A stretch of DNA of 64,000 nt, from assembly GCA_965237675.1 (NCBI GenBank), contig OZ250150.1, positions 3,552,001 through 3,616,000 on the forward strand. Reading direction: 5' to 3'. The position numbers and the translations under genes were made by a program. Origin of the DNA: Candidatus Latescibacterota bacterium (GTDB taxonomy: Bacteria; Latescibacterota; UBA2968; GCA-2709665). Below the pieces are notes generated by a model that saw nothing but the letters and a program-made list of their open reading frames with translations, was not told the origin of the DNA and did not search any database. Below are positions 1 through 64,000 of the stretch, piece by piece (positions within the stretch are counted from its first letter, which is position 1; the number at the start of each line of letters is the position of its first letter).

Positions 1-1
1 C

Positions 2-532
2 GGGTATCATTTGGTTGAAGCGGATGCGCGCACCGATCCCGGGATCGACGTGGCTTCTGCGCGTCCCGAGGCCGTGGGCGTCGACCGGCTTCTGGCCGCA
101 GGAGCGGCCTTCCGGCTGACCCGCGGCGCCGTCATTGTGGTGGATGCGGGAACTGCCCTGACAGTGGACCTGGTTTCAGCCGCGGGATGTTTTATGGGCG
201 GAACCATCGCGCCGGGCCTGGCGGCCATGGCGAGTGTGCTCGCGTCGGGGACCAGTCTGCTGCCCGAGGTGACGCTCGAAGCACCGGAATCGGTGCTGGG
301 GCGGGACACGCCGGAGTGTATCCGGGCAGGTGTGGTGTTCGGGGCGGCTGGAGCGGTGGATCGTGTGGTCGAAGAGCTGAACGAATCCGGGGGCGCCGCG
401 ACGCGCGTGTTCCTGACCGGTGGAGATGCGTCGTTCATTTCACCCTATCTGAAATCGTCCCACCGTTCAGTACCGGACCTGGTGCTTCACGGTCTGGCCT
501 ATGCGTTCAGGAAGCGTCACGATCCATCGTAG
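2..532 (+). CDS. coaX: Type III pantothenate kinase (5'-truncated by window edge)
   Basis: Motifs GVDR, VVDAGTALTVDLV, GGTIAPG, LTGGDA and PDLVLHGL; frame open to the window start. Confidence 0.9.
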   Translation, partial: GYHLVEADARTDPGIDVASARPEAVGVDRLLAAGAAFRLTRGAVIVVDAGTALTVDLVSAAGCFMGGTIAPGLAAMASVLASGTSLLPEVTLEAPESVLGRDTPECIRAGVVFGAAGAVDRVVEELNESGGAATRVFLTGGDASFISPYLKSSHRSVPDLVLHGLAYAFRKRHDPS

Positions 533-629
533 GATGCCGGTCTGAGAATAAAATCCCGCGGGCGGCAACGCATGCAGCGGGATTTTCGCGTACGTTTGCG
601 ATGGAATCGTTCGTTCTTCCTGTGTTCCT

Positions 630-1469
630 TCAGGAAACCGCGCTTCCGCCTGGTTCCGCGGCGGCCGATTCGACCAGGGATTTCAGGATTCTCAGGTTAC
701 GTTCTGCGGTTGAAACCGCGTCTTCCATTGGAGGCGTCTCAAAAACCAGCGGGCCCCGGTATTCCACTTCGGCCAATGCCTTCAGACAGCCCGCCAGGTC
801 GATGTCACCGTCGCCCACATAACAGGGCGTCCGGTCTTCCCGCGGGTCCTTGATGTGGACCTGTCGGATTCGGTCTCCCAGGCAGTGGATGTCCGCGACC
901 GAGTTGCTGCCGAGCATCTGCGCGTTGCCGACGTCGAAGTAAGCCCCTACGTACGGATTGTCAACCGCTTCAATCAATTCCCTCAAGTGTTCGCCGGTGA
1001 CGACGTGGCTGCGTCCCACGTTCTCCAGACCAATGTGAATGCCCTTGCTGGCCGCCTGCGTGGCAACAGCCCGTGTTTCGTAGGTCCACCGACGGGCGGC
1101 TTCGTCTGGGGGTAACGCCAGTGGATTGGTGACCGGAATGAGTATGGTGTCGATGCCCAGGATCTTACACGCATGGATGGCCTGGAAGACGATCTGTTTG
1201 GCCATAAAGCGGTTCGCAACGTCCGGGTCGGCGAAAGAATAATGCCAGAACGTGTGGAGGCAAACGGAGAAGATGGGGACGCCGGCCGATTCCGCGCGCT
1301 GTCCCAGGGCTTCAATGTCCTCCTCGTTCCACAGGTCGGAGGCGCGATAGGTGTTCCCCCGAATGCCCAGTTCGACGCCGTCGTAGCCGAGTGCCTTCGC
1401 TTTCGGGAACACATCCACCCAGTCTGATTGTAAAACGTCTTCCAGAATACCGAATTTGAACCGGCTCAT
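630..1469 (-). CDS. Sugar phosphate isomerase/epimerase (xylose-isomerase-like TIM barrel)
   Basis: GYDGVEL, IGLENV, YFDVGNA, QVHIKD and LVFET metal motifs; start placed at MSRFKFG. Confidence 0.85.
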   Translation of the reverse strand: MSRFKFGILEDVLQSDWVDVFPKAKALGYDGVELGIRGNTYRASDLWNEEDIEALGQRAESAGVPIFSVCLHTFWHYSFADPDVANRFMAKQIVFQAIHACKILGIDTILIPVTNPLALPPDEAARRWTYETRAVATQAASKGIHIGLENVGRSHVVTGEHLRELIEAVDNPYVGAYFDVGNAQMLGSNSVADIHCLGDRIRQVHIKDPREDRTPCYVGDGDIDLAGCLKALAEVEYRGPLVFETPPMEDAVSTAERNLRILKSLVESAAAEPGGSAVS

Positions 1470-1858
1470 TGCCTTCCTTCCGGTTGCGGATCGATTCAAT
1501 TCGTCAAGACACCCAATTTACGGCACACCGCGTGAGATTGGAGATGGATCGCGGGGGGCACCAGATCCCGAAAAACTGCAATCAGCGTGTCGGGCGGAAG
1601 GGGCGAAGAACGGGTTCCCCTGCCACGATACACCTGCCATCCGCTAAAGTACAAAAGGTCCGGAGCGCTGTCAATAAGATCCTGAATTCACACGAACGGG
1701 TTCTGGCGGAATTTTCTACCGGAGCTCGATGTTCCCGGCCGGCGCGGCAGGCGTGTCTGTACGTCACGCGGACGCCGTATTCGACTTCCTGGCTGCATTG
1801 CGTCGAACCTGGGCGACGCCCTGATCAGTTAAGTGGCATCCGAATACAGCCATTCGGT

Positions 1859-1887
1859 TTGACATCCGGATGGGGTCAACGTATTAT
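1859..1887 (+). promoter_or_regulatory. Sigma70-like promoter with overlapping TTGAC-N11-GTCAA inverted repeat
   Basis: TTGACA(1859-1864)-17 bp-TATTAT(1882-1887) upstream of an AGGAG RBS and ATG 1914; GTCAA at 1875-1879. Confidence 0.65.
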
Positions 1888-1913
1888 AGGTCGATTTCCA
1901 AGGAGACGCGACG

Positions 1914-2696
1914 ATGAAGACAGCGCTTTGTACGATTGCATTTAAAGATCGGTCGATGGTAGAGGTCCTGGATCTTGCGGTCCGGGCCGGTTTGGACGGT
2001 GTCGAGCCGTGGGGCAAACCCGATCACATGCCTGCCTCGTACGACGCGGAATATAACCGGCGAATGGCCGATGCGATTCGGGAACGCGGGTTGGAGATAT
2101 CTCAGTATGGATCGTACATCAATCCGGCCTCGGACGATTTTGATCAGGATATGGCGGAAGGGTTGGACCTCGCGTCGGATCTCGGCGCGAACAAAATCCG
2201 GGTGTGGGCCGGATCCTGCGGTTCGGCGGAGGCGACCGATGAGGACTGGCGCGTTGCTGTCTCGCGGTTTCGCAGATTCGCGGAGCGTGCCGGTGGCGAG
2301 GGCACGAGTCTTGTCCTTGAGATGCACCAGGGTTATCTGTCCGACACGGCATGGGGAAGCCTGCGTTTATTGGAGGGCGTGGATCGGCCCAATTTTCTTC
2401 TGAACTTCCAACCGATGTATTCCGACAGCGCAGACCGGGTCATGGCGGTGGCGCGGCAGGTAGCGCCTCTTGTGGCAACGGTGCACGCGCAGAACTATAC
2501 CGCCATGGGGCAGAACGCACGCAGCCTGATTTCGGACGGTTACGTGGACTATACCGCGGTCGTCGGTGAACTCGCGGCGGCCGGTTTTGACGGATTTCTG
2601 GAGGTCGAGTTTGTCCGGGATGGCGACCGAGAGGCCGCGCTGATGGCGGATGCCGCGTTTCTTCGCACGTTGTGTGCGAGAACGGATTCAAAATAA
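1914..2696 (+). CDS. Sugar phosphate isomerase/epimerase (AP_endonuc_2 TIM barrel)
   Basis: GLDGVEPWG, KIRVWAG, LVLEMH, TVHAQN and LEVEFV motifs. Confidence 0.85.
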   Translation: MKTALCTIAFKDRSMVEVLDLAVRAGLDGVEPWGKPDHMPASYDAEYNRRMADAIRERGLEISQYGSYINPASDDFDQDMAEGLDLASDLGANKIRVWAGSCGSAEATDEDWRVAVSRFRRFAERAGGEGTSLVLEMHQGYLSDTAWGSLRLLEGVDRPNFLLNFQPMYSDSADRVMAVARQVAPLVATVHAQNYTAMGQNARSLISDGYVDYTAVVGELAAAGFDGFLEVEFVRDGDREAALMADAAFLRTLCARTDSK

Positions 2697-2720
2697 ACTT
2701 CTGAAACAGGAGGTCGGGCA

Positions 2721-3476
2721 ATGGACTGTCTGCTGGCGTGTATTGTGTTTCTTGCAGTTCTCCTGGCGGTGGATTCAGCTCGGGCCGAAGGCCGGCCGAG
2801 CTATACGATTTATCGCACCGGAACGCCGATTACGGTTGACGGACGGTTGGACGAACCGGCGTGGGTCGCTGCGCCGGACGTTGGGGCGTTCGTTTTCCCG
2901 TGGTACAGTGAAGGCAAACAAGAGCAGACGGTGGCGAAGATGCTCTGGGACGATACCCACCTCTACGTGGCGTATATCTGCGAAGACGCGCATATCTGGG
3001 CGGATCATACCGAGCGCAACAGCGCCGTATACGATGACGACTGCGTGGAGGTGTTTACCGCGCCGAATCCGGACCTGCCGCACGTTTATTTCAATATTGA
3101 GATGAATGTACTGAGCATTTTTCTGGACCGGTTCAATCCGAAGGGGGCGGGTGAGGTGGTGGACACGGGGTGGCGGGCAACAGGTCTTCAGGTTTCAACG
3201 TTTATCGCTGGCACGCTGAATAACGACGAGGATACCGATTCGTACTGGGTCCTCGAGGCCGCCATACCGTTCGAGAATTTCGACGGCGTCGCGAAACACA
3301 CACCACCGTTGCCAGGTGACGTTTGGCATTTGAACCTGAACCGGCTGGGGGGAAAAACCAACGTCCAGTTCAGCCAGTGGACCGCCAGCCGGACGGACGA
3401 GCCGCAGTTTCATGCGCCGGACGATTTCGGGCGCGTTACGTTTTCAGACGTAGCGAGCCCATTCTGGAAACGATAG
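2721..3476 (+). CDS. Secreted CBM9-like carbohydrate-binding protein
   Basis: Signal peptide; ITVDGRLDEPAW, AKMLWDDTHLY, DDCVEVF, LEAAIPF and FHAPDDFG; GGAGG RBS. Confidence 0.8.
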   Translation: MDCLLACIVFLAVLLAVDSARAEGRPSYTIYRTGTPITVDGRLDEPAWVAAPDVGAFVFPWYSEGKQEQTVAKMLWDDTHLYVAYICEDAHIWADHTERNSAVYDDDCVEVFTAPNPDLPHVYFNIEMNVLSIFLDRFNPKGAGEVVDTGWRATGLQVSTFIAGTLNNDEDTDSYWVLEAAIPFENFDGVAKHTPPLPGDVWHLNLNRLGGKTNVQFSQWTASRTDEPQFHAPDDFGRVTFSDVASPFWKR

Positions 3477-3541
3477 TGAAGACGAACTGCAAGTCAGGCG
3501 GCCGGTGTGGCAGCCGACACCACGCGATCAAGGAATACGTG

Positions 3542-4294
3542 ATGAGGCGATTGCTTCCATTGGCGCTGGCCGGACTGTTTTTTGGGTCCCCATGTGGCGT
3601 CTTTGGCGAAGAGATCCGTGACATACTGGTGCTTGTGGACCGGGTTGACCGGTTGTACCGGAGCCGGACCAGTTACGCCGAGTTGGAAATGGAAATTCAG
3701 ACCCCTCACTGGCGCCGCACCCTCCGAATGAAGATGTGGACCGAAGAGATGCACAAGACCTTCGTCACAATCCTGTCGCCCAAGAAAGAAGCGGGGACCG
3801 CGACATTGCGCGTGGGAAACGAGATGTGGAACTATTTTCCCAGGATCGACAAAGTGATTAAAATCCCGCCGTCGATGATGATGGGGTCCTGGATGGGTTC
3901 CGATTTTACCAATGACGATCTGGTGAAGGAGAGTTCGCTGGTGGCGGACTACATTCCGAGTTTCGGGACGCCCGAGAACGACGCGGTGTACGAAGTCGTG
4001 CTGATTCCGAGGGATGAGACGCCCACGGTTTGGGGAAAGATTGTCGTCACGATACGGAAGTCGGATTTGATTCCCGTCTCGTGCGTTTATTTCGACGAGC
4101 ATGGCGGCGCAATGCGGGAGATGACGTTTACGGACCTGAGGGCGTTCGAAGGGCGGACGCTGCCCGCCGTGCTGGAGATGACGCCGTTGAAAAAGGCAGG
4201 ATATCGAACGGTAATCCGGTACGTGGACGCGCAGTTCGATCGTCAACTGCCAAAGCGGACGTTTACGCATCGGAATCTGCGAATGCGCCGGTGA
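3542..4294 (+). CDS. Outer-membrane lipoprotein-sorting (LolA-like) protein
   Basis: Signal peptide; MWNYFPRIDK and SWMGSDFTNDDL motifs; precedes ABC permeases. Confidence 0.8.
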   Translation: MRRLLPLALAGLFFGSPCGVFGEEIRDILVLVDRVDRLYRSRTSYAELEMEIQTPHWRRTLRMKMWTEEMHKTFVTILSPKKEAGTATLRVGNEMWNYFPRIDKVIKIPPSMMMGSWMGSDFTNDDLVKESSLVADYIPSFGTPENDAVYEVVLIPRDETPTVWGKIVVTIRKSDLIPVSCVYFDEHGGAMREMTFTDLRAFEGRTLPAVLEMTPLKKAGYRTVIRYVDAQFDRQLPKRTFTHRNLRMRR

Positions 4295-4442
4295 AAAGCA
4301 TCCCATATGGCGTCCGGATCGGGGAATGATCCTGGGTGACGCCTGGAGAATGCTGCGGTGACCGGAAGTCCGGAGCGGATCAATCGGGTGAAGAAAACGC
4401 TCGGTTTGTCTTCTGTGAAGAACGCGAGGCGGATACTTGACT

Positions 4443-5657
4443 ATGGTGATCAGGATTGCGTATCGGAATCTCTTTCGTCAGCGGCGCCGGTCACTATTGA
4501 CCGTGTTGGCAATGGCTGTGGGCTTTGCGCTGTGTTCACTGTCCATTGGCATTTCGGACGGTACCTACATGGGCTTGATCGAGGCGTTCACCCGGGACCG
4601 GACCGGGCACGTTCAGGTTCATAAGAAGGGGTACCTGGACAAACCGACGCTCTACAATACCATCGTCGATCCGGATCGGGTCGGACAGATCATCGGGTTT
4701 TTGCCCTCCGTGGAGGCCTGGGCCCCGCGGGTATATTCTGCGGTGTTGGCCGCGGCCGGCAACAAGACCACGGGCGCGCGGATCGTGGGGGTGTTACCCG
4801 AACGGGAAGCGCAGACAACCAGGCTCAAATCGAAGGTGCGTGCAGGGCGGTTCCTGTCCAAACGCCAGGGTCCGGAGGTGATGCTGGGCTATGGTCTGGC
4901 GGAGGTCTTGAACGCAACCACGGGCGATGAGGTGGCGTTGATCGGGCAGGCGGCGGACGGGTCGATCGCCAACGACGTTTATCGTGTTGTGGGCGTCGTC
5001 GGCGACGGGAAGGATCCGTACGATCGTGTGGCATGTTATATGCACCTCGAGACCGCCCAGGCATTCCTGGCGCTGGACCGCCGTGTACATGAAATTGCTG
5101 TTGTGGTTGAGGATTTATCCCTGTCGGTGCGCATTGCCGGCAAGATGCGGGGTCTGCTCGACAATGGTCTGCTGGACGTGTCGCCCTGGCAGGTGGTGGA
5201 GAGGACATTCTACCGGGCAATGCAGGCCGACGTTCAGAGTATGTGGATTTCGCTGGGAATCATCATGTTGATTGTGGCCATCGGCGTATTGAATACGGTG
5301 CTGATGGCCATCATGGAGCGTACACGGGAGTTTGGCGTGCTGCGTGCACTCGGAACGCGTCCGTCGAACGTGTTTTTTCTGATCCTGGTAGAAACCGTCT
5401 GTCTGTCGATTCTGAGCATTCTGCTGGGTGGAGCATTGAGCCTGCTCGGTAATTTCATGCTATCAATATATGGGATAACGTACCCGACGCCCGTGGAATA
5501 CGGTGGATATGCCTTCGACCGTCTGATCAGCGTGGTCACGTTTCGGTCGATCTGGATTCCGGCGGTGTTGACCCTCGGCACCGCCGTCATCGTGAGTTTT
5601 TTCCCCGCGACGCGGGCGGCGCGGGTCGCGCCGGCGCGAGCGATGCGGACACACTAA
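4443..5657 (+). CDS. ABC transporter permease, FtsX/LolC-E/MacB family
   Basis: IAYRNLFRQRRRSLLT start, periplasmic domain, MERTREFGVLRALG motif. Confidence 0.88.
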   Translation: MVIRIAYRNLFRQRRRSLLTVLAMAVGFALCSLSIGISDGTYMGLIEAFTRDRTGHVQVHKKGYLDKPTLYNTIVDPDRVGQIIGFLPSVEAWAPRVYSAVLAAAGNKTTGARIVGVLPEREAQTTRLKSKVRAGRFLSKRQGPEVMLGYGLAEVLNATTGDEVALIGQAADGSIANDVYRVVGVVGDGKDPYDRVACYMHLETAQAFLALDRRVHEIAVVVEDLSLSVRIAGKMRGLLDNGLLDVSPWQVVERTFYRAMQADVQSMWISLGIIMLIVAIGVLNTVLMAIMERTREFGVLRALGTRPSNVFFLILVETVCLSILSILLGGALSLLGNFMLSIYGITYPTPVEYGGYAFDRLISVVTFRSIWIPAVLTLGTAVIVSFFPATRAARVAPARAMRTH

Positions 5658-5761
5658 GCGGTGATGGCAACGCTTCAGTGCCAGGGGCCAGGTATTGTCG
5701 CGTGGCGATGACAGGCCGCGATCAACGCGAAAGTACGTGCCGGTTTCCAAGGGCAGATGCG

Positions 5762-6988
5762 ATGTTGTTTTTGATGAAAATCGCGTGGCGAAATACGTTT
5801 CGAAATACGCGGCGGACGATCCTGGCCAGCCTCGCCATTGGTATCGGACTGGCGGCGTTGATCTTTACCGACGGATTGATGATCGGTATGTCCGATAGCA
5901 TAATACGGACGGCGACGGATACGTTTATGGGGCATGGGCAGATCCATGCCGACGGCTTCAGAAGCACGCACGAAGTCGAGCGGGTTGTGAGGGGGTTGCC
6001 GCAGATTGTGGAACGACTGACGGCCGATCCTGACGTGAAACGCATATCGCTGCGCGTTCAGACGCACGGAATACTGGCTTCGCCGGCGAATTCCGGCACG
6101 GTATTGCTTTACGGGATCGATCCACGACTTGAACGGGCGTTTTCCAAGGTTGACAAGGCCATCGTTGAAGGCTCGTTCCTCGGTCGGAATGACAGGCGGA
6201 AAATTCTCGTGGGGTCGAAGCTGGCCGAATCGCTGGAGGTCGGCGTCGGCGACCGCGTGGTGATTACGGCCGCGGAGGCGGAGACAGGAGATCTGGCCCA
6301 GGAGATGTTCCGGGTGGGCGGAATCTTCCACTTTGGTATCGGAGAGATGGACGTCGGAGTGGGTTTCGCACACATAGAGACCATCCAACGCATGCTGGGC
6401 CTTCCAGGCAAAGTGCACGAGATTGCCGTTAAATTCAGATCGTTCTCTCGAAACCACGACGTGGATGCTGATTTCCGGACGAAATATTCACAGGAAGGCA
6501 ACGAGGTCCGGAACTGGAAGGCCCTGATGCCTCAGCTTGGCGTGGTCGTTGAAATGGCTGAGTTCTCGTCGTTGATAATGGGTTTCATTCTATTTGCGGT
6601 CGTGTCGCTGGGTATCGTCAACACGCTGTTTATGTCGCTCCACGAACGAATGTTCGAGTTTGGTGTCCTGCGCGCGGTGGGCACCCGTCCCGGCCGTATG
6701 GCGATGCTGATTTTGTGGGAGGCGGGCGTGCTTTCCATGCTCAGCATTCTGATCGGGAGCGGAATTGGATTTGTTGTGATTTTCCTCTTTTCCATCTATG
6801 GAATCGATTACGTGGGCATCGAGCTCGCGGGCGTGACGCTGCGGGAATTGATATATCCGGCCCTGCGGTTGGAACAATTCGTTATTTTTCCGGTGTGCGT
6901 ATTTCTCTTTACGCTGGTTGCCGGGGTCTATCCGGCGATTTACGCGGCCCGGCTTAATCCGGCTCAGGCAATGAAGACGTACGAGTGA
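5762..6988 (+). CDS. ABC transporter permease, FtsX/LolC-E/MacB family
   Basis: IAWRNTFRNTRRTIL start, ERMFEFGVLRAVG motif. Confidence 0.88.
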   Translation: MLFLMKIAWRNTFRNTRRTILASLAIGIGLAALIFTDGLMIGMSDSIIRTATDTFMGHGQIHADGFRSTHEVERVVRGLPQIVERLTADPDVKRISLRVQTHGILASPANSGTVLLYGIDPRLERAFSKVDKAIVEGSFLGRNDRRKILVGSKLAESLEVGVGDRVVITAAEAETGDLAQEMFRVGGIFHFGIGEMDVGVGFAHIETIQRMLGLPGKVHEIAVKFRSFSRNHDVDADFRTKYSQEGNEVRNWKALMPQLGVVVEMAEFSSLIMGFILFAVVSLGIVNTLFMSLHERMFEFGVLRAVGTRPGRMAMLILWEAGVLSMLSILIGSGIGFVVIFLFSIYGIDYVGIELAGVTLRELIYPALRLEQFVIFPVCVFLFTLVAGVYPAIYAARLNPAQAMKTYE

Positions 6989-7017
6989 AAACGAACCGCA
7001 CGGAACTGGAGGGCGGG

Positions 7018-7713
7018 ATGCCAGGAGACTCCATAGTGATTGAGGCAGAAGGCGTGAGTAAGATTTATCGCGCCGGGGACGTGCGGGTGCCGGCGTTGAG
7101 GTCCGTGGATCTGAGCGTCGAACGGGGTGAGTTTACCGCCATCGCGGGACCGTCCGGATCGGGGAAGTCTACGTTGCTCAACATCCTGAGTGGACTGGAT
7201 TCGCCTACGTCCGGCCGGGTGTTGCTGGGTGGACGGCCGATCAGCGAGATGGGAGGCCGGGCACTGTCGGATTTTCGGCGGGACCATATCGGGTTTATAT
7301 TCCAGGCGTATAATTTGATCCCGGTACTGACGGTGCTCGAGAACATCGAATATGTCATGCTGCTGCAGGGGGTGCCGCAGCAAGCGCGCCGCGAACGGGT
7401 GCGAGAGATATTGGCCCTCGTGGGTCTGGAGGGGATGGAGGGCCGGCGTCCACCCCAGCTTTCCGGCGGGCAACAGCAACGTGTGGCGATTGCCCGGGCA
7501 ATGGTCTCGGAGCCGGACCTGATTCTCGCGGATGAACCCACGGCGAATCTGGACTCGAACACCGGATCGGCGCTGCTGGATCTGATGAGAGAATTGAACA
7601 CGCGCCGGCGCATGACATTTCTGTTTTCTTCGCACGATCAGATGATTGTGGATCGGGCGAAACGGCTGGTGGTGCTCAAGGATGGACAGATTGCGCAGGA
7701 TGTTACTCGTTGA
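7018..7713 (+). CDS. ABC ATP-binding protein, LolD/MacB type
   Basis: Walker [38 protein letters not shown]. Confidence 0.92.
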
Positions 7714-8965
7714 GGTTAGCAGCCGGTCTTATCCGCAAGAGCATGGGTCGCTCCTTTGTTGTCTGGTTCTTTTGGCTCTGATGATCCCGACACCGGGGTG
7801 GACGGACGAAGGCCGCCTTAGCCTGACCGGTTACGTGAAGGGTTTCGCGATGGTCCGGGAGCCGGTGTCCGATACGGAAATCCGGGACCCGGAGACCCAA
7901 CGGATATTGTTGAACCGCGTTCGCTTGAAGTTGTTCTGGCGTCCGGGTTTCGGGGTGACGGGAGAGTTCGCGTACGAATTGTCCGGAAGAGCCCCTGGGG
8001 CGCCGTCCTCTGATGCCTCCCGGTTGCCGGCGCCCGCGCCATTCGATTACCGGGTGAAGGATCTCAGGACGAGACTGTATCCCGCCCCGGGCGCCGAGCG
8101 CCGCGGGTTTACCATCACCCAGAATTTGGACCGGGCGGTGGTGACGATTTCACTGCCACGTGCGGATGTCTACCTGGGCCGGCAGGTCGTCGCTTTCGGT
8201 TCGGCACGGGTGGTGAATCCGACCGATGTCGTGGCGCCTTATTCCCCGCAAGCGCTGGACAAAGAAGAACGCGTTGGAGTGGATGCGATCAGGTTGCGCG
8301 TGCCGGTTGGGATGATGGGCGAACTGGACGCGGGTGTCATTCCAGGATGGGATCTTTCGAAGAAGAGTGGCGCCGGCTTTGTACGCGGCCGTTTTTTTTC
8401 GCACGGAACCGATGTTTATGTGATGGCGATGGGGTTCCAGGATCGTCTGCTACTGGGTGTAGACCTGGCCCGGTCGCTGGGGGATGCGGGCGCGTGGCTG
8501 GAGGCCGCGTGGACCCGCACTCCGGCGGGCCGGTCGTTTCTGCGGGTTTCGACCGGTCTCGACTATCGATTTTCCAATGGTGCCTATGGAACCCTCGAGT
8601 ATCACCTGAACGGCGCGGGTGTTTCCAGTACACGAGACTATTGGAGGTTGTTCGCCGATCGGACCTATGCAGCGGGGGGAGTCTACCTGTTGGGCAGGCA
8701 CTATGTCGCGCCGGCTATGGCATGGCAGCTCACACCGCTCTGGTCGGTTCGCATGCCCGTGCTGTGGAACCTGTCGGACCGGTCGGCATATCTGTCGCCC
8801 GCATTTGAGTACGGATTCCTGCAGGATGCGTTTGTTTCCGGCGGCGTGCTTTATGGGTATGGACGGGGCCCCGCACCGGTACGCACCGGGGTCTCAGAGA
8901 AAGTTGAATCGGAGTTCGGACTTTATCCGACAGTGTGTTTCGCGTCTTTGCATTATTATTTCTGA
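7700..8965 (+). CDS. Putative outer-membrane beta-barrel protein
   Basis: Hydrophobic N-terminal segment, GRQVVAFG/NPTD motif, alternating beta strands, C-terminal aromatic YYF; start uncertain. Confidence 0.6.
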   Translation: MLLVEVSSRSYPQEHGSLLCCLVLLALMIPTPGWTDEGRLSLTGYVKGFAMVREPVSDTEIRDPETQRILLNRVRLKLFWRPGFGVTGEFAYELSGRAPGAPSSDASRLPAPAPFDYRVKDLRTRLYPAPGAERRGFTITQNLDRAVVTISLPRADVYLGRQVVAFGSARVVNPTDVVAPYSPQALDKEERVGVDAIRLRVPVGMMGELDAGVIPGWDLSKKSGAGFVRGRFFSHGTDVYVMAMGFQDRLLLGVDLARSLGDAGAWLEAAWTRTPAGRSFLRVSTGLDYRFSNGAYGTLEYHLNGAGVSSTRDYWRLFADRTYAAGGVYLLGRHYVAPAMAWQLTPLWSVRMPVLWNLSDRSAYLSPAFEYGFLQDAFVSGGVLYGYGRGPAPVRTGVSEKVESEFGLYPTVCFASLHYYF

Positions 8966-9106
8966 CGGTGGCAGGGCCTGCGTACACCGTCGATCGGACG
9001 TCCGCACTTCGGCGTCGTCCGGGCATGGTTCGGCGCTTCGATCGCCGGTTTTGTCTTTAACTCACCGACGGAAAACGGAGTCTGGCATATCAACGGAGAG
9101 ATTTTC

Positions 9107-10150
9107 ATGAATGACGGAAGCAACGCGGCACGCGTACATAGAGACGCTCTGGTGATCGATTCGCACAACGATGCGATCGTCAATCATATTCGCCGGGGAA
9201 ATCTGGGATTTTCCGGCGCCCCCCCACCTGACGGAGACCGCCGGAACGCGAGTGTGGCCGGATTGAGAGGGCTGCTGGACCGGCAGGCCATCGAAGCCCC
9301 GGTACAGATCGATTTTCCCAAGATGCGAAAGGGAGGCCTGGACGCCGCTTTTTTCGCCGTCGATGTCACCCTTGCCGTGAAGAACCATCTGACCTATGCG
9401 CTGGACGCCATGGGGTTTTTCGACTCTGAACTGGAAGCACACGGTGGCGAAGTAGTGCTGGCGAAATCCGCCGGCGACATCTTGCGCGCAAAACGGGACG
9501 GCAAACTGGCGGTCGTGCTGGCGATCGAGAACAGCGACGGGGTGGAGGGCAGCGTGAATGTACTTCGCATGCTTCACAGGATGGGCATACGTTCGATCGG
9601 ACTGACGCACGATGTCAGCAGTCTGGCCGCACACGGAAATGCCGAGGCACGTACCCGCGGCGGACTGACCCGTTTCGGCGTGCGGCTTGTAGAGGAGATG
9701 AACGGCCTGGGGATGCTGGTGGATGTGTCGCACATCAGCGAAGCCGGATTCTGGGATGTGATGGACGTTTCTCAAAAGCCGGTGATCGCTTCGCACAGCA
9801 ACTGCAAGGCGGTATGCGACCACCCAAGAAACTTGAGCAACGAACAGATCAGAGCGCTTGCGAAAAACGGAGGGTCGATGGGTGTGACCTTTGTGCCCCG
9901 TTTCGTCGATACGACAGCACCCACATTCATGCGCCTTATTGACCATGTGGACCACGCCGTGCAGCTTGTGGGCGTGGATCACGTGGGCATCGGATCGGAT
10001 TTCGACGGCGGGGGCACGCTGTTGGACGACGCGACTACGTTTCCTCGAATTACCGGGGGATTGTTGGCGCGGGGTTATTCGGAGGGTGAGGTGGGCAAGA
10101 TTCTCGGCGAGAACCACCTCAGGGTGCTGAGGGAAGCAATAGGATGCTGA
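9107..10150 (+). CDS. Membrane dipeptidase (peptidase M19)
   Basis: IDSHND, AIEN, VDVSH, ASHSN, HPRNL and GIGSDFDG motifs. Confidence 0.9.
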   Translation: MNDGSNAARVHRDALVIDSHNDAIVNHIRRGNLGFSGAPPPDGDRRNASVAGLRGLLDRQAIEAPVQIDFPKMRKGGLDAAFFAVDVTLAVKNHLTYALDAMGFFDSELEAHGGEVVLAKSAGDILRAKRDGKLAVVLAIENSDGVEGSVNVLRMLHRMGIRSIGLTHDVSSLAAHGNAEARTRGGLTRFGVRLVEEMNGLGMLVDVSHISEAGFWDVMDVSQKPVIASHSNCKAVCDHPRNLSNEQIRALAKNGGSMGVTFVPRFVDTTAPTFMRLIDHVDHAVQLVGVDHVGIGSDFDGGGTLLDDATTFPRITGGLLARGYSEGEVGKILGENHLRVLREAIGC

Positions 10151-10241
10151 AGCCGGCCTCCGATCGGGATGGTATGATCCTCGGGCCGGCTGCGTTCGGG
10201 TGGCGCAGCGCGGAGACACCCTGACGGGGGCCGATGTGCCT

Positions 10242-11111
10242 TTACCCGATGGACGGTACTTTGATTTTCTTTTTCTGGGCGATGGATTTTTCCATCGCTT
10301 CCAGTACGGCAACCGGCTTCAGCATGGACTCGCGCGTTTCGTCGGTGATACCGGTTTTAAACATGCCGCAGAAGGCTTCTGCGCCACCCAGATAAGGATT
10401 GTCGTCATAGCGGATGGTGCGGTCGACGCGTCCTTTTTCGCAGATGACAGACACGTGAAAGGCGGTGTGACCTTCGGCGAAAAGATTGAGTGTGGAGATG
10501 GCTCCGCTTGAGGAGTAAAGCGTGCCGGTATGATTCTTTTTACCCCGGTTGACCTCCGCGTGGGTAATGTCGTTGTCAAGCAGACGCACGACCATGTCGA
10601 CCTGGTGGATGCCATAGAAGAAGACGCCGCTCCACCTGGATTTGATATCGCACGGACCGGTCGTGACCACGGAGACAACCCGACCCAACTCACCGATCTC
10701 TTTTTTGAGTTGGCTGAAGGACTTCTGTTTGGGTAGCACCGAGAAGGAGCAGACAGGCACCCCGAGTTCCGCCGCACGGTCCAGGAAACGCTTGCCCTCC
10801 GAGACGCGATAGCAGAACGGTTTGTCCACAAATACGGGGATTCCGGCTTCTATTAACGGCCAGACCGCGGGCAGGTGGTATTTCGCGTCGCGATGGTCCA
10901 CGCATGCGGCGTCGACCTGACCGATCATATCTTCGGGGTTCCTGACGATATTGGGAATCTGTCCACGATCCTGGGCGTCTTTGGCGTACCGGGCGGCTTC
11001 GCCCCATACATGGGTGACGCGGCAGCCCGGTACTTTTTTGTCGATGTTCAACGTTTTCGAAATGGCGACGGTGTGGCTGTTCTCCGCGCCGACGATTCCG
11101 ATATTGAGCAT
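10242..11111 (-). CDS. Gfo/Idh/MocA-family oxidoreductase
   Basis: MLNIGIVG Rossmann start, VFVDKPF, FFYGIH; AGGAGG RBS before ATG 11111. Confidence 0.8.
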   Translation of the reverse strand: MLNIGIVGAENSHTVAISKTLNIDKKVPGCRVTHVWGEAARYAKDAQDRGQIPNIVRNPEDMIGQVDAACVDHRDAKYHLPAVWPLIEAGIPVFVDKPFCYRVSEGKRFLDRAAELGVPVCSFSVLPKQKSFSQLKKEIGELGRVVSVVTTGPCDIKSRWSGVFFYGIHQVDMVVRLLDNDITHAEVNRGKKNHTGTLYSSSGAISTLNLFAEGHTAFHVSVICEKGRVDRTIRYDDNPYLGGAEAFCGMFKTGITDETRESMLKPVAVLEAMEKSIAQKKKIKVPSIG

Positions 11112-11181
11112 ACGGGTCCTCCTGGGTTGGAATTGAGCTTGCGGCCGTGCGAAGACCGCTGGGGGTTTTTTGGGCAGCTTC

Positions 11182-12381
11182 TCAAGGCCTGGCGGGTGAG
11201 CCATCGGGCAGGCGGGTCTGCGTCCAGCCGATAATCTCATCCTGACAGGGGTGCTTCGAGGCGAGGTCCTCATTAATGTCGATTCCGAGGCCCGCCCGGT
11301 CGTTGGGATACATGTAACCGTCTTTGACTTCAGGCGTGCCCGGAAAGATTTCGTAGACGAGTTCGTTGAAACGGCACCACTCCTGGATGCCGAAGTTGGG
11401 CGCCCAGAGATCCAGGTGCAGGTTGGCGGCGTGGCCGACGGGCGAAACGTCGCCGGGACCGTGCCAGGCGGTGCGAATGCCGTACATGCCGGCAAAAACA
11501 GCCACATTGCGGGCGGGTGTCAGGCCACCCATCTGGCTGATGTGCATTCGGATAAAGTCAATCAGCCGATCCTGGATGAGTGGGGTCCACTCCCGCGGGT
11601 GGTTGAAGAGTTCCCCCATGGCGATGGGCGTGGCGCATTGACGCCGGATGTTGCGGAACCATTCCAGATCTTCCGGGGCGAGCGGATCCTCGAGGAAGAA
11701 CAGCTTGAAGGGTTCCGCATTTTTCGCGAACTGGACCGCATCTATCGGGACGAGACGTTCGTGTATGTCGTGGAGGAGTTCAATATGCGGGGCGGTGTTT
11801 GCACGGACATGCCCGATCATGTCGAGGATCCCGCGGGCGTATTCCCGTGGGTCATAATACGCACCCTCCTGTGCACCGTCCGGGCTGCGCATCCGGGATG
11901 TCCTGCCGCCGTACCCGCCCATCTGAACGCGAATGTGCTGGTAGCCATGTTCATGAAATTTCAGGACGTTGTCGAGGACTTCGTTTTTGTCTCGACCGTC
12001 GGCGTGTGCGTAACAGGCTGCGGCTTCGCGGCATTTGCCGCCAAGGAGCTGATAGACGGGCATGCCCGCGCGCTTGCCCTTGATGTCCCACAGCGCGATA
12101 TCGACGCCCGAAATCGCGTTGTTGAGTACCGGGCCGTTGCGCCAGTATCCGTTGACCATACACATCTGCCAGATGTCTTCGATTCGGTCGACGTCACGTC
12201 CGATGAGGAAGGGTTTGAGGTGTTTTTCAAGGGCGGTGCGGACCGCACGGAAACGCTGGGTGAATGTGGCGCAGCCGAGGCCGTAGAGACCGGGTTCGGA
12301 TGTGAGGACTTTGACCACGATGAGGCGTGATCCGGCCGGCTGGGTGAGGATGGTTCTGACGTCGCGGATGGTGACGGGCAC
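11182..12381 (-). CDS. Enolase-superfamily acid-sugar dehydratase (mannonate dehydratase/RspA-like)
   Basis: YWRNGPV, DIALWDIKGK, LLHDIHERL, FLEDP, AMGELF and HGPGDVSPVG motifs. Confidence 0.9.
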   Translation of the reverse strand: MPVTIRDVRTILTQPAGSRLIVVKVLTSEPGLYGLGCATFTQRFRAVRTALEKHLKPFLIGRDVDRIEDIWQMCMVNGYWRNGPVLNNAISGVDIALWDIKGKRAGMPVYQLLGGKCREAAACYAHADGRDKNEVLDNVLKFHEHGYQHIRVQMGGYGGRTSRMRSPDGAQEGAYYDPREYARGILDMIGHVRANTAPHIELLHDIHERLVPIDAVQFAKNAEPFKLFFLEDPLAPEDLEWFRNIRRQCATPIAMGELFNHPREWTPLIQDRLIDFIRMHISQMGGLTPARNVAVFAGMYGIRTAWHGPGDVSPVGHAANLHLDLWAPNFGIQEWCRFNELVYEIFPGTPEVKDGYMYPNDRAGLGIDINEDLASKHPCQDEIIGWTQTRLPDGSPARP

Positions 12382-12540
12382 GGGCGACTCCCGGACGAGA
12401 CAACGGTTGCGTAGGCGGCGCGATCCCAGTCTACTTTAATAAGGCCTGTCCGGCGAAATGTCCACGGATATTTTCAGGGGTGATCCGTGGGGGCCGTATT
12501 CCGGTCGCCGATCAGCCGCGAATCGGAAAATGGACGGGGT

Positions 12541-13845
12541 CTAAAGCCGTCCTTCTTTCTGAAGAATATCTCCGGCGATGGCATAGGTCGTCCCGTGCAT
12601 GCCGATCACCACGAGGCCGATGCCTTCGGCCAGGTAACCGCCGGGGTACATGTTGGGAATGGTCGTGGATTCGTAATTGTGCGGATGTATGGGCAATTGA
12701 TTGAGCTGAAAACGATAGTTGTCGTATTTGTCCACCAGGGGCAGTTCGGGAAACCCCTCGAGGAGGGAGTAATCCGCGATGCCGCCGATTTCCACGATGA
12801 CATGGTCGATTTCCAGGGTCTCCCGGTTATTCCTGCAGGCAAGGGTGGCGAGGCCGCCGGACGTGCCCTGCTCGAAACTGACGATTCGGGTTTCATACCG
12901 GGTATTCAGCCGGGGGGACCGTCTTTCCATGATATCGGCAATGCGCGCGTAATAAGGAAGGCCGTAACGGCTGTCGGAAATGAGGCGCCAATGACGATCG
13001 AAGCGCTGGCGCATGACGTATTCTACATGTTTACCCGCGTCGTGCAGTTCGGTTGCCGCCCAGTCCGCGGATCGGCCGCCGCCCACAACGAGGATGCGTT
13101 CGCCGGTATAATCTTCCGGTTGGTCGTATCCGGAAGAAACGAACGGGAGGTGTTCGCCGGGAACATCAAGCTCGCGCAGGATGCAGCGCTGCCCGACCGC
13201 GTATACGAGGTATTTGCAGGTGTAACGCCGGACCGTATCCGTGTCGACTTCGCAGCATGTGAGCATGAAACCCTCGTTGTGCGGCTGGATGAGCGTGACT
13301 CGCTCGTATGTGCGGATGTGGTCGGCGACTTCGAAGCGGTCAGGGACGGCGTGGTAGTAATCGATGAGGTGATGTTTGGCGATTAAGGCGTTGACATCCA
13401 GGTCGATCTGGTTTTCGCGGCAATGGCGGTCGAGCGGATAGAAGGCGAATTCCATCCACTGCCCGGGAGAGAGCGTGAGCATGTTCTTAGGTACATTGTT
13501 CCAGACCCCGCCTACTTTCTCCTGGGTAATCAGCAATACGTCGACCGGTTCGCGTCTGTGGAATTCCATAGCGATTTCATCCAGCCCGCGGTATTTCTGT
13601 CCCGGATGGTGTAGAAGGCGAAACAGGTCCACCGGACGGATGCCGGCGTCCACGACAGCTCTGAAATCCAGCCCAAGCAACGTGCCGTTCGCGCCACGAA
13701 GGTAGCGGTCGACGGGCGCGTACCGATCGCGGAAGAGCGCCCCGCCGCGGTAATGCGGATGCCATCCGCCGAGCACGACGGCCAATGGCAGACCCGCCGG
13801 CCCCCCGCCCACGATGATGACGGTATGGTGTTCGGGTGTGACCAT
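12541..13845 (-). CDS. FAD/NAD(P)-dependent oxidoreductase resembling the OSGIN1/2 family
   Basis: Two Rossmann motifs (GGGPAG; VGGGRSAD); GGVWNNVPKNMLTLSPGQWM segment. Confidence 0.75.
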   Translation of the reverse strand: MVTPEHHTVIIVGGGPAGLPLAVVLGGWHPHYRGGALFRDRYAPVDRYLRGANGTLLGLDFRAVVDAGIRPVDLFRLLHHPGQKYRGLDEIAMEFHRREPVDVLLITQEKVGGVWNNVPKNMLTLSPGQWMEFAFYPLDRHCRENQIDLDVNALIAKHHLIDYYHAVPDRFEVADHIRTYERVTLIQPHNEGFMLTCCEVDTDTVRRYTCKYLVYAVGQRCILRELDVPGEHLPFVSSGYDQPEDYTGERILVVGGGRSADWAATELHDAGKHVEYVMRQRFDRHWRLISDSRYGLPYYARIADIMERRSPRLNTRYETRIVSFEQGTSGGLATLACRNNRETLEIDHVIVEIGGIADYSLLEGFPELPLVDKYDNYRFQLNQLPIHPHNYESTTIPNMYPGGYLAEGIGLVVIGMHGTTYAIAGDILQKEGRL

Positions 13846-14120
13846 GAAATTCCCGGAACCGCCGTTGGCTCACCTGGCGCGGCGAGATGTCGGTTGCCGC
13901 ACACCCTTAAAGGGTGAAACAATCGACCTCCGGCGGTACGTAATCCACACGGGAAGCGGTCGGCCCGCTGCGTGCGAGGGCCGGACGTAAACCTGCGGGG
14001 TTGACCTTGACTTCAGCCGTTGAATAGCGTATGATGGAGCTTCTGATATCGAGGCTACAAAGTAGATCTGACGCCCCGGAGAGTCAAGCCAAATATCATC
14101 AATTAAAACGGGAGAAGCCG

Positions 14121-15488
14121 GTGTCCGACACACATCAACTGGATGTTGGGGAAATTCGGGCGCAGGACCGCGCGCACGTGTGGCACCCGATGGTGCAGCA
14201 CCGGTCTCTGGAGCACCTGGATCTGATGGTGGTCCACAAAGGGAAGGGAACAAGGGTGGTGGACGCCGAGGGTCGGGAGTACCTGGATGCGTACGCGGGA
14301 CTCTGGAATGTCAACGTGGGGTACGGCCGCCAGGAGATTGCCGCGGCCGTGTACGAGCAGATGTTGCAGCTTTCGTACTATCCACACCTCCAGGTGAATC
14401 TGCCTGCGGCAAAACTGGCATCCAGACTGGCGGACATGCTGCCCGGAGATCTGAACCATCTGTTTTTCTGCAACAGCGGTTCGGAGGCGAACGAGACGGC
14501 GTTGAAGATTGCGCGGCAGTACGGCCGGCAGAAATTTCCGGGCCAGAACCGGTACAAGGTGATCGCGCGATACCAGGGTTACCATGGGTTTACATTTGGT
14601 GCTATGTCGGCAACGGGACAGGTTGCGAGGCGGGCCAAGTTCGAACCCCTGATGCCGGGGTTCTTCCACGTGGACCCTCCCTACTGTTATCGCTGCCCGT
14701 TGAAACTGACCTATCCCGACTGCGGCGTGGCGTGCGTGGACGAGGTCGAAGAGGTCATTGTCCGGGAGGATCCGGCAACGGTAGTTGCGGTCATCGCCGA
14801 ACCGATTATCGGCGGCGGCGGCGTGATCATCCCGCCGGACGAGTACCTTCCCCGCCTGCGTGAGATCTGCGACCGGTATGGCGTGCTTTTGATTCTTGAC
14901 GAAGTGATTACGGGGTTTGGCCGTACAGGCAAACTGTTCGCGTCGGAACACTGGGATGTGGTTCCGGACGTGATGACCATGGCCAAAGGGGTGTCCAGCG
15001 GATACCTCCCCCTCGGGGCATGCGCGGTGACGTCGGAGGTGTTCGAAACATTTAAGGGCGAGCCCGGCGAAGAGCGGGAATTCTCCTCGGTGGCCACCTA
15101 TGGCGGGCACCCGGTTTGTTGCGCTGCGGCCCTGGCGAATCTGGACATTCTGGTGGCCGAAAGATTGTGGGAGAATTCAGCGGAGGTGGGCGCGTACCTT
15201 CTGGACGAATTGAGAGGGCTGGATTCACCGTTCGTCGGCGATGTGCGAGGCAAGGGGCTGATGATCGCCGTGGAACTCACCGCGGAGAATGGCGCCATGG
15301 TCGATGCCGCGCGGGTTGCTGCCGTGCAGGCGGGCATTATGGAACACGGCGTGATCGTGGGGCGCATGAGCCACGTGATGGCCGGGCCGGAAAGCATTTT
15401 CTTTCTGGCGCCGCCCCTGATACTGACCCGGAAAGAAGCGGATCGAATTGTGTCGGCGTTCTATGCGGGGCTCAAGCGCATCTCCTGA
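14121..15488 (+). CDS. Class III PLP-dependent aminotransferase
   Basis: GLWNVNVGYG, SGSEANE, YHG, DEVITGFGRTG and MAKG (PLP lysine); GTG start after GGAG. Confidence 0.92.
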   Translation: MSDTHQLDVGEIRAQDRAHVWHPMVQHRSLEHLDLMVVHKGKGTRVVDAEGREYLDAYAGLWNVNVGYGRQEIAAAVYEQMLQLSYYPHLQVNLPAAKLASRLADMLPGDLNHLFFCNSGSEANETALKIARQYGRQKFPGQNRYKVIARYQGYHGFTFGAMSATGQVARRAKFEPLMPGFFHVDPPYCYRCPLKLTYPDCGVACVDEVEEVIVREDPATVVAVIAEPIIGGGGVIIPPDEYLPRLREICDRYGVLLILDEVITGFGRTGKLFASEHWDVVPDVMTMAKGVSSGYLPLGACAVTSEVFETFKGEPGEEREFSSVATYGGHPVCCAAALANLDILVAERLWENSAEVGAYLLDELRGLDSPFVGDVRGKGLMIAVELTAENGAMVDAARVAAVQAGIMEHGVIVGRMSHVMAGPESIFFLAPPLILTRKEADRIVSAFYAGLKRIS

Positions 15489-15499
15489 CAGAGGACGTT

Positions 15500-15658
15500 G
15501 TGGCGAACGGCTACGGAACATCCGAACTATCGAGCGGGAAGACAGGCGCACGTATTGATGCATTGATGGAGGTGACGCATGAACTCCTCGCCCTGGAGGA
15601 CCGGGATGCGGAAAAGATCCCGGGTCTGGCGACGCTGCTTATGAAAGCACTATCGTAG
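15500..15658 (+). CDS. Small hypothetical protein (52 aa)
   Basis: GTG start after GAGGA; fills the gap between flanking same-strand genes. Confidence 0.4.
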   Translation: MANGYGTSELSSGKTGARIDALMEVTHELLALEDRDAEKIPGLATLLMKALS

Positions 15659-15665
15659 AGCGTAT

Positions 15666-17225
15666 ATGCAGTGTTTCTACCGACATTACCTCGCCCTTCG
15701 GAAGGAGATGGAAGCCTGGTTGTCGCAGAGCCGGAGGATGGACCCGCCGGGCCGGCACGGCGGGGGAGAGGATGAAGCGAACTATGCCCTGGCCTGGTTT
15801 CCGCACTTTCTGGTCACGGGCAGTTCAGCAGTTGTGGAACATTTTGAGCATCTCCGGGATCGCCTTGCGGGTTGGGTCCAACGGGAATGTCTGCACGGCT
15901 ACGAGCCGGAGGCCGAGGCGCATCATGGTACCGAACCGTTTCTGCTTTTCCTCCCGCGCTACCTGGGTCTTTTTCCGGAAGATCGGGTGGCAACGGGACT
16001 ACTCGCCGATGCGGCGGAACATATCGGGAACTGGGTCAAGGGGATTCCGGCGTGGTTCGACTGGGAGCGGAATCGGTTCTACGGATACCACATCGGAACC
16101 CGAACCGTGGGGCGGGATCCGGAGCACGCGGTGGAACTGGCGGAGCATTTTCGGTTCATTCATATCTCCCTGGCGGCTTTCCGTGTGCTGAACGACGAGC
16201 GGTATCTGGATTGGGCGTTGCGATACGGCCGGCGTCGCGCGGAGATGATCGTGGCAGCGCCGACAGGACCCGTGCCGGTGATGTGGGGGCCGGATGGCCA
16301 GCCGATCAGCGAAGGCGGTTACACGGAATCGCAGCGCAGGATGAGTGGCGCCAGCCATCATGTACGGGGGGATCCGTCCGTGGGCGTGGAGGTGCTTCTC
16401 GCCTCGGGCGCTGTCTACGCGCTGGGGGATCTGTACCTTCTTTCCGGGGAGCATGTATTTCGTGACGCGGCATTTCGGATCGTTGAGACGCTTGTCGACA
16501 TGCTACGTGACCCCTATGGCGATCCGGGCGCGGTTGCTGTCTCCTATTATCGTGGCACATTTGGCGATGATACCCTGGATGGCCGTATCCGTGAGATGGT
16601 TGTGCAGATCCCGGACGAGGAAGCCGGTGAACTCGTGTTGATGGTGCCCGAGATTCCGAGGATGGTCTTTTCCGGCGTCGGAAAACGGGCGGATATGGTG
16701 TACTGGGGTGTGCAGGCAGACGGCATGGAACTGGTTGCACCCACGCGCGAGCTCTGTACGGCCTCGTTGACGTTGGCCTACCAGATTACCGGCGATGTTT
16801 CTTTTGCATCGCGGGCGTTGAGGCAGGCGTCCAGAAAGTTACGGGTGGCGCGGCGCGTCTTGAGGGGAGGTCGGGAGCACGCGGACATGGGCGGGGCGGT
16901 CTGCTCCGTGGCGGCCGGCCACGGGCGAAATTGGGGTTCGGGAACGGTGACCGGATGTTACGGGCCTCTCTTGCTGGGTACCAGAGAACGCCTGAGCGCC
17001 GTGATCCCTGTGGTGGAGTTTCGCCGGTCGGACGGTGCGTACGGTTTGCCGGAACAGGTCGTTTCGCTGGTCATCCCGCCGGGGCCGGCGGAGGGGAGCG
17101 TTCGAATTCACAACGGCGGTGACACGGATGTAACCGTTTCCTGGAGGCAGCCGGAAGCGGCGTGGCAGGATGTTACGCTGCCGCCCGGCGGCGAGACAAA
17201 GGCGGTGCTGGAGGAGGATACGTGA
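15666..17225 (+). CDS. Hypothetical protein (519 aa), possibly an alpha/alpha-toroid enzyme
   Basis: Long ORF whose TGA overlaps the next ATG; helical repeats such as LNDERYLDWA and YQITGDVSF. Confidence 0.7.
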   Translation: MQCFYRHYLALRKEMEAWLSQSRRMDPPGRHGGGEDEANYALAWFPHFLVTGSSAVVEHFEHLRDRLAGWVQRECLHGYEPEAEAHHGTEPFLLFLPRYLGLFPEDRVATGLLADAAEHIGNWVKGIPAWFDWERNRFYGYHIGTRTVGRDPEHAVELAEHFRFIHISLAAFRVLNDERYLDWALRYGRRRAEMIVAAPTGPVPVMWGPDGQPISEGGYTESQRRMSGASHHVRGDPSVGVEVLLASGAVYALGDLYLLSGEHVFRDAAFRIVETLVDMLRDPYGDPGAVAVSYYRGTFGDDTLDGRIREMVVQIPDEEAGELVLMVPEIPRMVFSGVGKRADMVYWGVQADGMELVAPTRELCTASLTLAYQITGDVSFASRALRQASRKLRVARRVLRGGREHADMGGAVCSVAAGHGRNWGSGTVTGCYGPLLLGTRERLSAVIPVVEFRRSDGAYGLPEQVVSLVIPPGPAEGSVRIHNGGDTDVTVSWRQPEAAWQDVTLPPGGETKAVLEEDT

Positions 17226-18205
17226 TGAAATACCGCACGCTTGGACAAACCGGACTGGAGGTTTCTGAAATCGGGTTGGGCGCATTTCCGATATCCGGGA
17301 TGCAGCGGCAGGCGGATGGCAAGCGGTTCGGATGGACCGGAACAGAGGATTCCGAGTCGATTGCGCTGATTCATCGGTGCGAGGAACTCGGGATCAATCT
17401 GATTGATTCCGCTGAGAGTTATGGCGAGGGGCACAGCGAAGTCCTGGTGGGAGAGGCCCTTCGGGGCCGGAGAGACAGGTGGGTCGTGGCATCCAAGGTC
17501 CAGCCGAACGCGGGGATTGACTCCGGTACGCGGGATGAGTTGGCCGTGCGGATCAGGATTACAGAGGCGTGTGAGCGAAGCCTGGATCGGATGGGAATGG
17601 AGTACATCGACATCTACCAGTTGCACGCCATTCCCTACGACTGGGCGATGCCGGCGGTAATGGATGCGCTCGCGAGGCTCCGACAGGCGGGGAAGGTGCG
17701 GTGGTACGGAATTTCGACCAACGACCGGCGAGCGGTCGATAAGCTCCGGTCACTGGGTCCAATTCATATGTTGCAGGTCGGCTATAATCTCCTGGAACGC
17801 ACGGCGGACGGGTTTCTACACTGGGCGAAGGCCGAGGATATCGGCACGTTGATTCGCGTGCCACTGGCAAAGGGGCAACTGACGGGCAAGTATTTCGGCG
17901 CCGGGGCTGACGTCATCCCCGAAAACGACGTGCGATACGAACGCTTCAATAAACCGGAGACGGTCGATGGGCTCAAGCGGCTGCCGCAGCTGCTGTTCCT
18001 GCAAAACCGGCAACGAACCATGGCGCAGGGGGCGCTGCGTTTTGTGCTGGATCACCCGGGGGTGTCTTGCGTCATCGCCGGGGCCAAAAACCGGCGCCAG
18101 GTGGAGGAGAACGCCCGTACCGTAGAAATGCCGCCGTTGACCGATGCGGAGCTCCAACGGGCGATCCCGATCGCGGATACCATTGGTACGCCCGGCTGGA
18201 TCTGA
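17225..18205 (+). CDS. Aldo/keto reductase
   Basis: MKYRTLGQTGLEVSEIGLG, DSAESYG, IDIYQLH, YNLLE and PLAKGQL motifs. Confidence 0.92.
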   Translation: MKYRTLGQTGLEVSEIGLGAFPISGMQRQADGKRFGWTGTEDSESIALIHRCEELGINLIDSAESYGEGHSEVLVGEALRGRRDRWVVASKVQPNAGIDSGTRDELAVRIRITEACERSLDRMGMEYIDIYQLHAIPYDWAMPAVMDALARLRQAGKVRWYGISTNDRRAVDKLRSLGPIHMLQVGYNLLERTADGFLHWAKAEDIGTLIRVPLAKGQLTGKYFGAGADVIPENDVRYERFNKPETVDGLKRLPQLLFLQNRQRTMAQGALRFVLDHPGVSCVIAGAKNRRQVEENARTVEMPPLTDAELQRAIPIADTIGTPGWI

Positions 18206-18325
18206 TGTCAACATTCCCGGGCGAACCGGCCTTAACGGCATGCCGGTATACACAGAAGAACAATGGTGATTTGACGTAAAAGTTCCAGGATGCTTAAGGT
18301 CACTCGACGTGAACGGAGAAAACAT

Positions 18326-18383
18326 CCATTTGAACGACCTAAATGCCCCGTTTCTGAAGTTTTCGCCGTGGTGTCGCCCTGCT
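18326..18383 (+). repeat. Left copy of 58-bp direct repeat bounding the lower-GC island
   Basis: 53/58 identical to 23239-23296 by manual alignment. Confidence 0.85.
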
Positions 18384-19177
18384 GGTTTTTTTTATCCACC
18401 TCCACCATTCTCTTCCAACCCCCCACCGCCCGTGGGCTCCCCAACCTGTCTCGCTACGCTCGCCAGTTCGTATCAGCGATAAAACTCCTCGACAGCCTCC
18501 GCCACTGACTTTAGTTCAGCAAGGGCTTGAAATGCCTCGTGAGGAAATGCCGTGCCGTGCCCAGGGGATGGCAGAAAACTCCGGAGGGCGATTTCCCCAT
18601 GTGGGCCAGCGAAGTCTATGTTGTGGATCTCCGGTATTATAAGACTGATCCACCGTTGAGCCCTGAGGCAGAAAGTACGTGGTTGTTCTTTAGATATAGT
18701 AAACCAGAACGAATGGCTCCACGTCGAGTGCGATAAATCGTGTTTTGCTGAAAGGGACAGTAGATTACTACCGTCTCTTGCTATATATACGCTAATCAGT
18801 AGGGAACAAAATGCGCTGCTTCTTATTGATTTTCGTAATACTATACCCTTACCAAGCCCTCACCTGGGCAAATGAAATACAACCCTGCTCGGTGATTGAG
18901 TTTGACGATTATCCAGAAGTTGCCGCAAAACAGACCCTTAATTTGGATGTAGGTCCACCGCGCAAGGTTCGTTTGATCTATTTTCATTATAGAGATCGGC
19001 CTGTGCGCAGTCACGTAATTATTGGTATGCGCGAAACGATTCTAACCGCCCAGAGTCGTTTTGGTCAGCACATGCAAGCTCGACGTTTAGGGTATAAAAC
19101 CTTTGATATTGAACTTACAAATCAGAATGTACCACGTGTGTATATAGTAAAGAGTCAAGAATTGAGTTATCACTATA

Positions 19178-20399
19178 GTACCCATTGACGGCTAAAGCGC
19201 CGCGTAGTCTGGGTACAGCTTTCTCAGTTTGATCCGAGCATCGTTGGTCGTGAACCGCCAATGGACAGCCTTGCTTTTGTTGTTGCGATCGTTCGTCCAG
19301 GCGGAAATCTGCTCTTTGAGGGATTCAATATCGGGGATGCGTTCCTTCAAGCATTGGTTGCTCAAGACGCTGAGTTCGATCTCGGCGATGTTGAGCCAGC
19401 TCCCGTGTTTGGGCGTGTAGTGGATTTCGAGACGCTTGGCCAGACGGCGAGCTTCTTCGGGTGAGAACGCCTTGTAGAGTGCCGCGGGCGTGTGCGTGTT
19501 GAGGTTATCACACACCAAGACGACGGTTTCGGCTTCACGGTAGTGAGTATCAAGGAGATCCTTGATCTCTTGGGCCCAGTCCACCGCGGTCTTGCGTTGT
19601 CTTACACGGACCTTGCGCCAGCCCGCCAGCGGTTCGGTGAACATGAAGTTCACGGCGGTTCCGTTACGTTCATACTCGTAGTCGTAGCGTTCAGGTTTGC
19701 CCGGACGTGTTGCGATCACAGTACGCGTCTCCCTGACCAACTGGACCGGGTGTTCGTCCATATTGACAACGGGCCTCTTGGCGTCGTACGGCCGCTGATA
19801 GACGTCCAGGATATCCTCCATCGCGGCGACAAACGCGGCGTTTTGCTTGGGCGGAATCACCCAGCACGTTCTCAGGTGAGGCCTAAGTTTGTTTTTTTTA
19901 GCGTCCGCTGCACCGTTCGGTATGAGATGCTATCGATGATCTCCAGGGCCACGAGTTCATCGGCCAGCAGCTTCAGCGTCCACCGCTTATGTCCCTTTGG
20001 AGGTTCACTGCAAGCCAACGCGATCAATCGGGCTTCCTTAGCACCATCCAGCTTTCTTTCGGTGGGAGGATGGGCTCGCTTCTTTCGCTCAAGGGCCGAA
20101 TCCAGGCCCTCCAACACAAAACGCTTCCGGATGCCCTCAACCGTAGACCGATTGCACGAAAAGGCCTCCGCGATCTGCCGATCCAGCCAAGCCGGACCCT
20201 CTGCATCGGCCTTGAGAAGTACGTGGGCGTGCCTTATTCGGTAGGCTTGCGTCTTGCCTTTGCTTACCAGATCCTGCAGCCGCTCCCGTTCTTCGGGCGT
20301 CAGACGTACAACGTATTTCTTCGGCATGCCGATGGCTCCTTCGTCTTGAGGGGAGACATCAAACTATAGGCACGCGCAGTATTAGAAGTCAACAGGTAA
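19178..20399 (-). mobile_element. IS630-family insertion sequence
   Basis: TA duplication at 19176-19177 and 20400-20401; imperfect terminal IRs GTACCCATTGAC / GTCAACAGGTAA (9/12); split transposase. Confidence 0.92.
19192..20327 (-). CDS. IS630 transposase, two ORFs joined by a probable -1 frameshift
   Basis: HTH ORF 19872-20327 plus DDE ORF (MDE, CDNLNTH, GSWLNIAEIE). An A8 run (T8 at 19892-19899 on +) gives LKKNKLRPHLRTCWVIPP after a -1 shift. Confidence 0.88.
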
Positions 20400-22940
20400 T
20401 AGAGAGGATACACTTACACCTGTACTCGACGAATTGGAAACAAGATACGATTTAACCAAAAATATTTATTTTATCGTAATTGACAACAGGGAGCGTTGGA
20501 TTGCGCGTGGTGAAGGGAGACGGTCGGGGGGCATAGGTGGGCGACACGGTAAGGCTGGGGGGATTGCAGTGATGCCTACTGAGTATAGTGTAGATACTGC
20601 GATGCACGAACTAGGACACGCGTTTTCTCTCCATCACGATTTCAGTGATCGTCGATACTTAATGTCCTATGAGCGAGATCGTGACAGATTATCGGTTTGC
20701 TCTGCACAGTTGTTATCTGTGCATCCGCATTTCAACAGGGATATTCCCGTACATCAATTGAGTGAGGATAAAGGGCCTCTGCGTACCTTGACTTCATCTT
20801 ATGAATATATACTCGATACCACACCCGTTCCTATTCGTATAAGAGCGACAGATCCTGACGGTATTCACCAGGTGGTATTGTTTGTTGAAACTGGTAGTTT
20901 ACACCAAGCGGCGGGATTCTTAGAAGTTAAGTCTTTTGAATTGTATCGAGGGCGTGAGAACATTACCGTTTCCTTTGATTATGATGGTAAGGTTCCTTCT
21001 CATTTGGCACAAGGGCACAGTTATCCTACCCCAACACCCTTGCGCGGTCGTCAGAGATTCTTTCTTTATTTCTATGACCGATTAGGTAACAGGGGTGTGA
21101 TGCATTTTGAGTTGTTGTCTATTCCGTCCCGGCGCGAGGTTAAGTTTATCCACAGTAATTCGCACATTAGTGTGGGTGATCGAGTGGCTCCACTTATCGT
21201 TACTTCTGTAGCTTTTTCGCCTGACGGTAGATATGTTGCTTCGGGTTCTGGTAAGGGCGAGGTTAAATTGTGGGACTTGGACCGGAAACGGAATATCTGG
21301 ACAAAGAAACATGGTAACTCTGTAGGGGCTTTAGCGTTTTCGCCGGACGGTAAGGTCTTGGCTTCCGGTGGTTCTGAAGGTACAGTCAAGTTCTGGAATA
21401 TGGCTTCGGGCACGGACGCTCGAATATTGCAAACCGCTACTGTCGAAAAATCTATTCGTGCGTTGGTTTTCGCTCCTGATGCTACTTTTCTTTATGCCGG
21501 TTTAACACGCAATAAAATTGTTTTCTGGAATCTAACGAAAGGGGCCGTGACCTACGGCCTTTCTTATATCGGAATGGGTAATGTCAATTCACTTGCCCTG
21601 TCTCCAGACGGCACAACACTTATTTCTGGTTCGGGAGATGGGAAAATACGCGCTTGGCGCCATCGCTCTGGAGATGAGGACTTACAAGAACTGTGGGCGA
21701 TTAACGCACATACGGAATCCGTACACTCTGTAGCATTTGCGCCCGATGGCAATTCAATTGCCTCTGCAGGATTAGAGACAGACCCAAGCGTTACGGTTCG
21801 AGAGAATACCCGTACGAGCGATCGGACAGACAGCGTTGTTAAGTTTTGGGATTTTAATACTCGAAGGCAACTGGGCACTATTGAAACGGATACTCGACCA
21901 GGCTTTTCCTACCAGGTGCGGTCGATAGATTATTCACCCAGTGGAAAACAACTGGCTGTAGGGTCTTGGGACAATACGGTGAAGTTGTATGGCACACAGA
22001 CCCCTTTTCGTGAGATCGTTAATCTTGGCTATCACAATAAGCCGGGTGGGTGTGTTGGTTTCGTCTACTCTGTTGATTTTGCCGCAAGTGGAACTTTGTT
22101 GGCTTCCGGAACATTAACCGGTAGTTGCGGAGGTTACGTGGGTTCGACTAAACCGTTTTTTGGTGAAGTTCATTTGTGGAATATGGAAGGCTTGGGGACG
22201 GGCACTCGTTGGACAAATTTCAATATGTATCTGGACGGAAATTTAGCGCCCGGTAATCACGCGGTCTCCGCGTTAGACGTGGCTCCTGGAACTACCGTTA
22301 CTCTACAGGTTCTACTTTATTATGTTCCCAGGGCAAAGGGCGTTAAGTTTAGCATAGAGTATGATGCTAAACAACTTGAGTTTCAAGGTTTCAAGCCCAG
22401 TAACCTTTTGCCAAATGCTCAGGTATTAATTACACATCACGAGAATCCCAATGCCGTTGAAATTAATCTTGTCTCTTTCGATGGCGAAATTACAGATGGC
22501 CAAGGTGGTACACTGGGTGAGCTTTCTTTTACCAGCCGGGAGGAATTTACCGGAACAACAATCCGATTGACCCAGGCCGAAGTTGGACAAGCCGACCAGA
22601 CAGAAAGCAAGAACTTTACGAATCGGACAATGGTGTTGAATCTTAAAGAAACAACGCCTTCGGCTGATTTCAACAAGGATGGCGTTGTAAATTTCGCCGA
22701 TTTCTTAGCTTTTGGGGAGCACTTCGGACGCAAGAAAGGTCAACCGGGGTGGGATGCGAAATATGATTTGGACAGCAATGGCGAGATCGGATTTGGGGAT
22801 TTCTTGATCTTTGGGGCATCGTTCGGAGCGTGAATTAAATTACTCGGAACAACGCCATGACTTAGTCAGAGATTCCCCCATATTACTGAGCACCTCGCCG
22901 CTTACAGCTGCCTGACGATACGGTACTTGCTGACAACCGT

Positions 22941-23073
22941 ATAACTAAAGGCCCGGACTGGACGAGCGTAAGCCAAGATAAAGGCTGCCTGGGCTAATAG
23001 ACAAGTAACTTAAACATAAAGGGCAATTAGGTGGGATTGAGGATAGCGAGGAACAGTGGGGGCCTTTGGTTAT
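22941..23073. repeat. 14-bp inverted repeat enclosing ~105 nt
   Basis: ATAACTAAAGGCCC (22941-22954) pairs with GGGCCTTTGGTTAT (23060-23073), with one G-U. Confidence 0.5.
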
Positions 23074-23084
23074 TGACGTCAGTT

Positions 23085-23223
23085 GCCACAAAAGGCACAA
23101 AAACAGTTATCCTGTTACCGGGCCTAAAGCGACAAGAAAAAGCGAAATAATCTCAGGATCACGGCGTTACAACACACGCCGTTCAGCACCTGTACCTTCT
23201 GTGTCTTTTGTGCGTTTTGTGGC
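23085..23223. repeat. REP/MITE-like inverted pair (GCCACAAAAGGCACAAAA type)
   Basis: 23085-23102 versus the reverse complement of 23206-23223: 17/18 identical. Confidence 0.7.
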
Positions 23224-23238
23224 CAATTAAAAGGTTAA

Positions 23239-23296
23239 CCATTTGAACGACCTTAATACCGCGTTTCTGAAGTTTTCGTCGTGGTGTCGCCTTGCT
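23239..23296 (+). repeat. Right copy of 58-bp direct repeat bounding the lower-GC island
   Basis: 53/58 identical to 18326-18383. Confidence 0.85.
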
Positions 23297-23338
23297 ATTT
23301 TTTAAATTGAGGTTAGGCGGCGATTCTGGAGATCGCGA

Positions 23339-24601
23339 ATGTCTTCTGCAGTCCGGATTGGTGTGATCGGTTGCGGCCGCATCCTGAATGCGCATTTACG
23401 TGGGTATGGGATTCTACAGGAAAATGGATTCGGGGATCTCTTCAGGGTGACGGCACTCTGCGCGAGGAGAACCGAGGATGCCCTCCGGTTTCGGACGCGG
23501 GGCGAAGGGCCCGGACCCAGACCGGCGCCAGTGGAGGCGCCGGGTGACCCCTTGAACGCGCCGCACGTCTATATAAGCGATCTGCATCCCGGTCAGGAAA
23601 CGGCGATCTTTATAGGTTATCGCGAAATGCTTGAACACGGACCGGTCGACGCAGTGTGCGTCCTGACGGGGCACGATACCCATCACACCATCGCCATCGA
23701 TGCGATGCGGGCCGGCAAGCATGTGACGGTTGAGAAGCCCATGGCGATTTCGGTCAGGGCCGCACAGCGGATGTGCGAAGTGGCATCCGATACCGACACG
23801 GTGTTGAGCGTTGCGGAGAATGTGAACTTCAATCCGGCGGTCCGGGCGAACCGATGGGCCGTCAGGCGGGGATTGATCGGCAACGTGCAGATGGTCTACC
23901 GCGGAGCGATCGGGTTCAGGTCTCACCGGCCGGATCTGGTTGCCGCCCGTACGCCGTGGAGGCAGTCAAAGCTGGGTGCCGGCGGCGGGGTCTCCATTGA
24001 TCTGGGTGTGCATCTCTTTAACGGCGTGCGGTCGATTTGCGGACCGGTGCATTCGGTGCAGGCCGTGTGGCGGATTCTCGAGCCGATGCGGGTGTTGATG
24101 TCGGACGACGACCGCAGGATCGCGGATGAGGTCGAGAACCAGGTCGACGACGTGTTCTTTTCGAATTTCAGGCTTGCAAACGGAGCAATCGGGCATATGG
24201 CCGTGGCACGCAGCGCAAGAGGCACGCAGATTGGGGTGCCGGGAGGTACCAATGTTTTCGGCAGCAGGGGGGCGTTGTCCGACGGAAAGATCTTCACCGA
24301 GGATCGGGCGGAGGAAGACGTTATCGAGCGTTTCCAACGGGAGGCCCCGGAAAAGGAACTGGCCGAAGCGATGCCCGCCGGGATCACGGATGCATTCGCG
24401 TTGGAGAACCTGAACTGGCTGCGGGCTATACACGACGGGTCGCCGGTGCGGATGTCGGGCGAGGAGGGAACGATAGACCTGGCGTTGAGCTATGCGATTC
24501 TGGAGTCCGGACTGCTGGAACGGGAGGTGACACTGGATGAAATGTTGCTCGGCGAGGTGGCCGGATACCAGCGGGCAATCGACGAACACTACGGGTTGTA
24601 G
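23339..24601 (+). CDS. Gfo/Idh/MocA-family oxidoreductase
   Basis: IGVIGCGRI, KHVTVEKPMA and DLGVH motifs. Confidence 0.88.
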   Translation: MSSAVRIGVIGCGRILNAHLRGYGILQENGFGDLFRVTALCARRTEDALRFRTRGEGPGPRPAPVEAPGDPLNAPHVYISDLHPGQETAIFIGYREMLEHGPVDAVCVLTGHDTHHTIAIDAMRAGKHVTVEKPMAISVRAAQRMCEVASDTDTVLSVAENVNFNPAVRANRWAVRRGLIGNVQMVYRGAIGFRSHRPDLVAARTPWRQSKLGAGGGVSIDLGVHLFNGVRSICGPVHSVQAVWRILEPMRVLMSDDDRRIADEVENQVDDVFFSNFRLANGAIGHMAVARSARGTQIGVPGGTNVFGSRGALSDGKIFTEDRAEEDVIERFQREAPEKELAEAMPAGITDAFALENLNWLRAIHDGSPVRMSGEEGTIDLALSYAILESGLLEREVTLDEMLLGEVAGYQRAIDEHYGL

Positions 24602-24703
24602 GGGCACTCGTGCACGAGGCCATTCGGCTGATTGCGTACGAGTGCGGAACCGCTGGCATCGGCATACCGGCCACGCAATTCCTTTCGCACCCGGACTGGA
24701 GTG

Positions 24704-25282
24704 TCAGCGTTTTTCGATTTCTATGTTGCGGAACCAGATCCGGCTATTGTGGTCCTGAAGGCCGATGTAGCCGACTTCGGTCATTTCACAGTATGCCCGG
24801 TTGAATTTGTTGGGCGTGCCGTCGGGGTTCCGGTTCGGGGTGGTCCAGCGGCTGAGGTCCATGTCGATGATTTGCTGCCCATTTAGGGTGACGCGGATCA
24901 TGTCGTCGTTGGCCTCGAGGATCATGTGATTCCATTCGCCCGCGGGTTTGCATGTGTTGTGCGTCGGGGCCTGTAAATCATAGACTGCGCCGCAGCATTT
25001 GGTGGTAGCGGGCTCACGACCATAAGTATCCAGAATTTGGATTTCAATACCGGTTTGCACGGGGTTGTCCGGATCGGTCCAGCGGAAGAATACGCCGCTG
25101 TTGGCTCCGGGCGGGTGTTTGAACTCAAGCGATAGTTCGAAATTCTTGAATTGGTCTTTCGTGTAATACAGGTATTTGCCGTTTTCTGCGGTACAGAAGA
25201 TACAGCCGTGATCTACGGTCCAACCTCCGGGATTTTCGGTGGCAGCCCAGCCGTTGAGGGTCTTGCCGTCGAAGAGTTGCAT
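24704..25282 (-). CDS. DUF1080 (3-keto-disaccharide hydrolase/hydratase-like) protein
   Basis: LFDGKTLNGW, ANSGVFF, IEIQILD, GEWN and GYIGLQDH..IWFRNI motifs. Confidence 0.9.
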   Translation of the reverse strand: MQLFDGKTLNGWAATENPGGWTVDHGCIFCTAENGKYLYYTKDQFKNFELSLEFKHPPGANSGVFFRWTDPDNPVQTGIEIQILDTYGREPATTKCCGAVYDLQAPTHNTCKPAGEWNHMILEANDDMIRVTLNGQQIIDMDLSRWTTPNRNPDGTPNKFNRAYCEMTEVGYIGLQDHNSRIWFRNIEIEKR

Positions 25283-25535
25283 GTTGCCTCCTTCCAGTAT
25301 GCGATTGCGAGGGGTCCTGCGAAACGGCCGACGCTTTGCTGCCGATTGAACACCTTGGCCATTTCATCTAGTGGCACTTGCCCAATCGCGAAATATCGGG
25401 TTGCCAATGCCTGGGAGCCTCTCTATCGCGTCGCCTATTGGGAACGCGGGAACATTTAAAAGGCAATATCTGTCAAATTGGATGAAAAACAAGATGAAAG
25501 TCACACTATTGAGGAGGATGAAAAACAAGATTCAC

Positions 25536-26837
25536 ATGGTTGGACGAATGTTCCGCATGGTATGTATCCTTGCACTCTTTCCGCTGGACATTTGCGCGGA
25601 TAATTGGCCGCAGTGGCGCGGTCCGCAGCAAAATGGGGTGGGTTCGGCCAGGAATCTGCCCGCGTCATGGAGTCTTGAAAAAAATATCATCTGGAAGACC
25701 GAATTGCCTTCATGGAGCGGTAGCACGCCCATTATCTGGGAAGATCGCATTTTTCTGACTTCTCCGTCACCTGCGCAGAGGCCGGAAGAACGGGAGCCGG
25801 GCGGGCCGGAGATTTATATTCTGTGTCTGTCGAGAAAAGACGGCGGTGAACGCTGGCGGTACAAGTTGGATGAGGGCAATGTTCTTTGGCGCAAACACAA
25901 CAACTCGTCGCCTTCGCCCGTTACGGACGGCGCGCATGTGTGGGTGGTTACGGGCAACGGCGTCGTGACGTGTCTGGATATGGATGGAAAGGCGGTCTGG
26001 ACGCGCAATCTACAAGAGGACTACGGCAGCTTTGGCCTGAATTTCGGGTATGCGTCGTCTCCGATTCTGTGCGATGACAAGCTCATCCTGCAGGTGCTTC
26101 ACGGAATGCGCACGGATGATCCCTCGTATATCGTCGCGTTGGACGCCAAAAATGGAAAGGAAGTCTGGCGCGAAGAGCGTGCGACAGGTGCTTTGCGGGA
26201 GTCTCCCGATTCGTACACGACCCCCGCGCTGTTGAAGCATGATGGCAAGACTCAGATTGTCATTACGGGCGGGGACTGTGTGACGGGGCACGATCCGGAT
26301 ACCGGGCGTGAAATCTGGCGGGCTAATGGGTTGAATCCCGAGCAGAGGGGTAATTATCGGATTGTGGCGTCCCCGGTAGTGGTCGGCGGTATGATTTATG
26401 CGCCGACCCGGAAACGTCCCTTGCTGGCGCTTTCTGCCGGAGGTACGGGCGACGTTTCCAGCAATGTGGTGTGGAAGTGGGAGGGCGCTGCCGCGCCTGA
26501 TGTGCCTACGCCGGTCTGCGATGGGAGGTACTTTTATATGGTTGATGATCGCGGCCGGGCAATGTGTCTCGACGCTAAGACCGGTGCCGTGGTGTGGGGG
26601 CCCGAGAGGACGGCGCAGGGGGCTGTGAGCGCGTCACCCCATCTGGCTGATGGCAAGTTGTTTCTGCTGAATGAATATGCTGTGACGACTGTCCTGGCCG
26701 CTGGCCCGGAGTTCGAGGTTTTGGCGACCAATGAACTGGACGGTAGTTACACGCTGTCATCGCCCGTGTCTTCCGGATCACAGCTTTTTATTCGGACGGC
26801 GACGCATTTGTATTGTATCGGGTATAATACCGATTAA
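25536..26837 (+). CDS. Secreted PQQ-like/BamB-like beta-propeller protein
   Basis: Signal peptide then NWPQWRG; repeated SSP and ALDAKNGKEVW blades; start uncertain. Confidence 0.85.
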   Translation: MVGRMFRMVCILALFPLDICADNWPQWRGPQQNGVGSARNLPASWSLEKNIIWKTELPSWSGSTPIIWEDRIFLTSPSPAQRPEEREPGGPEIYILCLSRKDGGERWRYKLDEGNVLWRKHNNSSPSPVTDGAHVWVVTGNGVVTCLDMDGKAVWTRNLQEDYGSFGLNFGYASSPILCDDKLILQVLHGMRTDDPSYIVALDAKNGKEVWREERATGALRESPDSYTTPALLKHDGKTQIVITGGDCVTGHDPDTGREIWRANGLNPEQRGNYRIVASPVVVGGMIYAPTRKRPLLALSAGGTGDVSSNVVWKWEGAAAPDVPTPVCDGRYFYMVDDRGRAMCLDAKTGAVVWGPERTAQGAVSASPHLADGKLFLLNEYAVTTVLAAGPEFEVLATNELDGSYTLSSPVSSGSQLFIRTATHLYCIGYNTD

Positions 26838-26982
26838 GAATTGGCCCTGATCCCGAAAATTCCGGGCGGCATTTCGTAGGCCTGCGCAGATTATTCGGTA
26901 CCGGGTTTCCATTTCCGTCGAACGCCGTCCGACTTTCGCTTTTCGGCGTTTGTGAATCCAAATTCGCGAAATTGGATAGGCG

Positions 26983-27010
26983 TTGACAGGGGGTTGCAGA
27001 ATCATATATT
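26983..27010 (+). promoter_or_regulatory. Sigma70-like promoter
   Basis: TTGACA-16 bp-TATATT upstream of ATG 27061. Confidence 0.5.
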
Positions 27011-27060
27011 GAACCGTTTCAGATTCGGACTCGAAAAAGGACTGGGAAAAGGGGGATATT

Positions 27061-28230
27061 ATGGCCACGCGATTGAATATCGGGCTGTTGGGATATTCGT
27101 TTATGGGCAAGGCCCACAGCAATGCGTTCCGTAAGGTATCGATGTTTTTTCCGGATACGGGCATCGAGCCGGTCATGAAGGTGATTTGCGGTTCGAACAG
27201 GGACAACGTGGCGGCGGCGGCACGGACGTTCGGATGGGAGGAATACCATACGAATTGGGAGGACGTGGTTGCGCGGGATGATATTGACGTGATCGATATC
27301 TGTACCCCCGGAAATCTGCATATGCCTATGGCGATTGCCGCCCTGGAAGCCGGCAAGCATGTCATCTGTGAAAAACCCCTTGCGAATAACCTGCAAGAGG
27401 CCATGTCGATGCTACGGGCAGCCGAGAATTCCGACAAGAAGACAATTGTCGCGTACAACTATCGGCGAGTGCCGGCGGTCGCCCTCGCGAGACAGTTGAT
27501 TGAAGAGGGGCGGATCGGTCAGATCTATCACTGGCGCGCGGTGTATCTTCAGGACTGGATTATCGACCCGGGTTTTCCTATGGTGTGGCGTTTCGAGAAG
27601 GACGTGGCAGGTTCCGGACCGCACGGAGATTTGAATGCGCATATTATCGACCTGGCGCTGCATCTCGTAGGGGGTATCGATTCCGTCGTCGGGGCGGATA
27701 CGACGTTCATCAAGGAACGGCCGCTGGCGGCGTCGATCGATGCGTCGCTGGGTGCAACGGGTGGGTCGTCCGACCGGATGGGAACCGTCACGGTGGACGA
27801 TGCAACCCTTTTTCTGGCTCGATTCAACAACGGCGCGTTGGGTTCTTTTGAAGCCACCCGGTTCGCGGCCGGAAGGCGAAACCACAATCGATTCGAAATC
27901 AACGGAAGCAAAGGCAGTCTCGCCTTCAATCTCGAGAAGATGAACGAACTGCAATTTTATTCACGGGAGGATGAGGGGCATATTCAGGGGTTCCGAGAGA
28001 TTATCGTGAACGAGGGCATACATCCGTACATTTCGGCCTGGTGGCCGCCGGGCCATATCGTCGGGTGGGAACACACGTTTGTGCATGAGGTGAAGGATTT
28101 CTTTGAAGCGATCGCCAACGACCGGGAGGCTTCGCCGAATTTCAGAGAAGGCACCAGGGTCCAGGCCGTGCTGGAGGCAGCCAGCGATTCGGCGAAATCG
28201 GGCCGGTGGCACGACGTCCCTGGCGTGTAA
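27061..28230 (+). CDS. Gfo/Idh/MocA dehydrogenase, levoglucosan/glucoside 3-dehydrogenase-like
   Basis: [39 protein letters not shown] and GDLNAH motifs. Confidence 0.88.
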
Positions 28231-28300
28231 CCCCCGTTCCAGCCGCCCGCGCATCGCGCAGGGAGAACCGGGGCTGGGGCCATTGGAAGGAGAGTTGGAT

Positions 28301-29299
28301 ATGGCAAGACCCTGTACATTGTTTACCGGGCAGTGGGCGGATCTCTCGCTGGAGGTGATGGCGCAGAAAGCCGCCGAGTTCGGGTACGACGGATTGGAGT
28401 TGGCCTGCTGGGGAGACCATCTGGATGTCTGCGAGGCGGCTTCCAGCGATGCCTATTGCCGCAGTCGTCACGAAATTCTGGAAAAACACGGGTTGAAATT
28501 CTGGGCGATCAGCAACCATCTCGTCGGGCAGGCGATATGCGACAATATTGACGATCGCCACCGGGCAATTCTGCCGCCGCACGTATGGGGCAAAGGGAAA
28601 CCGGATGAGGTGAAACGCCGGGCGGCGGAGGACATGATGACATCGGCCGAGGCCGCGAGAGCGCTGGGAGTGAGCGTGGTGAACGGCTTTACCGGGTCGT
28701 CCATCTGGCATCTGCTATATTCTTTCCCGCCGGTGTCTCCGGACGCGATCGAGGCGGGCTTCAAGGATTTCGCGGACAGATGGAATCCGATTCTGGATGC
28801 GTTCGCAAAGAACGGCGTGCGTTTCGCCCTGGAGGTGCATCCAACGGAAATCGCGTTTGATAACGCGTCTGCCGCACGGGCGGTGGGCGCGTTAGGGGGC
28901 CGGAGCGAATTCGGATTCAATTACGACCCCAGCCATCTGGTGTATCAAAACGTGGATTACGTGGCATTCATCCATGAGTTTAAAGACCGGATCTACCACG
29001 TGCATATGAAGGATGCATATCTGTCTCCGCTTCCCACGCGCGCGGGGATATTTGGTGGCCATACCGATTTCGGCGACCCCGACAGATCCTGGGATTTCCG
29101 TTCCCTGGGTCGGGGCAGCGTGGATTTTGAAGCGATCATTCGGGCCTTGAACGATGTGGGCTATGGCGGCCCGCTATCCGTGGAATGGGAGGATTCAGGC
29201 ATGGACCGGGAACACGGGGCGGCGGAGGCCTGTGCGTTTGTGAACAGCGTGGACTTCGAACCGTCGGCCGTGGCGTTCGACGCGGCGTTCGCCGAGTAG
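28301..29299 (+). CDS. Sugar phosphate isomerase/epimerase (IolE/xylose-isomerase-like)
   Basis: [39 protein letters not shown] and SVEWED; AGGAG RBS. Confidence 0.9.
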
Positions 29300-29377
29300 T
29301 AAACGGATGTCCGACGTCGGCGGTCATCAGGGTGTGCCAAACGGCCTGCCGGCCGCTTTTTCGTAGGGAGAGTGTCT

Positions 29378-30940
29378 ATGCGGATGCGTGTTCTTCTACT
29401 GGTTGTGTCGTTGGCCGCCGTCGCCTGTGTCATGGAACGCCCACGGACCCTGGTATTTGGCCGGGGCGGCGATACAGTGGGGTTGGACCCGGCCCTGGAG
29501 ACGGATGGCGAGTCGTTCAAGGTCTGTGACAACATCTATGATACGCTGGTGACGTTTCGTCCGGAGACGACCGAGTTGGCGCCGGGTCTGGCGGTGGCCT
29601 GGAAGGTGTCAGAAGACCTGACAACATGGACATTTCAACTCAGGAAAGACGTTCAGTTCCACGATGGTACTCCGTTCAATGCGGATGCCGTCGTGTTTTC
29701 CCTCGCGAGGCAGTACCAGCCCGACCATCCGTTTCATCGTGTGGAGGGCGCATATCAGTATTGGAACAGTATGTCGATGAGCGAGATCGTCAGGGATGTG
29801 AAGAAAGTGGACGATCATACGGTTTCCATCGCGCTGACGCGTCCAAACGCACCGTTTCTGTCGAATCTTGCGATGAATTTTTGCGGGATCGTGAGTCCCA
29901 CAGCTGTACGGAAACACGGCGCGGACTATCCGCGGCATCCGGTGGGCACGGGCCCGTTTCGGTTTGTGCAATGGATTAGGGATGACCGCGTGGTCCTGGA
30001 GCGAAATCCCGATTACTGGGGAGACGCGCCACAGATCGACCGGTTGATTTTCAGGAGTATACCGGAAAATTCCGTGCGTCTGATTGCGCTGATCCAGGGT
30101 TCGATTGACGGCATGGATAACCTGGTACCCGATTTCATTCCGAATATAGAGAAGCATCCGAACCTCCGGCTCCTGACTCAACCGGGAATGAATGTGGGGT
30201 ATCTGGCAATGAATATGGATCGGGCGCCGTTCCACCTCCTCAAGGTGCGACGGGCGGTGAACCATGCCATTCACAAACAGGCGCTTGTGGATAATCTGTA
30301 TCAGGGTCTGGCGTTGCCTGCGGTCAATCCGATTCCACCGTCGATTTGGAGCTATCACGAAGGCATTGAAGGATACGCTTACGATCCGGAACGAGCCCGC
30401 GAGCTTCTTGCCGAGGCAGGTTATGCGGATGGATTCAAGACCACGCTGTGGGCCATGCCTGTGCCACGGCCGTATATGCCGCAGCCGAGGAAAATAGCCC
30501 AGGCCATCCAGGCCGATCTGCAGGCGGTCGGTATCCTGGCCGAAATCGTAAGTTTCGAATGGGGAACCTATTTAGACAAGGTTTCGAGAGGCCAGCACGA
30601 TATGGCACTTCTGGGTTGGACCGGAGACAACGGTGATCCGGACAATTTTCTGTACGTACTGCTGGACAAGAGCGCGACCCGACAACCGGCCAACAATATT
30701 GCGTTCTACCGAAGCGACGAACTGCACGATGTGCTGGTTCAGGCACAGCGGGAAGTGGACATCGACCTGAGGTCAGCGCATTACCGAAAGGCGCAGGAGA
30801 TCGTGTTCCACGATGCACCCTGGGTGCCCCTGGTGCATGCCGCGCAGACAGCTGCGTTCAAGAAGACGGTGAGTGGCTTCACCCTGCATCCTACGGGCAG
30901 CAAGTGGTTCCAGAACGTGCGAATTGAGGAAACGGATTGA
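29378..30940 (+). CDS. dppA: Dipeptide ABC transporter substrate-binding lipoprotein
   Basis: Lipobox AVAC, FHDGTPFNAD, PVGTGPF, MPVPRPY and GWTGDNGDPDNF. Confidence 0.88.
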   Translation: MRMRVLLLVVSLAAVACVMERPRTLVFGRGGDTVGLDPALETDGESFKVCDNIYDTLVTFRPETTELAPGLAVAWKVSEDLTTWTFQLRKDVQFHDGTPFNADAVVFSLARQYQPDHPFHRVEGAYQYWNSMSMSEIVRDVKKVDDHTVSIALTRPNAPFLSNLAMNFCGIVSPTAVRKHGADYPRHPVGTGPFRFVQWIRDDRVVLERNPDYWGDAPQIDRLIFRSIPENSVRLIALIQGSIDGMDNLVPDFIPNIEKHPNLRLLTQPGMNVGYLAMNMDRAPFHLLKVRRAVNHAIHKQALVDNLYQGLALPAVNPIPPSIWSYHEGIEGYAYDPERARELLAEAGYADGFKTTLWAMPVPRPYMPQPRKIAQAIQADLQAVGILAEIVSFEWGTYLDKVSRGQHDMALLGWTGDNGDPDNFLYVLLDKSATRQPANNIAFYRSDELHDVLVQAQREVDIDLRSAHYRKAQEIVFHDAPWVPLVHAAQTAAFKKTVSGFTLHPTGSKWFQNVRIEETD

Positions 30941-31001
30941 AGGCGCCACCCGAAGCCGCGAGACGTGGCATCTTCCTGGATGTTTCGAGGTGACACCCGT
31001 C

Positions 31002-32015
31002 ATGGGCGTCTACGTCTTGAAAAGGTTGCTTCTCCTTGTCCCCATGCTGCTGGGGATTGTGGTCGTGGTGTTTCTGATGGTTCATTTCGTTCCGGGTGAC
31101 CCGGCGCAGGTGATGCTGGGTGAACGCGCCAGCGCGGAACAGGTGGCGGAACTGAGAAAGCAGCTGGGGTTGGATCAGGACCTGCACGTCCAGCTGGGCC
31201 TCTACCTGTGGGGTTTGTTGCAGGGCGACCTCGGCCGTTCCTTCAAGTCCCACACGAAAGTTTCGTCCGAGTTGCTGGCCCGGTTTCCCGCGACGCTTGA
31301 GCTCACAATGACGAGCATGATGCTCGCCTGCGGGATCGGAATTCTCGCCGGGGTGGTTTCGGCGTCCCGCAAAGGTACCGTGATGGATTACCTCGGCATG
31401 ACGGCATCCCTGGCGGGGCTCTCGATGCCGATTTTCTGGCTGGGCTTGATGGTAATTCTGCTGATGTCGGTGTTCCTGGGGCTATTTCCCGTCTCCGGGC
31501 GGCTCAGCACCCATCTGTTCATTCCAGAGGTTACCGGACTCTATCTGATTGACAGTGTGCTGGCGTGGGATTGGCACGCTTTTGGAGACGCCGCCTGGCA
31601 CCTCGTGTTGCCCACTCTTACCCTGGGTACCGTGCCGATGGCGGTAATTGCTCGGATGACGAGGTCCAGCCTTCTGGACGTACTCAAAGAGGACTATGTG
31701 CGTACGGCCTGGGCGAAGGGGCTGTCGGAGCGAGTCGTGGTCTTCCGGCACGCCTTGAAAAATGCGTTTATTCCCGTGCTGACGGTGATCAGTCTGCAAT
31801 TTGGATTCTTGCTCGGTGGAGCGGTAATTACGGAAACCATTTTCGCCTGGCCGGGCGTGGGTCGGTGGCTCCTGCTTGCGGTCTACTCGAGGGACTTTCG
31901 GGCTGTCCAGGGAGGGGTGCTGCTGGTTGCCCTGATGTTCTCGCTTATCAATCTCATTGCGGACGTCATGTACGCCTGGTTGGACCCGCGAATCAGACAT
32001 CAGAGCGAAACGTGA
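31002..32015 (+). CDS. dppB: Dipeptide ABC transporter permease
   Basis: VPGDPA, RFPATLEL, EDYVRTAWAKGL, TETIFAWPGVG and DPRI. Confidence 0.9.
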   Translation: MGVYVLKRLLLLVPMLLGIVVVVFLMVHFVPGDPAQVMLGERASAEQVAELRKQLGLDQDLHVQLGLYLWGLLQGDLGRSFKSHTKVSSELLARFPATLELTMTSMMLACGIGILAGVVSASRKGTVMDYLGMTASLAGLSMPIFWLGLMVILLMSVFLGLFPVSGRLSTHLFIPEVTGLYLIDSVLAWDWHAFGDAAWHLVLPTLTLGTVPMAVIARMTRSSLLDVLKEDYVRTAWAKGLSERVVVFRHALKNAFIPVLTVISLQFGFLLGGAVITETIFAWPGVGRWLLLAVYSRDFRAVQGGVLLVALMFSLINLIADVMYAWLDPRIRHQSET

Positions 32016-32914
32016 ACCCATCGCATCATCCAAATCCGGGACCAACCTTGGAAGCAGTGGGTTCACGGGTCCTGTCGGCTGGCGGTTGGGGCGGCCTGTT
32101 CTGGAAACGGCTCCTGAAGAACCGACTCGCGGCCGTCGGGGGTATCCTCCTGTCGGGATTCCTGTTGCTGGCCATCGCCGCGCCCCTGGTGGCGCCACAT
32201 GATCCTCTTGCACAGAACTTGTACGAACGCCTCCAACCCCCGTCGCTGGCGCATCCGTTCGGTACGGACGATTTTGGCAGGGATGTTCTGAGCCGAGTCG
32301 TCCATGGCGCGCGGATTTCGCTTCGCGTGGGTGTTGTCGCGGTCCTGATCGCGCTGGTGGCAGGCGTTCCGATCGGGCTGGTGTCGGGATACTGGGGAGG
32401 CGCGCTGGATCAGGCGTTAATGCGTGCGATGGATCTGATGCTCGCATTCCCCAGCATTCTACTGGCCATCGCCATTGTGTCGGTTCTGGGACCGGGGCTG
32501 GAAAATGCGATGCTGGCAGTTGGAATTGTTGCGGTACCTCAATATGCACGTCTGGTGCGCGCGTCTGCGCTGGTCGTGCGTGGACAGGATTATGTTCAGG
32601 CCGTGCGCGCGCTTGGCGCGGGGGATTTTCAGATCCTCTTTTTTTCTGTTCTCCCGAACTGCCTCACACCCCTGATCGTACAGTCTACGTTGGGTCTGGC
32701 TACTGCCATACTGGATGCGGCGGGGCTGAGCTTTCTGGGATTGGGGGCGCAGCCGCCGGTGTCCGAATGGGGTGCGATGCTGACCGGCGGGCGGGAACTG
32801 GTTCTGCGGGCGCCGTGGGTATTGACCTTTCCGGGTCTGGCGATTTTTCTGACCGTATTGGCGTTTAATCTGGTCGGCGATGGTCTTCGGGATGCTCTGG
32901 ATCCAAAAGCCTGA
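32012..32914 (+). CDS. dppC: Dipeptide ABC transporter permease
   Basis: HPFGTDDFGRD, LSFLGLG..P..EWG and GDGLRDALDP; GTG overlaps the dppB stop. Confidence 0.9.
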   Translation: MNPSHHPNPGPTLEAVGSRVLSAGGWGGLFWKRLLKNRLAAVGGILLSGFLLLAIAAPLVAPHDPLAQNLYERLQPPSLAHPFGTDDFGRDVLSRVVHGARISLRVGVVAVLIALVAGVPIGLVSGYWGGALDQALMRAMDLMLAFPSILLAIAIVSVLGPGLENAMLAVGIVAVPQYARLVRASALVVRGQDYVQAVRALGAGDFQILFFSVLPNCLTPLIVQSTLGLATAILDAAGLSFLGLGAQPPVSEWGAMLTGGRELVLRAPWVLTFPGLAIFLTVLAFNLVGDGLRDALDPKA

Positions 32915-33147
32915 TACGGCATGTTGCATATCCGGCAGACGGTAAGTCGCCAGGACCGGGACCTGCCGCTGTGCCCCGCGAAGGCCCGATCGCTGAATCA
33001 CGTTCCGGCGACGGACGCGTGAGACAACCCACGTCCAGGCGTAGCGTGCAGGACATAGAATAAGTATTTGTTATTTAAGGAATTTGTGCTTCATGAAGAT
33101 GGACGCGCGCTCACAGTATCCTGGAAGCCCGAGGCCTGAAAAAGCGT

Positions 33148-33176
33148 TTGACTTCTCCGTTCCGGTGGCGTATATT
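33148..33176 (+). promoter_or_regulatory. Sigma70-like promoter of the micro-ORF/structured RNA unit
   Basis: TTGACT(33148-33153)-17 bp-TATATT(33171-33176). Confidence 0.7.
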
Positions 33177-33204
33177 TTCGTTTACACAGAAAGGAGGTGG
33201 TCGA

Positions 33205-33240
33205 ATGAGCGAAATGACCAGTGGAGGTGGCTGTAGTTAG
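33205..33240 (+). other. Micro-ORF MSEMTSGGGCS (11 aa) with very strong Shine-Dalgarno
   Basis: AAGGAGGT at 33191-33198, ATG 33205, TAG 33238-33240. Confidence 0.45.
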
Positions 33241-33439
33241 GTGCGCTGCCGGGTGCGGGAGAACATCTCGTCTGGTAACGCGCCTGGCGAATCTAAACAG
33301 CCATCGAAAGACAGGCGATCCGTCGTTCCGACGGGCCCCGGCGATGTTGGCGGGGTACCGTGAGATGGAGGCCGTCTCGAGATTTGCGCCGTGATGAGAT
33401 GTGGCCGGACAACCGGCTCCCAAATCGCGGCGCATTTTT
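33241..33439 (+). ncRNA. Candidate unclassified multi-stem RNA with possible pseudoknot
   Basis: Nested stems 33242-49/33427-34, 33257-60/33418-21 and 33263-72/33393-402; hairpins 33281-86/33312-17, 33320-25/33329-34, 33336-40/33351-55, 33362-68/33372-78 and 33404-08/33413-17; ends in a T5 run. Confidence 0.55.
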
Positions 33440-33460
33440 CTGTCCTATAAGGGTTTGTAC

Positions 33461-33489
33461 TTGACAAAATCAAGCGAGCCCTATATCTT
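33461..33489 (+). promoter_or_regulatory. Sigma70-like promoter of the rplM operon
   Basis: TTGACA(33461-33466)-17 bp-TATCTT(33484-33489). Confidence 0.65.
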
Positions 33490-33570
33490 TTGGGGCTAAA
33501 TATTGCGTGGAATTGTCGTAGAGAGGAGGTGAGTTCGAACGCGGCGTCTAAGGGGACGCCGTTCGGATTT

Positions 33571-34005
33571 ATGAATACGCCAAGCGCTAAAGCGTGCGAC
33601 GTTGATCGCAGATGGTTTCTGGCTGATGCCGAGGGTAAGGTGTTGGGTCGCTTCGCAAGTGAGGTCGCTCGGATTCTGATGGGAAAACACAAACCATTTT
33701 ATACGCCGCACTTGGATACCGGCGATCATGTCGTTGTGGTAAACACCGAAAAGCTCGTTGTCAAAGGCGCCAATAAACCGGAACAGAAGGTTTATATGCG
33801 TTTTAGCGGATATCCAGGTGGCCTGAAAACCAAGACCCTCAGGCGGGCGCTCGAGACACAGCCCACGTTTGTGCTGGAGCATGCCATACGAGGGATGTTG
33901 CCGCGCACGAAACTGGGGCGTCGGATGATGAAGAAGGTCCGGATTTACGCGGGTCCCAACCATCCACACGAGAGTCAGTTGCCCGAAGCGATTGACTTTA
34001 CTTGA
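33571..34005 (+). CDS. rplM: 50S ribosomal protein L13
   Basis: WFLADAEGKVLGR, GKHKPFYTPHLDTGDHVVVVN, SGYPGGLK and RGMLP. Confidence 0.97.
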   Translation: MNTPSAKACDVDRRWFLADAEGKVLGRFASEVARILMGKHKPFYTPHLDTGDHVVVVNTEKLVVKGANKPEQKVYMRFSGYPGGLKTKTLRRALETQPTFVLEHAIRGMLPRTKLGRRMMKKVRIYAGPNHPHESQLPEAIDFT

Positions 34006-34060
34006 AATCCGCCAGATCCAACCATTGTTGGATAATTGTTGACCGAGAGGAGGTGGGGTC

Positions 34061-34453
34061 TTGGCAGAGATCCTTGCTTCTGCAAAAGGCCGGCGCAAGT
34101 CGGCAACGGCAAACGTAAAGCTCGTTCCGGGATCCGGAGAGATTATAATCAATGGGCGGCCGATTCTTGATTATTTGAAGCGCGAGACGCTCGTGATGAT
34201 CGTGGAACAGCCGTTGGCGGTTACGGAGACGATTGGCCAGTACAATATCGTCGCCAGCGCCAAGGGGGGTGGTCTCAGCGGCCAGGCCGGCGCCGTGCGG
34301 CTGGGTATCGCGCGTAGCCTGCTTGCCCTGAACGAAGACCTCAGGAAACCGCTGCGCCAGGCCGGGCTGTTGACTCGCGACGCACGCGAGGTGGAACGAA
34401 AAAAGCCAGGGCGCCCCGGGGCACGCAAACGGTTCCAGTTTTCAAAACGATAG
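34061..34453 (+). CDS. rpsI: 30S ribosomal protein S9
   Basis: [29 protein letters not shown] and QFSKR; TTG start after GGAGG. Confidence 0.97.
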
Positions 34454-34503
34454 TCGGTCGTTTTTTTGCATCGGCGTGTTGCGCAACTGGCGACGCGCCT
34501 ATT

Positions 34504-34582
34504 TCACATGTGCCCCGACCGCAGGCCGGGTGTCGGTTTCCGACTGGTTTGCGGGATGACGGTCACAGAGGATCAACCCGGA
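34504..34582 (+). promoter_or_regulatory. rpsB leader (S2 autoregulatory, t44-like)
   Basis: Directly 5' of rpsB; TCACA start; CCGGGT(34526-31) complementary to ACCCGG(34576-81), preceded by GAGG, as in S2-leader pseudoknots. Confidence 0.55.
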
Positions 34583-34598
34583 GTATCAGGAGGATTGT

Positions 34599-35363
34599 AT
34601 GGCTGTCGTTGAGATGAAAGCGTTGCTGGAGGCCGGGGTCCACTTCGGGCATCAGACCCGCCGTTGGAATCCCAAGATGAGGAAGTTCATCTTTATCGAA
34701 CGCAACGGAATTTACATTATTGATCTGCAAAAAACACTGAGACAGATCGAAGAAGCCTATCGGGTTATCAGCGAGGCTGTCGAACGAGGTGATTCGGTAC
34801 TCTTCGTGGGAACAAAGAAGCAGGCTAAAGACGTGATTCTCCAAGAAGCGAAGCGCTGTGAGATGTTTCATGTCACCGAGCGTTGGCTTGGCGGGATGTT
34901 GACCAATTACCAGACCATTCGTCAGAGCATTCGGCGCCTGGAAACGCTCGACAAGATGAGCGCGGACGGCACCTACGAGAAGTTGACAAAAAAAGAGGTG
35001 CTGCGGCTGGAGCGCGAGCGCGAGAAGCTGGAGAGATCCTTGAGCGGTATCCGGGATATGGGCCGCTTGCCCGGGTTGGTTTTTGTGGTTGATATCAAGA
35101 AAGAAAAGATCGCCGTTCACGAAGCGAGGCGTCTCAACATACCCGTGGTAGCCATCGTCGACACCAACTGCAATCCGGACGACGTCGACTACCCGATTCC
35201 GGGCAACGACGACGCTATCCGGTCAATTGGACTCATCACCCGCCTGGTCGCCGATGCGGCGCTGGTGGGTGAGAAGATTCGACGCGAGGGCCCCGATCGG
35301 GCGGGTGAAGAACCCCAGTTGCTGGGCCCGGAAATTACTGAGATTACGGAAGTCAACGAATAA
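34599..35363 (+). CDS. rpsB: 30S ribosomal protein S2
   Basis: [33 protein letters not shown] and [10 protein letters not shown]. Confidence 0.98.
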
Positions 35364-35408
35364 CAGCCAGGATAGAAGGGAGAGGCGTTACGCCTGCGGG
35401 AAGAACAA

Positions 35409-36008
35409 ATGGCTATTTCTGCGAAGATGGTTCAGGAACTACGGGCTAAGACCAACGTGGGGATGATGGATTGCAAACGAGCCCTCGTTGAGAGTGACGG
35501 GGATATGGAGAAAGCCATTGAGCTTCTGCGGACCCGTGGCATTGCCAAGGCGGAAGACCGCGCGCACCGGGCGGCGAAAGAAGGGCTGATCACGTCGTAC
35601 ATCCACACAGGCAGCAAGCTGGGGGTGCTGCTGGAAGTCAACAGCGAGACCGATTTTGTTGCGCGAACGGACCAGTTCCAGGCTTTTGCCCGGGATCTCG
35701 CAATGCACATCGCGGCCAGCGCCCCCATCGCCGTTGGCCGCGATGAACTGGATGAGTCAAACGTCGAGCGCGAACGCAGGATCTTCAGGCAGCAGGCGCT
35801 GGATGACGGCAAACCCGAGCGGGTTGTCGACCGGATTGTAGAGGGGCGTTTGGAGAAGTACTTTCAGGAGGTCTGCCTCATGGAACAGCCCTTTGTAAAG
35901 GATCCGGACAAGACGGTCAGAGACCTGCTGATGGAACTGATCGCCCAGTGCGGTGAGAATGTGACCATCCGGCGGTTTGTGCGGTTTGTTCTCGGTGAGG
36001 ACAGCTAG
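35409..36008 (+). CDS. tsf: Elongation factor Ts (short 199-aa form)
   Basis: GMMDCKRAL, EVNSETDFVA and AMHIAA motifs. Confidence 0.97.
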   Translation: MAISAKMVQELRAKTNVGMMDCKRALVESDGDMEKAIELLRTRGIAKAEDRAHRAAKEGLITSYIHTGSKLGVLLEVNSETDFVARTDQFQAFARDLAMHIAASAPIAVGRDELDESNVERERRIFRQQALDDGKPERVVDRIVEGRLEKYFQEVCLMEQPFVKDPDKTVRDLLMELIAQCGENVTIRRFVRFVLGEDS

Positions 36009-36127
36009 GGGCGTCCGGCACCGGCAGAGCCAATCAGGCCGGTGAGCCCGTTCGTCGGGCAACGGGAATAGAGGTTCGGAATCTCTCTATCACTGGAGAC
36101 CGATTTCTTCACGGGGGGACGCAGCTG

Positions 36128-36685
36128 ATGGTTGACGAGATTCTTTCAGAGACCAGGCAGACAATGGCAAGAACCGTGGAAGCATTTCAACACGAAATCG
36201 CCACCGTTCGGACTGGTCGGGCAAACATGGCGTTGCTGGAAAATATTCGCGCTGAATACTACGGCTCCAAAGTGCCGCTCAACCAGGTGGCCACTATAGG
36301 CATCCCGGAGCCGCGGCTGATTGTTCTTCAGCCGTGGGACAAGAGTGCAATCCCCGCAATTGAAAAGGCCATACAGACGTCGAATTTGGGTCTGACGCCG
36401 TCCAACGATGGAACGGTTATTCGTTTGCCGATTCCACACCTGACGGAAGAGCGCCGTGCGGAACTCGTACGCGTGGTTCGCCAGATGGCGGAAGAGTGCA
36501 AGGTTTCCGTGCGCAATGCCCGGCGGGACGCCAACGAGATGTTCAGAGATGGTCAGAAGGAAGGCGAGATTCCCGAGGACGATTCCAGGAAGGGACAGGA
36601 ACAGGCGCAAAAGCTGACGGACGATTTCGTAGCCGAGATTGACAAGCTGCTGGCGCGAAAGGAAGAGGAAATTATGGAGGTCTGA
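36128..36685 (+). CDS. frr: Ribosome recycling factor
   Basis: RTGRAN, LGLTPSNDG, LTEERR, VRNARRDAN and KEEEIMEV. Confidence 0.97.
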   Translation: MVDEILSETRQTMARTVEAFQHEIATVRTGRANMALLENIRAEYYGSKVPLNQVATIGIPEPRLIVLQPWDKSAIPAIEKAIQTSNLGLTPSNDGTVIRLPIPHLTEERRAELVRVVRQMAEECKVSVRNARRDANEMFRDGQKEGEIPEDDSRKGQEQAQKLTDDFVAEIDKLLARKEEEIMEV

Positions 36686-36708
36686 TTTCTCTTGAAACTC
36701 CTCCATAA

Positions 36709-36748
36709 ATCGCTGCTTTCAGGTCTTCTGGAGGTAGCGGTTTTTTTT
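36709..36748 (+). terminator. Intrinsic terminator after frr
   Basis: Stem ATCGCTGCTTTCAG / CTGGAGGTAGCGGT followed by a T run. Confidence 0.8.
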
Positions 36749-36978
36749 ATGTTTGACGATATGGGTTTGTTTCGCAATTTGAATGCGTCCGGATAGGGCG
36801 CGGTTTGGTTCAACAAGAATACGGTCGCGTCAGTACGTCTGAGGAGACATTTCCCGATTGGGAAACCCATTGCCCCGTGACGCTGCGTGCCGCGATGCCG
36901 GCGCACGAAGATGCCCCTTCATTCGGACCCGGCACCTGCCGCTGAGATCCCTCCGCATTGGCCCGTTCGCAATCTGAT

Positions 36979-37689
36979 ATGCTAACGTTCATCGTTATTG
37001 CGATTCTATTTGTGGCATCCCTGGTCCATTCGACGCTCGGGTTCGGAACGGCCCTGGTGGCGATGCCGATGCTTGTGACGGTACTCGATGTCAAAGCGGC
37101 GACGCCTCTGGTCGGCCTGACGATGCTGACGACAATCGCCCTGCTTCTGGTTCGATCCTGGCGGGACCTGGACGTAAGGGCTGCGCTACATTTGCTCGCC
37201 GCTTCGGTTTTTGGAATTCCTCTCGGTCTGCTGATTCTTCGATTCGCACCCCAGGATGCCTTCAAGGCTGGGCTCGGAATGCTCCTCATCGCTGTCGGTC
37301 TATACAACCTGAGGACATCTGTCCTGCCGAGGCTTGAACGTATCGGATGGGCGCACGCGTTCGGCTTCATGTCCGGCGTACTCGGCGGCGCATATAACGT
37401 CAACGCGGCGCCGGTGGCCGTTTACGGGATCTTGCGGCGGTGGCCGCCCGAACACTTCAGGGCGACGTTACAAGGGTACTTTTTTCCCTCGACCTTGCTC
37501 ATTGTGGCGAGCCACGGATTGGCTGGGCTGTGGACGGGGGACGTATTCGGATTCTACCTGCCGGCCGTGCCCGCCATCATGCTTGCAGTTGTTCTGGGCC
37601 AAATCATCGGCGCGCGCATCCCTTCGGCCCGATTTCAGCCCGTTCTCTACGTGGCGCTGCTGGCATTCGGGGTTCTCATGCTCGTATAA
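36979..37689 (+). CDS. TauE/SafE-family permease (sulfite exporter-like)
   Basis: HSTLGFGTALV and GFMSGVLGGAY repeats, about 8 TM helices. Confidence 0.85.
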   Translation: MLTFIVIAILFVASLVHSTLGFGTALVAMPMLVTVLDVKAATPLVGLTMLTTIALLLVRSWRDLDVRAALHLLAASVFGIPLGLLILRFAPQDAFKAGLGMLLIAVGLYNLRTSVLPRLERIGWAHAFGFMSGVLGGAYNVNAAPVAVYGILRRWPPEHFRATLQGYFFPSTLLIVASHGLAGLWTGDVFGFYLPAVPAIMLAVVLGQIIGARIPSARFQPVLYVALLAFGVLMLV

Positions 37690-37779
37690 CGCCCGGGGAC
37701 CGACGTTACGTGACCGCCAGCCAAACCGATGTGCTCTGCAATCGTTTCCGCGCGTTTCCCATCCAGAAAGGAGACAGAA

Positions 37780-38142
37780 ATGAACGCCACAGAACCCATG
37801 GTTATCCACTACGTTAAGGAGATGGACAGGGCGCTTCGATTCTATCGCGATGTCATCGGCCTGGCTGTCGTGGACGAGTCTCCCTACTGGAGTACGTTAC
37901 GCTGTGGCGGATGCATCGTTGCCCTCCATATCCTCTCTCCCGGGATGACCGAGGGCGCCGCTCCCCACGCGGGGCTGAATCTGCATACCGACGATCTGGA
38001 TGCGGCCGTCGAGGAAGTGGCGGCCGGCGGAGGCGAGATCCGGTTCCTCCGGGAAGCCGGCGGGGGCATTCCGGTGCGAATCGCCGCAATCACCGATACT
38101 GAGGGCAATGCCCTGGAACTGCGCCAGTACGTCGGCGACTGA
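37780..38142 (+). CDS. VOC/glyoxalase-family protein
   Basis: RALRFYRDVIGL and DTEGNALEL; AGGAG RBS. Confidence 0.85.
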   Translation: MNATEPMVIHYVKEMDRALRFYRDVIGLAVVDESPYWSTLRCGGCIVALHILSPGMTEGAAPHAGLNLHTDDLDAAVEEVAAGGGEIRFLREAGGGIPVRIAAITDTEGNALELRQYVGD

Positions 38143-38315
38143 GCCGGAATGTCGATTGAGAAAGACCAGCCCGAATTCGGTAGCAAGACGCCAGTGATCG
38201 CCGCCGGCAGCTGTTGTCGTCCGCGATCTCGAATTCGCAGGGCACCCGAAACGGACGGTTTCGACACGTCCGTCGGTGCTGATTCCGTGGTTAATCACCA
38301 TTAGGAGGTTTCATC

Positions 38316-38843
38316 GTGAAGAACTGTGTACTCGCCGTCGTTTTGTCTGCCGTTGTCCTGTTCGCCTGGGGGTTTGTCTCGTGGACGATACTGCCGTGGC
38401 ATAATATGGTTGCGAACAAATTCGAAGACGAATCCGCTGTTTCAGTGGTCCTCAAGGAAAACGCGACGACTGCCGGGATCTACTATCTACCATTTGCCCA
38501 GGAAGACCTCAAGCCAGGAGCAGTATTCGCCCTCGCGAACGTATTGCCCGACGGCGGCGATACGAACATGGGCAGTATGATGGGCGTCGGCCTTTTGGGT
38601 CAAGCGGTCTCCGCCCTGCTCGTTCTTCTTCTGCTGGGCAACACGTCGAACCTCGGTTACTGGGAACGGGTTCGCTTCGTGGCGCTTGCAGGTGTGGCCA
38701 TCGGCTTTGTGAGCCACTTCCCCTACTGGAACTGGTTTGGCTTCTCGACGTCGTATACGCTTGTAATCATCCTTGACTCGTTGGTCGCCTGGCTACTGGC
38801 GGGGCTTGTAATGGCTAAATACGTGGAAGGAAAAACAGGGTAG
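38316..38843 (+). CDS. Hypothetical membrane protein
   Basis: AGGAGG RBS, GTG start, four hydrophobic segments, YWNWFGF motif. Confidence 0.75.
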   Translation: MKNCVLAVVLSAVVLFAWGFVSWTILPWHNMVANKFEDESAVSVVLKENATTAGIYYLPFAQEDLKPGAVFALANVLPDGGDTNMGSMMGVGLLGQAVSALLVLLLLGNTSNLGYWERVRFVALAGVAIGFVSHFPYWNWFGFSTSYTLVIILDSLVAWLLAGLVMAKYVEGKTG

Positions 38844-39045
38844 GAAACGCCACAATACTGTGAGGAAACCTGGTAAGCGAAGCCTTCTGCCCGGGAGATA
38901 CGACAATACCCGTCATCCGGAAGATGGTCGCCGCCCCGAATCATCCGATGTCCATTCGACGCAAATGGGGTGGATAGGACGAAGAACCCGGGGCGTCGAC
39001 GTCCGCGCCTCGAGCCGCCGTTTCCGATACCTGCTCCTTCAAGAG

Positions 39046-39084
39046 AAAGACCGCGGGTTGTTTCGCCTCGCGGTCTTTTCTTTT
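39046..39084 (+). terminator. Intrinsic terminator
   Basis: AAAGACCGCGGG / CTCGCGGTCTTT stem followed by a T-rich tail. Confidence 0.7.
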
Positions 39085-39567
39085 AAGGGCGTCGAATTAC
39101 GGGTTGGAGTAACCAGGATGGCAGCCTGAGTCGACGGGAAACATTCGCTGTCGTTCTCAATAAGTGACAATATTTCAGAGACTTCTGTGCACGATGGCAT
39201 CTATGCGTCGGGCGCACCGACCGAACCTCCGGTCCCTGGTTGCTTTTCTTCAGTCTCTCCAGAACCCGCAGTAGCCTCTTCCTGACTCAGCGATTGCCCG
39301 GATCGATCTCGAGCGCCTTTTCGAAAGCCTCTCGCGCGGCGCCCCTTTCGTTCCTGTCCACATATGCGATACCCATCCATATGTAGGTATCACTATGACC
39401 CCAGACTGGATGGATGGGATCGGTCGGTTTGTCGCGGGCGAAGGGCTCTGCGGCGGGCTGGATTTGTCCGGGGATGCGCCCGTGCGCCCGTCCTGCCCGC
39501 GTTCAGCCCCTTGATTAATCGCCAAAAGGACCTTATTTTCCAGTACTCAGGGCGTGTATCCTGCACG

Positions 39568-39718
39568 CTGAGCCGCTCCCTGAGCCTTGTCCTGAGCTTG
39601 TTGAAGGGTGTCGAAGAGTCGGCGAAGGAGGTCCCTGAGCCGCTCCCATGAGCCTGTCGAAGGGTAGCGAAACACGTGCATTTCGACAAGCTCAATGACC
39701 ACGCTTCGACAGGCCCAG
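39568..39718. repeat. Cluster of nested REP-like units (CTGAGCYTGTCGAAG and reverse complement)
   Basis: Several CTGAGC..GTCGAAG units on + and TTCGACARGCYCA units in opposite orientation. Confidence 0.75.
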
Positions 39719-39759
39719 TTTCCGCAAGGTAAAGGTATTGATGCCGATTGAGGGACCGA

Positions 39760-40665
39760 ATGGCTTCGCAGCAATCCGGACTGTCTTCGCAAGCGCACAG
39801 GACGAGCAGAACGGCGAATCTGGCGGCTTGCGTACGCGCGTATCATTGTCGCTGGCACGAGTCGCCGATCTTCGCCGATACCTATGCAATTGACATGATA
39901 TCGAATTTCTGGCGTGTGATTGCCAGGAACAGAATGTTCAGCTGGATCGTCGTTCACACGGTGTTCCGGACATTCCGTCCCATACATACGGAAATTATCC
40001 TGCGGGCACGGTACGCCGAAGACCGTCTTATGGAAGCCTTGCGGGCGGGCGTTGGGCAGTATGTCATCCTCGGCGCCGGTCTCGATACGTATTCCATGCG
40101 TCAGAATGCGCTTTCGGACAGGTTGCGGATATTTGAGTTGGATCATCCGGCAACCCAGGAAATGAAGCGTGAAAAGGTGCTGAAAGTCAATGGCGAGATT
40201 CCACCCAATCTGGTGTTCGTTCCAATCGACTTTGAATCCGATAACCTCGACGTCGCGCTCGCCCAGGCCGGTTTCGATCCTCTGGCGCCGTCGTTTTTTT
40301 CGTGGCTGGGAACGACCTACTATCTCACGAAAGACGCGATACACGAGACTCTTGGTCGTGTCGCGAGCGTCGCAGCCCTTGGCAGCCGTATTGTTTTCGA
40401 CTATAAGCTTGCCGGGCATCTCATTCCAGCGGAGAGCCTGCAATTCGCCGACAAGCTGGATCGCTTCGTGGCTCGCCGGGGAGAGCCGATGATATCCACG
40501 TTCACGCCGGAGGAGTTGAAAGACGTGATGTCCGGATTCGGCTTTGCCGAAATGGAGAATATCCCCGCCGCCGCACAAAAACGCCTTTACCTGAACGAGA
40601 GATCCGGCCTGGTCGATCCGGCGCCGAATTTTTCCTTCGCGTTGTATGACGTGACTCGGCCTTAA
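39760..40665 (+). CDS. Class I SAM-dependent methyltransferase (leucine-carboxyl-MT-like family)
   Basis: RARYAED, QYVILGAGLDT, FELDHPATQ, VPIDF and WLGTTYYL. Confidence 0.88.
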   Translation: MASQQSGLSSQAHRTSRTANLAACVRAYHCRWHESPIFADTYAIDMISNFWRVIARNRMFSWIVVHTVFRTFRPIHTEIILRARYAEDRLMEALRAGVGQYVILGAGLDTYSMRQNALSDRLRIFELDHPATQEMKREKVLKVNGEIPPNLVFVPIDFESDNLDVALAQAGFDPLAPSFFSWLGTTYYLTKDAIHETLGRVASVAALGSRIVFDYKLAGHLIPAESLQFADKLDRFVARRGEPMISTFTPEELKDVMSGFGFAEMENIPAAAQKRLYLNERSGLVDPAPNFSFALYDVTRP

Positions 40666-40736
40666 GGCGTCACGACGCGAGGGTGACAAGCCGTGCCGGA
40701 AACGATTTGAGGACCTGAAATCGAAGAGGTCAACCA

Positions 40737-41195
40737 ATGTCAGAGGCGAGCAGGCGACGTGGTCTCATTTCCTTACGGCAGGGTCTCCTCTTGATCTTTA
40801 TCCTCGGAAGTGTCGGACTGGGCGCCGAGTTGCTGCTGCTGGGGCACTTTCAGGAGTGGCGCCAACAGGTGCCCCTGGTGCTGCTGGCTTTGGGGTTGGT
40901 CGTGGTGGCGGCGCAGGTGCGTTACTACGGGGCGGTTGTCCTCCGGCTCTTCCGCCTGACCATGCTGGCTTTCGTCCTGGGCGGGATCGCAGGCCTCTGG
41001 TTCCATCTTGAATCCAACATGGATTACGAGCTGGCGTTGAATTCCCGGTTGACCGGATGGGATCTGCTGTCCACGGCTGCGCGCGGCGCCCTGCCCGCGT
41101 TGGCGCCCGGGGCGCTGATCCAACTGGGACTGATCGGCCTGGTTTACACGCTGCGCCGCCCGGATCCAGGCGGAGATGGGACAACTGAGCGATAG
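40737..41195 (+). CDS. Hypothetical 4-TM membrane protein
   Basis: Hydrophobic helices with ELLLLGH, WFH and PALAPG; GAGG RBS. Confidence 0.7.
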   Translation: MSEASRRRGLISLRQGLLLIFILGSVGLGAELLLLGHFQEWRQQVPLVLLALGLVVVAAQVRYYGAVVLRLFRLTMLAFVLGGIAGLWFHLESNMDYELALNSRLTGWDLLSTAARGALPALAPGALIQLGLIGLVYTLRRPDPGGDGTTER

Positions 41196-41243
41196 TGGAT
41201 GCGGCACGGCTCCTGGTCACCGGCCGCATCCACCGCTACAGCC

Positions 41244-43340
41244 TTACCCGTCACGAAGGCATCCGTTGACTTTGTGATTCGGATCGTCAGGCAAACCCGC
41301 GTGGTCGAGATTCGCGTCGGCGCCGCCGGAAAGCGACTTGATAGTCCCCTTGTGCCGATAGACCTGATTTGGCCTGAACGATATTCCGTTTCTGTCTCGA
41401 TCGCGTCTGTTGACTGTGTACTCAAAGACGAGCCCTTCCGTGCCTGATCCGGACTTGTAGCCGGCATTCTCCCATATTGGATTGTCAAGTCTGAAAGACA
41501 CGAATGGCTTTCCCGTTACCTCGACGGGCATGTCGAAGACCACCTCGATCCTTATGATCTCACAACGGCCATAGGTAGATCCGCTCGCGGGGCTAGAAGT
41601 TATCCGGAGGCGTTCGATGACTGGTATCGGTTCCTCGAGGACCACTTCTGCTGTAGCTGGCATCGCCTGAGTCACGTTTGTGGGTAGGTGGCCGAAATTC
41701 AGTCGGATGGTCTTTTCCGTGCCTTCATTCTGTTCGTTATCTTGCATGGCCATCAGCGTGAAGGTCTGCATACTCTCGTTCGGTCCGAAGGTGAGACTCG
41801 AAGGGACTCCGGAGTAGTCTTCGGGTCCGGCGCCCCCTTCCTCTTCCGCGGAAATGGGGACCGTGATCGGCAACGTACCTGCCGCTGGATCCAGATGGAC
41901 CGCAACCTCGACCCCCGATGGATCGCCCTCGACCGCGGCGTAACGCGATGCGCCAAAGGAAACGGTGCGTTTAACCTTCTCCGCCGCAACGGTCGACGAC
42001 CAGACTCCGGTACCTTCACTGTTGTTGGCTCGAACCTGGATTTCATACGCGTCTTCCGTCATCCCGTCTAGCGTGACCGTGGTTTCCGTCAGATCCGTAA
42101 CTTCGGTCCACGCGAAGGCCCCGGCAGCGCGGTAGCGATAGTCGTAGTCAGTCACCTCGAAGCCTGCTGGAAACGCCATCAGGGCGTTGTTTTCAATGAA
42201 GCCTCCGGGCGTTGCCCACGCCAGGTCAATGGCCGTGTCGTCCGCCTCTCGAAATTGAGCGGCAATGTCTCCCGGAGGCGCCGGGACCCCAACGTCCTTG
42301 ACCCGGATGGTCAGGTCGAGCGCCGAACCGCTGCACCCTGTCGGCGTCCCTTCGTTGTTCAGATGATGGATGTTGTGTGTGTTCACGACCCGAATTTGGT
42401 ACTCGTTATCGACGTTGCTGTCGACTGGCGTCTCGTAGTCCGGCGCGGACTTGAATGCCAGGGAAACCGTTCCCGACGTCGCTCTCTCTTCAGAGCTGAG
42501 GGAAAACCGGGCATTGTCGTCGCCACCCTCCGGCAGGGTGTATTCATTGTAGACAGTTACGATCTCGCATCGAATTCTGGGCGGCGACCAGTCGAACCCC
42601 CACTCCCGATGGGCGGACGTAACGGCCGTCCACCGGGGCAAATCCTCGCTCGCGGGAATCGTGGTCCCTTCGTACATCTCGATTGGAGCCGGGATCTCCC
42701 AGCGCTGGTCCGTGACGTATTCTGCCGGATCCGAAAACTGGGCAGAACCGTCGTAAACCAGGTGCAGGTTGAAGACCTGAGGACCGCTTTCAGCATCTCC
42801 ATCGCTTGCGTAGATCGCAGACGGCAACGTAGGGATGTTGGCGACTTCACCGTAGACAGCGGTAAACTGGCCTGGGGTTACTTCCCCGTTTCCGTGGATA
42901 GCGAAGCTGTTGCCTTCCCGCGCGATGCGCAACCAGACATCTTCGGGGCGCTGAATGCCGGAGATACCCGGCACCGCGAACGCAAACCGGTAGGAGATGT
43001 TGTCTCCGTCCGGGTCGGTTGCCGGCTCACCTCCGAACCGTAGCAGAGCAGACGGGCCCCTGGGGATCAGGAGGGTCAGTCCGACTCCTCCTATTGAGCC
43101 ATTGAAAATTGGCGGGTGGTTGGTTCCGTGGTTCCTGGCTGTCGTTTTGGAGGCTGTACTGAAAACCGCGGGCTTGGAAAGCGCCCCGTTCAACCGGACA
43201 CCGGTCGAAATATACCTGGATTGTAACTTCCCGGTTGACCCAGGTGACGTTTCTGCCGGTGCGGTGGGAAGCGGGGTGCTGTTGCCAGCGCAGCCCCACA
43301 GGCCAACGCTGAGCGCGAGTAGTGCTGGACGAATCGACAT
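41244..43340 (-). CDS. Surface lipoprotein with cadherin-like, fibronectin III and Calx-beta-like domains
   Basis: Lipobox LWGC; FKSAPDYETP..DNEY (cadherin-like); W..P..YDYRYR..YEIQVRA.N.EG.G.WS (FN3); VSFGASRYAAVEG..DY (Calx-beta-like). Confidence 0.78.
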   Translation of the reverse strand: MSIRPALLALSVGLWGCAGNSTPLPTAPAETSPGSTGKLQSRYISTGVRLNGALSKPAVFSTASKTTARNHGTNHPPIFNGSIGGVGLTLLIPRGPSALLRFGGEPATDPDGDNISYRFAFAVPGISGIQRPEDVWLRIAREGNSFAIHGNGEVTPGQFTAVYGEVANIPTLPSAIYASDGDAESGPQVFNLHLVYDGSAQFSDPAEYVTDQRWEIPAPIEMYEGTTIPASEDLPRWTAVTSAHREWGFDWSPPRIRCEIVTVYNEYTLPEGGDDNARFSLSSEERATSGTVSLAFKSAPDYETPVDSNVDNEYQIRVVNTHNIHHLNNEGTPTGCSGSALDLTIRVKDVGVPAPPGDIAAQFREADDTAIDLAWATPGGFIENNALMAFPAGFEVTDYDYRYRAAGAFAWTEVTDLTETTVTLDGMTEDAYEIQVRANNSEGTGVWSSTVAAEKVKRTVSFGASRYAAVEGDPSGVEVAVHLDPAAGTLPITVPISAEEEGGAGPEDYSGVPSSLTFGPNESMQTFTLMAMQDNEQNEGTEKTIRLNFGHLPTNVTQAMPATAEVVLEEPIPVIERLRITSSPASGSTYGRCEIIRIEVVFDMPVEVTGKPFVSFRLDNPIWENAGYKSGSGTEGLVFEYTVNRRDRDRNGISFRPNQVYRHKGTIKSLSGGADANLDHAGLPDDPNHKVNGCLRDG

Positions 43341-43582
43341 GACGTGCCCTCCTTTTGGTTGTTTCGGGTCTGCACGTTTCGATTCCGTCCCGCGACGCCA
43401 GGGAATAGTCGGCCGATGCTATCCTGCCCGAGGTGGCGGGTGCGGGTTACTGAACAACGTGCGTAAGCATTAAGTCCTCCTTTAGTGAGAGATAAGCCAT
43501 CCTGTATAACGATTCATCTAACCCGCTGTTCCAGGAAATTTTCAAATTTTTTTCCGCCCTTCGATTAGAGATGCTCGTCGTC

Positions 43583-43611
43583 TTGACAGAGGTTTCACAA
43601 ACACCTATGTT
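43583..43611 (+). promoter_or_regulatory. Sigma70-like promoter
   Basis: TTGACA-17 bp-TATGTT upstream of ATG 43672. Confidence 0.5.
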
Positions 43612-43671
43612 TTTGGCGGCGCACGAAGGAGTCGTGTCCGTCTCGTTGGCAACGTAATTCGCAAGGCAGCC

Positions 43672-44994
43672 ATGCCATTCGCTACCGATACCCCGCTACC
43701 GCGCGCGCGGCGCGTGGAAGTGATCCCGATCGACCAGGAAGGCGAGCGGGCGTTCTACATGCGCGATCCGTTGGCGTTCGCGCCGCAGCCGCTGTTGCTC
43801 GGAACGGCCGGGATGCTCGTTCTATCCCATCTGGATGGCCGGCACACCATCGATCAGATACACGACGCGCTGCGAAAGTGGCTACCAGGCGGTGACGTGG
43901 GCGTCGGCGAGATCCGCCATGTGCTGAGCAGATTGAGCGAGGGTTGCTACCTGGATGACCACGTGGCTGCGGCGCGGATCGCCCGGGTATGCGAGGAATT
44001 CGAAAATTCAGACGTGCGACCGGCATGGCACGCCGGCAACGCCTACCCTCAGGATCCTGGGGAACTCGCGGTGATGCTCGACAGCTTTTTTGCCGCCGCT
44101 TCATCCGCGAAGGCGCAGGATGGAGGTGCGCACGAGGACCCGACGGCGCAGCTTGCCGCCATCATGTGTCCGCACATCGATCTGCGCGCAGGCGGGGAGA
44201 CCTACCCGCCAGCCTTCACGGCGCTGTCCTCGGCCGCCGGTGGCTCAACACCGTTCGAGCTCTATGTCATTCTCGGCGTGGCGCACAACGGCGGCACGGA
44301 ACCGGGAAAGAGCTTCGCCGTCGCGACCGGCAAACACTACGAAACCCCGTTTGGGCAGGTGCCTACGGACGCTCGGGTGGTCGAGGATTGGTCACGCCGA
44401 GCGGGGCGAGACATCACCCAGCAGCAGTGGCTGCACCGCACCGAGCACTCGGTTGAGTTCCCTTTACTGTTTCTTCAGTACATCCATGCGCGGGCGGAAC
44501 TGCCGCCGTACGAGGTGGTACCTGTCCTGCTCGGTAGCGTCGATCATTGCCTGCGCGAAGGACGGGATCCCTTGCAGGCCCCCGAGATCGCTACCGAACT
44601 TGCGGCGCTGCGGGCTGCGGTATCTGCCAGCGGCAAACGTGCCCTCTACGTGCTCAGCGTGGACCTGGCTCATATCGGACCCAGGTTCGGCCATCCTGAG
44701 CGGGTCGATGATGCCGGGGCGGCCGCGTGTGAGTTGGCAGACCGTGACCTGCTGGGTTACGCGCAACGATTCGATGCGGAGGGTTTCCGCCGTGCGTTGC
44801 AGGCAGACGGAAACAACCGGAACGTGGACGCCGTCTCCGGCCTGTTCTCGCTCCACGCGCTTCTGGCCGGCGCCGAACGCCACGGTGACCTGCTCAGCTA
44901 CGGTCAGAATCGGCAGGAGGATTCCGGTTCGCTGGTCAGCTATGCGAGCATGGCCTTCTATCAGACGCCGCCAACACCACCGCGGCGCGCGTGA
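43672..44994 (+). CDS. MEMO1-family protein (AmmeMemoRadiSam protein B) with N-terminal extension
   Basis: RPAWHAG.AYP, PHID, LGVAH, ETPFG, EHSVE, SVDLAHIGPRFG and VSYAS. Confidence 0.85.
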   Translation: MPFATDTPLPRARRVEVIPIDQEGERAFYMRDPLAFAPQPLLLGTAGMLVLSHLDGRHTIDQIHDALRKWLPGGDVGVGEIRHVLSRLSEGCYLDDHVAAARIARVCEEFENSDVRPAWHAGNAYPQDPGELAVMLDSFFAAASSAKAQDGGAHEDPTAQLAAIMCPHIDLRAGGETYPPAFTALSSAAGGSTPFELYVILGVAHNGGTEPGKSFAVATGKHYETPFGQVPTDARVVEDWSRRAGRDITQQQWLHRTEHSVEFPLLFLQYIHARAELPPYEVVPVLLGSVDHCLREGRDPLQAPEIATELAALRAAVSASGKRALYVLSVDLAHIGPRFGHPERVDDAGAAACELADRDLLGYAQRFDAEGFRRALQADGNNRNVDAVSGLFSLHALLAGAERHGDLLSYGQNRQEDSGSLVSYASMAFYQTPPTPPRRA

Positions 44995-45117
44995 ACCGGC
45001 GGATTCTCCAGCGTACCGATGTCTTTCGGCCACTCCTTTTTTGTCTCTCGCGAACGTCTCCATCGCGCGTTATATTGTATACGTGCTCCGTGAGTTGCAA
45101 TCTTCCAGGAGGTCGTT

Positions 45118-45963
45118 ATGCCCCAGAGGTGGTTACGTGTCGCCGCGGTTCAAATGAACGCCGACGAGGACATCGAAGGAAATGCGCGCAGGGTCGTCGA
45201 CCGGCTGAATACCTGCGCCCGCGAGGACGTGGACGTGGCTTCGTTTCACGAAGGGGTCCTGCACGGCTATTCCGACCGCCCCGAATTCTGGTCGAGCCTG
45301 GATCAAACCCGCATCGAAGAAGCGGAGCGGCAGATCATTCGGGCCTGCCGTGAAAAAAGCATCGCGGCTGTCGTCGGCTCGACCCATCTGGACGGCGGGC
45401 GCCGCTTTAACAGCTTGCTCATTGTGGACAGAGACGGCACGGTGCCGGGACGCTACGGCAAGATCCATCTTGCGGGTGAGCGCTGGTGTGAGCCCGCACA
45501 GCACCTGCCCATTTACAGGCTGTGCGGCGTACCCTCCTGTTTCTTGATCTGTCACGATATTCGTTACCCCGAACTGGTGCGGCTGCCCGCAGCGGCCGGC
45601 GCCATGATTTGCTTTTTCTCCAGTTGTGAGAGTTCGGTCACATCGGAGCATAAATTGTCGGCCTATCGGGCCATGCCCATCAGCCGCGCGACCGAGAATG
45701 GCATTTACGTGGTGATGGCCAATGCGCCCGCCGATCCGTCCAATATCGACCGCGCGGGGTCATCGCATGGAGAATCGAAGATCATTCATCCGGATGGCAA
45801 TGTAATGGCGGAAGCCGGTATGTTTTCGGACGAGATTGTCATTCGCAGGCTGGACCTCCTTCAAGCATCGCGAAATATCGCAATGCGGGCCGTAAATGAT
45901 GTCACCTGCATCAGCGATTGGATGAAGGATGGGTTGAGGCTTGTAGACGGAGGAATCGCGTGA
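45118..45963 (+). CDS. Carbon-nitrogen hydrolase (nitrilase superfamily)
   Basis: E-K-C triad: FHEG, YGKIHL, ICHD; also SRATEN. Confidence 0.88.
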   Translation: MPQRWLRVAAVQMNADEDIEGNARRVVDRLNTCAREDVDVASFHEGVLHGYSDRPEFWSSLDQTRIEEAERQIIRACREKSIAAVVGSTHLDGGRRFNSLLIVDRDGTVPGRYGKIHLAGERWCEPAQHLPIYRLCGVPSCFLICHDIRYPELVRLPAAAGAMICFFSSCESSVTSEHKLSAYRAMPISRATENGIYVVMANAPADPSNIDRAGSSHGESKIIHPDGNVMAEAGMFSDEIVIRRLDLLQASRNIAMRAVNDVTCISDWMKDGLRLVDGGIA

Positions 45964-45994
45964 CTTATATCTTCAGTCCGCAGAAGGAGTATGC

Positions 45995-47452
45995 ATGAGA
46001 GGATCCCGGCCGAACATCCTGTGGATTTGCACGGACCAGCAGCGCTACGATACCATTGGCGCGTTGGGGAACACCCACGTCGACACGCCTAATATCGATC
46101 GCCTTGTCGCCGAGGGATTCGCATTTACGCACGCGTATTGTCAGAGTCCGATTTGCACACCCAGCCGGGCGAGTTTTCTGACTGGACAATACCCGAGTGC
46201 CGTGCATGTGAACGGAAATGGCAATTCGCACTTTCCGGATGCGCCGCCCCTGGTCACGAAGATGCTGGCTGACAGTGGCTACGATTGCGGGTTGATTGGC
46301 AAGTTGCATCTGTCCAGCGCATTCGGGCGTGTCGAGGCGCGGGTTGATGACGGGTACCGGTACTGGCAATATAGCCACGCGCCACGGGACGATTGGGAGA
46401 CCGGTCACGACTATGCCGACTGGGTACGATCGCAGGGCGAGGTATTGGGCGAATTGATCAAGAGTCCCGATGGCGTGCCGGCGGAATTGCATCAGACCAC
46501 GTGGTGCGCTGAGAAAACCATCGATTTTTTGAGCGAACAACGTGATGGCCCCTGGTTGGCTTCTGTGAATATCTACGACCCGCATCCGCCATTCAATCCG
46601 CCCAGGACGTACCGCGATTTGTTTGATCCGGAACTGGTGAACGGGCCGCTGTTCAGAGAAAGTGATCTGGCGCAGCAGGAGAAACTGGAAGCCATCGACT
46701 TTCAATCCAAAGGACGGCATCCCCGTGAATTAGACATCAAGAGCCCGGTGATACCCTGGACGCAGACCCACGGATTGCGGGAGCCCGAAACAGCGGGAAA
46801 GCGCGACGCCAGGACGCTGATCGCCGCGTATTATGCCATGATCAAATTGATCGACGATCAACTCGGCCGGATCATTGCAGCGCTGGAAGACACCGGACAG
46901 CGTGACAATACACTGGTGATCTTTACGAGCGACCACGGGGAAACGTTGGGCGACCACGGATTGATTCAGAAGGGATGCCGCTTTTACGAAGGGCTGGTGC
47001 GGGTACCGCTGATTTTTTCTTGGCCGGGTCGGATAAAATCGGGGAACAGAAGCGATGCGCTCGTTGAATTGCGCGACATCGCCCCGCTCCTTTTGGAATT
47101 GGCGGGGTTACCGGTTCCCGAGCGGATGCAGTCGTGTTTTTTGTTGCCCATGCTCAGCGGCGAGAAACCAGCGGGCGAACATCGCGAATTCGTGCGGTGT
47201 GAATTTTACGATGCGCTGGATCAGGCCGACGGGACGTTTGCCACGATGTATCGCAACCGACGATACAAACTCGTGGTCTACCACGGGCACGGGCTGGGCG
47301 AACTCTACGACCTCGAGGAGGATCCAGGAGAGTTTGACAATCTGTGGGACAGCCCCGAACATGCGGACGTGAAACTCGACCTCATGCAACGCAGTTTCGA
47401 CGCGTCGATGCTCGCAATGGACAGAGGTCCCGAACGCATCGGGCCGATGTAG
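45995..47452 (+). CDS. Formylglycine-dependent sulfatase
   Basis: PNILWICTDQQR, CTPSRASFLTG, GKLH and FTSDHGE. Confidence 0.93.
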   Translation: MRGSRPNILWICTDQQRYDTIGALGNTHVDTPNIDRLVAEGFAFTHAYCQSPICTPSRASFLTGQYPSAVHVNGNGNSHFPDAPPLVTKMLADSGYDCGLIGKLHLSSAFGRVEARVDDGYRYWQYSHAPRDDWETGHDYADWVRSQGEVLGELIKSPDGVPAELHQTTWCAEKTIDFLSEQRDGPWLASVNIYDPHPPFNPPRTYRDLFDPELVNGPLFRESDLAQQEKLEAIDFQSKGRHPRELDIKSPVIPWTQTHGLREPETAGKRDARTLIAAYYAMIKLIDDQLGRIIAALEDTGQRDNTLVIFTSDHGETLGDHGLIQKGCRFYEGLVRVPLIFSWPGRIKSGNRSDALVELRDIAPLLLELAGLPVPERMQSCFLLPMLSGEKPAGEHREFVRCEFYDALDQADGTFATMYRNRRYKLVVYHGHGLGELYDLEEDPGEFDNLWDSPEHADVKLDLMQRSFDASMLAMDRGPERIGPM

Positions 47453-47607
47453 GGAACGTCATGCAGTTTTGGTGATTTACAACGTACTCGGCGAGCGGGT
47501 GTGTCCGTTGGTGAATTTTGCCGAAATGCACGTGACACGAACAAGGACTTGTTCCAGATACCAGTGCTTACGCAAGCATGCAACTACCATAAACTTCAGA
47601 AGGAACA

Positions 47608-48384
47608 ATGGGAAACCCAGTAGTCCACTTTGAAATCGCAGGCCCCGATGGCCCTGCCTTGCAGCAGTTCTACCGAGATCTCTTCGGCTGGGAAGTGCGG
47701 ACGCTGGGCGAGGAGATGGGCAACTACGGTTTGGTGCAGACCAACGAAGGCGGCATCGGCGGCGGTATCCTGGAAGCCACCGAGGACATGCCTTTCAGGA
47801 GCTATGTGACTTTCTACATTCAGGTAGATGACCTCCAGGCAGCTCTGGACAAGCTGCCCGGGCTGGGCGGAGCTACGGTGATGCAGCCGATGGAGATTGC
47901 GCCCGGCATGGGCTCCATTGCCACGTTCACAGACCCCGCCCACAACACCATTGGACTGTACTCCCTGCCTGCCGAATGGGACGGCGAGATGCCGCCAGAG
48001 GGCAACGCCCCACCCGTCGTGCATTTCGAGGTCGGCGGAAGCGACGCAGAAGCGCTTAATGATTTCTACGCCGAAATGTTCGGTTGGCAGACCACCCTCA
48101 TGGACGGATTGAACTACCGGCTCGTAAAGCAAGAGCCAGCAGGCATCGGCGGCGGCATTTTCCAGGACATGGATGGTATGCCGCCCAACGCCCCTTCGGT
48201 TGCTGTTATGGTTGACGACTTGCAAGCCTATCTCGAAAAGGCGGTTGGCCTTGGCACAACGGCCCTGATGCAGCCCAATGAGATTCCCGGTGGCTTCGGC
48301 TCGCTCGCGATCTTTAACGACATCGCAGGCAACCAAATTTCCCTCTTCAAACCACCCGAGAATCATACTCATCCGCAAACCTGA
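47608..48384 (+). CDS. Tandem VOC/glyoxalase protein
   Basis: Duplicated PVVHFE...FY..LFGW...GIGGGI...D..N.I.L modules. Confidence 0.88.
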   Translation: MGNPVVHFEIAGPDGPALQQFYRDLFGWEVRTLGEEMGNYGLVQTNEGGIGGGILEATEDMPFRSYVTFYIQVDDLQAALDKLPGLGGATVMQPMEIAPGMGSIATFTDPAHNTIGLYSLPAEWDGEMPPEGNAPPVVHFEVGGSDAEALNDFYAEMFGWQTTLMDGLNYRLVKQEPAGIGGGIFQDMDGMPPNAPSVAVMVDDLQAYLEKAVGLGTTALMQPNEIPGGFGSLAIFNDIAGNQISLFKPPENHTHPQT

Positions 48385-48539
48385 CAATTCACCGGTAACT
48401 TCGGCATGCGCAGGCCCTGCGTAATGACGGTGCGCGTTGAAACGGAAACTCACTCGTTGCAAACCCGAGCCGATCATATATACCCGCTAGCGCATGACCG
48501 CGAGTCGTCGACTCAGATCGAATGACTACGGAGACAGAT

Positions 48540-49562
48540 ATGGCAATTGACCTACGCAGGATCGTGGCGGAACTGAACAGCCTGTCCGCAGATTATCGAG
48601 TAGGGACCCTTCAACAGCTTCGCCTGAAGATTCAATGCAAGTCGGGAAGTCGGAGAGGTATGCGCATGCAGGTTCCTAATAATAGCGACGGGTACGCATT
48701 TCATTGGGGAGGACGCACAGAACTTCAGTTCAATTTGGGTATAGAAGGTCAAGGAATCCGATACGGGGTTGCTTTTTCCTTTGAGCCGAGCTCATCCTAT
48801 TCTGTAGATGACCTACATCGATTCCTCGATCCAAAGATCGAACGTTTCAACGAATACCTCGGGTGGAACCCAGATGAATATCCGACGATGAAAATGTGGC
48901 ATTGGGCTAACGATGAGAGATCCCAGGAATATAGACCCGGTCCAATTAGGATGAATCTCTATGAGCCAGACCTATTCATATTTCTGGGACGAATCAGTAA
49001 TCCGGACAATTGGAATCCACATGAAGTGCTGAAAACCTTCGATGAACTTCTGCCGCTTTATGTACATGTTGAAGGCGATGGCTCGTCTTCTCTCAAGCCT
49101 CGCAGCTGCAGAGAGGATGGTTTCTCCTTCAAGCCCGGCTGTACGATCAAGCCGAGCCGGGCTATCGCGAAACTATATCCGGGTATCTCTAACATCCGTC
49201 TACGCCACAACGATATGCAGTTCACACTTCACGCCAAACTGGCATCGAAACATGGCAAGGACAACGTAGGCACGGAGAATCCCAGTGGTAATGGTCTACC
49301 CATTGACGTCGTCGTTAAAGGCGAAGACGACTCCTATAGTTTCTACGAAATCAAGACCTCACACGCCCCGCGTATTTGCATCCGCGAAGCCATCGGACAA
49401 TTACTTGAATATGCGTATTGGAACGGTTGCGGCCCTGAGGTTAAACATCTGGTAATCGTCGGTCCGAATCCGATGGACGATGAGGCCGAGAAGTATCTAT
49501 CCGAGCTGAAAGAGAGATTTAGTCTGCCCATTAGATACGACCATCACCCTCTTTCCGATTGA
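48540..49562 (+). CDS. Putative PD-(D/E)XK restriction-endonuclease-like protein
   Basis: C-terminal IDVV..YEIKT...IREAIGQLLEY; first gene of the defence cluster; start 48522 or 48540. Confidence 0.7.
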   Translation: MAIDLRRIVAELNSLSADYRVGTLQQLRLKIQCKSGSRRGMRMQVPNNSDGYAFHWGGRTELQFNLGIEGQGIRYGVAFSFEPSSSYSVDDLHRFLDPKIERFNEYLGWNPDEYPTMKMWHWANDERSQEYRPGPIRMNLYEPDLFIFLGRISNPDNWNPHEVLKTFDELLPLYVHVEGDGSSSLKPRSCREDGFSFKPGCTIKPSRAIAKLYPGISNIRLRHNDMQFTLHAKLASKHGKDNVGTENPSGNGLPIDVVVKGEDDSYSFYEIKTSHAPRICIREAIGQLLEYAYWNGCGPEVKHLVIVGPNPMDDEAEKYLSELKERFSLPIRYDHHPLSD

Positions 49563-49810
49563 TTTTAAGCTGCTTTTTGTTTCTCTCGTTTCCGTATAAA
49601 ACATCTCCGTGATGGGCACCCCCACGTCAAAACCATTCTACAGAGGATGTGGCTGGATGGGAGATTTCTTTCCACCAAACCTCCTCTGTGAAGTAATCAG
49701 CTGTGGGTAGCCGGTTTTCAAGTGGATGGTGAGGGCGTTTACCGCCTTCGAGTGCGAGGCACCCGAGTAATCACGGTGCCAATTCTTCGACATATTTATC
49801 GGACTGGTTA

Positions 49811-50500
49811 GTGACACCACCTGACCCACATTACCACGGTCATCGGAAGCGCCTTCGCGAACGATTCGTCAAAAGCGGTTTCGAAGGATTCGCCGAACAC
49901 GAGCGCATTGAATTGTTGATGACTTTGGCGATTCCGCGCTCCGACGTGAAACGGCAGGCAAAGGCACTTCTCGAGCAATTTGGTAGCTTGCGAGGCGTCC
50001 TTGACGCCCCACTGGCCGAGCTGCAGTCAGTGGAAGGCATCGGCGAGGTCGCCGCGATCTCACTTAAGGTTATACGCGAAGCGGCGACACTCTACCTGCT
50101 TGAGACGTCGGAGGAAGCACTGGTTCTCAATGAACCCGAAAAGCTAAGCGATTTCTGGCGGATGCGGATCGGCCATCTCAAACACGAAGTGTTTGCGGTT
50201 GCGTACCTGGATTCTGCGCATCGGTTGCTGAACGACGGCGTCGAAATCCTCCAGGAGGGCACAATTGATAGGGCTGCGGTGTATCCGCGGCGCGTTGTGG
50301 AGGCCGCGCTCCAGCGCCAGGCCGCGGCGCTGGTGCTTGCGCACAACCATCCGAACGGCAACGTCGCGCCGAGCGAACAGGACAAGACGGTCACGCGGGC
50401 AATCACATTGGCTGCCGAAACCATCAGCCTTCGTGTCGTCGACCACCTGATCGTGTCCGCCGCCGACACATACAGCTTCAGGAAGGAGGGGCTGTTGTGA
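49811..50500 (+). CDS. radC: RadC/UPF0758 JAB-domain protein
   Basis: GHRKRLRERF, HhH VEGIGE, E..GTIDRAAVYPR and HNHPNG..PS..D..DHLIV. Confidence 0.93.
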   Translation: MTPPDPHYHGHRKRLRERFVKSGFEGFAEHERIELLMTLAIPRSDVKRQAKALLEQFGSLRGVLDAPLAELQSVEGIGEVAAISLKVIREAATLYLLETSEEALVLNEPEKLSDFWRMRIGHLKHEVFAVAYLDSAHRLLNDGVEILQEGTIDRAAVYPRRVVEAALQRQAAALVLAHNHPNGNVAPSEQDKTVTRAITLAAETISLRVVDHLIVSAADTYSFRKEGLL

Positions 50501-53361
50501 CCATTGCGCCTGCCATCGAGAGGCATTATCCGGAACTGGTGGAAAGCCAGCGTGAGGTCGTAGGCCATCTCGACGGCCCTTTGCTCGTGATTGCGGGGCC
50601 GGGATCCGGCAAAACTTTCAGCATTGTCCTGCGCGCATTGAATCTTCTATTACTGAACAAGGCCGAGCCGAAAGAAATAGTGCTCTGCACCTTTACCGAA
50701 AAGGCTGCATTCGAGATGCGGGACCGGCTGGCGGCGGCGGCCCGAAAAGTTCAGTACGGCGGCGACCTTTCGGAACTGACCGTTTCGACCATACACGGGT
50801 TCTGCGACCGCGTGCTTTCTCAGCACAGGCACCGGACGGATCTCGGGCACAACTACGAAACCTTAGACGAACTGACACAACTTCTCTTTATATTTGAGCA
50901 CTTCAATGAGATTGTTGGTCCGTCCGTCAATGGCCGGTTTCTCAATCACTGGACAACACGCTGGACTGCCATAGAGGGAGCACGCGGCTATTTTGACAAG
51001 ATCACGGAAGAACTGGTTGATCCTTGCCGTCTCACGGCTTCCGACGACCCTTTCGTTGCTGCTATCGGCACCGCGTATCAACGCTACGAGCAGGCCCTGT
51101 TAGCGGCCAACCGGGTCGATTTCGCCCACCTGCAACGGCACGTTTACGAATTACTCGAACAGAATGCGGACGCGGGGGCCGTCGCTCCGGACGTACATTA
51201 TCTGCTGGTAGATGAATACCAGGACACGAACTACATCCAGGAGCAGCTTCTCCTTAAATTGGCCAAACCCGGCAACAACCTGTGCGTCGTCGGAGACGAG
51301 GATCAGAGTATCTACCGCTTCAGGGGTGCGACCGTGCGCAACATTCTGGAGTTCGCGCAGCGTGTACCGGATTGCCGGATCGCCAGGTTAACAACCAACT
51401 ACCGTTCGAACCGCGCGATCGTGGAACGCTACGACCATTGGATGACCTCAAGCGATTGGTCCAACCTGGCCGGAGGATCGTTCCGTCACGACAAGACAAT
51501 CGTCGCAGACCCTCAAGGGCAGCACCCTGATTATCCGTCCGTAATCAGCATATGGGGCCGTGACCGACGAGATGAGGCCGACCGGTTTGCCGACTTGGTC
51601 GAGTTTCTTAAGGAGAACGAGGTCATAAAGGACTACAGCCAGGTTGCATTGCTCCTGCATAGTGTACGCTTGGGACAAAGCGGCCCTTATACGCAGGCGC
51701 TCGAGAGCAAGGGGATTCCAGCGTTCTGCCCTCGGGCACGCGTCTTTTTCGATATTCCCGAGATTCGCGATCTGGTCGCCTGCTTCGCCGTCCTGTTCGG
51801 CTGGTACGGCGACCGGCGTGGAGAACTCGCCGGCGCCCTCAGGAATCTGGCGAAGTACGTAGACGAGGCCATTGTAGAACTTAGTAAACGCTTCGCGTCA
51901 CCCCACCCGCTAGCCGGGGAGCTTCAGCGGTGGACCGACGAGATCGCCGCTCTTCAGGACGGCGAGACACTGGACCAGCGTCCGGCCGACTACTTCTACA
52001 GACTACTTGCGTTTGAACCCTTCAGGCAGGCCATTCAAAACGAAAACACCGCCCGCAACTTTGCTATTTTTTCCGAGCTTCTCAATGTCTTTCAAAGCTA
52101 CTATCACTATTCGGTCATTACTTACAGGAACCGCGAGTACATCCGCTTTCACTTTTTCAATAGCTTCTTGCGGTTTCTTTACGCTGGCGGCATCAACGAG
52201 TACGAGGATCCGGAACAGCGTTTCCCATGGGGACATGTTCAAGTAATGACCATCCATCAGGCAAAGGGGCTCGAGTTCCCGGTGGTCGTGGTCGGCTCAC
52301 TATCGACATCTCTAAGGAGTCCGAAGCAAATCGACCGAAATCTCGAACCCTTCTATCACCGTCCGCCTTTCGAGCCCGAGGACCGCATCACGCTCTTCGA
52401 CCGAATGCGTCTGCACTACGTTGCGTTTTCAAGGCCGCAGAAAATGCTCGTACTTACATCCGCCGAACAACCCAAAAACCACTTCGCATCTATCTGGCAG
52501 GGGCTCCCGCAATGGCCGTACGTCCCGAGGGAATTGCTCGCCGCCCAGTCCTTCGAGCCGCACGAACGCATGCCGGTCAAGAAGACGTACAGCTTCACCG
52601 GCGACCTTAAGGTTTACGAGACATGCCCGCGCCAATATCAATTCTTCCGCGAATACGATTTTACGCCGTCACGTTCCGCCGAAATGTATTTCGGACTGCT
52701 GGTCCATCAGACAATTGAGGAGATTCACAGATTCGCCCTGGACGGGCAACTCCATACGCTAGACGAGGAACGGATCCAGGGGTTGTTTGAAAGGACGTTT
52801 CGGTTTCTACATCTCTCCGGCAGGCGCCCCATCGGGGATAAAGCAAAAGAGTTGGCATTTACGCAGGTAATCAACTATTTTCGACAGAATCAGGACGCAA
52901 TGAATCGGATCATTGAAACAGAGGTGGACGTCTCGCTGGAGAAGGACCGGTACATCCTGACCGGAAAGGTGGACCTGTTGATCGGCGGTGACGGAAAGTT
53001 GGAACTGCTCGACTTTAAGACGTCGCCACGCCCGACGAACTCCTCGGAGCTTATCTCGGCATACGAACGGCAACTTTGCACCTATGCGCACATTCTGGAG
53101 CAGCGGCACGGAAAGCACGTTGACCGGCTGCTTCTATATTGGACTGCGGAGGAACAAAAGGACCAAGCGCTCATGGTCCTACCGTATCGCCCTGAATCCG
53201 TGGAAAACGCGGGCCGGCACTTCGACGAGACTGTTAACCGAATTCAGACAGGCCAGTTCGCGGTCAAAAGGCCACCCGAGGCGAAAATCTGCCAGGAGTG
53301 CGATCTGCGGATGCTGTGCCATTCGGAAGGCGTTATCGGACGGGCCCAGATGGCCAATTGA
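50497..53361 (+). CDS. UvrD/PcrA-type SF1 helicase fused to Cas4/AddB-like PD-(D/E)XK nuclease
   Basis: AGPGSGKT, DEYQD, GDEDQSIYRFRGA, NYRS, MTIHQAKGLEF, YVAFSR; C-terminal CPRQY..GKVD..DFKT..QL..Y..CQECDLRMLC. GTG overlaps the radC stop. Confidence 0.9.
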   Translation: MTIAPAIERHYPELVESQREVVGHLDGPLLVIAGPGSGKTFSIVLRALNLLLLNKAEPKEIVLCTFTEKAAFEMRDRLAAAARKVQYGGDLSELTVSTIHGFCDRVLSQHRHRTDLGHNYETLDELTQLLFIFEHFNEIVGPSVNGRFLNHWTTRWTAIEGARGYFDKITEELVDPCRLTASDDPFVAAIGTAYQRYEQALLAANRVDFAHLQRHVYELLEQNADAGAVAPDVHYLLVDEYQDTNYIQEQLLLKLAKPGNNLCVVGDEDQSIYRFRGATVRNILEFAQRVPDCRIARLTTNYRSNRAIVERYDHWMTSSDWSNLAGGSFRHDKTIVADPQGQHPDYPSVISIWGRDRRDEADRFADLVEFLKENEVIKDYSQVALLLHSVRLGQSGPYTQALESKGIPAFCPRARVFFDIPEIRDLVACFAVLFGWYGDRRGELAGALRNLAKYVDEAIVELSKRFASPHPLAGELQRWTDEIAALQDGETLDQRPADYFYRLLAFEPFRQAIQNENTARNFAIFSELLNVFQSYYHYSVITYRNREYIRFHFFNSFLRFLYAGGINEYEDPEQRFPWGHVQVMTIHQAKGLEFPVVVVGSLSTSLRSPKQIDRNLEPFYHRPPFEPEDRITLFDRMRLHYVAFSRPQKMLVLTSAEQPKNHFASIWQGLPQWPYVPRELLAAQSFEPHERMPVKKTYSFTGDLKVYETCPRQYQFFREYDFTPSRSAEMYFGLLVHQTIEEIHRFALDGQLHTLDEERIQGLFERTFRFLHLSGRRPIGDKAKELAFTQVINYFRQNQDAMNRIIETEVDVSLEKDRYILTGKVDLLIGGDGKLELLDFKTSPRPTNSSELISAYERQLCTYAHILEQRHGKHVDRLLLYWTAEEQKDQALMVLPYRPESVENAGRHFDETVNRIQTGQFAVKRPPEAKICQECDLRMLCHSEGVIGRAQMAN

Positions 53362-53427
53362 CGAGGGACGAAACAGATTTCCGAACCATAGGGCTTGGTC
53401 ACTTTAGCGCATAAGAGGAACACTGTT

Positions 53428-55335
53428 ATGGCAAAGATTGACATTACGAGGACCGAGTTGGTCTGGCCCGGCAAGTACAACGAGGATGGAACCCTCAGGG
53501 AAGTTCAGCGGGTAAATCTTCCGTTCCAGGTGATCGAGACTGTCAACGAGAGCCGTGCTACACGTGAAGCAAAGAAGGACGTCGTTCAGGGATCGCTATT
53601 CGAAATCTACGAAGGTAAGGAGGGAGACACATTTGAGGATGGGTGGAAGAACAAGCTTATCTGGGGCGACAATCTGTTGGTAATGGGGTCGCTGTTGGAA
53701 AAGTTCGCGGGAAAAGTCGACTTGATTTATATCGATCCGCCGTTTGCGACTGGAGCGGATTTCTCGTTTACAACGGAAATCGGCGAAAAGGGTCTGGAGG
53801 TCTCGAAAGAACAGTCTCTCATAGAAGAGAAGGCCTACCGCGATACTTGGGGACGAGGAATTGATTCGTACGCATCCATGATCTACGAACGCCTCTGTTT
53901 GATGCATGATCTGTTGGCGCCATCCGGACTAATTTATGTACACTGCGATTACCGCGTTAACTATCTAATGCGGTCGATGCTTGACGAAATCTTCGGCAGA
54001 GAAAACCTCCGCAATGAAATCGTGTGGTGCTACAGGGGTGGGGGTACACCGCTTAATGACTTTGCTGAGAAACATGATGTAATCCTAAGGTATAGTAGAG
54101 GATCCAACTATTATTTCGACGTAGATCCAGTACGGATTCCCTACTCAGAGGCAAGCACCGAACGGTTGAAAAACAAGGCAAACGTATTCCGCGGTGACAA
54201 AGTCTATCGCAACTACGAGCCACACGAGCTTGGCAAGCATCCCGAGGATTGGTGGACGATACAGCCAATCATGCCGTCGGAGAAACAAGAACGGAGCGTA
54301 TGCTACTATCCGACGCAGAAACCGGTGGAACTATTGCAAAGGATTGTCGAATCGTCGTCACCGGCTAACGGTCTCGTGCTCGACGTGTTTTGCGGAAGCG
54401 GTTCGACGCTTGTTGCCGCAGAGGGACTACGAGTTCAGCGTGGTGATCAGGCCCAAAAGTCTCTCGGGTTCGCGAAACACAGGCGGAGGTGGATAGGATG
54501 CGATCTAGGGCGATTTGCGGTGCATACTTCAAGGAAGAGGCTTCTTGAAATCAAAGACTGCAGGCCGTTCGATATGTTGAACCTTGGGAAGTACGAGCGC
54601 CAGTACTGGCAAGGCGTGACATTTGGCGGTAGTACGAACAAGCTTATCGCTGAACAGACTGTGTATGAGTACCTCGCCTTCATCCTCAAGTTGTACGGCG
54701 CGCAGCCTATCTCCGGACTGCAACATCTTCACGGCAAAATAGGTAAGGCCATGATACACATCGGCGCAGTGGATGCGCCGGTCACCATTGATGAGATTGG
54801 CGACGCAGTGGCAGAATGCGCCAAGTTGAATCAGCATGAACTACACGTCTTGGGCTGGGAGTGGGAAATGGGTCTTCAGAATCTCGTCGTTCCCGAAGCG
54901 CAAAAAAAGGATGTGAAACTCACACTTCTGCAGATTCCCCGCGAAGTTATGGAAAAGCAAGCCGTGGACCGGGACGACATCCGGTTCTTTGAACTCGCAT
55001 ATTTAAACGCGATTGTCGTTAGGTCAATGAAGCGGAGTATACAGGTGAAGCTTAAAGATTTCGTCATACCCAACTCGGAACTGATTCCTAACGAAGTGCG
55101 TGAGAAGATTGGGAAATGGTCTGACTACATTGACTATTGGGCCGTGGATTGGGACTTTCGGAACGATACGTTTATGCAGGGTTGGGTGACTTACCGTACC
55201 CGCAAAGATCGAACGCTCACACTCATTTCCGACTCGCACGTCTACGAGAGGCCCGACAATTACCGCTTGCTGGTCAAGGTAATTGACATCTTCGGCAACG
55301 ACACGTCGCAGGCCCTTGAAATTGAGGCGAATTAG
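53428..55335 (+). CDS. mod: Type III restriction-modification methyltransferase (Mod)
   Basis: LIYIDPPF precedes YPTQKP and DVFCGSGST (beta-class order); C-terminal KVIDIFGND. Confidence 0.88.
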   Translation: MAKIDITRTELVWPGKYNEDGTLREVQRVNLPFQVIETVNESRATREAKKDVVQGSLFEIYEGKEGDTFEDGWKNKLIWGDNLLVMGSLLEKFAGKVDLIYIDPPFATGADFSFTTEIGEKGLEVSKEQSLIEEKAYRDTWGRGIDSYASMIYERLCLMHDLLAPSGLIYVHCDYRVNYLMRSMLDEIFGRENLRNEIVWCYRGGGTPLNDFAEKHDVILRYSRGSNYYFDVDPVRIPYSEASTERLKNKANVFRGDKVYRNYEPHELGKHPEDWWTIQPIMPSEKQERSVCYYPTQKPVELLQRIVESSSPANGLVLDVFCGSGSTLVAAEGLRVQRGDQAQKSLGFAKHRRRWIGCDLGRFAVHTSRKRLLEIKDCRPFDMLNLGKYERQYWQGVTFGGSTNKLIAEQTVYEYLAFILKLYGAQPISGLQHLHGKIGKAMIHIGAVDAPVTIDEIGDAVAECAKLNQHELHVLGWEWEMGLQNLVVPEAQKKDVKLTLLQIPREVMEKQAVDRDDIRFFELAYLNAIVVRSMKRSIQVKLKDFVIPNSELIPNEVREKIGKWSDYIDYWAVDWDFRNDTFMQGWVTYRTRKDRTLTLISDSHVYERPDNYRLLVKVIDIFGNDTSQALEIEAN

Positions 55336-55337
55336 GC

Positions 55338-58181
55338 ATGGCTAAAGCCGTCATTAACTACGATAGGGATCTACCAGAGGTGCAAGATCGCCGTCCCTGG
55401 GAAAAGCCAACATCCCATCTCGTCAAAGACGACGATGCGCCGACGGGTTGGCTTGAGGATAGCTCCGGTCGCCGTCCGAGCAATCTCCTGCTCGTGCCGA
55501 AAATCCGCAAAGCCGTCGATAACTGGCGAGACAGTGGGTACGCGGGCGCCTCGGAAGTTACCCTGCGCCTGTTTGAGTATTGGTTCGAGGAGGATCACAG
55601 CGTCCCGGGATTTGACGTCCCATTTCGGTACTACTTCTGTCAACGGGAAGCCATAGATACGCTGGCTTGGATGTTGGAAATCGCTGGCCAGCGCGACGCA
55701 AAGGACCTAATTGAAGCCCACGGCTCGATCTATCAAGAAGACCTTCTCTTGAAGAACATCGAGTTTCAGACCACAATGGACGGTACCAGACAGCTACGCA
55801 GATATGTGCCGGAACTGGAGCGAGAAGGATTACAGGACTTGCCGCCCAAGGACCTGTGTCGCTTCGCCTTCAAAATGGCCACGGGTTCGGGCAAGACCTG
55901 GGTGATGGCGATGGCGGTCGTCTGGGCACGCTACCACAAGCAGCGCGTCCCCGGATCGGAACTCTCCTCGAACTTCCTCATCGTGGCGCCCAATGTCATT
56001 GTCTACCAGCGGCTGGAGAAGGACTTTGCAAACAACCGTATATTCCACGAATTGCCGTTGATCCCGCCTGAATGGAAAGGCACTTTCTCTCAAAAGGTGA
56101 TCCTTCGTGGAGATGCCGCCGAGCCGGATCTGGATGGAAATTTGTTCCTCACCAATATTCATCAACTCTACGAATCTCGCGCCGAGGAGTGGACAGCGGA
56201 GAACGCCGTTGAAGCCCTTTTGGGCAAGAAACCCGCACAAGACTTGGCGGCATCCGGTCAGCGTTCAGTGCTGGAACGCGTGAAGTCACTGAAAGACCTC
56301 ATCGTGCTCAATGACGAGGCACACCATGTGCACAAAGAGGATCTGGCGTGGAGTCGATCGCTGCTGGCAGTTCACAACGCGCTGCCAATCGGTCTTAGCA
56401 TGTGGCTCGACTTCTCGGCCACGCCCAAAGACCAGAACGGGATGTACTTCCCATGGACGGTCGTGGATTATCCGTTGGCGCAGGCTGTAGAGGATAAAAT
56501 CGTCAAGGCGCCGCTCATCGTAGAGCGGGAGGATGACTCCAATCAGCCGACCGAAGATCCCGTCGGCGTCACAAAGTCGAACATCGCGGAAAAATATGGA
56601 TACTGGCTAAGGGCCGCCGTACAGCGGTGGAAGGAACACTGGCGAATTTATAGGAAGCTCAACACCCGGCCAGTGCTTTTTGTCATGGTGGAGAAGAACG
56701 TCTATGCTGACGAGTTAGGTGCGTTTCTGTGGAAGACGGAGGAATTCGGCTTCAAGCAATCCGAGGTACTCATTATCCACACGGACAACACGGGGGAAGT
56801 TCGAAGTGGAGATATTGAGAAAGCCCGGCAAGCGGCACGGGACATCGATACGGCTGAAAGCAAGATAAAAGTCATTGTCAGCGTAATGATGTTGCGCGAG
56901 GGGTGGGACGTGCGTAACGTGACGGTAGTGCTCGGGCTGCGTCCTTTCACCGCAAGAGCTGAGATACTCCCAGAACAGGTGATTGGTCGTGGATTGCGCC
57001 TGATGACACAGGTAAGTCCTGATAAGACACAGACCCTTGAAGTGCTTGGAACGCGGAACCTGCTCAACGTTCTACGCGACCAACTCGAAACCGAAGGGGT
57101 CGGGGTGCTGAGCACTAAGGAAGACCCGCCGTTACCGGTTGTGATCGCACCTGTAAAGGAACGGCTAAAGTACGACGTTACAATTCCGATCACTAAGCCC
57201 AGTCTAACGCATGATTTTCGCAGGCTGTCCACCGTGGATGTGTCTTCGCTTGAATCGATTTACGAGCGGCAAGATCTGTCAGAGGCGTATCGGATACGTT
57301 TGAAGATGGAATTCGCAACTACCGAGACCGAGGTCCATCAGGCCGACATTGTTGTGGAACCCCGCCCCGCACAGGAACTGCTGGCGACGATCACTAAAAG
57401 GACCACTGAGCGTGCAAACCTGACGAATCGTTTTGCGGAAATGTATCCGATCGTGCAGACCTATGTCATGAATCGGTGTTTTGGGCGAAAAATCGAAATG
57501 GACGATGAAAACATCCGCTCCCATCTGGGTAGGCTCGAACTGCAGGAGGGTATTGCCGGATACATGGCCCGCGAGATCGCGGCAATCGCGGTCGAGCGGC
57601 GTGCGGTTGAGTTCGAAAACGAGCATTTTCGTCTCTCCCTGACGAAGCCATTCAGTTGGCGCCGAAATTTGCCGCCGTTGAAAGCGATAAAGACGATTTT
57701 CAACTATGTGGCCACCTACAACGACTTTGAGCGCATTTTTGCGGAGTTTTTGGACAGCGCCAGTGATGTCATACGCTTTGCGGCACTCGGCACAACGGAA
57801 CAGGGCAATTCTGCCACGACATTCCGCATCGATTATCTGAAACGAAGCGGGGCTATCGGATTCTATTACCCTGACTGGGTCGTCGTCCAAGTTGCCGAAG
57901 GCGGCGAAGTGAACTGGGTCGTCGAAACCAAAGGCCGAGTTTGGGAAGGGACTGATGAGAAGGATAAAGCAGCGCGGGAGTGGTGCAAGCGGGTAAGCGA
58001 ATCCACCGGAAAGCCCTGGAAGTACACCCGCATCAACCAGTCCGAGTTTTCCGACGAGTGCCCGACGTTCGCCGCGTTCCTCTGGAGACGAGCGCTTAAA
58101 ACATCGAGTGAACGCCAGAGGGAGATGCGGCCGGTGACGCAAGAAGAAATTCGCAAATGGAAAGAGGAGGGCCGGCGCTGA
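55338..58181 (+). CDS. res: Type III restriction endonuclease (Res) with atypical C-terminal tail
   Basis: MATGSGKT, NDEAHH, SATP, LREGWDV, EQVIGRGLR; nuclease YYPDW..VETKG. Confidence 0.88.
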   Translation: MAKAVINYDRDLPEVQDRRPWEKPTSHLVKDDDAPTGWLEDSSGRRPSNLLLVPKIRKAVDNWRDSGYAGASEVTLRLFEYWFEEDHSVPGFDVPFRYYFCQREAIDTLAWMLEIAGQRDAKDLIEAHGSIYQEDLLLKNIEFQTTMDGTRQLRRYVPELEREGLQDLPPKDLCRFAFKMATGSGKTWVMAMAVVWARYHKQRVPGSELSSNFLIVAPNVIVYQRLEKDFANNRIFHELPLIPPEWKGTFSQKVILRGDAAEPDLDGNLFLTNIHQLYESRAEEWTAENAVEALLGKKPAQDLAASGQRSVLERVKSLKDLIVLNDEAHHVHKEDLAWSRSLLAVHNALPIGLSMWLDFSATPKDQNGMYFPWTVVDYPLAQAVEDKIVKAPLIVEREDDSNQPTEDPVGVTKSNIAEKYGYWLRAAVQRWKEHWRIYRKLNTRPVLFVMVEKNVYADELGAFLWKTEEFGFKQSEVLIIHTDNTGEVRSGDIEKARQAARDIDTAESKIKVIVSVMMLREGWDVRNVTVVLGLRPFTARAEILPEQVIGRGLRLMTQVSPDKTQTLEVLGTRNLLNVLRDQLETEGVGVLSTKEDPPLPVVIAPVKERLKYDVTIPITKPSLTHDFRRLSTVDVSSLESIYERQDLSEAYRIRLKMEFATTETEVHQADIVVEPRPAQELLATITKRTTERANLTNRFAEMYPIVQTYVMNRCFGRKIEMDDENIRSHLGRLELQEGIAGYMAREIAAIAVERRAVEFENEHFRLSLTKPFSWRRNLPPLKAIKTIFNYVATYNDFERIFAEFLDSASDVIRFAALGTTEQGNSATTFRIDYLKRSGAIGFYYPDWVVVQVAEGGEVNWVVETKGRVWEGTDEKDKAAREWCKRVSESTGKPWKYTRINQSEFSDECPTFAAFLWRRALKTSSERQREMRPVTQEEIRKWKEEGRR

Positions 58182-58297
58182 TGGCCACGGTAATCGACGC
58201 GTCGGTGATGGGGGCCCAACTACTGTCCGACGAGGCACATAGTGACTTTGCCCGAGCCCTGCTGGAACAACTGGATACCGAAGAGCGCATTGCCCCC
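58181..58297 (+). pseudogene. Truncated VapC/PIN-domain toxin (N-terminal 39 codons)
   Basis: MATVIDASV...LLSDE...ARALLEQL...IAP is a typical PIN start; TGATG overlap with res; the expected E..N helix is absent after codon 39. Confidence 0.7.
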
Positions 58298-58359
58298 TAC
58301 ACGCTTCAATGTCCGATAGGACGATCCGAAGTTTACTTTCGCCTCTGGAACGAGCCTAG

Positions 58360-59993
58360 GAGTCTGCGCCGCAGGAAAATTCATTTCAATGGACAGGTGT
58401 GTGTAGGTATAATGGGTCGTGCAGTTCAGAAATGTCAAGCAGTAAAGAGGTTGTGAGTTATGTCAACGGAGGGAGCTATCGATGCCGACGACCTTTCGTC
58501 CGTATCACCCGGACCAGATATTGCTGTTGGCGCCTGATCTTCGGGAGTGGGTGCCTGAAGGGCATCTGTCGCACCAGGTGAGCGATCTGGTGGATTCACT
58601 GGATCTGGGGTCGTTCTACGCGCCCTATGAAGGCGATGGGCGTCGCAACGCACCTTATGAGCCATCGATGATGTTGAAGGTATTGATATATGGGTACGCG
58701 ACGGGTGTGTATTCGTCTCGTGGGATGGCTCGGAAGCTGGAGGAGGACGTGGCGTTTCGTATGTTGGCGGCAGGCAATTTTCCACAACACCGGACGATCT
58801 GCGAGTTTCGTCGTCGTCACCTAAAAGATTTCGGGTGTTTGTTCGTGGAGGTGGTTGGTGTGGCGAGGGAGATGGGTCTGGTACGTTTCGGGACGCTCTC
58901 TTTAGACGGCACGAAGGTACGAGCGAAGGCGAGCAAGCGCAAGGCCATGAGTTACCAGCGGATGTTGAAGGAACAGGCTCGTCTGGAGAAAGAGATCGGG
59001 GCGTTGCTGGCGGGGGCTGTGTCGATTGATGCCGAGGAGGACGCGCGTTACGGCGCGGATGTTCGTGGCGACGAGTTGCCGGTCGAGTTGCAGCGCAGGC
59101 AGGTTCGTCTGGCGGCGATCAAGGCGGCTCGGGAGCGTCTAAAAGCATCGCAACGGGCGGCCGACGATGCGCGCGGGCGCAAGCCCGGTCAGGATCGCAA
59201 CCCGAAGGGCGGGCGGCCTTACAAAAGAGCCTATGGCGAGCCCGACCCGAAGGCTCAGAGCAACTTCACGGACCCCGAGTCTCGGATCATGAAGACGAGC
59301 GCGGAGGGTTTCCAGCAGTGCTACAACGCCCAGACGGTTGTGGACGCCGAGCGTCAGATCATCGTGGCTGCGCATCTGGGGTCCGCGGCCACCGATCAGG
59401 GCTTTATGCTCCCTTTGCTGGATGGGGTGCAAGAGACATTCGGGGTCACGCCCGGCGCGGTTCTGGCGGATGCGGGATACTGCAACGAGGAGGACTTGGC
59501 CACGCTTGAGGAACGTGGCATCGATGGTTACGTGGCGCTGGGGCGGGAGGGCAAGGAAAGGGTGGACGTCGATTCGGAGACGCTTCCGGCGACGCATCGC
59601 ATGGGCGAAAAACTGGCGAGCACGGAAGGTCGGGGCCTGTATGCGAAGCGCAAGTGGCTCTCGGAGGCGCCCAACGGATGGATCAAGGAGATATTGGGCT
59701 TCCGACGCTTCAGCTTCCGGGGTCTGGAAAAGGTGCGTGCCGAGTGGGACCTGGTCTGCCTGGCGTTGAACGCCAGGCGGATGGCAGCGTTGACGATGTG
59801 TTGAGGCATGAGTTAGGGCGTCCTGTCCTTGTGGACTCGACATACGGGAAGCCAACCTCCCTAATATCTCGCCCTCAACACGCCTGACTGCCACGATGAC
59901 CGCGCCCGAAACTCATCATACCACTCCCAACATAACACCGAACCCAACACAGACACATCTCGCCCTTTGCAAAAACTCCTGCGGCGCAGACTC
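58360..59993 (+). mobile_element. IS1182-family insertion sequence (1634 bp)
   Basis: Perfect 17-bp IRs GAGTCTGCGCCGCAGGA (58360-76) / TCCTGCGGCGCAGACTC (59977-93); CTAG duplication at 58356-59 and 59994-97. Confidence 0.93.
58482..59804 (+). CDS. IS1182-family transposase
   Basis: LIYGYATG..SSR, LDGTKVRA, TDPESRIM, YNAQ, LADAGY and RK..SE..GWIK..GFRRF. Confidence 0.93.
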   Translation: MPTTFRPYHPDQILLLAPDLREWVPEGHLSHQVSDLVDSLDLGSFYAPYEGDGRRNAPYEPSMMLKVLIYGYATGVYSSRGMARKLEEDVAFRMLAAGNFPQHRTICEFRRRHLKDFGCLFVEVVGVAREMGLVRFGTLSLDGTKVRAKASKRKAMSYQRMLKEQARLEKEIGALLAGAVSIDAEEDARYGADVRGDELPVELQRRQVRLAAIKAARERLKASQRAADDARGRKPGQDRNPKGGRPYKRAYGEPDPKAQSNFTDPESRIMKTSAEGFQQCYNAQTVVDAERQIIVAAHLGSAATDQGFMLPLLDGVQETFGVTPGAVLADAGYCNEEDLATLEERGIDGYVALGREGKERVDVDSETLPATHRMGEKLASTEGRGLYAKRKWLSEAPNGWIKEILGFRRFSFRGLEKVRAEWDLVCLALNARRMAALTMC

Positions 59994-60107
59994 CTAGCCT
60001 GATTCATTCATGAATTGTCACGGATTGCAGTTTCAGGAAGCAGAAACAGCTTCCGGGTGATTAGAGAAACGGAAGAAAAACCTGTCTGTGACGGATTTGG
60101 CGGACGA

Positions 60108-60319
60108 GACCTAACCCCTACCCCCCTTCCTGAAAGGAAGGGGGAAATGCGATCGGTTGATGAACGGTCAGATTGGCTGAAGCCATTTCGATTGATGAAA
60201 AACTCCAGGCGAAATATTGTGATGGGTCCGCTCAATCAGAGCTCATTTAAAACCGTGTTGGCACAACGCCTGGTTCAACTCCCCCTTTCCTTGCAGGAAG
60301 GGGGCCGGGGGGAGAGGTC
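60108..60319. repeat. Inverted pair of hairpin REP-like units (MITE/REPIN-like)
   Basis: GACCTAACCCCTACCCCCCTTCCTGAAAGGAAGGGGGA (60108-45) resembles the reverse complement of 60279-60319; each has a CTTCC/GGAAG-type hairpin. Confidence 0.65.
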
Positions 60320-60652
60320 CTCCCTTATGATCAATCCCTTCACTTTTCACCGAATAGACTTGAGAAAAGGATCCTGTGATGAATATCTTGAGCCCCCACG
60401 GTAGTTTCTTCCAAGTTCATTGCTACAAGGTTATTTGCGTAACCATAATACAATGACTTGGAGTAACGAAACTGCCTTTTTTGCGAATTATTCAGGCTAG
60501 AGAACGAGTAGTCGATTTAATTTAACTGCCGCGGTTACTTTCCTTGATTACCACGGTATCAACCGTTTCGTCCCCGTGACCTTGCACGGACGCGCTGAAC
60601 CCACATTTCGACCGCTTTGAGGCCGCCCTCGCCCAGTGATTGAGGCTCTACG

Positions 60653-61909
60653 TCACTCCCCCGTGTATCCCCGCGACGCCCAGACCTTTCTGGCCAGCTT
60701 TTTCGCTTCGTCTGACGGTTCGATTTCGCCGAGAATGCTGCATGGCGGCTGTCCCGCCTTTTTGCGGGCGGGGTCGGGCGACCAGTCGTCGTCTTCGTAT
60801 CTCTTACGCACCGATTCGTCGCGGAAGTCGGGCACGTCCATGGGTGTCGAGTCGTTCAGCGCGGAACGCCACGCCTGGATACCGGCGATGCTCATGTCCA
60901 GGCCGCGATATACATCGAGATAGGGCTGCTCGCCCGTGCGGATCGCCTCGGCAAAGTGGAAGGTGGTAAAGAAGTCACCGCCGCCGTGTCCGGTACGGGT
61001 TGCACGGTTATGGTGGATGGGGAAGTCGGGCTTGTAGACCGTTTCGACCGGGACGCCCCTGCGCTTTTCCCACGGTTCGTACCAGACGCGCAGCCTCTGT
61101 TTGTCGCCGTGACGGCAGTTTTCCATCACCCCCTTGTTGCCGTGGATGCGGACGTAGTTGCCGTGACCGCGCAGCCCCCCGTGCAGAGACTTCATCACTG
61201 CATCGTTGTCCATCCGGCAGATGATTACCGCGGCGGTGTCCGAGCGCCTCATGTGAAGCGTCTGGGCGGGGTCGGTGAAATCAAAGGGGATGACAAAGCT
61301 GTTTACCCTGGTGGGCCTGGTGTCGGTGATGTACATCACCGGGGCGATGGAATGGGTGCAATAGTACGTGGCAGGGATCCAGTTGCGCCAGTGGTTACGC
61401 CCGCAACTTCGCGCCAGTTTCACTTCGGGCGGGTCCGGGTGGACGTATTCGCCCTCGCCGTACTTGAACTCACCCACGCGGCCTTGTTGATAGAGCCGTT
61501 TCATTTCCTGGTTAAAGACCATGTAGGGGTAATTCTCGGCAAACATGTAGATCTTGCCGCTTTTTTCAACCGTCCGCGCCAGGGCCACGCCTTCGCCCAG
61601 CGTGTGGCAGGCCGAGGTTTCGCTCATGACGTGCTTTCCGGCGTCGAGCGCTTTTATGGCAAACGGCGCGTGCTGGTGGAAGTAGTTCGCCAGCACGACT
61701 GCGTCCATGTCGCAGCCAAGAAATTCGTCGTAATCGACGTAGGTCCGTACATTCAGCGCCTCGCCTTCTGCGATCAGTCGCTCTTCCCAGGTGTCGCAGA
61801 TGGCAACCAGTTCCATGCCGGTCGCGCCGGCCGCCCGCGTAAAGGAACGGCCCCGGCCGACGCCGACCACGCCGATCCGGATACGCTGATTGCCGCGCTT
61901 TCTGGCCAT
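60653..61909 (-). CDS. Gfo/Idh/MocA-family oxidoreductase
   Basis: IGVVGVGRG, KHVMSET, AENY, YYCTHS and GHGGGDF. Confidence 0.88.
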   Translation of the reverse strand: MARKRGNQRIRIGVVGVGRGRSFTRAAGATGMELVAICDTWEERLIAEGEALNVRTYVDYDEFLGCDMDAVVLANYFHQHAPFAIKALDAGKHVMSETSACHTLGEGVALARTVEKSGKIYMFAENYPYMVFNQEMKRLYQQGRVGEFKYGEGEYVHPDPPEVKLARSCGRNHWRNWIPATYYCTHSIAPVMYITDTRPTRVNSFVIPFDFTDPAQTLHMRRSDTAAVIICRMDNDAVMKSLHGGLRGHGNYVRIHGNKGVMENCRHGDKQRLRVWYEPWEKRRGVPVETVYKPDFPIHHNRATRTGHGGGDFFTTFHFAEAIRTGEQPYLDVYRGLDMSIAGIQAWRSALNDSTPMDVPDFRDESVRKRYEDDDWSPDPARKKAGQPPCSILGEIEPSDEAKKLARKVWASRGYTGE

Positions 61910-62297
61910 GATTCAACCCCTTGTAGTGTGGATTGGCAGATTCGTGAGTCCTGCGGAAACGCGATGGACAGACACCGAATGACAGTGGCGAATACCACCT
62001 GGTCAAAGGGTGTGGAATTCGACTCGTTCCGGGCGCCGATATTCAATTGGACCCTCGGGAAGATCATTCAGACTGTCGCTCTTGACCGGAAATCTACGAC
62101 GCCGCCTCATCTGTCGCAAACATGCTTCGACCTGTTTCTCTCGCGATAAATGCGGAGCGGATCTGCTTCCCCGCCTTTGGGGTGGAAGCCGGCAACAGCT
62201 AACGCCATTGTGCTCGTGACGCTCCCGATACCAGTTTCAGCATATCGAACCGGCGGCTGTACCGCCGCCCGATACGTTTCACAAAACAGGCGCAGAG

Positions 62298-62789
62298 TTG
62301 ACTTCCGATACTCCCATTGACTTGCAACAGTGCCAGGCCGAACACCTTGCCGTGTTGCAAGGCTGGTTTCAGGATGGGGAACTCAAACGACGGGTCGACC
62401 CACCGAGCCGGCGATATCTCGACTATGTCGAGTCGACCCCTCGCCAATACGCCTGTGTCGCATACGAAAGGGATGTCACCGTCGGATTCATTGTCTTCGG
62501 GCTCGAGGAGGAGGGACCGGCGAGCTTGATGTTTTTCGTGCGGCCCGACCTGCGGGGCCAGGGCTACGGAAAGCGTATCCTGGCGACGGCGCTTGCCGTT
62601 CCCGAGGTTGCCGATATCGGCGAGTGGATAGTGGGAGTGGAGCCCGACAACATCGCCAGTCGCCAGTGTCTGGAGGCGATAGGTTTTACCGAACAGGGTG
62701 TCGACCCGGAGTGGCCCGAATTCTTGAGATACGTCTACCTGAGAGACATTTCCCCGAATGCAACGGGAACGGCAGGACGAGCCCCGTGA
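62298..62789 (+). CDS. GNAT-family N-acetyltransferase
   Basis: V.PDLRGQGYG acetyl-CoA motif and NIAS..CLEAIGF; TTG start uncertain. Confidence 0.82.
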   Translation: MTSDTPIDLQQCQAEHLAVLQGWFQDGELKRRVDPPSRRYLDYVESTPRQYACVAYERDVTVGFIVFGLEEEGPASLMFFVRPDLRGQGYGKRILATALAVPEVADIGEWIVGVEPDNIASRQCLEAIGFTEQGVDPEWPEFLRYVYLRDISPNATGTAGRAP

Positions 62790-62889
62790 CGATCCAAGGA
62801 ATCGAGGGCGGCCCAGGTGGCAGTAAACAGGCAAGACTGGGTTCGGACGCCGTATCGTACTTTCAAGACCTTACCGGAGGCAAATCAAG

Positions 62890-63708
62890 TTGGAAACCAG
62901 ATCGGAATCAGAAAACAGACTGTCATCAGCGAAACGTTATTTCTTCGACGTCAACGGCTACGTCATGCTTCAAGGTGTTTTCAGTCCGGCGGAGTGCCGC
63001 CGTTTCATCGATCTCGCAGACCGGATGGACGCTGACGACCTGTGTGCATACAAGCACGACGGGTATCCGAAGACACCGGCGCTCACGGTTCTCTCTCGAT
63101 GCGCCTGGTATCGTCCCTATCTGCTGGAAACGGCGATGCACCCGATCCTGTTACCGATCATTCGGGATGTGGTCGGAGGTGAGGTGCGCCTCGAGGAGCA
63201 TCAATACCTCATCAACTATCCGAATGAGACGGAAGACGAAATCGTCCCGCGCACATCCCACGTCGCGGATGAAGGCTGGCACCGTGGCATCGCCCCGAAT
63301 GTCGGCAGTTTTGAAGCGGATGAGCACTATCACTGTATGTTCAGCAAAGCCTTCATCTACCTGACCGACAACGGTCCGGGGGAGGGCACATGGGTGGTGC
63401 CGGGAAGCCATCGCATGAACATGCCCACGGGGACGTTGCGCGAATTCATGGACGAGGCCCTGGCGCGGCAACTGCAATCCCGGGCCGGAGATGTGCTCAT
63501 CTTGAGCGAAACGCTGATACACGCCGGTCCCAGACTGAGAGCCGCCGCGCCGCCGCGCTATTCGCTGGTCTACGGATACACGGCGCCGTTCATGCAGACG
63601 TGGGGTCGCTATGACCCTCCGGCCGATCTGCTGGAACGGGTGACGCCGGAACAGCGGCGCCTTCTGACGGGTGAACTCCGATACGGATTCCGCCGAGGGC
63701 AATTCTGA
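62890..63708 (+). CDS. PhyH-family Fe(II)/2-oxoglutarate enzyme with HxG motif
   Basis: FDVNGYVML, YLTD, VVPGSH, AGDVLI..LIHAG..R; WHRG instead of WHxD; GGAGG RBS with TTG start. Confidence 0.85.
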   Translation: METRSESENRLSSAKRYFFDVNGYVMLQGVFSPAECRRFIDLADRMDADDLCAYKHDGYPKTPALTVLSRCAWYRPYLLETAMHPILLPIIRDVVGGEVRLEEHQYLINYPNETEDEIVPRTSHVADEGWHRGIAPNVGSFEADEHYHCMFSKAFIYLTDNGPGEGTWVVPGSHRMNMPTGTLREFMDEALARQLQSRAGDVLILSETLIHAGPRLRAAAPPRYSLVYGYTAPFMQTWGRYDPPADLLERVTPEQRRLLTGELRYGFRRGQF

Positions 63709-64000
63709 GGTTCGACGAAAACCCCCATGCATGCGGCTACCGATGTCGTGGCGGTCCGGACCCGGAGCACCAGGATTGCCTGACGCTCGTTGTTTCTCAA
63801 CTTCAGGAGTCTTCGAGGGTTTCACAGAACCCCACCGAGGTGTTACAAACGGCAGATCGGACTCTTTTCGTGCCACGCCTGACAGGATGAGCCATACCAC
63901 CGGCAGATGAGTCGTTCGATCATCACACTGAATGCGCTTTGCGTCCATATGCCACAGTATATTGCCGTTCGACCCGGCCGCTGGCCAGCAGGGTCCCGAT

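Follow-up and report, generated by a model that had tools for sequence, protein, structure and literature searches.

Transcription unit and fold of the RNA

The window (the whole 64,000-nt stretch of DNA that was analysed) contains a small RNA gene on its plus strand at 33148-33439, comprising a promoter, a predicted RNA of ~256 nt (~33184-33439) and an intrinsic terminator (Table 1). The genome has one copy of the element, which is shared by 40 of 41 genomes of the window's order and is followed by the genes for L13 and S9 in 32/32 loci tested in the order, where it lies 130-160 nt upstream of rplM; no cistron is found between its mini-ORF and the terminator at 33386-33439. The promoter is kept as TTGACTT..TATATT in all 30 aligned loci of the order, and promoter-like sites in 1.3 kb number two, that of the RNA and that of rplM, versus 0.8 expected. 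In other phyla similar -35 and -10 boxes stand at equal spacing before ACAC, the predicted 5′ end; this tetranucleotide is invariant in the alignment of the order, and both the Rfam RF02471 model and the model R1 described below begin at it. An A is also given as the transcription start of IGR-5 from Mycobacterium smegmatis by NAD captureSeq, according to the excerpted text of the preprint (bioRxiv 10.1101/2021.12.14.472595). The promoter, the very strong SD (AAGGAGGT) followed by the ORF MSEMTSGGGCS, the closing stem before T5, which is the stem of the terminator, and the promoter belonging to rplM had all been named in the original prediction, and each is borne out.

The terminator stem carries compensatory AU to GC and CG to AU changes, in 13 sequences each, and its hairpin is unchanged in folds with ribosome-footprint constraints; as the terminator stays intact when the ORF region is held single-stranded, no antiterminator is apparent. 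RNA libraries from three studies contain short assembled contigs (161-233 nt) confined to the element, with 88-97% likeness, and such contigs cannot show boundaries or RNA origin. The contig of the element has a depth of 67.8 in one run (X1) and the rplM contig a depth of 6.8; these are contigs only, and neither this difference nor uncovered stretches or habitat labels count as evidence. Long ORFs that cross the element, two on the minus strand (114 aa and 151 aa) and one of 57 aa on the plus strand, were considered as proteins and rejected, having no Pfam match and frames that are broken in many relatives.

Table 1. Positions of the features of the RNA gene and of the neighbouring rplM promoter in the window.
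Feature	Position	Strand	Remarks
Sigma-70-type promoter TTGACT-17-TATATT	33148-33176	+	10/12 matches to consensus
Inferred 5′ end ACAC	33184-33187	+	A at 33184, ~7 nt after the -10 box (promoter spacing)
SD1 AGAAAGGAGGTGGTC	33188-33202	+	Complement of the 16S rRNA 3′ tail
Hairpin P1 (GGTGGTC / GACCAGT)	33196-33222	+	Helix 33196-33202/33216-33222; RNAalifold (29 sequences) and single-sequence MFE concur
Mini-ORF MSEMTSGGGCS	33205-33240	+	ATG, 10 codons, TAG; preceded by SD1
SD2 GGAGGTGGCTG	33223-33233	+	Second SD-like box, within the ORF, 4 nt before the stop
Long-range helix P2a	33226-33234/33297-33305	+	Holds the last codons
Helix P2b	33236-33240/33284-33288	+	Contains the stop codon
Hairpin P3, three stacked stems inside P2	33242-33283	+	Variable between phyla
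3′-side bulge of P2, GAATCTAA	33289-33296	+	Conserved
Domain P4	33309-33377	+	33309-33324/33364-33377 plus 33331-33339/33353-33361; specific to the window's order
Intrinsic terminator	33386-33439	+	Stem 33386-33398/33421-33433, internal loop GAGATG, apical hairpin, T5 at 33435-33439
rplM-rpsI promoter TTGACA-17-TATCTT	33461-33489	+	Outside the RNA; kept in most aligned loci

Folding exceeds chance on the plus strand only; 33240-33439 has z = -4.67 with 0/200 shuffles as good, whereas its minus strand has z = -1.64 with 12/200 as good. At the level of the order, RNAalifold analysis of 29 sequences gives a fold of 68 pairs, 23 of them with compensatory change. Cells of this fold are paired in 97.2% versus 30-44% in slid controls, and none of 500 shuffles of the order alignment matches the observed covariation score or the percentage paired; the core at the family level is 87.7% paired versus 32-57% in controls. 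The P1 hairpin masks the 3′ half of SD1 and has the start codon in its loop, so that in both the alignment fold and the MFE fold 33188-33195 of SD1 is unpaired and 33196-33202 is within the helix. P1 cells are 100% paired in the order, and at the family level 89 sequences have GC and 7 have AU at the pair 21-86. SD2 is paired with a downstream strand through P2a, the closing pair of which (104-293) is CG in 34, UG in 24, GC in 12 and UA in 6 sequences of the family; covariance-model matches carry compensated P2a variants, and all six P2b pairs show compensatory changes at the family level. The P3 hairpin displays wobble changes only within the order, and elsewhere its length ranges from ~30 to ~130 nt. 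P4 has 14 of 19 pairs changed on both sides (29 sequences) and is absent from the actinobacterial, acidobacterial and planctomycete versions compared.

The original prediction described a micro-ORF followed by a separate structured RNA; the ORF and the fold both stand, but the separation does not, the ORF being embedded in the fold through P1, P2a and P2b. A pseudoknot or kissing loop between CATCG (33302-06) and CGATG (33342-46) had also been put forward; both strings exist, but the former belongs to P2a as its 3′ strand, and only 3/29 relatives retain CGATG against 17/29 for CATCG, with no covariation. Members from outside the window's order have a GUCC box ~23 nt after P2a that could pair with the P1 3′ strand in 71/85 sequences; this pairing is suggestive only, since the flanking pair is standard in just 39 of the 71.

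The mini-ORF and its 16S complement

The 3′ end of 16S rRNA from the same genome reads GGATCACCTCCTTTCT, and its predicted duplex with SD1 comprises 15 bp including one G.U (12 perfect bases, the G.U, then two more), with the ATG beginning 2 nt later. At -26.4 kcal/mol this duplex ranks top of 6090 SD-like 20-mers in the window; SD1 stands first without being unique in kind, since the SDs of rplM (-23.7 kcal/mol) and rpsI (-21.3 kcal/mol) in the window are likewise very long. The 12-mer AAGGAGGTGRTC has three copies in the 5.6-Mb genome: the one described here, one in the 16S gene and one at an apparently coding site, as judged by reading the sequence. The other AAGGAGGTGATC site (G000 C1:1614569) was considered as a second copy of the element and rejected; it is without SD2 and, by sequence reading alone, apparently lies inside a coding region.

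SD2 is invariant in the order and is a hallmark of the whole family, with a predicted duplex to the 16S tail of -15.0 kcal/mol. Each of the 141 distinct family cores carries a corresponding in-frame ORF, 11-19 codons long. The first ATG, GTG or TTG after SD1 reaches a stop 0-10 nt past SD2 in 133 of these, and the remaining 8 have an in-frame CTG; start codons always lie 2-12 nt after SD1 across the family. All 141 cores have a stop triplet 4-7 nt after SD2, with TAG, TAA and TGA all used, while the other two frames within the 133 canonical-start ORFs contain 138 and 217 stop triplets. Because sequences within each lineage are related, these counts overstate the independent events, and ~11 length and frame classes are the safer count. 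Judged from this comparison, the reading frame of the mini-ORF is under selection.

The encoded peptide is a different matter. Within the order, ACC AGT GGA GGT GGC TGT is invariant at all codon positions except in one sequence (L174, with ACT), and codons 2-4 vary non-synonymously. Different lineages have three different frames relative to SD2, with other phyla giving ..EVAxx or ..RWLxx; the peptide is therefore not the conserved item.

Relation to Ms_IGR-5 and other small mRNAs

A scan of the 64-kb window with 4227 Rfam models, including those for tmRNA, RNase P, SRP, 6S, riboswitches and ribozymes, gave no match at gathering level; the original prediction had likewise failed to place the RNA with tmRNA, RNase P, SRP, 6S or the common riboswitches. 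At E <= 10, 32900-33620 yields Ms_IGR-5 and a chance-level CC2171 match alone. The RF02471 model (Ms_IGR-5, "Actinobacteria sRNA") scores 25.7 bits (E 8e-4 in the 721-nt search; the same 25.7 bits genome-wide), which is below its gathering cut-off of 45 bits, so the Rfam search gives a weak match to this family and none at gathering level. The score rises to 39-41 bits in the sister family of the order, and one genome (G128) reaches 46.6 bits, above the cut-off. The model R1 rests on 27 members, none of them from the window's order, and at least five of these (L083, L089, L035, L038, L148) exceed the RF02471 cut-off; R1 matches 33183-33308 end to end with 50.1 bits (E 3e-13), the next match in the 64 kb having 9.8 bits. 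By these model scores, the 5′ 125 nt of the RNA is a divergent homologue of RF02471, from a different phylum and with an order-specific 3′ domain. The RNA had been thought unclassified, which its core is not.

The core is ~86% identical between the two families of the order, and the nearest relatives are labelled Ca. Latescibacterota or Gemmatimonadota. MAGs labelled Zixibacteria and Blastocatellia likewise contain matches above the RF02471 cut-off, and the stated range of the family (Actinobacteria) is thus too narrow; the RF02471 model gave no match in the planctomycete genome tested. A second sub-threshold RF02471 match in the genome (30.4 bits, L179) is, on reading, without every family box and is treated for that reason as a false positive.

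The window RNA and Ms_IGR-5 (IGR-5 or ncMSMEG15794c of M. smegmatis) share an order of elements: the 5′ ACAC, an extended SD AAGGAGGUGGUC, a start-codon hairpin, GAGGUGGCUG, the stop, a variable hairpin, a GAAUYC bulge, CAGNCACC and a terminator. Ms_IGR-5 is likewise a free-standing gene with its own promoter. The window RNA differs in having 11 rather than 12 codons and another frame relative to SD2, in its extra ~130-nt domain of P4 plus terminator, in its linkage to rplM, and in its host, which is not an actinobacterium. The excerpted literature treats IGR-5 as a validated sRNA (PMC10454040; bioRxiv 10.1101/2021.12.14.472595; PMC8079986; PMC8780764), and significant ribosome-protected reads are reported for it in M. 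abscessus and M. smegmatis in the part of PMC4974804 that was consulted. The review PMC4109619 does not mention IGR-5, and the literature search found no functional study of Ms_IGR-5 or IGR-5, including under M. tuberculosis names, nor one as a follow-up of rreB.

By analogy, the closest functional counterpart of the window RNA is the rreB/rreR small mRNA of alpha-proteobacteria. As described in the excerpted report (Hahn et al. 2016, RNA Biol, PMC5711450), rreB is a small mRNA of 165 nt that co-sediments with 30S subunits and contains a 14-codon ORF as well as 17 nt complementary to 16S rRNA; its overproduction has no growth effect, and the authors doubt simple ribosome titration in their Discussion. 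To the extent covered by that text, rre and, as predicted, the window RNA are both stand-alone small mRNAs with a promoter (RpoD-type in rre) and a terminator, both are complementary to nearly the whole single-stranded 16S 3′ tail, and in both the 5′ nucleotides of the complement alone are unpaired, the remainder lying in a conserved first hairpin. Both have a short ORF (14-18 codons in rre and 11 here, the RNA being 165 nt in rreB and ~256 nt here), and in both the genomic context is not conserved between clades. The rre complementarity is 16-17 nt, perfect, and runs into a GTG start, in contrast to 15 bp with a G.U and an ATG 2 nt later in the window RNA; the excerpts describe no SD2 or long-range helix for rre, whereas the window RNA has both, and 30S binding is shown there for rreB alone. 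The window RNA thus resembles a published class as well as an Rfam family, and the earlier suggestion that it engages ribosomes fits its 15-nt complement to its own 16S 3′ tail and the family-wide mini-ORF.

Three further systems invite comparison. The ermC and cat leader-peptide translation attenuators have an SD1 and a short leader ORF, and a second SD sequestered in a helix that the ribosome opens. The window RNA resembles them in SD1, in the short ORF and in a second SD-like box within a helix that a translating ribosome would open; it differs in having no cistron behind SD2, in having SD2 inside the ORF and in being ended by its own terminator, and folding with the ORF region single-stranded revealed no alternative terminator or antiterminator fold of the kind expected for an attenuator. 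The 5′ STAB-SD stabilisers, such as the Bacillus thuringiensis cryIIIA leader, carry near the 5′ end an SD-like 16S complement that is thought to hold 30S; they need no start codon and sit on a long mRNA. The likeness is in the 16S-complementary, SD-like sequence within a few nt of the transcript 5′ end, and the difference in the conserved mini-ORF and the lack of any other cargo of the window RNA. The L13 leader RF00555 is similar in position, upstream of rplM, but rplM is set apart from the element by a terminator and a second promoter, and the family is found away from rplM in other phyla; neither RF00555 nor any other r-protein leader matched at gathering level or at E <= 10.

Proposed ribosome engagement and alternatives

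The product of the window gene is considered, with somewhat better than even confidence and from sequence evidence, to be a stand-alone, ribosome-engaging mini-mRNA, a divergent member of the Ms_IGR-5 (RF02471) family extended by an order-specific 3′ domain. It is hypothesized that the single-stranded 5′ part of SD1, AGAAAGGAGG, which is complementary to the 16S 3′ tail, would dock on it; the duplex would then spread to 15 bp, as is proposed for rreB, displacing P1 and so presenting the AUG. The 11-codon frame, selected in the comparison above, would be translated, and the moving ribosome would open P2a and P2b. With the ribosome at the stop codon, SD2 would lie ~7 nt upstream of the P-site codon, where pairing to the anti-SD is possible, so that the frame would have the ribosome tethered at its start and again at its end; the conserved AAUC..CAGCCAUC strand would become free. 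Selection would act on the RNA-ribosome interaction rather than on the peptide, and the role is likely the sensing or use of ribosome availability, or a ribosome-dependent control of the RNA's own fate.

The RNA could instead be a purely non-coding sRNA that pairs with other RNAs or binds protein, with the SD-like boxes as pairing partners, the frame a by-product of RNA-level constraints and no role for the ribosome. The family is entered in Rfam as an sRNA gene, synonymous sites of codons 5-10 do not vary in the order (with one exception) while codons 2-4 change non-synonymously, the peptide differs between phyla, and part of the stop codon sits in P2b. A frame kept in every core through its changes of length, despite the frequent out-of-frame stops, argues the other way, as do the constant distance of start codons from SD1 and the ribosome-protected reads of the mycobacterial homologue (PMC4974804, as excerpted); the interchange of TAG, TAA and TGA at the same place keeps a stop, not a pairing. 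The original prediction had inferred an ncRNA; a pure ncRNA is not supported, the frame being under selection, and this reading is judged unlikely. The same ORF may be looked at from the opposite side, as a gene for a functional micropeptide of 11 residues, the RNA structure merely tuning its expression. It is conserved and has a strong SD, its C-terminal TSGGGC(S/R) is constant in the order, and the excerpted text of PMC5711450 reports conservation of rre peptides within clades. The constancy of TSGGGC is at the nucleotide level, however, with no synonymous change in 28/29 sequences, the same RNA box falls in two further frames in other phyla, and the RreB and RreR peptides, when synthesized, reportedly lacked structure (PMC5711450, as excerpted); a micropeptide gene appears improbable.

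Its position, constant across the loci tested in the order, suggests that the element might act in cis on rplM-rpsI as a leader or attenuator, for example one responsive to L13 or S9, with read-through of 33386-33439 adding to rplM transcription. P4 and the GAGATG motif of the terminator loop are specific to the same order, and one RNA-library contig of 1459 nt spans from 33205 through rplM, but a contig does not equal a single transcript. The terminator and rplM have a conserved near-consensus promoter between them, the r-protein leaders of Rfam gave no match, and the constrained folds offer no antiterminator; no neighbour gene is conserved across phyla, homologues elsewhere having unrelated neighbours, often on the opposite strand. 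Having a promoter and a terminator of its own, with another conserved promoter behind it and neighbours other than rplM in other phyla, the element is probably a stand-alone transcription unit and not an rplM leader, as originally proposed; the cis-acting reading has only a slim chance of being correct. A riboswitch, a ribozyme or another catalytic or ligand-binding RNA is very improbable. The complex multi-helix fold with its conserved internal loops, GAAUCUAA and GAGAUG (twice), would suit such a function, and a catalytic role had been entertained; no ribozyme or riboswitch model matched, no downstream gene shares the transcription unit, and no cleavage site is indicated by the sequence.

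The locus of the proposed ribosome-engaging mini-mRNA is an ordinary member of its family, and it is the comparison that changes how the family is read. An RNA listed as "Actinobacteria sRNA" is found in MAGs whose labels span at least six other phyla and always carries a translatable frame of 11-19 codons with a non-conserved peptide; its function becomes testable in M. smegmatis or Streptomyces. For annotation, the conserved "intergenic" block ahead of rplM should be entered as a gene, and the RF02471 model and taxonomic range are too narrow. The 30S-binding rreB/rreR mRNAs described in the excerpts of PMC5711450 follow the same logic as the family, and three forms are intermediate between the two. 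A broader and more doubtful suggestion is that a single ancient class of "anti-SD-capturing" mini-mRNAs, spread over several phyla, might include both the Ms_IGR-5-type RNAs and the alpha-proteobacterial rre mRNAs as branches, and that it has been overlooked because databases list the RNA as an actinobacterial ncRNA. The selected product of such a class would be the RNA-ribosome complex; a duplex of 15-17 bp with the 16S tail would hold the ribosome at the start, and a second SD-like box unmasked by translation would hold it at the stop, so that ribosome occupancy would switch the conformation of the RNA, which would thereby sense or modulate free ribosomes directly.

A search with R1 of the first 100 of 120 fetched loci with an rre-type RBS does not recognise the alpha-proteobacterial rre loci among them. 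It yields three full-length matches at E < 1e-4 (L290, L337 and L357), none labelled alpha-proteobacterial; these three combine an rre-type RBS with the SD2 of the Ms_IGR-5 family and its pairing partner.

An Ms_IGR-5 relative with an added domain

The folded RNA gene at 33148-33439 is real, and it is both well structured and strongly conserved; it belongs, as a divergent member carrying an extra domain, to the Ms_IGR-5 family, which is already known and functionally uncharacterised. Rfam gives no match at gathering level in the 64-kb window; at a relaxed threshold RF02471 (Ms_IGR-5, "Actinobacteria sRNA") is matched at 33184-33323 with 25.7 bits against a cut-off of 45. R1, a covariance model built from 27 family members from outside the order of the window, matches 33183-33308 end to end (50.1 bits, E 3e-13) while its next-best match in the window reaches 9.8 bits; this gives good support for homology between the 5' 125 nt and Ms_IGR-5, although the RF02471 score stays below the formal Rfam threshold. 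Elsewhere in the same genome RF02471 scores 30.4 bits at L179:1501-1678 (G000 C1:4400352-4400529), outscoring the true element; this sub-threshold match lacks all the family boxes and appears to be a false positive driven by a terminator.

By DNA search the element is present in 40 of the 41 genomes of the order, the sole exception being 92% complete in 70 contigs, and it is single-copy in the window's genome; the best-conserved segment, 33184-33307, has ~86% identity between the order's two families. At E <= 0.01 RF02471 is found in 40/42 other genomes of the order, in 0/78 genomes from twelve other families of the phylum and in 0/14 control genomes. A two-box pattern (AAGGAGGTGGTC, gap 8-30, GAGGTGGCTG) scanned on a species-level genome collection occurs in at least 118 stretches; among the matches listed most are Actinomycetota, the other labels, all of MAGs, being Blastocatellia, Bryobacteraceae, Planctomycetota/Gemmataceae, Zixibacteria, Sumerlaeota, Syntrophobacter and Ca. 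Latescibacterota. RF02471 exceeds its cut-off in 10 of 19 pattern loci tested, with 175-179 bits in mycobacteria and 49.6-55.9 bits in MAGs labelled Zixibacteria and Blastocatellia. With R1 the family is detected in 71 of the 141 genomes sampled from the phylum of a Mycolicibacterium (65/135 without six unpublished genomes, all positive), and in 15/121 from the phylum of a Blastocatellia-labelled MAG, two of the 15 looking like false positives. Among the window's own relatives the labels are Gemmatimonadota (96% S2 identity) and Latescibacterota (92%). The label of an "uncultured Heliobacteriaceae" MAG (L042, G129) is doubtful, since it falls in the same phylum set as the Blastocatellia-labelled MAG (L076, G131) and its element resembles acidobacterial versions.

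In M. smegmatis IGR-5 is described as a validated, uncharacterised sRNA between MSMEG_5794 and MSMEG_5795, with A as its transcription start, and is reported among NAD-capped RNAs (bioRxiv 10.1101/2021.12.14.472595; PMC10454040); validation by RNA-seq is reported for S. lividans and an sRNA transcription unit for S. avermitilis (PMC8079986, PMC8780764), and significant ribosome-protected reads are reported on the homologues of M. abscessus and M. smegmatis (PMC4974804). For the window's lineage, the comparison covered assembled contigs of public runs: RNA-library contigs of 233, 161 and 196 nt from three studies cover no more than 33141-33322, 33195-33344 and 33200-33391 at ~88-97% likeness, and one 1459-nt contig runs from 33205 into rplM. 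These contigs fit a discrete, abundant RNA in relatives but are not proof of one.

Fold, ribosome-binding boxes and mini-ORF

The promoter, SD, ORF, stem and T5 were read correctly in the original prediction, and the expected folding excess is present: on the + strand 33240-33439 has z = -4.67, with 0/200 shuffles as good as the real fold, and no comparable excess is seen on the - strand (z = -1.64, 12/200 as good). No long ORF on either strand of the element is conserved or has a Pfam match. The anticipated homologues and covariation are likewise found; among 29 distinct full-length copies RNAalifold gives 68 pairs, 23 with compensatory changes, and 97.2% of cells are paired versus 30-44% with the 3' partners slid, neither the covariation score nor the percentage paired being matched in 500 shuffles. 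The single-sequence MFE structure of 33184-33439 (-118.2 kcal/mol) has the same helices. Two structural proposals are not borne out: the ORF does not lie in front of the structured RNA, because the P1 loop contains its start codon, and P2a and P2b take in its last codons and stop, and a CATCG/CGATG pseudoknot is rejected, CATCG being used as the P2a 3' strand and CGATG kept in just 3/29 relatives. At family level 98 sequences were aligned to R1, a fit that favours the model; 87.7% of the core is paired there, versus 32-57% slid, and all six P2b pairs are changed on both sides; compensated P2a variants among R1-found loci are GGUGCCUG with CAGGCCACC, GGUGACUG with CAGUUCACC, and GGUGGCG with CGCCACC.

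Features of the element, its surroundings and three loci with full-length R1 matches
Feature	Position	Strand	Basis or remark
Promoter-like site TTGACT-17-TATATT	starts 33148	+	sequence
ACACAGAAAGGAGGTGGTC	~7 nt downstream of promoter-like site	+	sequence
Mini-ORF	ATG at 33205, 10 further codons, TAG 33238-33240	+	sequence
GC-rich folded region, closing with long stem and T5	3' of mini-ORF; T5 at 33435-33439	+	sequence
P1	33196-33202 / 33216-33222	+	alignment fold, MFE
P2a	33226-33234 / 33297-33305	+	alignment fold, MFE
P2b	33236-33240 / 33284-33288	+	alignment fold, MFE
P3	inside 33242-33283	+	alignment fold, MFE
P4	33309-33324 / 33364-33377	+	alignment fold, MFE
P4b	33331-33339 / 33353-33361	+	alignment fold, MFE
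Terminator	33386-33398 / 33421-33433	+	alignment fold, MFE
Second promoter-like site TTGACA-17-TATCTT	33461-33489	+	ahead of rplM and rpsI
rplM start ATG	33571	+	then rpsI
L290 (Fibrobacteraceae label)	2249-2385		R1 full-length
L337 (Krumholzibacteriia)	4099-4238		R1 full-length
L357 (Acidobacteria)	228-365		R1 full-length

The genome's own 16S gene ends in ..GGATCACCTCCTTTCT, and AGAAAGGAGGTGGTC (SD1, 33188-33202) pairs with 15 bases of this tail, including one G.U; the duplex is predicted at -26.4 kcal/mol, the strongest among 6090 SD-like 20-mers in the window; the unusually long complements of rplM (33515-33540, -23.7) and rpsI (34040-34063, -21.3) come fairly near to it. The rpsB, tsf and frr genes of the same window lack long SDs (-10.5, -5.1 and -10.9). 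The SD1 12-mer has three sites in the genome, namely the element, the 16S gene and one further site, which lacks SD2 and by sequence reading appears to lie within a coding region. P1 is predicted to mask the 3' half of SD1, where the G at the G.U position is able to pair with either partner; P2a would mask the second box, SD2 (33223-33233), and its 3' strand CAGCCAUC (CAGYCACC elsewhere) resembles 16S GAUCACC. Among members from outside the order (L031-L148), a GUCC box occurs in the 3' hairpin of 71 of 85 distinct sequences, ~23 nt past the P2a 3' strand, and could pair with GGAC of the P1 3' strand in an alternative helix freeing SD1; support is partial, the flanking pair being standard in 39/71 only (G-C in 14/16), and the window's order yielded no equivalent.

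In every one of the 148 loci of the first collection, a start codon 2-12 nt past SD1 shares its frame with a stop 3-6 nt past GGCTG. The set was enlarged to 194 loci, including model-found ones missed by the exact pattern, giving 141 distinct cores; in 133 the first ATG/GTG/TTG past SD1 opens a frame closing 0-10 nt after SD2, and the other eight, of Acidimicrobiia type, have a CTG in frame at a constant position. The Acidimicrobiia-type members L038, L044, L054, L087, L107, L111, L127 and L148 have no canonical frame-opening start and a conserved in-frame CTG 3 nt past SD1; an internal box, GGACCAC(C), with complementarity to the SD1 3' half is present in L038, L044, L087, L107 and L148, imperfect in L111 and L127 and absent from L054. 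Frames of 11, 12, 13, 14, 16, 17, 18 and 19 codons occur, and the two other frames within the 133 canonical-start ORFs are interrupted by 138 and 217 stop triplets. All 141 cores have a stop triplet 4-7 nt past SD2, at +6 (95 TAG, 10 TAA, 10 TGA), +5 (22, which are the window's order), +7 (3) or +4 (1). Different lineages read the conserved RNA box in three frames, as ..EVAxx in most members, ..GGGCS in this element and ..RWLxx in planctomycetes. Codons 5-10 have no synonymous-site variation within the order save in L174 (ACT for ACC), and codons 2-4 have amino-acid changes. Since the frame is kept in all cores while the box is read in three frames, we infer from these comparisons that selection acts on the frame's existence, length class and end point, and not on the peptide; related sequences are not independent, so the ~11 length/frame classes are a safer count of events than the core numbers.

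Likeness to rre small mRNAs and a proposed mechanism

Among described RNAs, Bradyrhizobium rreB is the closest analogue, and the element probably works most like the rre small mRNAs of alpha-proteobacteria. As reported, the rreB mRNA is 165 nt long, has 17 nt of complementarity to the 16S end and carries a frame of 14 codons that opens with GTG; most of it is bound to ribosomes, it co-sediments with 30S subunits and is weakly translated, its stability depends on the start codon, and its function is there called "elusive" (PMC5711450). The rre-type pattern, a 16S complement running into GTG, occurs in at least 120 stretches, mostly alpha-proteobacterial among the matches listed; R1 run on the first 100 gives a full-length match (E < 1e-4) in three. 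In these three the rre feature, a 17-nt 16S complement that extends into GTG, occurs together with the Ms_IGR-5 feature of a GAGGTGGCG box, stop codon and ACGCCACC partner, and they may be links between the families. Because both hallmarks meet in these loci and the Dinoroseobacter rreR locus has a GGAGGTATCC box immediately ahead of its stop, the comparison suggests one wider class, with alpha-proteobacterial homology putative. The literature searched holds no published report of the spread over several phyla, the always-intact mini-ORF with non-conserved peptide, the masked SD2 or the Ms_IGR-5/rre intermediates, all of which we infer comparatively.

Sequence comparison shows the complementarity to the 16S tail, the fold, the conserved frame and a fixed geometry, the start lying shortly past SD1 and the stop placed so that SD2 is ~7 nt before the last sense codon. 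A 30S subunit would dock on the unpaired AGAAAGGAGG and then zip through P1; translation of the short frame would open P2a and P2b, and the anti-SD may switch to SD2 when the ribosome reaches the stop codon. The conserved AAUC..CAGCCAUC strand would be freed while the frame holds a ribosome; this released state may alter RNA decay, work in trans or keep hold of the ribosome. No antiterminator was found, the terminator remaining folded in constrained folds.

rplM and the neighbourhood

That the element is a leader of rplM would fit the presence of rplM and rpsI downstream in 32/32 loci of the order tested and the restriction of the P4-plus-terminator domain to the order; this is, however, very unlikely (the original prediction had it as probably not the leader), given a conserved promoter between the element and rplM, unrelated neighbours in other phyla (aminotransferase IV and a THAP4-like haem-binding protein in mycobacteria, DAHP synthase in planctomycetes) and no match to r-protein leader models of Rfam at gathering level in the window or at a relaxed threshold at the element.

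Further downstream tsf (35409-36008) is directly followed by frr (36128-36685), with no pyrH in between (36008-36128), where it lies in many bacteria. The rplM SD (GAGAGGAGGTGAG) is ~40 nt from the ATG (window 33523-33573), and a stable hairpin at 33534-33566 (~-27 kcal/mol for the segment) occupies this spacer and would place SD and start side by side; L020, L021, L024 and L162 have no such hairpin, the SD there adjoining the ATG, and a comparable one is present in L012, L016, L018, L019 and L022.

Follow-up and report, generated by a model that had tools for sequence, protein, structure and literature searches.

A type III-like Res subunit with an antitoxin-like C-terminal tail overlapping a vapC remnant in a Candidatus Latescibacterota genome

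Introduction

In the classical model of toxin–antitoxin (TA) systems the antitoxin is labile, and in the FitAB system an arginine of FitA enters the PIN active site. Loci for restriction–modification (RM), CRISPR and Dnd immunity carry toxin genes without typical antitoxins, and the immune proteins themselves have been suggested as toxin inhibitors, with PrrC–EcoprrI as the sole worked example in the available text of that source (Makarova et al. 2012, PMC3506569). The RNase toxins of PrrC–EcoprrI and RloC are encoded within RM operons, and physical association with the RM enzyme is thought to silence them (available text of PMC12707154 and PMC3506569). Neutralising elements located within larger multidomain proteins are described for CapRelSJ46, EzeT and fused HicAB (available text of PMC10865869), and PezAT with Hachiman is a type II TA system genetically joined to innate immunity (available text of PMC13064477).

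The architecture considered here, a restriction subunit (Res) with an antitoxin tail followed by VapC, did not turn up in searches of full-text literature, supplementary tables (Makarova 2009, 2012) being places in which such fusions could be listed. It was read in a window, i.e., the whole stretch of DNA analysed, of 64,000 nucleotides from contig OZ250150.1.

Gene order and the surrounding island

The four genes that precede the vapC remnant are as follows.

49811–50500, + strand: RadC-like JAB protein gene, first of the conserved island (Pfam RadC, E=9.5e-37)
50497–53361, + strand: fusion of a UvrD-like helicase with a PD-(D/E)xK (Cas4-like) nuclease (Pfam UvrD-helicase, E=6e-66; PDDEXK_1, E=6e-26)
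53395–55335, + strand: type III Mod methyltransferase (Pfam N6_N4_Mtase, E=1.7e-42; PADLOC MTase_III, E=5e-125)
55338–58181, + strand: intact Res subunit of 947 aa, in which an SF2 ATPase and a C-terminal nuclease are followed by a linker and the antitoxin-like tail

The mod and res genes are spaced by 2 nt, and the order Mod–Res–VapC was found in all seven Res-linked genome loci. The RadC-like gene adjoins the helicase gene in the relatives G001, G011 and G057 (81–85% identity); the helicase/nuclease, which gave PADLOC matches to GajB-type helicases, is 84–85% identical in the same three genomes. The five-gene block from RadC to VapC is also present in another family (G057), where it is 77–85% identical apart from Mod (about 56–70%).

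In G011 the 3′ end of an oxidoreductase gene is duplicated and flanks the island; in the window, no second oxidoreductase 3′ end marking the left border of the island and no nearby tRNA gene were found. Four congeners (G002, G009, G004 and G010) have lost the island through a deletion whose end lies near codon 775 of res, which leaves the tail-coding 3′ end in place; vapC is broken in G002 and G010 and gone in G009 and G004. Eight short metagenomic proteins (100–498 aa) likewise comprise the Res C-terminus and tail. In the plasmid collection the only matches were helicase proteins of 25–27% identity.

Domains of the Res subunit

The SF2 helicase/ATPase core is present in Res (Pfam ResIII, residues 161–364, E=1e-16; PADLOC REase_III, E=4.5e-18), and GSGKT (Walker A), NDEAHH (DEAH) and PD...ETK motifs are visible in the translation. 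With 284 bits against a cut-off of 800 bits, Res is related to the NCBIfam equivalog restr_BPTD_3080 but stands outside its membership. The C-terminal part is divided as follows.

57660–58052, + strand: Res nuclease domain, residues about 775–905 (PADLOC REase_III C-terminal match)
58053–58115, + strand: variable linker helix, residues 906–926 (from the alignment; tail-less homologues terminate inside it)
58116–58178, + strand: antitoxin-like motif SERQREMRPVTQEEIRKWKEEGRR, residues 927–947, predicted VapC-binding module (antitoxin C-terminus profile)

The predicted nuclease domain was matched by PADLOC (residues 775–876, E=3e-10) and weakly by Pfam RE_endonuc (17.7 bits against a cut-off of 23.4, E=0.003). 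An AF2 model of this region has an alpha/beta core with pLDDT values of 80–95; Foldseek searches of the PDB with the C-terminal model gave weak matches (E≥0.007) to TnsA, BspD6I, AddB and Hjc, all PD-(D/E)xK folds, and nothing at E≤0.001.

The first-pass annotation had described Res as continuing for about 31 aa after the nuclease domain, and this holds: the NCBIfam restriction-endonuclease profile is exhausted (957 of 970 positions) at residue 900, tail-less homologues are 919–926 aa long, and Res exceeds its family by about 30 residues. The last 31 residues (58086–58178) read RRALKTSSERQREMRPVTQEEIRKWKEEGRR. In the AF2 model the linker helix spans residues 911–929, and the tail forms two helices outside the nuclease core with the short helix at residues 935–944. 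Phd, RHH and AbrB domains are absent from Res according to Pfam and NCBIfam, and the antitoxin resemblance is confined to the C-terminal module. The genome itself holds no paralogue of the Res tail or of the vapC piece.

The res–vapC junction, the toxin remnant and the insertion sequence

The following features were located at the 3′ end of res and downstream of it.

58164–58170, + strand: Shine–Dalgarno-like GAGGAGG for vapC, within the EEG codons of Res and 10 nt 5′ of the ATG
58179–58183, + strand: TGATG stop/start overlap, read from the sequence as res–vapC translational coupling
58181–58297, + strand: vapC remnant, codons 1–39 of a PIN toxin, with D6 as the sole remaining catalytic Asp (tblastn)
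58298–58355, strand not applicable: unique stretch, 57 nt separating the truncated vapC from the IS
about 58356–59997, + strand: IS1182-family insertion sequence, transposase at 58482–59804 (NCBIfam transpos_IS1182, 361 bits, cut-off 270)
59994–60060, strand not applicable: short interspersed repeat adjoining the IS (more than 30 genomic copies, 80–100% identity)

The Res stop codon TGA (58179–58181) overlaps the ATG at 58181–58183, which opens the PIN-like frame MATVIDASV..., as had been noted at first, and the same TGATG overlap occurs in G001, G011, G057 and G010. Upstream frames terminate 1 nt into vapC in most loci of VapC relatives. The EEG residues that contain the putative ribosome-binding site are kept in orthologues with different codons.

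By using the intact 144-aa VapC of G011 (Pfam PIN, E=1.4e-14) as a tblastn query, residues 1–39 alone were aligned to the window (85% identity). DNA homology stops at 58296, and the frame of the remnant stays open until 58456 with residues unrelated to VapC. D6, E45 and D101 are invariant in the VapC family and D119 is kept in at least 90% of its members; the window vapC is without the set of four conserved acidic residues of PIN toxins that the G011 and G001 orthologues have. The window copy of vapC is dead, truncated at codon 39 and 57 nt ahead of the IS1182, much as the first reading of the sequence had it (about 60 bp).

The borders of the IS were judged from two other full genomic copies (96–97% identity) and from 21–29 nt terminal inverted repeats. 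The 57 nt that separate the truncated vapC from the IS have no second copy in the genome and no match in the loci of relatives, and the 650 nt 3′ of the IS likewise had no match in these loci. Contigs identical to the window span 57600–58385 in runs X1, X2 and X5, which come from two studies; the source sample may be among these runs.

Sequence similarity and conservation of the tail

A profile was built from the C-termini of 49 stand-alone antitoxins (Phd/YefM proteins preceding homologous VapCs) and contains no Res sequence. It matched the Res tail of the window with 20.6 bits (E=1.5e-8 at Z=1) and all of ten Res tails with E values from 4.6e-10 to 1.1e-5 (Z=1). Among the 105,860 six-frame ORFs of the genome the Res frame ranked first, with an E value that is no better than 0.059 because the motif is short. 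When the 45-aa tail was shuffled 20,000 times, the top score was 13.2 bits and 20.6 bits was never attained. The likeness to antitoxins that the first-pass annotation had named is found again, specifically with Phd/YefM C-termini. The 40-aa tail of the window was on its own unrecognised by Pfam and NCBIfam; a search for short proteins sharing tail words, too coarse here, gave eight matches, all Res C-terminal remnants, and no free antitoxin. These comparisons support homology between the Res tail and the C-termini with which the Phd/YefM antitoxins (and some RHH ones) encoded upstream of this VapC subfamily bind their toxins.

The dN/dS ratio is 0.072 in the motif, 0.066 in the nuclease domain and 0.24 in the linker, so that the tail motif is constrained as strongly as the nuclease domain. 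Synonymous sites change alike in all three parts (pS about 0.7; motif 0.73). The proviso that the overlap with the Shine–Dalgarno sequence might by itself explain the conservation of the motif does not survive these values.

Co-occurrence of tail and PIN toxin among relatives

In G011 and G001 a 947-aa tailed Res is joined by the TGATG overlap to an intact 144-aa VapC; the question, left by the first-pass annotation, of whether tail-bearing homologues are followed by intact vapC is answered by such relatives. The tail is present in 112 of the 120 best Res homologues among 1325 Res hits in all, and is hence not confined to this genome. Two homologues (P0114 and P0119) carry another tail, which matches no NCBIfam family.

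Seen from the toxin, an upstream frame with the tail motif abuts vapC in 78 of 80 loci of VapC relatives. Nine of these frames are Res or Res remnants and the remainder are small proteins, five of which were tested and all found to be Phd/YefM (Pfam E values from 1e-7 to 3e-15; NCBIfam phd_fam).

A metagenome scan was carried out with Res residues 700–913 only, which makes the sample unbiased for the tail. Of 79 scorable Res loci, 72 are without an antitoxin-like tail, three have the tail described here, one (L107) has another, and three are near-identical borderline cases. All three with this tail have VapC at the stop codon (E values from 1e-47 to 1e-51), and no tail-less Res among the 79 does. 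By Pfam, a PIN domain was found in four of 40 non-duplicate downstream ORFs (54 found in total), only where Res has an antitoxin-like tail. The fourth is a different PIN and follows L107, whose VapB-type tail matches positions 33–65 of the 65 of NCBIfam TA_VapB (E=4e-12) and also Pfam DUF2281. By sequence, Res has gained an antitoxin tail on at least two occasions, the tails being of different kinds.

The lack of a separate antitoxin gene extends beyond the window: in ten Res-linked loci none was found upstream, where the genes overlap, and no conserved small ORF follows vapC. The tail is kept where VapC is broken or gone, namely in the window, G057, G002, G010, G009 and G004 (6 of 16 Res-linked loci). 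This persistence fits the usual toxin-first decay of TA systems and also fits a tail that serves Res itself.

Complex prediction

Complex prediction for the G011 Res–VapC pair gave a median score of 0.36 (runs 0.36, 0.25 and 0.88), and the best of three controls gave 0.00; at least 41% of contacts agree between runs and partner pLDDT is at least 49. At the mark applied, 58 of the 80 solved complexes pass, along with 2 of the 110 mismatched pairs; with scores of ≤0.60, the passes comprise just seven of the 80 solved complexes and both mismatches. The modelling that had been proposed at the outset places the pair above its controls, but inside the score range that both passing mismatches share, and lends weak support to binding of VapC by the Res tail. 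There is no solved complex of this VapC subfamily, the nearest chains being PAE0151 and PAE2754, each solved alone.

Discussion

The reading that we consider probable is that Res holds its cognate VapC inactive through a grafted Phd/YefM-type tail, with vapC translationally coupled to res. The original C-terminal end of Res would have given way to the C-terminal module with which a Phd/YefM-type VapB antitoxin binds its toxin, and VapC, a PIN RNase, would be produced in step with Res. We infer that the toxin docks on the Res tail, is neutralised there as VapCs are by homologous stand-alone antitoxin tails, and is freed by some event. Active VapC would be set free only after Res or its tail had ceased to be produced or had been degraded or lost, which would couple RNA cleavage and growth arrest to what becomes of the enzyme. 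In the window vapC is cut at codon 39, hence what is left is the RM part with an idle tail. Some points sit less easily with this reading: an enzyme of this size, presumably stable, makes an unusual antitoxin if antitoxins are labile as in the classical model, and the final Res codons double as the ribosome-binding site of vapC.

Two more specific forms of the preferred reading differ in what the arrangement would be for. One, to which we give tentative credence at most, is addiction: tail and VapC would act in post-segregational killing and stabilise res and its island, cells that lose res being poisoned. The five-gene block looks mobile and recurs in another family; the G011 island is flanked by the duplicated oxidoreductase 3′ end, and both the four island-less congeners and the eight metagenomic C-terminal proteins retain what this form would have retained, the tail. 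Yet the four congeneric remnants have a common left junction and may be one event, the tail is also kept in remnants without vapC so that present selection is not evident, and killing upon loss needs a Res that is shorter-lived than VapC.

The other form, proposed in the first-pass annotation, is a guard that senses attack on restriction: degradation, inhibition or displacement of Res by a phage factor would free VapC, and the toxin would abort the infection, as PrrC does for EcoprrI. The toxin-holding module is located on the RM enzyme itself, and the island includes other defence-type genes (RadC and UvrD–nuclease). Immunity components were predicted as reversible inhibitors of associated toxins (available text of Makarova et al. 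2012, PMC3506569), and PrrC and PARIS are named as guardians of RM in a 2025 EcoSal review (available text of PMC12707154). As the present analyses implicate no phage, anti-restriction protein or protease, as addiction explains the anatomy equally well, and as the frequent decay of vapC (6 of 16 loci) suggests weak or episodic selection, we regard the guard as possible but rather unlikely. The same reserve applies to its broader version, which is speculative: that Res is the antitoxin of an abortive-infection RNase freed by phage interference, through proteolysis of Res, an inhibitor, shut-off of synthesis or engagement of Res on DNA, so that the cell is killed or arrested, and that the trick is general, different VapB-type tails having been grafted independently onto this Res family.

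Outside the preferred reading, the tail might recruit an active VapC to the RM complex as an accessory nuclease that cuts, for example, phage transcripts near restricted DNA. Co-occurrence and coupling would be equally expected, and a DNA-tracking enzyme would localise the RNase; however, the tail has its homologues in the antitoxin ends of ordinary two-gene Phd–VapC modules, for which the known role is inhibition, and no sign was seen that bound VapC stays active, which makes this quite improbable.

Very improbable, too, is a tail that serves Res itself, in assembly with Mod, regulation or stability, with the antitoxin likeness as a relic or a convergence and VapC neutralised otherwise or never. 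The motif is short and charged and is retained at loci with dead or absent vapC; against this, tail-less Res of the same family is common in metagenomes (72 of 79 scorable loci) and in no case has a PIN neighbour, another VapB tail is paired with another PIN in a second Res lineage, and no other antitoxin was found in Res-linked loci. That the tail is a chance in-frame fusion, which had been a caveat of the first-pass annotation, or an artefact of assembly limited to this genome is ruled out for practical purposes by the 112 tailed homologues, the co-occurrence of tail and PIN and the purifying selection, and the window-identical contigs of X1, X2 and X5 bridge the junction.

The preferred reading would give the proposed coupling of immunity to suicide or dormancy a concrete form that can be read in sequence, and makes the idea directly testable. 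The grafted antitoxin module is widespread on Res proteins, as the best homologues show, and offers one explanation for many ‘solo’ VapC genes. A search of the ends of large defence proteins with profiles of antitoxin C-termini is suggested. If the broader version of the guard is true, many ‘solo’ toxins beside large defence proteins may be held by cryptic tails of 20–30 residues that are missed by domain searches.

Comparison with known systems

The closest relatives are stand-alone Phd/YefM–VapC modules (e.g., L041, L073 and L035), which contain the same VapC subfamily (40–50% identity, D6/E45/D101 invariant). The C-terminal motif ...(I/V)(T/S)xEE(I/L)xxx(R/K)xEG(R/H).. is common to their antitoxins and to the Res tail, and their antitoxin genes have a stop/start overlap with vapC, as at res–vapC. 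Of the features of a VapBC system, the coupled upstream antitoxin coding sequence is present as the last 20–30 codons of res, whereas the autoregulating N-terminal DNA-binding domain is absent from Res; where stand-alone antitoxins have the Phd/YefM DNA-binding and dimerisation domain of about 45 residues (Pfam PF02604), Res has about 920 residues of restriction enzyme, and operator binding and autoregulation are therefore not expected.

In CapRelSJ46, EzeT and fused HicAB toxin and antitoxin are one polypeptide (available text of PMC10865869), whereas here the neutralising module would sit, similarly within a larger multidomain protein, on a separate defence enzyme and the toxin stands apart. 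PezAT with Hachiman shares with this locus the genetic link of TA and immunity, but is a complete two-gene TA system that represses expression of the system (available text of PMC13064477); the Res loci show no free antitoxin.

As in PrrC–EcoprrI and RloC, an RNase toxin is found here inside an RM operon. PrrC combines an ABC-ATPase with an anticodon nuclease and belongs to type Ic RM, whereas the toxin here is a 144-aa PIN protein with a type III-like RM system; PrrC has no antitoxin-derived motif and Res has one. The trigger of PrrC is known (T4 Stp, dTTP). By analogy, Res–VapC may function in the manner of PrrC, although it falls outside the PrrC systems.

Gene arrangement at the res–vapC junction

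The type III restriction locus comprises the following features (window coordinates):

53395–55335, type III methyltransferase (Mod) ORF, 646 aa, upstream of Res; Pfam N6/N4 methylase, PADLOC E=5e-125
55338–58181, type III restriction subunit (Res) ORF, 947 aa, intact; Pfam ResIII, PADLOC REase_III matches weaker than for the methyltransferase
58164–58170, GAGGAGG, ribosome-binding site within the EEG codons of Res
58179–58181, TGA stop of Res, overlapping the ATG at 58181–58183
~58356–59997, IS1182-family element, 361 bits against a cut-off of 270, with terminal inverted repeats

The C-terminal 31 residues of Res, the overlap of its stop codon with the start of the PIN toxin gene (vapC) and the GAGGAGG all occur as the first-pass annotation had given them. 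The nearest NCBIfam restriction-endonuclease profile is exhausted at Res residue 900 and tail-less homologues are 919–926 aa long, so some 25–30 residues are an addition. In an AlphaFold2 model of residues 758–947 (62-row alignment, mean pLDDT 79), the nuclease core is predicted to stop at about residue 903 and to be followed by helices 911–929 and 935–944. A 319-aa antisense frame (57279–58238, minus strand) spanning the res 3′ end, the tail and the vapC start is also open in relatives and is likely to be a side effect of codon usage.

Homology of the tail to antitoxin C-termini

By using the VapC of G011, a relative with an intact res–vapC pair, as query, 80 loci were obtained from species-representative genomes. 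Seven have a full-length Res-like frame with the tail upstream of vapC (L026, which is the G011 pair, L027, L030, L031, L032, L048 and L054), and Res remnants occupy this position in two more (L028, L029); the Res-linked MAGs are labelled Gemmatimonadota, Latescibacterota, Gammaproteobacteria, ‘Enterobacteriaceae’ and Marinacidobacterium. At the remaining loci, vapC follows small proteins ending ...RTGKITLEEILSARHEGHKY or close variants. Five of these were tested, and all proved to be antitoxins of the Phd/YefM type (E 1e-7 to 3e-15 in Pfam; phd_fam in NCBIfam); the N-terminal domain of the stand-alone antitoxin resembles P1 Phd; another upstream type gave a weak FitA-like RHH match. The tail was also seen on ∼50–60-aa proteins without a recognisable DNA-binding domain (some Dehalococcoidia) and on proteins with weak FitA-like RHH matches; very short or weak FitA-like RHH carriers lie at L033, L042–L045, L052, L038 (Dehalococcoidia), L088 and L091. 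Because the Phd/YefM, FitA-like RHH and ∼50-aa forms share it, the tail is a C-terminal module combined with different N-termini.

A profile was built from 49 distinct stand-alone antitoxin C-termini and zero Res sequences. It ranked the window Res frame first among 105,860 six-frame ORFs of its own genome (E=0.059), and 10 of 10 Res tails scored when each was queried alone (E 4.6e-10 to 1.1e-5). The window tail reached 20.6 bits against 13.2 for the best shuffle (0 of 20,000 shuffles reached its score). The antitoxin likeness put forward in the first-pass annotation was thus recovered by search: as judged by sequence comparison, the Res tail is homologous to the end with which antitoxins of this VapC subfamily bind their toxins. 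The motif was found in the frame ending at vapC in 78 of 80 loci, a count with some circularity in it because the 49 rows used for training are included; the other two comprise one contig edge and one unclear frame.

Selection on the tail

Over 28 pairs from eight close Res genes, the motif (residues 927–947) had a dN/dS ratio of 0.072; the nuclease domain gave 0.066 and the linker (906–926) 0.24, with synonymous sites near saturation in all three (pS 0.67–0.73). The tail motif is under purifying selection. The earlier caveat that the EEG codons double as a Shine–Dalgarno sequence is answered by these values, since a ribosome-binding site does not explain the conservation of a motif whose synonymous differences are near saturation.

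Spread of the tail and linkage to PIN genes

Res residues 700–947 matched 1325 database proteins, and among the best 120 of these the tail was detected by profile in 112. The eight exceptions were four proteins of 919–926 aa with no tail, one truncated, one borderline and two with another tail; the latter (P0114 and P0119, full-length homologues) end in a third kind of extension, ...LTLEEQAQRQAAGRNLEPDVDD, which matched no NCBIfam family.

For a sample unbiased by the tail, metagenome contigs were scanned with Res residues 700–913 alone, and 79 of 80 loci could be scored. The tail was present in three, and in each of these a VapC adjoins the Res stop codon (E 1e-47 to 1e-51), which agrees with the vapC neighbour expected for tail-bearing homologues; intact neighbours occur in the relatives G001 and G011. 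Three near-identical loci ending ...ITLEELVNE were borderline (8e-4) and lacked a PIN gene; by profile scoring, the other loci had neither the tail nor this VapC. At least 450 nt of downstream sequence was available in 63 metagenome loci, and in 54 an ORF encoding 50 aa or more started within 150 nt; 40 of these were scanned with Pfam, 14 being omitted as duplicates of another locus. PIN was found in four of the 40. The fourth follows, with an ATGA overlap, the Res of metagenome contig L107 (L107:2927–3456), a member of the same family that ends in a different tail, ...GSAKGSIFMADDFDAPLSDFNAYMP, matching Pfam DUF2281 and the C-terminal half of NCBIfam TA_VapB (33–65 of 65, E=4e-12). The L107 PIN, from another subfamily, is interrupted by a stop and a frameshift. 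By these profile matches, two different antitoxin-like tails are grafted onto the Res family, L107 being an independent second graft. As the three tail loci and L107 account for all four PINs, PIN follows Res in this sample only where Res has an antitoxin-like tail; the loci are related, hence these counts are not independent trials.

The Mod–Res–VapC order was kept in seven of seven genome loci. Downstream of vapC, 10 Res-linked loci were free of any conserved small ORF, in keeping with the proposed absence of a separate antitoxin. In a VapC tree built by a quick method from 63 rows, the 10 VapCs linked to Res group together and may share one origin; closest to them are alphaproteobacterial Phd–VapC pairs with tails ...EIREAKELGRA.

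The vapC remnant and its flanks

The window vapC aligns with the intact G011 orthologue over codons 1–39 only, and DNA homology ends at 58296. Of the residues invariant in the family (D6, E45, D101; D119 is present in ≥90%), it retains D6 alone. It is, from its sequence, a dead copy, and the break was placed correctly in the first-pass annotation, as was its distance of ∼60 bp from the IS1182, measured here as 57 nt; these 57 nt are unique in the genome. The ends of the element were set by two further full copies within the genome. Contigs identical to the window span 57600–58385 in three runs from two studies, and the source sample may be among them; a fourth run has contigs that show 23–25 differences, agree up to 58293 and then diverge. 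A ∼66-bp repeat (59994–60060; >30 genome copies) adjoins the right end of the IS, and 30-nt C/G-rich inverted repeats lie close by (60115–60144 and 60282–60311); both look like REP- or MITE-like elements.

Related loci and the island

A Res match was found in 11 of 61 genomes of the same class, and was full-length with an aligned tail in G001, G011 and G057 (the last from another family, Res 79% identical). In G001 and G011 an intact 144-aa VapC follows the same TGATG overlap (Pfam PIN E=1.4e-14); in G057 vapC is frameshifted. A block with the order RadC-like JAB, UvrD-like helicase with PD-(D/E)xK nuclease, Mod, Res and VapC (synteny, Pfam and PADLOC; window 49811–58181) is common to these three (L186, L187, L192), with identities of 76–85% for RadC, helicase and Res and lower for Mod. 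The helicase–nuclease may be part of the system; at L128 a UvrD-like gene is positioned after vapC instead. The gene downstream of the G011 vapC (L026:4750–5940) begins MNAIDRSLELLTLKQVF...FAIPDFQRGYSWEE and is presumably DUF262/GmrSD-like. In the metagenome set, two ORFs that follow tail-less Res genes matched Pfam GmrSD_N.

The G011 block occupies one end of a segment bordered by the 3′ end, present in duplicate, of a GFO/IDH/MocA oxidoreductase gene. In four congeners (G010, G002, G009 and G004; L188–L191) the block is deleted from the oxidoreductase-repeat border into res at about codon 775, perhaps in a single event because all four have the same left neighbour. Only Res residues ∼775–947 are retained, in an open frame with an intact tail, and the adjoining vapC is broken (two TAG stops in G002, a frameshift in G010) or absent (G009, G004). 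Gene callers give 100–167-aa proteins from such remnants, and one of 498 aa (P0001–P0008). Duplicates of the last 30–77 oxidoreductase codons (L187:18749–18856, L191:10012–10098, L188:15042–15131, L188:15652–15882) sit at the far island border or at the deletion scar and resemble repeats at the attachment sites of an integrated element; none was found in the window.

Predicted complex of VapC and the Res tail

G011 VapC was modelled with the last 50 residues of G011 Res by using two 60-row alignments. The prediction lends weak support to a complex: the median score was 0.36 (runs 0.36, 0.25 and 0.88) against 0.00 for the best of three controls, the runs share 41% or more of their contacts, and the partner has a pLDDT of 49 or above. 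Among solved complexes, 58 of 80 reached the mark, as did 2 of 110 mismatched pairs; those that did so at ≤0.60 were only seven of the 80 solved complexes and both of the passing mismatches. The pass is unlikely to reflect memorised structures, as no complex of this VapC subfamily is solved and the nearest chains, PAE0151 (E=7e-18) and PAE2754, were each solved alone.

Proposed mechanism and comparison with known systems

The toxin gene is coupled to Res, and no other antitoxin accompanies it. VapC would dock on the Res tail and be inhibited there, and free VapC would appear once Res or its tail was no longer supplied. That the tail is an antitoxin module holding the coupled VapC in this way is, in our judgement, probable. 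The structural part of the original interpretation is supported, and the architecture extends far beyond what could be known from the window.

Two sub-cases of this statement, not mutually exclusive, concern its use. By the same mechanism, tail and VapC might stabilise the res island by addiction: the island looks mobile, the congener deletion halts within res and leaves the tail in place, and the tail outlasts a decaying toxin. No locus examined showed an intact VapC that lacked both a tail and an antitoxin. Few independent events lie behind this reading, which we consider less likely than not. The first-pass proposal that the Res–VapC complex guards the restriction–modification (RM) system, VapC being freed when phage attacks Res, has no trigger to name and is rated slightly lower still.

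Because its toxin is dead in this genome, the window locus is no working example; its value is as a pointer to a widespread tail-on-Res architecture. Makarova et al. 2012 (PMC3506569) describe immunity systems whose toxin genes seem to lack typical antitoxins and propose that immune components act as toxin inhibitors; Gerdes 2024 (PMC10865869) describes fused HicAB and cites CapRel and EzeT. Full-text searches turned up no account of a restriction subunit fused to an antitoxin module; the arrangement is therefore classed outside the PrrC family, as a variant of type II toxin–antitoxin and of RM with an accessory toxin. The likeness to PrrC–EcoprrI, as the texts of PMC12707154 and PMC3506569 present that system, would lie in Res–VapC acting as a guard.
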